Positions 1 through 64,000 of a DNA stretch of 64,000 nt are shown here, in pieces. The notes under the pieces were generated by a model. The model had not been told where the DNA came from and made no database searches. It saw only the letters and a program-made list of their open reading frames with translations. The first letter of the stretch is position 1; every line of letters begins with the position of its first letter. This stretch comes from Laetmonice hystrix (lineage: Eukaryota), in contig OZ249449.1 in assembly GCA_965235115.1 (NCBI GenBank), positions 9,300,001 through 9,364,000 of the forward strand, in the 5' to 3' direction. A program made the translations under genes and the position numbers.

Positions 1-1434
1 TTCCCCTGTGTGAGTGCGAATGTGTTTTCGGAGATTGTATAAGATGTTATTTTCATACCGACACTGATTGCAGCGGTACATTGCACGGGCGTCGTCGTAC
101 ACAATGAGCGAGTCCCGATACGCCTCGGATACTTGGTTCGGATCTTCATCATCAGTATCCTTGTTGCCACCATCTTCAACACTATCATCTGTTTTGCCAG
201 ATCTGTCACCGGCCTCGGTTGTATCCCCACCGCCATGCTGCCCAACATCTAGCACCATACTTTTTACATTGTTGAAAGCCTCAGCGGGGTCTTGACTCAC
301 ATGTTTTGCCTTTGGTGATGTCCCTTCCCCTTCCATGTGGTTGCGGATATGTTCAGTCAGGTCCACTGCATTGTCAAATGAGTCCCGACACATTGAGCAT
401 TCAAATGGCTTTATTCTCTTTTGGATCGGAGACTGGTCCCCTTCTTCTATGTCAGAGTCACTTTGTCCAAGCGGAATCATTGACGGGTCGATTCGGATGG
501 ACTTGGAAGCCCTCGCCACTGGTACCTTGACATTTTCCCCACTAAGATGTTTATTTACATGACGATTGTAGTTGCTGGGGTCAGAGAAACGCCCTCCACA
601 GAAACTGCAGACGAAGGGCTTCTCCCCAGTGTGCGTGCGAGCGTGGGATTGGACATGTTTGAATGAAGGTCGTTGATAGTTACACACTGTGCACACAAAC
701 AAACCATTATTTTCAATGATAAGATTGTCGCTGAGGGTAAGCCCAACATCGGGCATCTTCTTGGCACGCTTGGCTATTGGTTCCCCATCTTCTGTGCCAT
801 CCAGTGGGATTTTGTTTGGTGGCTGCCCCTCGTTTACGAGTGGGACATCTGCATTGTCGCTGTGAATTCTCATGTGGGTAGTTGCCTCACCCGCGGTGGC
901 AAACACTGCCGAGCATACCGAGCATTCATACTCGTCCTCCGTTGTCTCCATGTCTCCGACCTGTGTGTGACCTCTGACATACCCATCCATAAAGTTGAAA
1001 TGATTCTGGACCTGTCTTTTCGCCACCCCTTCCTCAGCCACCTTGACGTGACCCAGACTTTTTAAGCCATTGTTTTCCATGCCCTTGAAATGACCTTGAA
1101 ACTGATGACTCTGGATGAAGCCGTTGACCTCCGGCCTCGGCTGACCCCTATACCGGTCCATCCCACTCTTGAAGTAACCTTGACAATCCTCCAACACCTT
1201 CATATGACCTTGAAGCTGAGCTTGACTCTTGTAGTAGCAGCGTCGCTGGTGTTTACTGCAGTTGCTCTTATCAGAGAACCGTCTGTTGCAATAGTCGCAG
1301 AGAAATGGCTTCCAGCCTGTGTGCAGACGAACGTGCGTCTTAATGTGACAGAGCCGTGTGTTCTGATAGGAACAACCCGAGTATGCGCACTCGAACGTGT
1401 CCTTGTTACGGAGGATGAGCTCGCTACCGTCACC
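1..1434 (-). CDS. Large exon encoding 7 C2H2-type zinc fingers (gene continues beyond window start); probably the 3' part of gene B
   Basis: Acceptor tgttacag|GGT at 1434, then a stop-free frame to base 1 (478 codons, missed by the ORF track). Fingers: FECAYSGC..HVRLH-TGWKP, FLCDYC..HQRRC, YECSVC..HMRIH, FVCTVC..HARTH-TGEKP, FVCSFC..HVNKH, FECSMC..HIRNH, YRCNQC..HIRTH-TGE. Confidence 0.92.
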
Positions 1435-4400
1435 CTGTAACATACAAAATTCAAATTTACAATTATTGCTAATAAATACAAAGCTCAACCAGTCTTCTGC
1501 AATCTTCAAACACCGTTCCTTACTGAAAGAGAATTGCAGGATTACATCTATGTTTCCTATGTTGTTAGCAAATATTTCTCAAGTAAATCACAAAAAGAGC
1601 CCTGGGCTACTGGTCCTTAGATGTAACGTATTTGGTTTTCCACTCTATTCTTGCACTCTTCCCTCCCCCCCCCCCCTGGTGTGAAGCAGCTGAAACTACC
1701 ACTGATGTCTGTATTCCTCACAAGAGGGCGCCACGGGTGCCACGACCGGCTCAGTTTCTGTCGGGCACGGATTAATGGACCATTCTTACATTTTGCTTTC
1801 CTGAACGGAAAAACGTAGTATTTCTGGCAGTTTCCTTTGAAATCTCCCTTAAAATAGAAGCCAACACATTTTTGGTTTTCTGGAACACCTATTGGGGCCT
1901 TCTGGAAACTTTGGGGTAAGGCCACCCAATTCTCTTTTCCATTCTTTTTTCGTTTGCTTATTTTATTTGGCAAAGACATCGTAATCCCTAGATCACACAA
2001 CTTTCCAAACCTTTTATTTTCATGAGTACAGATCTTTGAACAACCCCGGTTGACACCTTTATCTCACCATGGAATTTCCGTCCGTCTTTGCATCTGATAA
2101 CAGAAACAGATACGCCAATGCAGACTAGTCCCTGAACCGCCACTTTGTCCAGTATAGTTTCGAGCACTAGTACCCGGTTCAAGTCAAAAAGGTGCCCAAA
2201 CTGGGAGGCCAGTAATTTAAAACTCCCTACTTTTTTTTTCTTATGGGTAGAGACCGAAGTTGCACCTGGTTGGGTCAGCTTCACGCTTGATGAGCATCAA
2301 TAAGAGTTTTCCTCTTTGTCTTTATATTTCTGAGGTGAACCGAAGTTTTTCATGAATGTCACACCTGCGTCCATCTAGCTAGGCCTACTCTAAGAAAGTG
2401 TATATTACCTTTGAAAGGCCCTATGCAGTAGGCATACATTTGGTCAGCCATCTAGTCCTGCACAGACACCCTCCACACACACGACATACTGGCCTTCACG
2501 GGCATGTGTGGGTGATGCTGAATGTGTTTAGGCCAAAACAAATTTTTGTTTCTTCTCCCCACACGCGTCACCTGAAATCCTCTTCGTTAAGATTAAAAAA
2601 AAATCATTTCTGGTTTATTTTAGGTATAAAAGCTTAAAATGACAAAAAAAGCTACGGTTTCTCACTTCCGCATTCATTTTCGACTTTTTTTTCAGAAAAT
2701 GAAGTTATGGGGGGAAGCCCCCCCCCAGCCCCTCCCCCTGCTCCGCTGTACCTGGTTTTCATATTCTTTAATAAAAACATTGAATATCATTGTATTTGCT
2801 TTGTTTTCTTGATGATTTCTTCATATACCCAACAGAAATCAGTCATTATCTGGTTACAGGAAGAAAAGAAAAAGAAAATAGCACGGCTTCACCACAGCAA
2901 CATTGGTTTATATAAAAGGATGAGAAACTAAATTTCTTTTCGGCCTAAGGGGCACGTCGCACCAATAATTTTATAAAAAGTAAAAGAAACATAACTAAAC
3001 CTTTAGATAGCTACCTTACCGGATAGGCCTGCCATGTCACACTTTTTGTCGCACCTCATTTATTATATATACCTGCCTGGTGTAACCGGTCTGCTCACGG
3101 TAATGTGAACCTCAACGAGTACCTTATTTAAACATGTGCATCTTCAGAGGTTTCTACTCGATAAAACAAGTCAAACAGAGGGCAGGGGGTTTAAGTTGAG
3201 GGTCGGGTACCGTCACTGCAACTGGTTGGAAAAAAAATCTCGCTTAACCACTGGTTCTAGTTTATGAATTTATGAGCTTTGCTAACTGAATCTTGCTAGA
3301 GCACCTCCTGCTACTGAAGTCCTGAGAACAGAGCAATGTATGATGGCCACTGTGGACAGCCATAAAACAAAGTACTCCAGTTTTTAAAATAGGTGCTTGC
3401 CTTACATCGACTTGAACTCTTCGGTACTAAAAACTTGAGCAACCCCCTAGCCCCACACCCGGTATGCCAAACACATCCAAGGACCTGAGTGATTAAAAAC
3501 TTGGAGCAATCCCCTAGCCCCACACCCGGTATGCCAAACACATCCAGGGACCTGAGTGATTAAAAACTTGGAGCAATCCCCTAGCCCCACACCCGGTATG
3601 CAAAACACATCCAAGGACCTGAGTGATTAAAAACTTGGAGCAATCCCCTAGCCCCACACCCGGTATGCCAAACACATCCAGGGACCTGAGTGATTAAAAA
3701 CTTGGAGCAACCCCCTAGCCCTACACCCGGTATGCCAAACACATCCAAGGACCTGAGTGATTAAAAACTTGGAGCAATCCCCTAGCCCCACACCCGGTAT
3801 GCAAAACACAGCCAAGGACCTGAGTGATTTAAAACTTGGAGCAATCCCCTAGCCCCACACCCGGTATGCAAAACACATCCAAGGACCTGAGCGATATAAA
3901 ACTTGGAGCAACCCCCTAGCCCCACACCCGGTATGCAAAACACATCCAGGGACCTGAGTGATTAAAAACTTGGAGCAACCCCCTAGCCCCACACCCGGTA
4001 TGCAAAACACATCCAAGGACCTGGGTGATTTAAAACTTGGAGCAACCCCCTAGCCCCACACCCGGTATGCAAAACACAGCCAAGGACCTGAGTGATTTAA
4101 AACTTGAAGCAACCCCCTAGCCCCACACCCGGTATGCAAAACACATCCAAGGACCTGAGCGATATAAAACTTGGAGCAACCCCCTAGCCCCACACCCGGT
4201 ATGCCAAACACATCCAAGGACCTGAGCGATTTAAAACTTAGAGCAATCCCCTAGCCCCACACCCGGTATGCCAAACACATCCAAGGACCTGAGCGATTTA
4301 AAACTTGGAGCAACCCCCTAGCCCCACACCCGGTATGCCAAACACATCCAAGGACCTGAGTGATTTAAAACTTGGAGCAACCCCCTAGCCCCACACCCGG

Positions 4401-7400
4401 TATGCCAAACACATCCAAGGACCTGAGTGATTTAAAACTTGGAGCAACCCCCTAGCCCCACACCCGGTATGCAAAACACATCCAAGGACCCGAGTGATTT
4501 AAAACTTGGAGCAACCCCCTAGCCCCACACCCGGTATGCCAAACACATCCAAGGACCTGAGTGATTTAAAACTTGGAGCAACCCCCTAGCCCCACACCCG
4601 GTATGCCAAATGGCGTTCAAATTTAAAGTCACTTTAACTAAGCGTGGGAGCAATGACATCAAAAACTCTTGGTGGATTTGTGAGGGTTTTTTATGTGCTG
4701 CCGTGGGGCCCTAGATTCTGGTCTACTGGCGTTGCGTGACACTGCAAGGGGGGTGCGGGGTGGGGGGTGGGGTTGTAAGTGACTGCATTGGTTGGTAACT
4801 GGCGCCTTTACCTACTCCTTGACCTTAAACCTTTCCCGTCTCATGCCCATATTTTTTTTCCAGTCTCGAGCAGACTATGCATTCACTAACTGACGTGCCG
4901 TTATGGCTGTTGGACTTAAAATATAAAAAGAATATTTACAGGTAGGCCTACTTAAAAGACAAAACATTTAACGTTTTTCTAAATGTCCTGCAATTTTCTC
5001 AATCAATACAGGCATAGATGTTATTTACCATGTAGAATCGCTACTGTCTTTACTTTTACTATCATATTCCAAGTAATGAATTAGTTAAATGACATTGTTA
5101 GTTTTGAGTTTATGTATCGAGAAAGATTCATTACATATTTCTGTTTTAGAAGGGAAAATGATATAGCCACGCACATCTTTTTTTTTCTACAACTCAGCCA
5201 ATCAGGAATGGTAAAAACAGCTGTTACATTATCTCATTTTCACCGTTTCCCCAGTTTTCCCTGACTGGAAAAATGGAACCTTACTTTCAAGATTTTCCCT
5301 TATTTCCAGAGTGGCTGGAAACCCTGTCCAGCCATCCTCAAAATAGGTAACATATAAAACCATGTCATTCCTTCCTCCCTCTCTGCAAAGAACCCCATTA
5401 TAGAAAAATGGTCGAGTGCAAGATCTTAAAGGTGCTATTCGTCTCGCACAGAATGGCATTTCTCCTATCATACATTGTGCACATAGTACTAGAAAAAATT
5501 CCTACCGATACCATTGGCCTGATAAACCTTCTATTAGTTTGTGTGCAGCATTTGAAACCTATCTCGGTGCGCACCGAGATAGAGCCATTTCCTATGGTGG
5601 GGCGTGTCAGGGTCTCCACAGGCCTTCTGAGAGAGCCCCATTTGTGCCGTTATCCATGAAAAATTTTGATTTCCTTTGTTGTGAATCTATTTCCATGATA
5701 GGTGGGATCACATAAACGTCAACAAAATTAAAAATAAAAAAATTGAATTTTTGTTCACGAATAGCACCTTTAATATGGCTGCCCTTTCCAAGATGGCAAG
5801 TCTTGATTTCACCCCAGATCCAGATAACGTTTGTTACATTCAGTAAACACTGGAGCCATCACCATTTACAAATATATGTTTCAATTCAGGCTCACTACAT
5901 CATAAGGTATAACCACTGGGAAAAAAAACAATTTTAATCTTCAGTTATGTTTTATTAAAGATTGTGAAAACATGAACAGCCATAGACAAGAGCATTATAC
6001 GGAGGGCAGTGTTTAACACCATGAGCCAGAGACCGCCATCGAGTCTGCTATTTTCCACTGCTGATAAAGATCCAATAAAATGTAAATTTCAATGCTTTTC
6101 TCCACCTTCTAGACCACGCAGTCACACTGGCTGCCACTACAAAAACCAGCAGCAATCAATAATTGTTGCCATAGCAACACGGTCGTGCCTGCATTCAAGC
6201 GGCCACGCGGGTCTAGGGGCCTATGCTGAGGACTTTCCGACTAGAGCGTGTCAAACAAGGCACTAAAAATATGCGGCCTTTCTACTCTGGCTGCGCGGCT
6301 GTAGGCGTGCTGCTTATTTCATCAATAACCAATTGAAGAATGGTCTTACACCATACACTACAAGAAAATCATTTATGACTGAGACCCATATATCCTCAGC
6401 AGTTGTCAGTGCATTACTTTCCCTTTTTTTCACCAGTGCCCTCTCACGATGCCATGAATCTCTTGGATGAACTGCCATGGGAAATCCCACTTGAGGCCGT
6501 CTCCTTTCACGGAGCAGGCAAAGGCTTTGAGGCCTACTATAGAAAACGGTTACCATGGCAACTGTACCCAAGAGGCAGTAGAGGTCTACACAAAGGGCTT
6601 ACTGTATACACTACTGAAATTAGACCGTTCTATTTTAGTCGGCCTGGCAAAGCCTTTCATAAACGTCTTCAGAGGAAGTCCTTTACGTTTCTGATTATGA
6701 ATTTTGATATTTTGAGTGTAATTAATTCGAATCTTTTAGTATTTGTACACATTATGAAGGTCGACCTTACCCCTACAATTTTGCGAACTGAGTGGGGAAA
6801 AGACTTAAATGGAACTGTGATGCCAAAAAATTCCAATTATGGTTGATACGAATATGGTTTGATTTCATACCATGAGGGAAGCTGTATTCTGACAACAGAT
6901 ACTGTTTTGTTTGATTGCTGGTACATGTTGACCACTTTGATAATACTTGTTTTAACAAAATTCAAGCCATTATTTACAAAATGAATGTCATAGTAACAAA
7001 AAGGGCTTTTTTAAAGAAAAAGGTGTATTTTGGTTCCTGGTTCTTGAAGACGTGGCCGGCGGGGGGCTACACATTATGAGATCTAGAAAGGGGTGAATTG
7101 TGCCAGAATCTGGAAGGGGGTATGACCTATTATGACCTTTCCCCCAATGCCCACCCACCCTGAAATACACCACTTCCGGTAACCAAAACAAGCCCTCAGT
7201 ATTGATTGGTAAGCTTCTTAGTCACAAGCGTTTGACCGTTTTACATTAAAAAAACAAATACCACAGTACTTAATATACAGTGTGACAGTTTGGATTCAAC
7301 GATGGCTGACATATAAGGAAGGACCAGACCAGAACGGCACAATTTTGAGAAAAAAGTAACAGAAAAAAAGCACAATTTCTTTAAGAGGCCTGCACTGAAA

Positions 7401-10400
7401 ATGGCATAAAACGTTTTTACGCTCTTTGACAGTATATGATTGTATTTAACTCTATAAATGTTTCCAAAATAACTGTTATATGTTCTTCATAAATAATCAT
7501 CTTCCCCCTAAGCCACCATTTTTTAATATTTTGCTCCCAAAAACTGTTAAATTTCCAAGCAATTACCACAAGGAAACAGTTCCTTTAGATTTGGAACTAG
7601 AAATACTTCACTAACCCTGCCTACGATACGCACTTAGACAATATATTCCCAATAAAATCTGCCACCAGAAAAAAAAAGTTCTTGTTGCACTTGATCCAGA
7701 GAACCTCCATCACTGAGGCCACCCCCTCCCACCAACACGGAATGCTAGTTTAGATCCTATCAGTTGGCAGCCTAGACTGCAGCACTATCAAGCTACAGTC
7801 AGGGCCCTTTTATATCGAACGCGACACGACCCGGTATAATAAGCCTACCTATACCGGCTGTCGTTTTATAATAGCCTAAACCCGCAGCACCTGCGTCTGC
7901 ACCCTGCCCGGCCAGGAAAATCAGTTATTCAGCTGAAAGTGTAGGGGGGGGGGGGGCTGCAGGCGGTTACCGACCGCCAGAACCTGCATGAAAGTAGGTC
8001 AGGCTGGCAGGACTAGCATTCAGTCTCATTATGTAAGCCTTCCTCCCTCCAACTTGGCCAACTCAGGACTAAAAGCTTAAAATCCCTGTCTCCCCTACAT
8101 CTTATAGAGCCCGTCTTAGCGGCTATAAATAACCTAAAAAAGCCTTGCATTGAAGAGATGTCTTTCCAGCTTTGTGTCTGTCTGCTGCAGGGAGGGGGGG
8201 GGGGGGTTGTTAGAAATGCAGGGGGAGGGGGAAGAGAAGGGGTGGGGGGTTGTGGTTGTATGCATGGCAAGCATGCGTAAGCCTACTTGGTGAGAGAAAG
8301 CCTACTGCAGCTGGCGGGTTCAGTACTTGCGCTGGCACCGGCAAGCGCTGCCTCCACCGCCAGCCAGCCCGCCGACCAGTCCGCTATAATCAATACAGCA
8401 GGGCCTCTCAACCCATGCCTATATTGAACCCCCCACCCCCACCCCCCACCCCCTCCATACTCCTCCATATCCTACCCAATAAGACCCATTTCTACCGTTC
8501 ATTGCTAAGTCCCGCAATGTCCCATAATGTAGGCTTATGGGCATAACAAATGGTAATGATATCTAACCCATTTTTTTTAATTTTTCTTTTTGTCTGAGGT
8601 TGAGCGACCAAGCCTGAATGCAAACATAGCCACATATAGGGCCTATATATGGTGGTGTCCTGGTGAGGCCTCACAGGCAGTAGTTTTAAATGATCGCAAA
8701 TCTCTTCAACTCATGAATTTTTCATCAGCCCTAGCTATAGATAGATATTTTATGTGGGAATACAGCAAGTACGAATGAATTACAACAAGTGACCTCGTTC
8801 TACACCCCAAGCAGGGCATTGAAAATAGGAGCTCAACGTTTTTTAGCGCCAAGAGGCTAGAGAATTTATGAGTTTCTAGATTTATTTTTTTAAATGCTTC
8901 ACTTTGCGTGCATACTATATTTGAGAATTCTATCATAGAGATGGGTTTCTCTTAGCATGATCACTTGTAACCTTACTCCGCGAGCCTTGACTTACCCGGG
9001 ACATATCCAGATTTTTAGCATCGCCTCATAACACTTTGCGTCAATGAGCTGATCAAGTGAATATTCTGCATATGGGCCGGATCCAGGTTGGCGCCAAGGG
9101 GGGGGGGGGGGGCGGCGTTATGGGTGCCTGGGGGGATCTATGTTTGAACCTTTCAAGCAGGAAAAAAGACCGTAGACCACGTCTAAAATTATGAAGGACA
9201 TCCCTAGATATACCCAGATGCATCCGTAGAATTTGGAAATGAACAATCCAGATGGCAAGTATGAGCCATCCAGATGGCAAGTATGAACCATCCAGATGGC
9301 AAGTATGAACCATCCAGATGGCAAGTACAATCCACACGAGGCAAGTATGAACAATCCAGATGGCAAGTATGAGCCATCCAGATGGCAAGTATGAACCATC
9401 CAGATGGCAAGTATGAACAATCCAGATGGCAAGTATGAACCATCCAGATGGCAAGTATGAACAATCCAGATGGCAAGTATGAACCATCCAGATGGCAAAT
9501 ACAATCCACACATGGCAAGTATGAACCATCCAGATGGCAAGTATGAACAATCCAGATGGCAAGTATGAACCATCCAGATGGCAAGTACAATCCACACGAG
9601 GCAAGTATGAACAATCCAGATGGCAAGTATGAGCCATCCAGATGGCAAGTATGAACCATCCAGATGGCAAGTATGAACAATCCAGATGGCAAGTATGAAC
9701 CATCCAGATGGCAAGTATGAACAATACAGATGGCAAGTATGAGCCATCCAGATGGCAAGTACAATCCACACGAGGCAAGTATGAACAATCCAGATGGCAT
9801 GTATTAGCCATCCAGATGGCAAGTACAATCCACATGAGGCAAGTATGAGCCATCCAGATGGCAAGTATGAACCATCCAGATGGCAAGTACAATCCACACG
9901 AGGCAAGTATGAACAATACAGATGGCAAGTATGAACCATCCAGAGGGCAAGTACAATCCACACGAGGCAAGTATGAACAATCCAGATGGCAAGTATGAGC
10001 CATCCAGATGGCAAGTATGAGCCATCCAGATGGCAAGTATGAACCATCCAGATGGCAAGTATGAACAATCCAGATGGCAAGTATGAACCATCCAGATGGC
10101 AAGTATGAACAATACAGATGGCAAGTATATGAACCATCCAGATGGCAAGTATGAACCATCCAGATGGCAAGTACAATCCACAGGAGGCAAGTATGAACAA
10201 TACAGATGGCAAGTATGAACCATCCAGATGGCAAGTACAATCCACATGAGGCAAGTATGAACAATACAGATGGCAAGTATGAACCATCCAGATGGCAAGT
10301 ATGAACAATCCAGATGGCAAGTACTAGTCACCCGTAGTCAGGCTATTCCCCCCTTGCTTTTCCTTTCTATCATCGCCGGACTAGTGAGCAGTGAACTGAC

Positions 10401-13086
10401 TATGGGTTGACTAGTCTAACAAGGTGGCATGGTGAAACCAGTTGGTAAGACAAACGCTATTCTCTCTTAAACTAACAACAGTGCCCCTTTCAACACAACT
10501 CTGTGGCCGCCAGACCAACCCTTACGTCCAGGGGTGGGTAAAATTCAAACATGAAAATACAGAGTGAACGAACAAAAAGCTGTCAGTGTGAAAACAGTCA
10601 TTTCATAACTCAAAACATTCAATGGCAGACCCTGTGGCGATATATAAAAAAGGTAATTTTTTTTTTTTTCAAATTATTTTCAAAGAACTCTATGTACGTG
10701 TATGTACTAAGTTCTAATTACCTTCATCAATCAAGACTTTTCCAAATTGATGCCAGATTCACTATTCAGCCAAAGACCCTATTGAATAAATTTAAAGAAA
10801 GAAATTCTACGTGGGCACCCATGTGTTGTGAGGTAAACGTTTGTGAGGTATATTCAGGTATTTCTGTTGTCCTTGTAATACTAGATTATTCAAACAGGCA
10901 ACGACAAGTTTATTGTCAAGGCAACAGCAATCATAATAGTTCAAAATATTAAAGTACACACAAAAAAATAACTTACTGATGAAGTGATGCTGGAATTGAA
11001 TTTTAATAAATGATACTCTTTTCAACTTACAGTACGGTAATACCAGTAAGTACTGCCTTTTATTCCTACAAATTATCGATATTCTTCCCTTGAAAAAGAC
11101 TGGTAAAAGTCTGTATACTTATCCCGTTTCCTCGATTAAAATTAAATCGAGGACAATTACTTATCCCGTTATCTGTGACAGTCTGACCATCCGATTGGAC
11201 ATTTGTTGTCATGATCATCACCAAAAAAAACAGGTAGATTGCTCTAGGCCTTGGTGTTAGATGTAAACTGATTGAAGTTTCATCTTCATAGGCAATTGAT
11301 GAACCATATAGGCCTACTTCGGCATTTAATCTTGCTCAACTCAAGTCAAAGTAGCTGTGACTGACGTGCTGCTAATCCTTCTGACTCTCGTGGACGATTC
11401 CGTAGAACTGTCATGGTTTTATCTTGTATTCTGTGACTTAGACAATTCATGAATACATGTATCCCTGAACCGATCCTTCTCAATCAACCCTTTCCCTTGC
11501 CGTCAAATTCATCGTCGCTAGACATTTTCTTTGACTAGCCCTACGCAACATGCCTGCTGGAACAACTCTGTTTCGGCAAAGATGACATCACTGACGCCAC
11601 CCAGTGGCAGGGATGCAAAAATCAGATGCGATGAAGACTCCATCGGAAAAAGTCATATTTTTAACGATTACATAAAATCTAATTTTTCTCTGTGTCTTTT
11701 GGCAGAACTGTTCATAAACATGTTGTATATCGGAGTTAAATGTCAGCAGGTAGAAAAAAAACACATATAATGAGAAAAGCATAAAAAATGTTTGGGATAA
11801 ACACATTTTAACTGAATTGACTGCATGGGTGTTACAATGTAAAAACAGACAACAATAATACATCCCAGTCTGTTGGGATTCTACAATCCAGATAAGATTC
11901 TAAGAATCAGAGAAGAGTGAAAAAAAACCCTCTCTGAAACTGATGTAGGAAGATGGACGTACACAGGAAACCAAGCTTTCAGAAAAAAACTGGGTCCCTT
12001 TAAAATTAAATCGAGGACAACAACTCTCTATGAGATCACCACTTACCACTCCATTTGATTCACCTTGATCCTCCGAAGTCGTTTCCAAGTCAGAACTTGC
12101 CGTTGACGAGAATGACTCCGATAGATTGACCCGCTGCCCATTCATTACACCCTGCCCATTTCCATGGCAATTTTCTGTGGCTTCAGAGTTGTTTTTTTGC
12201 CCATTGCTATTGTTATTGTTGCTGTCTCCGCTTGCATAGAGCGCTTTGGTTTGGTGGAATGTTGAGGCAAATTCATTTACAATTGTTCGGTCCGAGTCAA
12301 TTTTAGCAAGGTTGTTTTCACATGCCATACAGAGCAATGGGGAGCGACATGTCGCTGGATCAAGTACCAAGAGCAAGACTGTCTCAAGACGGTCTTTGAG
12401 ACCCGGTTCCAACAAGTTGTCCTTAGCAAAGATATTTTTTGACTTGTTATCTTTACTGCTTTGGTGGCAGACCAAACACACTGTGGTATTTGGGACTGAC
12501 TGAGCTTGAGATTCACAATATTCTAAAGTTTGTTGGAAAGATTCACGGAATGCATCAACACTGCACTGGTAGTCATCTATGTCTTCCATTTTTTCTTCAC
12601 AGCATCTGCACAGGAGGCCGCTGTGACAAGTTGCCTCCTCCAACTCCACCTAAAAATAAAATTAAAACTCATTATAATACAACCTGCAAAAATTATCAAC
12701 CGTGGATCCCTAAGTAGCAGGTCCATCTTGAAAATGACGATTTTGAACAAAATCAACATTACATCTGATGTGATGGCAAAGGTGTGGCAATTTCTAAAAA
12801 AAACAGGGAAGGAATTTTTATACAACATCAACAATGAGAAGCTCTCGGATGACCCACAGAACTAATCTGAGGAAAATAGGTATGATAATCATTGATAGGA
12901 GAGGAGCATGCTTCCTATATCTAATATACTATATGTGGGCAGATAGATCACTCAGCTTACCTGTAGCACCACCTGGAGCCTCTCTTTAAGCGGCTGCAAT
13001 CCCAGCATGCCTTTTTCGAACACATTGCTGGCCGTAGCCCCCAGGGGGCCATTACAAACAAGGCACAGGTCTGCTGCCGGCGCCAT
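1..13086 (-). CDS. Gene B: tandem ZAD-ZAD plus C2H2 zinc-finger protein (coding exons 13086-12961, 12649-12047, probably 1434-<1)
   Basis: ATG at 13086, GT-AG junctions, phase 0/0/0. The join from 12047 to 1434 is phase-compatible but inferred; extra exons or a separate gene cannot be excluded. Confidence 0.6.
3428..4610. repeat. 67-bp minisatellite, about 17.5 copies
   Basis: Unit cccctagccccacacccggtatgccaaacacatccaaggacctgagtgattaaaaacttggagcaat, period 67 (3444 to 3511). Confidence 0.97.
5430..5769. mobile_element. 340-bp Kolobok/T2-like MITE
   Basis: TTAA at 5426-5429 and 5770-5773; perfect 13-bp TIR AGGTGCTATTCGT / ACGAATAGCACCT. TTAA TSD with AGG termini is the Kolobok/T2 signature. 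Confidence 0.85.
9241..10323. repeat. 22-bp minisatellite (about 49 units) with interspersed 18/24-bp variant units
   Basis: Unit tccagatggcaagtatgaacca; variants tccagatggcaagtacaa and tccacacgaggcaagtatgaacaa. Confidence 0.97.
12047..12649 (-). CDS. Gene B exon: second half of ZAD1 plus complete ZAD2 and low-complexity linker
   Basis: Acceptor tttttag|GTG at 12649; donor GTG|gtaagt at 12047; 201 codons; ..LLCRCC..(end of ZAD1)..CLVC..RLETVL..LLCMAC.. Confidence 0.88.
12961..13086 (-). CDS. Gene B first coding exon (MAPAADLCLVCNGPLGATASNVFEKGMLGLQPLKERLQVVLQ), first half of ZAD1
   Basis: Acceptor tattacag| at 13106, in-frame TGA just upstream of ATG 13086, donor CAG|gtaagc at 12961 (phase 0). 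Confidence 0.88.
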
Positions 13087-13933
13087 ACTTCAGCCAATCA
13101 AAATCCCTGTAATAAAGTTAAAATAAAAAAAGTTAAATTTGACATAGAATTTGTCAACTTCCGTGGGTCTTATTTTGGGGCCAGATTTCTCACTCAAACC
13201 CTGTTTACTGCTAACATATTTCTGACATTTCTTTCTATATAACTGAATCGGTGAATTTAATAAGGGCCTAACTACATGAGACAAAATGTTCTACATGGTG
13301 AGTTCCTATTTGTGTTCAATAGTAACTATGGCTCTATCTTGCACGGTATACGACTTAGAAGATGTCAATGATGTCATTATGACTTATGACATCACGCTTT
13401 ATCACAAATTTTGGTGTCAATCAAAAGAGCATATTATACTTCCTATTCATGTTCAACAGTAACCATTGCTCCATCTTGTATAGTTTACGAGTTATAATCC
13501 TTATAAGATGCCAATGATGCAATTATGACGATTGACATTGATACAATATACCATAAATATTGGTGTCAATTGAAAGAGCACACTACTTCCTATTCCTCTT
13601 TAATTAACAGAATGTATGGCTCTATCTGGCACCGTTTACAAGTTATAGCCATGGATATCTAAACTGACCATTGTTCAAAATTTCAAGGTCACATGGTTCA
13701 GCGAAACTAGGTCAACTCGTTGTTGCACAGGAGATTCCTTTGAACCTCTCTTAAGAGGATATTGCTGTGCAATATCATGAAATTTTAAATAAAATTGAGG
13801 GAGTAGGGATTTAAGCATTTTCTAACCCTTGACCCAGCTCTTATATAGGTCAAAGGTCAAAATATTTGAAAAAATTAATTAGGTCCCTACCCAATAATTT
13901 TTATTTTGATAGCGTCATCAGTCCTAGAAACTG

Positions 13934-14366
13934 CAGGGGTGGCGTTTGGACTCGACCGGTCGACCGAGGCGACTAAAAATGAGCCCGGGCGACTAGGCAT
14001 TTACAGAACACACGCCCAGTTGGCGACTAGCAAATTCTGGGGACATAGATCTAGACCATGATATCAGTAAACTTGCAGACGACAACCCTGATTATCTAAC
14101 AACATGTGGAGATATCTACAAGGAGTAGCCCCCCCACCTCCCAAAAAAGTCAAATTAGGTGACGAACAGCGGAAGGAGCATGACAGAGAGTATGAAAAGT
14201 TGAGATGCAGATCATTCTTTGCAGGGTGGCAGAAAGGGAGAGAATGGCTAATCTACAGAATCTGAATGTTTAGACTCTGGGCTAGCAATTTTTCATCCGG
14301 GCTAGTTGATTTTTTACTTTACTAGCCCGGCAGGCTAGTTCCTAAAAACTTTAATTTCCACCCCTG
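13934..14366 (+). mobile_element. Non-autonomous hAT-type DNA transposon derivative retaining the transposase N-terminus
   Basis: TIR CAGGGGTGG / CCACCCCTG; subterminal (g/c)gactag and ggctag repeats; ORF 14104-14265 MWRYLQGVAPPPPKKVKLGDEQRKEHDREYEKLRCRSFFAGWQKGREWLIYRI resembles the start of ZNF862-like hAT transposases; AACTG on both flanks. Confidence 0.75.
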
Positions 14367-16565
14367 AACTGTTGATATTTACCTTGAAAACCGTCCCAAA
14401 ACACGAATGACGTCATAACGTCTTGATGTTACTATCAACATGTCCACCAAGTTTGACTTATATATCTTGAAAAACGACCGACCTGTGTTTACTATGACTA
14501 CAACTACTACTATGCAAATAATACAATTCAGACAAACAGAAACCGTACCATTTCAAGATCCTATTCCCCTAGGGAGGGATCATGGGATAATAAAACAACT
14601 TGATTTAAATTACCTCCTATTTGTACATTTACAAGTAGTCAGAAAGATGCCAGACCATTGATACCATGTTTGTGTCTTACTGTAATCTCTGATTCCGTAA
14701 CTGGGGTTAAACACTTATTCAGGCATGTATGCTCATTGGGTCAAATACGGTACCTTGATTTACCCAACAACACTTTGTGAATATTATATGACTTTATATA
14801 ATAGATTCACAACTTCTGAGGCAAAGTACAATTTCACGACACAAGTTTTTCTTACATGAGCAAGGCAAGTAAAGTTTGAAACTCCCTTGTGAGAGATAGA
14901 GGCCAGAATGAATTGACTTATCTTGAAATCATTACCTCATTACCTCGTACCTAGCCCCAACCCCATTACCAAATTTTTTCTCACCAGATTTGTGCAAATT
15001 TTGTGGGTGAACAATTTTACCCCAAATCCAAGGTGGGATATGTCTTTCATGGATTTAAAAAAAATCTTATTCACTTCTTATGTTATGGCTTAGGTGATGC
15101 AAAAAAAAGTAAATTCCTTTCTCCCATTTTTTTTTACCAGAATTTAAAGCTTTGGTTTCCGTTGCGAAATTGTCACGGCCTGTTTGTCAGAGGTTCCAGA
15201 ATGTCTCTTAATTATATAGGCTTGTCATTCTCTTTGTCAAAGGCTGTAGGATATTTACTCCTATAGCTGGAGCCCCTCCATTCAAACAATCTAGTCTAGG
15301 CCTCCCTCATATATGGCCTAGTTCACAATGTAATTCAAGTTAAATATAACTACCTTGGCGGGAATAACCTGGGGCCTTCTAACATAATACTTCCAACCAT
15401 TGTCAAGCATAAAACCTTGGGCTATACAAAGATCAAAGACTATGGGATTATTTGGGAGAAGATAGGCCTATATAATTATCCTCAAGATCTACATTACAAA
15501 ACCTCTGCATACATTAAGTTGTTGTATTCAGGACTCAACACCACACACAGCTCAGGTTAAATTAACACTCATAGTTTTTAAAAAGCAATAACATCAGATT
15601 TTTTTGGGGTGGGGGGTGGGGGGGGGGTGCCCGAGGGAGGAGTTTTTATATTGTATCCAGTAGGTCCTCTGTAATTACTAGTACTGATTTCTTATCCTCA
15701 CTGGTACTAGAGAGCTGCGTGGTACTCTTATTTTCTATCAAACTTTTTATTTTCTTAAAAAAACTTATTCAGTTCAACTCAACTTCAAGTCTCCATAACA
15801 AAGAAAGGAATTATTCATAGTCATAGGCCTACAGTCAACCACCAGTCAGGTATGTAGTTAATATTATAATTGGATACATGACAGGAAGTGGGGGCGGGGG
15901 GGGGGGGGGTCGGTGCATGGGGGAGGGGAAGGCATGGCGGGGGGGGGGGGCTGAAACTAGTACCGACACTGGTTGAAATGTAGGCTACAGTCAGTGTACC
16001 CGGTACCGTACGTAAAACTAGTTTACGATATAGTCTAGACAGCATGCTGTCTCCAATGCCAATGTGAATGGCCTAGTACAATTTAGGTAAATAGAACGCT
16101 TGGTCTGGCCTGCTCGGCAAGGCCTCTAGGCTCTACGTGTGACAGCCAGCAGTAGGCCTAGCCACTAAACATGCTAAACTAAGCAAACGAGTGTACGCCG
16201 ACCAGCAGCCAGTCTAGCCGTGCCTGGTACAAAATCATTTAGGCCTAGTCGGCCTAGGCCTACGTCTTGCCGCAGTAAGCTTTTTAATGCTTACAATACC
16301 CGGTGTCTATGTATATGCGACTTGTTTGGTCACGGTTGAGTTGATGCTAGGAGCCCGCCAACACCGGGTTGTCGTACCCACCATATCCCCCCCCCCCTCC
16401 CCGCCCCTATCGGCGGCAGGGCCCCCCTTACAATCGTTGTTCACCCCGATCATCGCTCACAATAATAATCAATACCCGACTCAATCACGCCGCTAACCGT
16501 CGCCGACAGTTCCCTACCGAGGCAGCGCGGACAGCTAGTTTCGATAGAATCCAAATTAAACTTAC

Positions 16566-17000
16566 CAGAACTAAGTTTGTCTTGTTTTTTTAACGACTGC
16601 ACAGTGTTGTGTTTGGCGGCTTTCGGCGTGGACTGACAGCTACACATCGCTTTGTCTGCGCCCACCTCGGGTTTCTGAATGTATGCATTTTGCACGGCGG
16701 CTTTCGCCAGCCGCCACCACCTCGGGCACATTACCGGACCCTAGCGGACACTGAAGGAACTACAACTAGCGGATGCACCGCCCTCTTGTGGCAATCATCG
16801 GTAATTCACCCAGGCTGGGTGCGGCCTGTAATCTAGTTACGGCCTACAGTTCTATGGCCCGACAAGAGCTCAGTGGGCCCAGTCTACACTCTACCATTCT
16901 TTCTAAGCGTGCCGAAAGATATTTTATAATGAGGCTAGGAGCTGTCAATTTGTAAACTGGGCTGGGGAGATTATTAGCTGGTTCTTTGCCTAGGGCTAGT
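16566..17000 (-). promoter_or_regulatory. Probable promoter and first (non-coding) exon of gene B
   Basis: CpG/GC-rich segment ending in a strong donor TCTG|gtaagt at 16566; next acceptor at 13106. TSS not determinable. Confidence 0.55.
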
Positions 17001-17049
17001 TCGTTCATCTATCATGTTTTCTTTGGGTGTAGGCCTAGTGAATATTTAA

Positions 17050-17616
17050 AGGAAAATGTTATGTGAGTGTTCGAATCGACCACCAGAATTTTCAAAATAT
17101 TTTTATGGGGGATAGCCTTTGTCCTTAGGAGTACAAAGAAACAAAACTAAAATCATATGTCACCGAATTAGATTTTGTTTATGCAGCCTCCATAAAAAAT
17201 GGGTCTTTACTATAGGTTTCAATGGGATTTTTCGGACATTTTGACTAATAGTTAAATGACCACCAATTTTCTCCTGAAACTCGGTCACAAGATAAAGTGG
17301 ATCAGGACTAATAGTTTAAAACAAAATAAATTTGGGGTTACCGAATCAAAACAAAAGTTACCGCCTGCCAAACAGTCAGTGCCTTGGTAAAACACGGGTC
17401 TTAACTATAGCATTCAATGGAGTAGACAGGTTCTGGCACACAGTTGGGTTTATGGTTTAAAAAATACTACTGATTTCAAAATCAAACTAGTTGACTGCAT
17501 AAATAAGCCAAACATTTTTCTGTTAAAGCTCACTACGCGGCGCTTTAAATACTCACATTTCCCCCGTGGTACCAACGCGACTCACTAGGTGGCGCTTTAA
17601 ACACTCATATTTCCCT
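17050..17616. mobile_element. 567-bp Kolobok/T2-like MITE (copy 1)
   Basis: TTAA at 17046-17049 and 17617-17620; TIR-like AGGAAAATG(TTAT)GTGAGTGTT / AACACTCATATTTCCCT; homologous in reverse to 52572-52793 plus 54114-54473. Confidence 0.9.
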
Positions 17617-18632
17617 TTAAGAGTCGAATGATCAACCGATGGCCTACGGAATTTTGTTGAGCAGAACCTCTGGCGATCTGTGCTGAATAGTGCCGTACAA
17701 CCCGCAAGATGGCAGTTCGTGGACCCTCGTGCTGCCGTCTGGTGTTCTTTAAACCTATTGCTGCTTTAGGTTTCTCAAACTCCCACTAGTAGGCGCTGCC
17801 GTATATCGACTGTTAACCTTTGTTGCAGACTGCCACTGGTATCGTTTCCGCGACAAAAACTCTTAAATAAATTTCCCACCTGGGTCCCCCCCCCAACCCT
17901 ATATTTTAATTAGATCGCATCAATGATTAGCATGCAAGATGTGTTTTATACAGACTGAAAAGGTTTTTGAAAAAGGGGGTTTGACAGAAAAAGCTGGCAA
18001 AAAAAGGGGAGTACAACAAAGAAAGGAGCTCAACAGGGGTCATGCGAGGAAATTAATATAGTCTGCCCTAATCTAAGCAAATGAACTTGACAAGATGTCA
18101 AATTGGGAGGTTTATTCTTCCAGGGTTTCCTGGAGTGGAGGATTTTATATTGGAGGGAGTTGAAGGCACGGGGTTAACTGGGGTAATTCTTTTTTTTGGG
18201 GGGGGGGGCTCCCAAAACGGGCCTGCAAGAACCCCTGGCTTCACAGCAGGCCTGAGCTCAAAAGAACTTCAAATGGTGAAATCTTTAACATAAAAACATG
18301 AACATTAGTAGATGTCAGAATAACGCAACTCTGAAATACTTTGAACAACAACTTGAGAATTTATTCTTACAGAACGTGGTAACGATATCACTTCATGCAT
18401 CCTGCAAGACGATTTCAACCACTCTGTTTGATGACCTTGTCTACATCTATAAACAGTCCAAATTAGAAAACAAGAATGGTAATTATCATGTACAGCAGGC
18501 AGTAGGCAGAGGCCTGCCACAGAGTTTCATGGATACAAGCAGAGTGGGATGTCAGAAGACCTGCATCAAATATTTACATGGTTGGGAGGGGAGAAGAAGT
18601 TTCACCATCAGGCATCCAGCCAGCATCAAGTT

Positions 18633-19552
18633 CTAAATCTTCACTTTTCTGACAAGTTTTTTTTTGTTTTTTGTTTTTTTGTTTTTTTTTGGCGCCCCCT
18701 TTGTCAGGGGCAGTTTGGGGCGAGGATCGAGATAACTGATTGGTATACACAGCGGGTTCAGACTGTGCAGAGCAGGTCGTTTCATCCTCTTCTTCATCTT
18801 TTTTGCAGCACAGTCAGAATCGGCCTCCGTTATCTGTTCCGCTGGCCTCTTCTTGCCTCTAGACCGTCCCATACTCTGGCATTCTGATTGGCCACTTGTG
18901 GACGCCTGTGATACGACACCAGACGCCATGTTACTGGCACTGCTTTTGGTTTTTACTTGACTTCCGCTGTTTACATTACTAGACACAGATCCCTTTGACG
19001 CAGTCGGGGAGGGCAAAGATTTTGAGACAATTCCTCCACCGGCTGAACTAGTCAAGTTAAATGACTTCTGACCCCTTGAGCAAGAAAGCCGTTCCAACAT
19101 CACAGTGGGAGACTTAGCTCGTAAAGTTTCTTTCTCAGTGCCAGACTCGTTCCTTTCACTGCCACCAGGTGGCATCACTGGGTGCCCCTCAGAGGTTTTT
19201 GTACTACTAGGTGTCGCCACTGTACATACCTTGGCTGAATTCATCCCACTAGGTGTCACTCCTGTTGCTAAACGTGGTCCTTGTTTTGTGACTACAGAAC
19301 CCTTACCACTGGTCGCACTAGATCCAGCCTCGGCTTTATTTCCTTGAGTTCCATCAGGTGTCAGTTTTCCTGTTTCGGTACCATGAGGTGTAATGATTGG
19401 TTCAAAGCGATATCGGCCTGGTGGGAGGACAAACCCAGGCGGGAAGCTGAGGTGAACTTTTTGCTGTTTTGTTCCAGGAACCATTATTTTCGGCACAGGA
19501 ACTGGAATCATGGCTCCCCGGGGTCCGGGAAGAAGTAACATCCGCGTGTCGC
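18633..19552 (-). CDS. SNAPC2: SNAPC2 terminal exon (S/T/G-rich region, conserved LNPxxIP motif, Lys-rich tail)
   Basis: Acceptor ccatatag|GC at 19552 (phase 1); ORF 18633..19613; AATAAA on the minus strand near 18360. Confidence 0.8.
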
Positions 19553-22500
19553 CTATATGGAAACATATTAAATGTATCGGTATGGTTACCAGAACCCTTT
19601 CATGAATTACCAAAATTTAAGCCCAAGTTTAAATCTCAAGCTCAAATTTAAATACATATCAGCAAATCTACATTTCGCTCCTTGAGATAAAAACTGCATC
19701 TTGAGGACTAAAGTAGTCCTCATGATGCAGCACAAGTTTTTTCAATTATATTTTTCCATAATAAGAAAACTGTGTTACGAATGACTACATCCCTTACCCA
19801 AATTTTTCACCAATGGAAAAGGTTGTGTTCCACCTGGGGTCGGTGATGAGACTGTTGCAGCGGCAGGCTGACTGCTGGGGTTTTTCGCAGGCAGTGGCAC
19901 CTGTTTGTTGTCCGTTTTCTTCCCTTTAACATTCTGACCTGAGAATTGATTGAAAATATTCAAAAGTAGTTCCAGACAAATATGACAGAGTTGACAAAAC
20001 TGGAACATCTCTGTTGCTCAGCTCGCCAGGCATTGCAGGATAAAGGTCATGGATTCCTCAAATACTCACCAGGGTTTTTGTGAGTTTCACCATCAGGTGT
20101 CACGTTTGAAGATGTTGTGGCAGTAGGTTGGCTGCAGGAAGGTTTTACCTGTGGGGCCTCCTTTGCTGGAATCCCATTTATCTCCGTAAAATCGAAATCT
20201 GAACATTGAGGGGAAAAAAATTGAAAAAAAAGACAACCATTGAAAAATCATGCAAAAAGTAGAGCTATCTGGTGGCCAAATGTTAGATGACCACTAGGTG
20301 GCGTTCACCTACCATTATGACCATTTAGGCTACACACTGAGTCCTAAACCCACCCCCACCCTAAAAAGTCTGATCCTAAGAAAACCATCCAAGTATATTT
20401 TACTGAAAACTGTACAATAGTTCTGTAAAGCAAACAAACTTACCATTTTCAAGGGCTCTGCGATTGGCTTCATAGACTTCTTCTGGGTTCTGGCCTTTTG
20501 TCGGTCCCTTCAATAACTGGTACTTCTGAAGCATTAATCTACGCTGAACACTGGTGTCCAAGCTGCGCAGAAATGTATTTGTATCTTTGAGCAGTTCCAC
20601 TATAACTGCAGCACCTGTTAAAAAACCAACAGAGGAAATGTCATGATATTTTACCATATCCACACACAAAAAAAAAATAATAATAATTCTAAACACTGAA
20701 TTCAAAAGATGAACTCAAGAGTTTTACCTGCCCTGCATGATTAAAGAACGGACGTGCCCTTCCCTCTCCCCCACTCGGACACATTAGTATTTATTTATAA
20801 TAAGACTTTTTTTAAAAACCCAAGATAGTTTCCTTTTTTCGTACGGTTATTAAGATGCTGGAATAAGTGAACCATGTAAAAATAAAACTCAAAGTAACGA
20901 AGTAGGAAGGAAGTAATTAACGAATGTAAAGGTTCCTTACTTAAATCCTGCAGGGGCGGCAAATCGTCCCCAGAAAGCAGTGCAGCCAGATACTGGTAGA
21001 TATTACTGTAGTCAGCGTCCCGATACGTACGTAGTGGAACGTGAGGTTCCAAGTTCCCTGCTAAGGATAGCACCTGAAACAAGTAAGCCCAGGTAGTAGG
21101 TTTTTAAAGTTACACTCCACTGTACCAATATATCCATGCATAAAGTAAATATAATCTGGCTACCATATTGGTCCATCTTTCTTAACAAAATACTATTTTG
21201 TCTTAGGATGCCAAGATTTCCATTTCTAGAGGGGAGACCACCCCCCCCCCCCCCCCCCATTAAAAAAACCCAATACAAATGCTGTTAAAAACCATAATAA
21301 ATATTACCTTTGATATGCTCATCGCGTGGTCCTCAATTCCATACGTCAGCTCCTCAGCCAAATGCAGCCAAATCTAGGTCAATGGTCAAAGAGGAAGAGG
21401 AATTAACTAAAAACTAGCAAACCTCCACAACTTTGCAAAGTGATCCACAAACCTTTGTTCTTTATTGGCCGATGATTCATTGATTGGGTTAGCCCTAATA
21501 TTCTTCACCCCCCCCCCCTCTGTGTGTATCAAAACAGTAGTATATTTGTTTTCTTATTTGGAAGGGGGAAGCAGAATTTTCAGAATAGTCATTGCAAAAC
21601 AAGGCAACTAACTTACCTCCAACGAAGAATTTGAATCAGAATCTATCTTCGGAGTGATACCTTTCAAGCCATAGAAAAAAACGTATTATTAGTTTACAAT
21701 AGTCCCTTGCGCTTTGCTGATAAATGTTGACAATTTCAAATCTCCATAATATCTATCATGTTTGCAATTATCTACATGGGGCAATGCAACAAAATCATTC
21801 AGTTACAATATGTTACCATCATTAAAGCAATTATCTGAGCCTTACCGGAATCTCCTAAACTATCAATATAAAGATTATTAAAATAAACTTTTCTAATTGA
21901 TGAGTATACTCTAGAGGTATGTGTATGTGGCATCAAGTACTCACGTTTTGCTCGTAATGATAAACTGTGCAGGTAAAACTGCACCTAATAACAAAAAATA
22001 CCCAAGTTAAACAAAATAACAATGGAACATATATTTTCCACGTTAGACAATATAACAAAAGATGTCTTTTTGGATCATGATATATTGATAAAGGAAACAC
22101 CAAACTAGTCAACATTGAGTCAAAAAGATTTAGATTTAAAATTATCTGCCTCAAACCTGGCCAGTATTAACACTGAAGTCTAGGTCCTACCTCTTTTGCC
22201 GTCTTACTCTCAATACATGATGCCAGTTGTTCAACGTTGTTCTTTCCATGACTTTTTGGGGAAAACACAGAAAATACAAAAGTTACAGTTTTGCTAATGA
22301 TTTAACAGTTATCATTCACAAGAAAGACAGTAAAGTAGGGAAAGGAACTTTAGTGCCTGGACAAGTAGAAATGATCATCTGGTTGCCCACGAGACTAGTA
22401 GAGATTTGGGTCCCCCTGTACATCACTAAAAGGATTTTTATCATCAGTTAGGAAAAACCTAAATTTTGCCTTTTTTGAATTTTTTTATGGAAGAAAAACC

Positions 22501-22940
22501 AGAACTTTTTATAATCACTGTTTTTGTTGAGAAATGGAAACTTTATGCGTTGTGGGTCTGAAATTTTTGTTATCGTATCACAGTATGCGATCTACAACTT
22601 CATTCCTCGTCCAACCTTTGGGTTGCTAAAAAATGTGAAGCACATAAAAACCCTGCTGTTATACAAGGCATTAACTTGTCAAAAGTGAACTGGGGTACTG
22701 CTGCAATACTATTGCAATACAAAATTGGTTTTGTGTAACAAAAAATTGTTATGCATTTTCCATCCAACATTTTGGACCCTGTGTGTTACTCTAAAGATGT
22801 CCATAGGCATAGACATAGTGATCTTGGTCTTACGTTTTGAGTGCTTCTAGGAGCTGACGTCTCTCTTTCAACGTCCATTTTGATTTTGTTATAAGCTCGA
22901 TCTTCTGTGTCTGCTTGCGTTGACGTTTTGGCCGTTCCAT
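18633..22940 (-). CDS. SNAPC2: snRNA-activating protein complex subunit 2 (SNAP45). Coding exons 22940-22834, 22251-22191, 21984-21945, (21854-21846 optional), 21660-21617, 21373-21308, 21073-20941, 20614-20444, 20198-20070, 19938-19798, 19552-18633
   Basis: All junctions GT-AG and phase-matched. MERPKRQRK..KWTLKERRQLLEALK, LEIWLHLAEELT, DYSNIYQYLAALL..LSAAVIVELL and LNPLCIPISYL parallel recalled human SNAPC2 motifs (WSAREKRQLVRLL, IEVWTDLAEKIT, DFEKIYKYLSS..SAVVLDLL, LNPFLVPLELL). Confidence 0.85.
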
Positions 22941-23539
22941 GTTGAGGTGCTTTTGCAAGCTCTTTCAAACATAAAAAATATGATTTTTCATATGATGGAC
23001 CCCCTTCTTTCCTTTTTTTAAAATTCATCTTGACATTGGCTGGTCTCAGTTTGCCAAATTCTACGAGCCAGCTGGCTAAAGACTTAAAATTGGGAGCCAA
23101 GTCGCAACCTTTAAGGGAAGCTTACACCACCCTTTTAAGTTTTAATCTGTACCCAAAATCACAATTCAAAGTGCATGCCAACCACATATGTCACGGTCAC
23201 ACCAGTTGCCAATTTGGGTTGCAACGTTGTCGTTGAGCCCTATTTAGAAGGGGGAAAATGTTGTTATAAATGATTAGATCAATATCATGATTCGGGGCCA
23301 ATTATTAGTCTCCTATTTTCTAGATATGATATCTCCTTCTTTTCCAAAATTATGAAAATACACATTCAACATTCATAAACAGTTCAATATTATTAATATT
23401 ATTCAAGCTCCTTCGTCTGTTTTAAAACTGCGTCTCTCACACAGTAAATCACTAAATGATCCGCACCCGGCTTTCGCTCAAGGGCACCTATGACGAAGTA
23501 CATAACATTAATGACCGACGACGTTTCGATGTTGGCCTA

Positions 23540-24000
23540 ACTCAGTAACTGAAGCCCACCCGCTGGTCGTACGGACGACCACCGCCCCCGGCCGGGCGAG
23601 GAGCATGCGACACCGGGGCGAGGTGCACGCTATCCGGCCGGGCACCTGTCAGTTGTGCAGGCGACAAGGCGGGAAGTCTGCCGTCGCTAGCTGCCGTCAC
23701 CTCAAACGCCCAAACTAAATTGCACACATCTAACTTCTGAAGCAAAACATGATTGTAGGGACCTAATTTAGGAAACTTTACAAGCGTTTCTTATTCTTTA
23801 CCTCGGTATCGAAACCGAATCCAACCTAAAACCTTCAGAACTCGAACTCATGCGCTCGTGATGCGTGCGCTGACGAACTGGCGGTCCGCCATAGTAACAC
23901 ACATATCAATGACGTCATGCATTTCTGCGCCTCACGCCTCCACGGAAACAGGCGAACGGCGTTCGTAGATTTCCGACAAGAATCGGCAGATGGATGGCGG
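23540..24000. promoter_or_regulatory. Bidirectional CpG-rich promoter shared by SNAPC2 (-) and GSK3 (+)
   Basis: Divergent ATGs at 22940 and 24378; perfect CRE TGACGTCA 23910-23917; YY1-like CCGCCAT (~23886) and ATGGCGGC (23994); candidate SNAPC2 5'UTR donor CCGAG|gtaaag at 23802. Confidence 0.7.
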
Positions 24001-24377
24001 CTTGTGATTGGTCCCGATCTTTTCCGAAGATAGATTCCGAGTATGGATTACTCGTCATTGTAAGACGGGAACAGCCATTGGAAACGACTTGGAACAAACA
24101 GGAATTTCCCTGTCATTTAGATGCCTTGGAATTGGCTCTTGTTCCACCCGATTAGTAAAGTTGACCCATCGGATGGTTCACAAGGAATCCATCCACCACC
24201 GGACATATATATTTAATGTATACGGAAATACGTAGCGCTCCACGGAAGGACTTTCGGGTGGTCATTTTGCTGAGATCAGGGTGTCGAGAGTGAATCCGCC
24301 TCAGGTTTTCTGAGATGTAACTGAGAGACGGTCGCTAGCCAAGTACACAGTTTTGCATTTGGATTCACGGCATTGAG

Positions 24378-46407
<22,030 letters not shown>

Positions 46408-49400
46408 AGCATCAGTGGATATCCTGGATTGCTGTGGCCAAGTCAACTGCTTCACTGAGTGGTACAGGTTGCCAGGGTAGCCATTACGAGCATCCCTGTT
46501 GCCATTGGCAACGGAGACAAAAAAAAGGCAGCCCTGGCCAGTGTAGCGGCTGATTGGCCGATCTTGGCGCTTGTCACTTAAAAACTATCTCAAGCAAACA
46601 ATGCCAGGCTGTGTATATATATATATTTCAATGAAATGTCAGTCAAGTATGTTTTAACAAAATTTAGATCACCTAGGCTCACAGAGGAGGTATCCCGACC
46701 AGTAAGAAGACGGAGACAGGCCGACCGTGGGTTCCCTGTACTCGGTGCCCGTTATATGCCCTACAGTGCAAAAAAAACACCCTACAAACTGAGGCAGGAT
46801 ACGCTGAGGGGAAATGGTTGCAGACTGGATGTAGTCTTGGTGGTGGGACGACGTAGAGGATGCTCGTGGCACCTTCTCAGCTCCCACGGCCACCGGTGCC
46901 GCTGTGATTAGTAACTGTGAATCTATGAACGGGTGCTGCCCCCTTGTGTATACAGTGGGAAACATTAGTTGAAGCGTAAAAAAAATTTTGCCCCTCCCCC
47001 CAACACCCCTGTGAATGGGGGGTGCTGGCACGCCTCTTAAACAATTGTTACATCCACAAACCCTGGATTTTAATAAGTGGAGAATTTGATGAAAAATCAG
47101 TCATGTTGCCTGAGAGTCCGCAGGTGGACGGTGTGCATGCGTTACCATTAGCAACAGGCCAGGTTTGTTTTTATCTCTGCAAAGGTTTACTAGCCTCCAT
47201 GTCAGCGATGGTTACCATGGTAACAATATCGTTCGGGTGACATTTTAGATATCAGTGGCGCCTTGACACAGTGTATATATTAAATTCTAGTATCTACAGA
47301 AGGAATACATTAATACTACATAGTGACAGGATGAAGAGATGAGGAAGAAATGACGGATACCCTTCGAGGGCCAACCATAAACCACCTCCCTACCAATCTG
47401 CACGATATCATCGAAAAAACAAACAGACTCGCTCTCAAAAACATTCTCGAGTGGCTGAGAAACAGTGAACCGACTTTCAGTGTATTTTAAGAGGCTCTTC
47501 AAATTTATATGGTCTTTGAGACATCTAGGTAAAAAAGAAAATTATGTATCCAAAGCAGATAGTTCGTCTAGCCCAGAATATTGTGATTTGATATATCTGT
47601 AATATTAGGACCACAGAAAATGTTAAAGACGTTGACTTATCACGTTTGCTCAGCAAAGTTTAGATACAATGCTCTTTGATGTCAGCAATATTCATCGCAA
47701 CAACAAGGTTTTGTCGTTTTTTTTAACATGAATATGACTCTCTCTTGCATGTAAGTTACCTTAAGTTATGGCACACTCATGCGGCCCAACATTGGCGTAA
47801 ATGGTGATCGTTAATTATCATTATTAATATTATTAATACCTAACGCTTGGTACAGTCTTTGACCTCGGCTGTAACAGAAGAGTTTCTAGCTGTGTACAGG
47901 TAGGGCCTTAGTGTTGTGTTGTGCTACGTTAAAACAGCCTCAAGTGGAGCGAAACGGAGGCAGATTCTGGCTATAGAAGCTGGGGGGGGAGGGTTACCTC
48001 CTGGTGTTGGATGGTGTAAACACGACACAAAGTGGTGACGTTTAAAATCAATGTCTTGCCAAACAGACTTGTGATGTTAAAAGGTAGTTCCAACAATGGA
48101 CCCTGTCGAGGGCCAGGCGTAGCTCCAAACCGTGCATATGTTTTGTAGAGAGCTTCAGTGTGAATTTACAACAAGAAAGCCGGTGACTTGTGTTCAATAT
48201 GGGGTGCTCCAAAACAGCACTCCAAACCATAGCTTCACTTCAGTCCGTCTGCTCGGTGGTATGCCTCCTTGTTACCTTATTTGTGATAACAAGTGTCTGT
48301 GTACCGTGAAACAAAAAAAGGCCTTATAAGATCAAGTATTGTTTTTTGTTTTTTTTGGGTTGTTTTTTTTTCTGAAAGGGGAAAAGAGCCACCCCGAACT
48401 GCTGAGTGGATTTTTTTGATTAAATACGTGTACCTTGTTTCTCCAGTTTCAGGTATCAAGACTGCCACCTAGTGGCAGTACAAAGAACCACTGCTGGCCA
48501 TTGGCCCCAGATATACAATTAAGCATTATTTAAAGACCTTCAAGATAAAAAAAAATAGTTCCCTTTACCCCCACCAGGTGGAGCCTCAATTATAGAATTG
48601 GATAGTAATGAAAAATACATGTGTCTTTAGGGACGGCTGTCTCCTGGTTACAGCTGTTGCTATGGTGATGTAATTAGTAGGTACCTCTGCACAGTTGCAC
48701 GGATAGAGCACTCAGTAGTTGCCATAGATATTTATGTGATTTATAAGCAGCGTGTTTTGTAATCAGCAGCTGCAATTATTGAGACACTCGTGCCATCTAG
48801 TGTACAATCAGATAGAGCTGGTTTGGGGGTCGCTTTGCGGCTCTAGTTAACCAAAATAGTCGTACTTTGTAAGCAATTGGATAGATTAAAGGGAATTCAA
48901 AGTGAATTTGCTGGCTGCTAAAAGGAAGCAGTGCCATCTAGTGTCAGACAGCCGGGTTTATTTTCTAGCATGACGTCATCTTCTGTCTCCACGCCCGGTC
49001 GCTGGACTGTATCTCGCATTACGATTACCCAACTTGGGTGTTGAAATCCAGCTGACCTACTGACCCACTTTGTTGACCCATTGACCTATTTCTGAGCCGC
49101 CAGAGGTCAGCGTTCTCCTCTGAGCCACATAGTGGTGGATCCCCATTGGCTCTGACTAACTGATCTGACCCAGTTCCGACAGGCCGACCTACTTGGGAGG
49201 TTCCAGTTGTACTCAGCGATGAGTCTGGTGTTCGAGCAGAGCAAACTAATTTCTGTTTCAATGAATAACTTAAATCGTTCTTGTGAGGTGACTGATAGTA
49301 ATTGTGTCACTTCCATGAGCTGTCGTAGATGGGTTCAGGGTTAGTGCAGCAGGCGGACTCAACATTGGTCACAACCAGAGCCCTCTGGTGGGCTGTAACG

Positions 49401-52400
49401 GTAACAGATGGTGTAATGGAGAAGATGTACCTTGTGATATAGAAGTCGTTGACTAAACTGTTGCGCTCGTCGGAATGTATCAGTTTGTTGATTCCCCCAG
49501 CCACTGATAGAGTGCACCACGTGATTTGATCTCAGCGACGCCTGGTGGAGACAAGACCAGGTTTTAAACACGCTCCCCTCCCCTACTCCCCGCATGATAC
49601 CCGTGACACCAATGACCCCGGTAGTTCAGAACCAGTCGCTGCTCTGCTGACTCTCCTGCTTCAGTCACGTCATGACGTCACGTCATGACGGTCAAGCCTG
49701 TCAGGCTTAAACACTCAGACCAACTAGATCTGATTCAAACTAAATAAAAAGTGCACTTCTAGTTCATATTCAGAGTCAAGATAACCAGGTAAACATCGGG
49801 TGCCATATGTAACGTTAGGCATCGAAGGCCAGCGCAGCATCAGGTCAAGCTGGGAGTCGTACACAGCAAAGAAAATCCAGCATTTTATTGTGATTTTAGT
49901 TTAAATTGGATTAAAAGCTTTGAAAGGAGATGAAAAATGGCTGGGCATGCTGCGATTTGTAACGTGGTAAAGCTGTCAATAGATAATATTGTTTCAAAGT
50001 ATTCATTGTTGTATTTTTTTCTTCTTCTTTTCTTGTTATTCGTTGCGATATTCTCTTAGATTTTGTTCCCATGTAAGGAGCCTTTTGATTGGCCGGGGCA
50101 GGAACCACTCAGGACGTTTCTTACATTAGGTGCACAACTTTGTTTGGAAGCGAGGTTGCTGGGAACTGATTGACATATTTAAATGTGTCTGTGTTATATA
50201 TGGTACTGAGAAACAGATTATCCAATCTCAAAAATACAGGAAGCATTGTAAGATCTCTAGGTCAAGTACATATTTTATTTTCTAGGGGATCATCTGGTTA
50301 TAGTGGGCTTTTTTTTGTCATTGTCCTTATATACAGTTCCACTGTCAAAATTGTGTGACATAGAAATATTCAGGATGAATTTTAGAAATGGTGATGTATC
50401 GTTGTAGATAAACATTTGTTTCGTTCACCCTAGAATCTCACTTTTTAATGTTGTGTTTGAGTTTTATGAATTTGTTATGGTAACATGGCTGTGTGCCTGT
50501 ATACGTGACAACACCTCTGATTGAACTAAACCAATCATTAGGGCATACAGAAGGCATATCTGCGCTGCCGAACTGACAACGCGGACTTATCTAACCTAGG
50601 TGTGGCGCTCTTCTCTGGAATTTATGGACCAGCCTGAATTTGCTCATTGAAATTTTTTCTCATCCCCGCAGTGTACGTCGTGACCTAGGGTTCACTTTGC
50701 TAATCTGTAGCTATTCTCCCCCAGTGGGATTCGTAATTTGCCATTCTGTAGGACAGAGCTACAGTTGTGTACGTGTCTTAGTTAAGAAAGTGACTTACTG
50801 TTCGCGGTGCAATCCTGTCAGGCGTTACAGCGCCACCTGGTGTGTAAATGTGACGTTTATGGTGTGTTTGTTACTAGCTGGGCACGTGGTGACGTCAGAG
50901 TGAAGGAGTGAACCATTGAACGTCTCAATGCCGTCGGTAGCCGAGTGTTGCTGAGAACGACCGACATGCACGCCGAGTGGCTTACGTCGGTCTTGGAATG
51001 AATGTTTTATTTACGGCCAGCAGAAACTGTTAGTGGTTCCGTTGAACTCTAGCTTCCCGAGACCAAGCTATGAACGAGGTTGATTTTACAGGGTGTGCGT
51101 GCGTGCGTGTGTAAGCTGCATGCAGAGGTTGGCAGCATGCAGCTGTGTTTTATTCAAGTTTCGTTTCCACATTCGTGTCTGTAGTCAAAGATTTTTAATC
51201 GTTGGGTTTTTATCAGTGGTTCTCGGTAGAGAGAGGGGTGACACTGACAGAGGGGTGATGACGTGTACATTGTATAAGTAAAGATGGTTGCAATGTTAAG
51301 GATATCCTACCCTCAACCCTCACCCCCTGCACACACACACCCCTTTTCTTACTCTCTCCTACCCCTCCATTTCTGATCCCGTATAAACTGGGGTACTGCC
51401 CTCTCCCCTGACCTCGAAGATTATCTAGTTGTATTACAGTGTAATTAATATTAAGGCAGATAGCATGCCACAGACTTGTGTAAAAAAAACTTTGACACAA
51501 ATGAGCTCAACGCGACAACTCTGCACTATTAAAGTCATGCTAAGCTTCAGCTGCTGTTTTTTTTCTCTCTCCCACGGTCTCCCTTTTACCAACAAATATA
51601 CACAAATAAAATCACAGTACTTGGTATGTCTGCAAGCCCTGCGTTCTTTCCCTTTGCGACGAATCACAGTGCACAGTTGGCCGCAGTGCTTTGAAGGGCG
51701 TCATGCCCTCTAGCGGGTGATGTGCGTACTACGGTAGAGTCAATCCATGTGTTTTATAAGGAAGAGTGATCCTAGTGCAAGTGCACCCGTGTAAAAAAGC
51801 AAATAACCCTTCATGTAAAGAATTTAGAGTACTATATTCTGTGTTTACGCAATGAGTTGACGTCTCCAGAGCTGGATTTTCAAAACTCGGTCCTTGATTA
51901 AGGTTAACGTATCTGATTGCCCGGCCTGTTTGAACCAGACGATCATGTGCGTAAATCTTGAACGTAAGAAAGAATTGGAGTTTTGGGAATCCGGCCTGTG
52001 TAATTACTGGCGTAATGCAGTGGGTATCGGCATTCCACGGGGACAAGGCGTTCACCTTTATTCACTCCATGCATGAAAACTAAAGCATTGCACCTGTTTC
52101 CCATTCGTATGGTTCGAGCTATTTATCCTATTTTTTTATTATTGTGCTAGAGGTTTGTGATCCTAAAAAATTAGGAACACTTGCTCCCCCTGGCGTGACG
52201 ATAGTGTAACTCGCCAACTGCCTACAAAACTACAGACCAAAACCCACTTGTCAATTCTTCTCGCTTGTCTAACGTTCCCAGCTGCCGTCAGGAGGCGCCC
52301 GCGTCACCCGTCCGGTAGAGGGCTCTGCATGGCGGAGAACGTGGGTGTCCACCTGGTGGCAAGCTGGGTTGATTGTTCAATGTAGCTTCGTCGTGTCGGT

Positions 52401-52793
52401 TCACGTGTACAGAAACCTCAATAAAATCAAGTATAATAAACACAGAGTCCGTGTGGCGCATTCATCATTATTATCTCCATAACCAAGAAAAAGTTGATTG
52501 TGAAAATATGTACGGTTCAGGACGGACAGTTGAAATTAGGACTGGGTGGGACTGCATGGTCACTATCTTAAAGGGAAATGTGAGTGTTCAAAGCGCCACC
52601 TAGTGAGTCGCGTTGGTACCACGGGGGGGGGGGGGAATGTGAGTATTCAAAGCGCCGCGTAGTGAGCTTTAACAGAAAAATGTTTGGCTTATTTATGCAG
52701 TTAACTAGTTTGATGTGGAAATCAGTAGTATTTTTAAAGCATGAACCAAACTGTGTGCCAGAACCAGTCTAGTCCATTGAATGCTATAGTTAA

Positions 52794-54113
52794 AGGAGAA
52801 GTCCAGTCAAAAATCACATTTGGACAGCTGCAAGGCCTCTATATACACTCACCTTTCAGAGTAGTGGTTGGAAACAAATGTCCATATTCCAAGAAGTCAT
52901 AAGTTGAACATGACAACCCTGTCAAAATCACTGGCTTCAGCGGCGCAGCCATTTGTTGCTATTGGGCTGGCCGGAAGTGACGTTCCAGGGCTAATCTATT
53001 GGCTGCATGCCGGGGCTAGGCTAGACTAGACTAAAGCAACGGCAGCCGAGGCGGGTCGGCAACTCAATGGGGGTCAGTCCCACAGTCACAGTCACAACTA
53101 AACGCAACAGGTCTGTGCTGAACTGGCCACAGGAGTCTGACACTGCCAGCACCCGCCCGCGGTGACGGGTCGGAGTCAGGGCCCGGCCCCCGGCCCAGTG
53201 GCAGTGGACGTCCGTCAATATCACATCTCCGAGCGGGACGAATTGAATTCAGGCGGCCGAAACCCACGGCTGGAGCTTGCCCAGATCCGTGTCCACCCTG
53301 ATATATCCCCTGACATCGGTAGGCTTAATTCTTAGCCATTCCTCATCACTATGATCGATGGTTTTCGTCTATGTTCTAACAAATTTTGCTTAAGCTGTCA
53401 ACGTTAACGCTGCCTTTCGAATCGCTCAACGCAACAGGTGCGTCAGTTTTTCGTTCCTCCCAAACTGGAGAGCAGTTGTCGGAGCATGCGCAATGTAAGA
53501 TTAGCCCAAGGAGCAGACGCTATGGCGGCCACCAGCAGCGGAGTAGGTTCTAAGCAGGCTCCGGCACTAAAGTCATAGGCGCCAGAAGCGGGGGGGGGGG
53601 GCAGGGGGGGCGACCGCCCCCTCAATAATCTGGTTGGTGGGGCATCGCCCCCCCCCCAATAATCTGTGATCATGAATAAAAAAAAAAGGCAGGTTTTTCC
53701 ACATACAGTAGGCCTGTTGAAACTATGACTTGGGTGCGTCAAAGACTGGGTCGATTGTCCTGATGATACATTAATACATTGTAATTTATTCATTTACGCC
53801 TTCAAAACATAAAAAATCCTGCCTCAAAATGGCGTAGAAAAGCGTTTTAAGGTGTGTAGTTTTTAAAATTTTCTTGAGGAGGGCCTCCGATCCTGCTTTA
53901 CTAGGCCTAAGCATGTTGTAGCCTATGACTTTCGCTTCAGCTCTCTTGCCCCCCCCCCCCCCCCAATAATAATTTGCTTCCGGCGCCCCTGACTAAAGTG
54001 CTTATATCTTAACTATTTGAGCACCAATTGTGTTCAAATCTTTTTTAAATTGCTTAATTAGAATATCACGGCCTGTGTGCCTGGCCTGTACACACTGGCG
54101 GTGGACTTTTCTT
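52794..54113. mobile_element. Second TTAA-specific element inserted into MITE copy 2
   Basis: TTAA duplicated at 52790-52793 and 54114-54117 (single TTAA at the empty site in copy 1); imperfect TIR AGGAGAAGTCCA / TGGACTTTTCTT (10/12). Confidence 0.85.
53574..53991. mobile_element. 418-bp hAT-type MITE (innermost nested element)
   Basis: 8-bp TSD ACTAAAGT at 53566-53573 and 53992-53999; TIR CATAGGCGCCAGAAGC / GCTTCCGGCGCCCCTG. Confidence 0.88.
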
Positions 54114-54559
54114 TTAAGGCCCTGTTTTACCAAGGCACTGACTGTTTGGCAGGCTGTAACTTTTTTTTTGATTCGGTGACTCCCAATTTATTTTGTTTTA
54201 AACTATTAGTCCTGATCCACTTTATCTTGTGACCGAGTTTCAGGAGAAAATTGGTGGTCTTTTTTTAACTATTAGTCAAAATGTCTGAAAAATCCTGTTT
54301 TTCCCATTGAAACCTATAATAAAGACCCATTTTTTACGGAGGCCTGTATAAAAAAAATCTAATTCGGTGACATATGATTTTTTTTGTTTCTTTGTACTCC
54401 TAAGGACAAAGGCTATCCCCCATAAAAATATTTTGAAAATTCTAGTGGTCGACTCGAACACTCACATTTCCCTTTAAATTAGGATAGGGGAGCTGAAACA
54501 ATCGGGCACACTTGAAAAACACGGTCGGGGGGGGGCAAACCCCCCTATGTAGGCCTACC

Positions 54560-54852
54560 ATTGTAAGGCGGCATGTGTCATGTCGATGAGTATAATTATA
54601 GATTCTAGTGGTAAAGTTGGAGGCTCACCTTATCCATGATCATGGAAGCTTAAATACTTTAACGGCAAGCCTGATTTCGGTGGATTTCAGTCGGTTTCGG
54701 TATGCAGTAGTACCTGTCCTACCTGGCGCCACCAGTTTGTCCACGTTTTGTTGGTCGCCGCCGCCACCAGTCTCCTCGGAGCTCGGAGGGATCGTAGATA
54801 CGATAGCACGTCGTGTATGGAGGGATTCGTCCATTATACCTGGCGCCACCTG
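54560..54852 (+). promoter_or_regulatory. Probable promoter and first non-coding exon of gene C
   Basis: CpG-rich segment ending in donor CCTG|gtgagt at 54852; next acceptor tttttcag| at 55804. Confidence 0.5.
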
Positions 54853-55820
54853 GTGAGTATGGGATTCGTCTTGTTGGACCCCGCAGCCGCCAGGCGGCGC
54901 CACTATTATAGTCTCCACTGCGGGATTCCTCTTCTCTTTTTGACCCCCGCAGGCGATAGATTACAACAAATCGCCTATCACTATCAGCGCCTTCCCTGTG
55001 TCTGTGACTGGGCCGATATTTCCGGTGAGAACAATAGCATAGGTAGCATGTTAACAATAACATATTAGGCGTAAAACAGGTTACTTTGCCTTTGGTAACG
55101 TTAGCTGAAAATACAACATTTCGGATGTAGGGGTCGATTGAGAGGGTAGTGTTTGGCCAAAGTCGGCCTAGACCGGGAATGGGTGGCACTTTTCACCGAG
55201 AACGACCGAGGACTACCGCGGACTAGTCAAGACCGGGGTCCTAAGCTAACTAACCCGAGCAGGTGAAGACAAAAGATTGGCAACTCCCATCTGCCTAGAT
55301 AATCTGCTCTCCACTAGAGCATGTCATGGCGAACGCCGCCCAACCTATTTTTTAACTATCACTAGAGTCACTCCTCTAATAACAGTATCCCTAACGAAGC
55401 CAAGGCCTGGCCTAACTAACCCAAAAATTTGGCAAAATCCCTCAAAGAGTTTTGTAATACCCCATCCCTAAGACTTAGTCCTAAGGACAGTGTTCTGCAG
55501 TCGTTCGAGGCAGACCATTTGATGTGTGTGTGTGTGTGGGGGGGGGGCTATGGCTATGGTTTTTCTTTATTAGCAATTACTAAATTAGCAACCTTCTTTT
55601 ATTTTTGCCGCCCATGCCAAAGCTATCTTTTTTTCGCTATAGATGACCATTTCTCAAACTATTTTTTCCCATTTAGACTAGACCTCTATAATATATATTT
55701 GTTTACATAGGGAACAAACTATTTTTTAATGTAGTTTGATGAACAAACTATGTTTTTTCACGTATTTGGGAACAGATTATTTTTTTATCGCCCATTTTTT
55801 CAGATCTGATAAGGTGTGAC

Positions 55821-58800
55821 ATGGATACCTCAGGGCGGACGTCAACTGATTGCTATGGCAACTGTTTGGTGTGTGGTCAAACACTCGACAACCAGTCTTC
55901 CTTCATCAATGTGTTTGAGAATAATCTGGGCACAGAGTCGACTGTTCAACAGGTAAGGATCGTAGGGAGAAAGAATAATCTGGGCACAGAGTCGACTGTT
56001 CAACAGGTAAGGATCGTAGGGAGAAAGAATAATCTGGGCACAGAGTGGACTGTTCAACAGGTAAGGATCGTAGGGAGAAAGAATAATCTGGGTACCGAGT
56101 CGACTGTTCAACAGGTAAGGATCGTAGGGAGAAAGAATAATCTGGGTACAGAGTCGACTGTTCAACAGGTAAGGATCGTAGGGAGAAAGAATAATCTGGG
56201 CACAGAGTCGACTGTTCAACAGGTAAGGATCGTAGGGAGAAAGAATAATCTGGGTACAGAGTCGACTGTTCAACAGGTAAGGATCGTAGGGAGAAAGAAT
56301 AATCTGGGCACAGAGTGGACTGTTCAACAGGTAAGGATCGTAGGGAGAAAGAATAATCTGGGCACAGAGTGGACTGTTCAACAGGTAAGGATCGTAGGGA
56401 GAAAGAATAATCTGGGTACAGAGTCGACTGTTCAACAGGTAAGGATCGTAGGGAGAAAGAATAATCTGGGTACAGAGTCGACTGTTCAACAGGTAAGGAT
56501 CGTAGGGAGAAAGAATAATCTGGGTACAGAGTCGACTGTTCAACAGGTAAGGATCGTAGGGAGAAAGAATAATCTGGGCACAGAGTCGACTGTTCAACAG
56601 GTAAGGATCGTAGGCAGAAAGAATAATCTGGGTACCGAGTCGACTGTTCAACAGGTAAGGATCGTAGGGAGAAAGAATAATCTGGGCACAGAGTCGACTG
56701 TTCAACAGGTAAGGATCGTAGGGAGAAAGAATAATCTGGGTACCGAGTCGACTGTTCAACAGGTAAGGATCGTAGGGAGAAAGAATAATCTGGGTACAGA
56801 GTCGACTGTTCAACAGGTAAGGATCGTAGGGAGAAAGAATAATCTGGGTACCGAGTCGACTGTTCAACAGGTAAGGATCGTAGGGAGAAAGAATAATCTG
56901 GGCACAGAGTCGACTGTTCAACAGGTAAGGATCGTAGGGAGAAAGAATAATCTGGGCACAGAGTCGACTGTTCAACAGGTAAGGATCGTAGGGAGAAAGA
57001 ATAATCTGGGCACAGAGTCGACTGTTCAACAGGTAAGGATCGTAGGGAGAAAGAATAATCTGGGCACAGAGTCGACTGTTCAACAGGTAAGGATCGTAGG
57101 GAGAAAGAATAATCTGGGCACAGAGTCGACTGTTCAACAGGTAAGGATCGTAGGGAGAAAGAATAATCTGGGCACAGAGTCGACTGTTCAACAGGTAAGG
57201 ATCGTAGGGAGAAAGAATAATCTGGGCACAGAGTCGACTGTTCAACAGGTAAGGATCGTAGGGAGAAAGAATAATCTGGGCACAGAGTCGACTGTTCAAC
57301 AGGTAAGGATCGTAGGGAGAAAGAATAATCTGGGCACAGAGTCGACTGTTCAACAGGTAAAGATCGTAGGGAGAAAGAATAATCTGGGCACAGAGTCGAC
57401 TGTTCAACAGGTAAAGATCGTAGGGAGAAAGAATAATCTGGGTGTGCAGAGTCGACTGTTCAACAGGTAAGGATCGTAGGGAGAAAGAATAATCTGGGCA
57501 CAGAGTCGACTGTTCAACAGGTAAGGATCGTAGGGAGAAAGAATAATCTGGGCACAGAGTCGACTGTTCAACAGGTAAGGATCGTAGGGAGAAAGAATAA
57601 TCTGGGTACCGAGTCGACTGTTCAACAGGTAAGGATCGTAGGGAGAAAGAATAATCTGGGTACAGAGTCGACTGTTCAACAGGTAAGGATCGTAGGGAGA
57701 AAGAATAATCTGGGCACAGAGTGGACTGTTCAACAGGTAAGGATCGTAGGGAGAAAGAATAATCTGGGTACCGAGTCGACTGTTCAACAGGTAAGGATCG
57801 TAGGGAGAAAGAATAATCTGGGTACAGAGTCGACTGTTCAACAGGTAAGGATCGTAGGGAGAAAGAATAATCTGGGCACAGAGTCGACTGTTCAACAGGT
57901 AAGGATCGTAGGGAGAAAGAATAATCTGGGTACAGAGTCGACTGTTCAACAGGTAAGGATCGTAGGGAGAAAGAATAATCTGGGCACAGAGTGGACTGTT
58001 CAACAGGTAAGGATCGTAGGGAGAAAGAATAATCTGGGCACAGAGTGGACTGTTCAACAGGTAAGGATCGTAGGGAGAAAGAATAATCTGGGCACAGAGT
58101 CGACTGTTCAACAGGTAAGGATCGTAGGGAGAAAGAATAATCTGGGTACAGAGTCGACTGTTCAACAGGTAAGGATCGTAGGGAGAAAGAATAATCTGGG
58201 TACAGAGTCGACTGTTCAACAGGTAAGGATCGTAGGGAGAAAGAATAATCTGGGCACAGAGTCGACTGTTCAACAGGTAAGGATCGTAGGCAGAAAGAAT
58301 AATCTGGGTACCGAGTCGACTGTTCAACAGGTAAGGATCGTAGGGAGAAAGAATAATCTGGGCACAGAGTCGACTGTTCAACAGGTAAGGATCGTAGGGA
58401 GAAAGAATAATCTGGGTACCGAGTCGACTGTTCAACAGGTAAGGATCGTAGGGAGAAAGAATAATCTGGGTACAGAGTCGACTGTTCAACAGGTAAGGAT
58501 CGTAGGGAGAAAGAATAATCTGGGTACCGAGTCGACTGTTCAACAGGTAAGGATCGTAGGGAGAAAGAATAATCTGGGCACAGAGTCGACTGTTCAACAG
58601 GTAAGGATCGTAGGGAGAAAGAATAATCTGGGCACAGAGTCGACTGTTCAACAGGTAAGGATCGTAGGGAGAAAGAATAATCTGGGCACAGAGTCGACTG
58701 TTCAACAGGTAAGGATCGTAGGGAGAAAGAATAATCTGGGCACAGAGTCGACTGTTCAACAGGTAAGGATCGTAGGGAGAAAGAATAATCTGGGCACAGA

Positions 58801-61800
58801 GTCGACTGTTCAACAGGTAAGGATCGTAGGGAGAAAGAATAATCTGGGCACAGAGTCGACTGTTCAACAGGTAAGGATCGTAGGGAGAAAGAATAATCTG
58901 GGCACAGAGTCGACTGTTCAACAGGTAAGGATCGTAGGGAGAAAGAATAATCTGGGCACAGAGTCGACTGTTCAACAGGTAAGGATCGTAGGGAGAAAGA
59001 ATAATCTGGGCACAGAGTCGACTGTTCAACAGGTAAAGATCGTAGGGAGAAAGAATAATCTGGGCACAGAGTCGACTGTTCAACAGGTAAAGATCGTAGG
59101 GAGAAAGAATAATCTGGGTGTGCAGAGTCGACTGTTCAACAGGTAAGGATCGTAGGGAGAAAGAATAATCTGGGCACAGAGTCGACTGTTCAACAGGTAA
59201 GGATCGTAGGGAGAAAGAATAATCTGGGCACAGAGTCGACTGTTCAACAGGTAAGGATCGTAGGGAGAAAGAATAATCTGGGCACAGAGTCGACTGTTCA
59301 ACAGGTAAGGATCGTAGGGAGAAAGAATAATCTGGGCACAGAGTCGACTGTTCAACAGGTAAGGATCGTAGGGAGAAAGAATAATCTGGGCACAGAGTCG
59401 ACTGTTCAACAGGTAAGGATCGTAGGGAGAAAGAATAATCTGGGCACAGAGTCGACTGTTCAACAGGTAAGGATCGTAGGGAGAAAGAATAATCTGGGCA
59501 CAGAGTCGACTGTTCAACAGGTAAGGATCGTAGGGAGAAAGAATAATCTGGGCACAGAGTGGACTGTTCAACAGGTAAGGATCGTAGGGAGAAAGAATAA
59601 TCTGGGCACAGAGTCGACTGTTCAACAGGTAAGGATCGTAGGGAGAAAGAATAATCTGGGTACCGAGTCGACTGTTCAACAGGTAAGGATCGTAGGGAGA
59701 AAGAATAATCTGGGCACAGAGTCGACTGTTCAACAGGTAAAGATCGTAGGGAGAAAGAATAATCTGGGCACAGAGTCGACTGTTCAACAGGTAAGGATCG
59801 TAGGGAGAAAGAATAATCTGGGTACAGAGTCGACTGTTCAACAGGTAAGGATCGTAGGGAGAAAGAATAATCTGGGCACAGAGTCGACTGTTCAACAGGT
59901 AAGGATCGTAGGGAGAAAGAATAATCTGGGCACAGAGTGGACTGTTCAACAGGTAAGGATCGTAGGGAGAAAGAATAATCTGGGTACAGAGTGGACTGTT
60001 CAACAGGTAAGGATCGTAGGGAGAAAGAATAATCTGGGCACAGAGTCGACTGTTCAACAGGTAAGGATCGTAGGGAGAAAGAATAATCTGGGCACAGAGT
60101 GGACTGTTCAACAGGTAAGGATCGTAGGGAGAAAGAATAATCTGGGTACAGAGTCGACTGTTCAACAGGTAAGGATCGTAGGGAGAAAGAATAATCTGGG
60201 TACAGAGTCGACTGTTCAACAGGTAAGGATCGTAGGGAGAAAGAATAATCTGGGTACAGAGTCGACTGTTCAACAGGTAAGGATCGTAGGGAGAAAGAAT
60301 AATCTGGGTACCGAGTCGACTGTTCAACAGGTAAGGATCGTAGGGAGAAAGAATAATCTGGGTACAGAGTCGACTGTTCAACAGGTAAGGATTGTAGGGA
60401 GAAAGAATAATCTGGACACAGAGTCGACTGTTCAACAGGTAAGGATCGTAGGCAGAAAGAATAATCTGGGCACAGAGTCGACTGTTCAACAGGTAAGGAT
60501 CGTAGGGAGAAAGAATAATCTGGGCACAGAGTGGACTGTTCAACAGGTAAGGATCGTAGGGAGAAAGAATAATCTGGGTACAGAGTCGACTGTTCAACAG
60601 GTAAGGATCGTAGGGAGAAAGAATAATCTGGGCACAGAGTCGACTGTTCAACAGGTAAGGATCGTAGGGAGAAAGAATAATCTGGGTACAGAGTCGACTG
60701 TTCAACAGGTAAGGATCGTAGGGAGAAAGAATAATCTGGGTACAGAGTCGACTGTTCAACAGGTAAGGATCGTAGGGAGAAAGAATAATCTGGGTACAGA
60801 GTCGACTGTTCAACAGGTAAGGATCGTAGGGAGAAAGAATAATCTGGGCACAGAGTCGACTGTTCAACAGGTAAGGATCGTAGGGAGAAAGAATAATCTG
60901 GGCACAGAGTCGACTGTTCAACAGGTAAGGATCGTAGGGAGAAAGAATAATCTGGGCACAGAGTCGACTGTTCAACAGGTAAGGATCGTAGGGAGAAAGA
61001 ATAATCTGGGCACAGAGTGGACTGTTCAACAGGTAAGGATCGTAGGGAGAAAGAATAATCTGGGTGTGCAGAGTCGACTGTTCAACAGGTAAGGATCGTA
61101 GGGAGAAAGAATAATCTGGGCACAGAGTCGACTGTTCAACAGGTAAGGATCGTAGGGAGAAAGAATAATCTGGGTACAGAGTCGACTGTTCAACAGGTAA
61201 GGATCGTAGGGAGAAAGAATAATCTGGGTACCGAGTCGACTGTTCAACAGGTAAGGATCGTAGGCAGAAAGAATAATCTGGGTGTGCAGAGTCGACTGTT
61301 CAACAGGTAAGGATCGTAGGGAGAAAGAATAATCTGGGCACAGAGTCGACTGTTCAACAGGTAAAGATCGTAGGGAGAAAGAATAATCTGGGCACAGAGT
61401 CGACTGTTCAACAGGTAAGGATCGTAGGGAGAAAGAATAATCTGGGCACAGAGTCGACTGTTCAACAGGTAAGGATCGTAGGGAGAAAGAATAATCTGGG
61501 CACAGAGTCGACTGTTCAACAGGTAAGGATCGTAGGGAGAAAGAATAATCTGGGCACAGAGTCGACTGTTCAACAGGTAAGGATCGTAGGGAGAAAGAAT
61601 AATCTGGGCACAGAGTCGACTGTTCAACAGGTAAGGATCGTAGGGAGAAAGAATAATCTGGGCACAGAGTCGACTGTTCAACAGGTAAGGATCGTAGGGA
61701 GAAAGAATAATCTGGGCACAGAGTGGACTGTTCAACAGGTAAGGATCGTAGGGAGAAAGAATAATCTGGGTACCGAGTCGACTGTTCAACAGGTAAGGAT

Positions 61801-64000
61801 CGTAGGGAGAAAGAATAATCTGGGTACAGAGTCGACTGTTCAACAGGTAAGGATCGTAGGGAGAAAGAATAATCCGGGCACAGAGTCGACTGTTCAACAG
61901 GTAAAGATCGTAGGGAGAAAGAATAATCTGGGTACCGAGTCGACTGTTCAACAGGTAAAGATCGTAGGGAGAAAGAATAATCTGGGTACAGAGTCGACTG
62001 TTCAACAGGTAAGGATCGTAGGGAGAAAGAATAATCTGGGCACAGAGTCGACTGTTCAACAGGTAAGGATCGTAGGGAGAAAGAATAATCTGGGCACAGA
62101 GTCGACTGTTCAACAGGTAAGGATCGTAGGCAGAAAGAATAATCTGGGCACAGAGTCGACTGTTCAACAGGTAAGGATCGTAGGCAGAAAGATAAACCTA
62201 CACCATGATATTTCTGTCAATGTATGGAGATACAGTAACTAAAGGTAGGGAGAATGTCAAAATATACATGAGTCAAAGTCAAGGTTGATTTCAGACATGC
62301 CCGAGAATAGCCATATATTATTCCACTACCACACGTTGTTTGTCAAATATTCCGTCGTCAGCTTCGTGTTGCTCATGCCTTGTAATTGTAGCAAGTCCGC
62401 TGGGGGTGGGTTAAACCCCCTCCAAGCGCCCCCCCCCCCCCCCCACAAAGTGGGTCCACCACTGAGCGCTGACATTTTCAATTTCTACTGATCATTAGCA
62501 ATTCAACACAAGTTTCCGTAAGTAATATGTGCACCATATACAAAAGATACCCTGAGATTGTACTATTATTGTGTTATTTTTTTATCTCAGAGACTGGAGA
62601 ACGTGTTGGGATTTAAACTTGTCATCAAGACCTGCGCCAGCTCGTTCTTCTGTCTGAGTTGTCAGGACAAACTGAGTACAATCGAACGCCTGACTGACGA
62701 CTTTCGCACCACATACATACACACACAGGCCACTCATCTGTAAGTTGGAGCAAGGATTCTTTTTTTATACAATTTTTTCCATCATTAGAATTAAATAAAA
62801 ATTTCAGTAAAAATTGGGATAAAAGAAAGTGGGCTTTAATTTGTTTATTCAGAAGATGATGTTAAATAACTTATTGTTTTCTACTAGAGTCCCGCCAGAA
62901 GACGTCACATGTCAAGGTCACCCAGACCAAGAGGTCAAGGCCACTCTCAAGGTAACTAGATCTTTGATTTGAGGTGCAAGAGCAGATATTTACGCATCCA
63001 CTTAAAATAATGAGGCCAACAAAGCTAACAAATTGTTTCATGGTGAGTAACCTTGATGTAATCTACATTTTATCTTTATCATTTTATGGCAATCCTGTGG
63101 GTACCAGCTAGTCTTAATTTTTTTTTCTTGTTGGCACAACAGGTTTGAAGAAGACTAAATAATTTTGTGTCTTTTTGGCATCATTCAATATTTAGATTAA
63201 GTCTCTCAGTTTCTGAGCCCATGAGCTGAGCAGAGCTTGTAGGGGCTGTTTTTACAATGGTATTTCCTAGATAACCCCAAATTTTGATAAACTGTACATT
63301 TGACTGTACCTTTAAAATATATAAAATCCGAAAATAATTTTATAATAATTGAAATAAACACATGTTGTCTTCAATTCAGGACAACATCATCACACCTGAT
63401 GCAAATGATGGTCACCAGGTGGCAGCAACATCCGAGCAAGCCCAGGAGGAATCGTGTTCAGTGCCCCCTGGTACCGATATGGTGACAACCCCAGTGGAGC
63501 CGAAGCCACCTGCACGGAAAAGAGGCCGACCCAGAAAAGTCAATCCTGCAAACGATGGTCACCAGGTGGCAGCAACATCCGAGCAACCCCAGGAGGAATC
63601 GTGTTCAGTGCTCCCTGGTACCGATATGGTGACAACCCCAGTGGAGCCGAAGCCACCTGCACGGAAAAGAGGCCGACCCAGAAAAGTCAATCCTGGCACG
63701 GCAACGTTGAATCAAACAATCCCTAAGAAACGGTCCTGTATGCAGAAAGAACCAAAGCAAAATGAGTCGGCTGCTGCAAAACCTGAAATCTCTGGTAGTG
63801 AAAATAATTCCGAGAACCTGGCTGATTTAGAGAGCTGTAACCAGGCGCCAGCGTCTGAGAAAAACTCTGGGCAGGCGAAACCTCCGAGGTCTCGAAGGAA
63901 ACAAGCATTGACTCACATTATAAGGAAGCAATCCTTCGAGAGTCGGGAACAAGAAAACGGAAGTCAGATGGGAGGTGTCGTCAAATCATCCGAGTCGGGA
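55821..64000 (+). CDS. Gene C: ZAD-like domain plus 2 AT-hook protein (coding exons 55821-55952, 62591-62739, 62888-62951, 63380->64000)
   Basis: Phases 0, 2, 0 match with GT-AG. The joined sequence CLVC..NVFENNL..QQ|RLENVL..TCASSFFCLSC..DDFRTTY aligns with the gene B ZADs. The last exon is stop-free to the window end with RKRGRPRK twice. Confidence 0.85.
55919..62191 (+). repeat. 54-bp tandem array (116 units) made of gene C exon end plus 5' splice site
   Basis: Unit = GAATAATCTGGGCACAGAGTCGACTGTTCAACAG|gtaaggatcgtagggagaaa. First donor GT at 55953, last at 62171; 6218 = 115x54 + 4x2 (four +2 variant units). Confidence 0.98.
63401..63692 (+). repeat. 147-bp (49-aa) in-exon tandem duplication, each copy carrying an AT-hook
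   Basis: gcaaa(t/c)gatggtcaccagg starts at 63401 and 63548; ANDGHQVAATSEQ.QEESCSV.PGTDMVTTPVEPKPPARKRGRPRKVNP twice. Confidence 0.93.

What the first reader, a model, noticed from the sequence alone, without database searches (positions are those of the whole stretch)
55919..62191. A splice junction amplified 116 times: tandem donor array inside a ZAD domain
Seen: the repeat unit is the last 34 nt of gene C's first coding exon plus the first 20 nt of its intron, so every unit carries CAG|GTAA(G/A)G. The unit is 54 nt and stop-free in the exon frame. Donors 1-28 (55953 to 57411) would each splice in frame to the exon at 62591, adding 0-27 copies of VRIVGRKNNLGTESTVQQ between the two CxxC pairs of the ZAD. 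Later donors lie past a +2 variant and a stop at 57468-57470 (NMD-type products). Each donor is preceded by AG, so the array also resembles a string of recursive-splicing (ratchet) sites and could sequester U1 snRNP. Microhomology (AGAATAA vs AGATAA at the two array ends) suggests how it was seeded. Inference: a VNTR that could tune isoform length or dosage of a dimerising transcription factor. I know of no described case at this scale.
Basis: partly seen in the sequence, partly recalled or inferred. Interest (0 to 1): 0.9.

Follow-up and report, generated by a model that had tools for sequence, protein, structure and literature searches.

The report
Splice donor repeated 116 times, unused
A 54-base minisatellite that began at the end of a zinc-finger gene's first exon has copied that exon's splice donor 116 times into the intron, but the one assembled mRNA joins the first donor to exon 2, so this is a very large example of a known and mostly silent kind of repeat.

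Summary
A 54-nt unit is repeated 116.1 times at 55918-62192, at 97% identity. The unit is the last 34-35 nt of exon 1 plus the first 20 nt of intron 1 of a ZAD-like C2H2 zinc-finger gene. All 116 copies carry CAG|GTAAGG (108) or CAG|GTAAAG (8). Donors 1-28 are in frame. A 56-nt unit follows donor 28, and the frame then stops at 57468-57470.

One public run of the same sample (X4) behaves as RNA. Its 468-nt contig joins unique exon-1 sequence and the 35 shared bases directly to exon 2 at 62591, then to exons 3 and 4. None of its contigs contains the intronic part of a unit. The donor-1 product aligns without a gap to nine paralogous ZAD-like domains.

The kind is already described: minisatellites whose first unit spans an exon-intron boundary. 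Examples are human F7, IFI6/6-16, CBS, LMNB2 and PDGF, and the amphioxus "mirages". In those, the most upstream donor is used, sometimes with the next one or two.

This scan has already noted the same kind of array on other pieces of this genome. What is unusual here is scale: 115 pseudo-donors making up 94% of a 6.6-kb intron. Contigs cannot exclude minor isoforms, allele-specific effects or an inflated copy number.

The parts
55727..55820 (+). Minimum 5' UTR of gene C (inferred)
   Evidence: The RNA contig has 226 nt upstream of the exon 1/2 junction (194 loose + 32 anchored). Only its last 30 loose letters were shown. They map to 55888-55917. The extent further upstream assumes colinearity.
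55821..55952 (+). Exon 1 coding part (44 aa, first CxxC pair of the ZAD-like domain)
   Evidence: ATG-initiated ORF. Pfam zf-AD match on exon 1 + exon 2, E 1.7e-5. The end of the exon is fixed by the RNA contig.
55918..62192 (+). 54-nt x 116.1 tandem array (boundary-spanning minisatellite)
   Evidence: TRF, unit typing, unique to this locus in G000.
55953..55958 (+). Authentic 5' splice site (GTAAGG after CAG), the one seen in RNA
   Evidence: RNA contig: unique exon-1 letters + 35 shared nt, then exon 2.
56007..62176 (+). 115 pseudo-donors identical or nearly identical to the authentic one
   Evidence: positions; 108 GTAAGG, 8 GTAAAG across all 116. No X4 RNA contig covers unit-internal intron sequence.
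57411..57470 (+). First 56-nt unit (frameshift) and the stop at 57468-57470 that closes the exon-1 frame
55953..57467 (+). 1515-nt block of 28 units that recurs at 57629-59143 at 99.87% identity (higher-order duplication inside the array)
62193..62590 (+). Unique remainder of intron 1, with polypyrimidine tract and CAG acceptor
   Evidence: Sequence. 75% pyrimidine before the AG. Joint ends GT..AG.
62591..62739 (+). Exon 2 (second CxxC pair and long helix of the ZAD-like domain)
   Evidence: RNA contig pieces 62588-62739, with the cut +3. Invariant R45 L46 at the exon start in alignment A1.
62888..62951 (+). Exon 3
   Evidence: RNA joints 62739>62888 and 62949(+2)>63378(+2).
63380..64000 (+). 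Start of exon 4. It runs on to L002:2194 and encodes two AT-hook-like KRGRPRK motifs and about 11 C2H2 fingers.
   Evidence: ORF in L002. X4 contigs lie on exon 4.

Best explanation
This is a boundary-spanning intronic minisatellite, a "mirage".

**How it arose (inferred).** A 54-nt segment, made of the last 34-35 nt of exon 1 and the first 20 nt of intron 1, was probably first duplicated by slippage between the short similar motifs at its two ends, AGAATAA and AGATAA. It then grew by unequal exchange to about 116 copies in the assembled haplotype. That growth included a very recent duplication of a block of about 1.5 kb. An intron of about 420 nt became one of 6.6 kb.

**How it is spliced.** Every unit carries a strong donor, but the spliceosome uses the first, cap-proximal one. 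The other 115 are removed with the intron as silent pseudo-sites. This matches the 5'-to-3' preference shown experimentally for the human F7 minisatellite. The protein made is an ordinary ZAD-like C2H2 factor.

**Shown:**
- the anatomy of the array;
- its uniqueness in the genome;
- the exon 1 to exon 2 junction with no extra unit in an assembled RNA contig;
- the absence of unit sequence from the RNA contigs;
- colinearity of the product with paralogues.

**Inferred:** the seeding mechanism, growth by unequal exchange, the reason donor 1 wins, and near-neutrality.
For: **Array anatomy:**. The unit occurs only at this locus in G000.

**RNA.**
- Run X4 covers only exons and shows three GT..AG joints.
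- Its 468-nt contig (depth 60) has 194 loose letters whose last 30 map uniquely to 55888-55917 with one mismatch.
- These are followed by the shared 32-35 nt, then 62591-62739, then exon 3 and the start of exon 4.
- All 7 laid X4 contigs are listed. None covers 61850-62587 apart from that anchor.

**Product length.** Nine paralogous ZAD-like domains match residues about 13-89 of the donor-1 product in single open frames. Alignment A1 has no gap at Q44|R45.

**Genomic background.** The window holds eight further minisatellite arrays, with periods of 22-173 nt and 2-50 copies. Earlier notes of this scan list other donor arrays in the same genome (leads, not evidence).

**Literature.**
- F7, IFI6/6-16, CBS, LMNB2 and PDGF minisatellites reiterate the donor, and the most upstream site is used, alone or with the next one or two (PMC1557585).
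- Amphioxus "mirages" do not disturb splicing (PMC3087553).

**RNA structure.** None distinguishes the donors: z = +0.97 against shuffles.
Against: **The RNA evidence is thin.** It is Logan contigs from one run of one sample. Contigs drop rare variants and give no local depth. Minor isoforms with one or more extra units, and NMD-degraded products of donors 29-116, would be missed.

**The junction contig may come from the other haplotype.**
- It carries non-reference letters at six places (55895, 62654, 62704, 62900, 62903, 62921).
- So as assembled it represents the other haplotype, whose array length is unknown.
- Both alleles do appear in spliced RNA at 63406 (contigs of depth 22.9 and 46.6). 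That site lies in an exonic 147-nt repeat, so the ratio is unreliable.

**The copy number may be wrong.** DNA depth of unit k-mers is 0.43-0.6 of what two haplotypes of the assembled length would give. The other haplotype may be much shorter, or the assembled count may be too high.

**Neutrality is assumed, not tested.**
Confidence: 0.8

Rival explanations
1. This is the reader's model: several donors are used, giving a ladder of in-frame isoforms. These would carry 0-27 extra copies of an 18-aa insert between the two CxxC pairs. Donors 29-116 would give NMD targets. Copy number would thus tune protein length or dosage.
For: All donors are equally strong and donors 1-28 are in frame. In IFI6/6-16 and CBS, the two pseudo-sites next to the authentic one are used constitutively (PMC1557585). 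Contigs cannot exclude minor forms.
Against: No X4 RNA contig holds unit-internal sequence, and the junction contig has zero extra units. Its mean depth (60) is like that of the exon-4 contigs (46-94), so most steady-state mRNA should carry this junction. That is a weak inference from contig means. Paralogous domains have the length of the donor-1 product. In the described cases, sites beyond the third are never used.
Confidence: 0.1
2. The array works at the RNA level. It could be a string of recursive (ratchet) splice sites that removes the long intron stepwise. It could instead be a U1 snRNP-binding platform that slows, protects or retains the pre-mRNA.
For: Every unit has AG|GTAAGG, and there are 116 potential U1 sites in 6.3 kb. 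Recursive splicing would leave the same mRNA as seen, so that result does not exclude it.
Against: The 20 nt upstream of each internal AG are 45% pyrimidine, against 75% at the real acceptor. I saw no branch-point-like motif in the unit by eye. The 54-nt spacing is near the lower limit for an intron (my own knowledge). Nothing suggests selection: the unit is unique to the locus, 97% homogeneous, and carries a 99.87% identical internal block, which points to recent turnover. The same genome makes many minisatellites.
Confidence: 0.05
3. The array is real, but its length in the assembly is wrong. It could be collapsed or, more likely, over-extended, for example by a false duplication of the 1.5-kb block. 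It could also be strongly heterozygous.
For: Block 55953-57467 recurs at 57629-59143 at 99.87% identity. Unit k-mer depth relative to flanks is 32-45 in X1 and X2, against a mean multiplicity of 74.9 in the assembly.
Against: The same depth figures show that dozens of copies per haplotype exist in independent reads. Near-identical higher-order blocks are normal for arrays that grow by unequal exchange. A chromosome-scale assembly in 35 contigs suggests long accurate reads, which is my inference.
Confidence: 0.25

Closest known systems
Human F7 intron 7 minisatellite (37 bp, 5-9 copies; Borensztajn et al. 2006, PMC1557585)
   Same: The first unit spans the exon-intron boundary, so the authentic donor is followed by identical pseudo-donors. 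Only the most upstream one is used. The array is polymorphic in F7.
   Different: - Here there are 116 copies of 54 nt against 5-9 of 37 bp.
- The exon share of the unit is 34-35 nt against 4 bp.
- The donor is much stronger (CAG|GTAAGG against TGG|GTGGGT).
- The exon is a first exon.
- No mutational test has been done here.
Human IFI6 (6-16) intron 2 minisatellite, and the CBS intron 13, LMNB2 and PDGF arrays (as reviewed in PMC1557585)
   Same: These are boundary-spanning minisatellites with 10-26 reiterated donors. Either only the authentic site is used (LMNB2, PDGF), or it is used with the next two (6-16, CBS).
   Different: The largest listed has 25 pseudo-sites, and this one has 115. Use of sites 2 and 3 is documented for 6-16 and CBS. 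Here it is untested at low level and absent at contig level.
Amphioxus "mirages" (Adh3 and globin genes; PMC3087553)
   Same: [quoted passage not shown] Regular splicing is not disturbed, haplotypes differ in copy number, and units evolve in concert.
   Different: The globin mirages have 3-6 copies of 150-160 bp and can involve acceptor boundaries. This array is a donor-side array of far higher copy number.
Recursive splicing ratchet sites (Drosophila Ubx type)
   Same: An AG is juxtaposed with GTAAG, which regenerates a 5' splice site.
   Different: Ratchet sites need a strong polypyrimidine tract and a branch point before the AG. The unit lacks both by my reading (45% pyrimidine). No nascent-RNA evidence is available.

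Membership tests
Boundary-spanning minisatellite ("mirage") | Head-to-tail tandem array of minisatellite-size units | tested here: met
   54 nt x 116.1 copies, 97% matches.
Boundary-spanning minisatellite ("mirage") | The first unit contains a real exon-intron boundary, so the splice site is reiterated in the intron | tested here: met
   116 CAG|GTAA sites. The boundary at 55952/55953 is validated by a spliced RNA contig.
Boundary-spanning minisatellite ("mirage") | Regular splicing persists: the authentic, most upstream site is used and the later copies are silent or nearly so | tested here: met
   An X4 contig joins exon 1 to exon 2 with no extra unit, and no RNA contig carries unit-internal sequence. 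This holds at contig level only. Minor use is not excluded.
Boundary-spanning minisatellite ("mirage") | Copy-number polymorphism between alleles or individuals | tested here: inconclusive
   The depth ratio of 32-45 against an assembled multiplicity of 74.9 hints at unequal haplotypes. No spanning reads were available.
ZAD (Pfam zf-AD, PF07776) | Match to the family profile above the curated cut-off | tested here: not met
   Gene C scores 25.4 bits, E 1.7e-5, against a cut-off of 28. One paralogue scores 31.9 bits and three score below the cut-off.
ZAD (Pfam zf-AD, PF07776) | Two CxxC pairs spaced about 45-50 residues apart | tested here: met
   C15, C18, C65 and C68 are invariant in alignment A1.
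ZAD (Pfam zf-AD, PF07776) | ZAD fold: a zinc-bound N-terminal part and a long C-terminal helix | tested here: inconclusive
   The AF2 model has pLDDT 68. The five best PDB matches are all ZAD crystal structures (M1BP, Pita, Grauzone), with TM 0.47-0.61 but E 0.9-7.
ZAD (Pfam zf-AD, PF07776) | N-terminal position in a protein with a C-terminal C2H2 array | tested here: met
   Exon 4 encodes about 11 C2H2 fingers. The exon order is confirmed by RNA joints.
ZAD (Pfam zf-AD, PF07776) | Homodimerisation | not tested
   No complex prediction was run. It does not bear on the verdict.
Recursive splice (ratchet) site | AG immediately followed by a consensus 5' splice site | tested here: met
   CAG|GTAAGG or CAG|GTAAAG in all units.
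Recursive splice (ratchet) site | Functional 3' splice signals (polypyrimidine tract, branch point) upstream of that AG | tested here: not met
   45% pyrimidine in the 20 nt before the AG, against 75% at the real acceptor. I saw no branch-like motif on reading the unit.
Recursive splice (ratchet) site | Saw-tooth nascent-RNA profile, or lariat or intermediate junction reads | not testable with these tools
   Only contigs of one RNA run were available, and the single read-laying run was used.

The most novel reading that the evidence does not exclude
The array is not silent. On the 116-unit allele, an appreciable share of transcripts would commit to downstream donors, giving in-frame +18-aa steps or NMD substrates. 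Alternatively, 116 U1 sites would slow or retain the pre-mRNA. Either way, array length would set the dosage of this transcription factor allele by allele. If so, this genome's many donor arrays would be a general, fast-mutating source of expression variation.
Probability: 0.08. Interest if true: 0.65.

Novelty: new member of a known kind. Interest (0 to 1): 0.3.

Why it matters
As read here, the array is an extreme example of a known curiosity and does not change what the gene makes.

Its value is as a natural stress test of 5' splice-site choice. There are 116 equally strong donors in a row, 28 of them in frame, and the assembled mRNA still uses the first. That extends the "most upstream site wins" rule in three ways:
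- from 5-26 copies in human genes to more than a hundred;
- to an invertebrate;
- to a first exon.

There is also a practical point for annotators. The array gives a false 549-aa repeat ORF and 115 plausible but apparently unused donors. Gene predictors can mis-model that.

If array length did affect expression, the locus would be a convenient allelic series.

Tried and rejected
- **RNA runs.** Two searches found only four runs of one sample. None is labelled RNA. X4 was recognised as RNA from its behaviour.
- **Coverage of the locus.** The single read-laying run could not cover both exon 1 and exon 2, because the locus exceeds 6000 letters. I laid 61850-63700 and identified exon 1 from the loose letters.
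- **X1 loose end at 61891.** It looked like an insertion in the other haplotype. It is a chance 19-nt resemblance on contig C21 and was dismissed.
- **Orthologues.** A search with the non-finger part of exon 4 gave none at E <= 0.001. The age of the array and of the intron could therefore not be dated.
- **Solved structures.** A sequence search gave nothing.
- **RNA structure.** Masking of internal donors was rejected: z = +0.97.
- **Origin of the intron.** A mobile-element origin for the unique part of the intron has no support. 62200-64000 matched only itself in G000.
- **Allelic expression ratio at 63406.** It was abandoned because the site lies in a 147-nt exonic repeat, where contigs pile up.
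- **Organism.** I did not try to name it. Earlier notes call the genome mollusc-like, which I did not verify.
Full report
**1. What is in the sequence**

Tandem Repeats Finder reports one array at 55918-62192: period 54, 116.1 copies, 97% matches, no indels. A direct count gives 116 occurrences of CAACAG|GTAA. They are spaced 54 nt apart, except for four 56-nt units after donors 28, 59, 95 and 99.

The nine-base donor is CAGGTAAGG in 108 copies and CAGGTAAAG in 8. The array starts 35 nt before the end of an ATG-initiated coding exon (55821-55952). It ends 398 nt before a strong acceptor at 62590/62591.

In the exon frame each unit reads VRIVGRKNNLGTESTVQQ. That frame stays open for 549 codons, until the first 56-nt unit brings a stop at 57468-57470.

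**2. The array is local, young and internally structured**

- Four units used as a query match only this locus in the 627-Mb assembly. The window is G000:C19:9300001-9364000.
- Fifteen unit types occur, and their order shows a higher-order pattern.
- The 1515-nt block 55953-57467 recurs at 57629-59143 at 99.87% identity. This fits growth by unequal exchange. It is also the sort of feature an assembler could produce.
- The window holds eight further minisatellite arrays with periods of 22-173 nt, so this genome makes minisatellites freely.

**3. The gene**

Exon 1 plus exon 2 match Pfam zf-AD at E 1.7e-5 and 25.4 bits, just under the 28-bit cut-off. Further support for a ZAD-like domain:

- Nine paralogous domains exist in the genome.
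- One paralogue passes the Pfam cut-off at 31.9 bits.
- The four cysteines are invariant in alignment A1.
- A moderate-confidence model (pLDDT 68) has ZAD crystal structures (M1BP, Pita, Grauzone) as its five best PDB matches. The TM-scores are 0.47-0.61 and the E-values are weak.

The last exon, read from L002, encodes two AT-hook-like motifs and about 11 C2H2 fingers. "ZAD-like C2H2 factor" is a fair name. Strict Pfam membership is not met for this copy.

**4. RNA evidence**

Only four public runs hold this DNA, all from one sample. Laid on 61850-63700, X1-X3 cover introns and exons alike, so they are DNA. X4 covers only exons and shows three GT..AG joints, so it behaves as RNA.

Its 468-nt contig (mean depth 60) consists of:

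1. 194 letters that lie on nothing in the laid stretch;
2. a 32-nt anchor on the shared exon part of a unit;
3. exon 2 from 62591 (the joint is given as 62588, cut +3);
4. exon 3 (62888-62951) and the start of exon 4 (63380).

The last 30 loose letters map uniquely to 55888-55917, directly abutting the array start, with one mismatch. This mRNA therefore runs from unique exon 1 through the shared 35 nt straight into exon 2, which is the donor-1 junction with no extra unit.

All seven X4 contigs that were laid are listed. None touches 61850-62587 except that anchor, although any unit-containing RNA contig would fit there.

**5. Independent support from protein length**

All nine paralogous domains are encoded without interruption across the point where gene C has intron 1. 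In alignment A1 the donor-1 product is colinear with them, with no gap at Q44|R45. Exon 2 opens on the invariant R-L. An insert of 18 aa or more would be foreign to the family.

**6. Limits**

- Logan contigs drop rare variants and carry one mean depth each. Minor isoforms, and products of donors 29-116 degraded by NMD, would be missed.
- The junction contig carries non-reference letters at six sites. As assembled, it stands for the other haplotype, whose array length I could not determine.
- Spliced contigs with both letters at 63406 suggest that both alleles are expressed. That site lies in an exonic 147-nt repeat, so I draw no ratio from it.
- Unit k-mers have a mean multiplicity of 74.9 in the assembled array. 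Their depth in X1 and X2 is only 32-45 times the flanking depth. The array is real and large, but the two haplotypes may differ greatly, or the assembled count may be too high.

**7. Mechanism**

The most economical reading is a boundary-spanning minisatellite. The 54-nt segment is flanked on its right by AGATAA, which resembles its own start AGAATAA. That suits a first duplication by slippage, followed by unequal exchange. This step is inference.

Use of the first donor matches the experimentally supported 5'-to-3' preference in the F7 minisatellite. [quoted passage not shown] A first exon may add cap-proximal U1 recruitment, which is my own knowledge and was not tested here.

RNA folding does not set donor 1 apart (z = +0.97). 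The units lack a polypyrimidine tract before their AG: 45% pyrimidine against 75% at the true acceptor. This argues against recursive splicing but does not exclude it, since recursive splicing would yield the same mRNA.

**8. Comparison with what is known**

PMC1557585 lists minisatellites whose first unit spans an exon-intron boundary:

| Gene | Array | Donor use |
|---|---|---|
| IFI6/6-16 | 25 pseudo-sites | authentic site plus the first two pseudo-sites |
| CBS | 15-20 repeats | authentic site plus two pseudo-sites |
| LMNB2 | 10-15 x 100 bp | authentic site only |
| PDGF | 16-18 x 81 bp | authentic site only |
| F7 | 5-9 x 37 bp | most upstream site only |

PMC3087553 describes the same arrangement in amphioxus under the name "mirage", with normal splicing and haplotype differences.

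Earlier notes of this scan record several such donor arrays on other pieces of this same genome. One follow-up reached the same verdict. I treat these as leads. They gave me the term "mirage", which I then checked in the paper.

The present array meets the defining features I could test. It differs mainly in scale: 115 pseudo-donors making up 94% of a 6638-nt intron.

**9. Verdict**

The functional inference is not supported by the only RNA evidence available. This is a new and unusually large member of a known kind. Interest is modest. It rests on the locus as a natural 116-site test of donor choice, and as a trap for gene prediction.

Noticed in passing
G000 paralogues (L016-L019; window 12239-12481, minus strand) compared with window 55952/62591: All nine detectable paralogous ZAD-like domains are encoded in one open frame. 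Only gene C has an intron between the two CxxC pairs. This could be an intron gained in gene C or lost in the others. No orthologues were available to decide.
   Followed up: partly
window 63400-63695: An in-frame 147-nt x 2 tandem duplication (97% identical) in exon 4 doubles a 49-aa segment that contains a KRGRPRK AT-hook-like motif. The RNA contigs of X4 cover it.
   Followed up: partly
window 45070-45372: A 46-nt x 6.6 minisatellite whose unit reads AAG|GTAAGG on the minus strand. It may be another reiterated donor. I did not establish whether an exon abuts it.
   Followed up: no
window 55710-55787: A 29-nt x 2.7 repeat (GGGAACAAACTATTTTTT...) lies just where the RNA contig should begin, at about 55727. 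This is the promoter or 5' UTR region of gene C.
   Followed up: no
window 1-55000: Minisatellite density is high: eight arrays with periods of 22-173 nt and 2-50 copies, at 3430, 9239, 29067, 35298, 36031, 40632, 40849 and 45070.
   Followed up: no
window 62353-63268: Heterozygosity is dense in the sample's DNA contigs: about 35 substitutions and several indels in about 900 nt of introns. Six of the differences are also in the RNA contig, including Q25H at 55895.
   Followed up: partly
L002:5700-8300 (minus strand), beyond the window end: Exons of a Na,K-ATPase alpha-subunit-like gene lie on the minus strand downstream of gene C. Earlier notes of the scan concern that gene.
   Followed up: no
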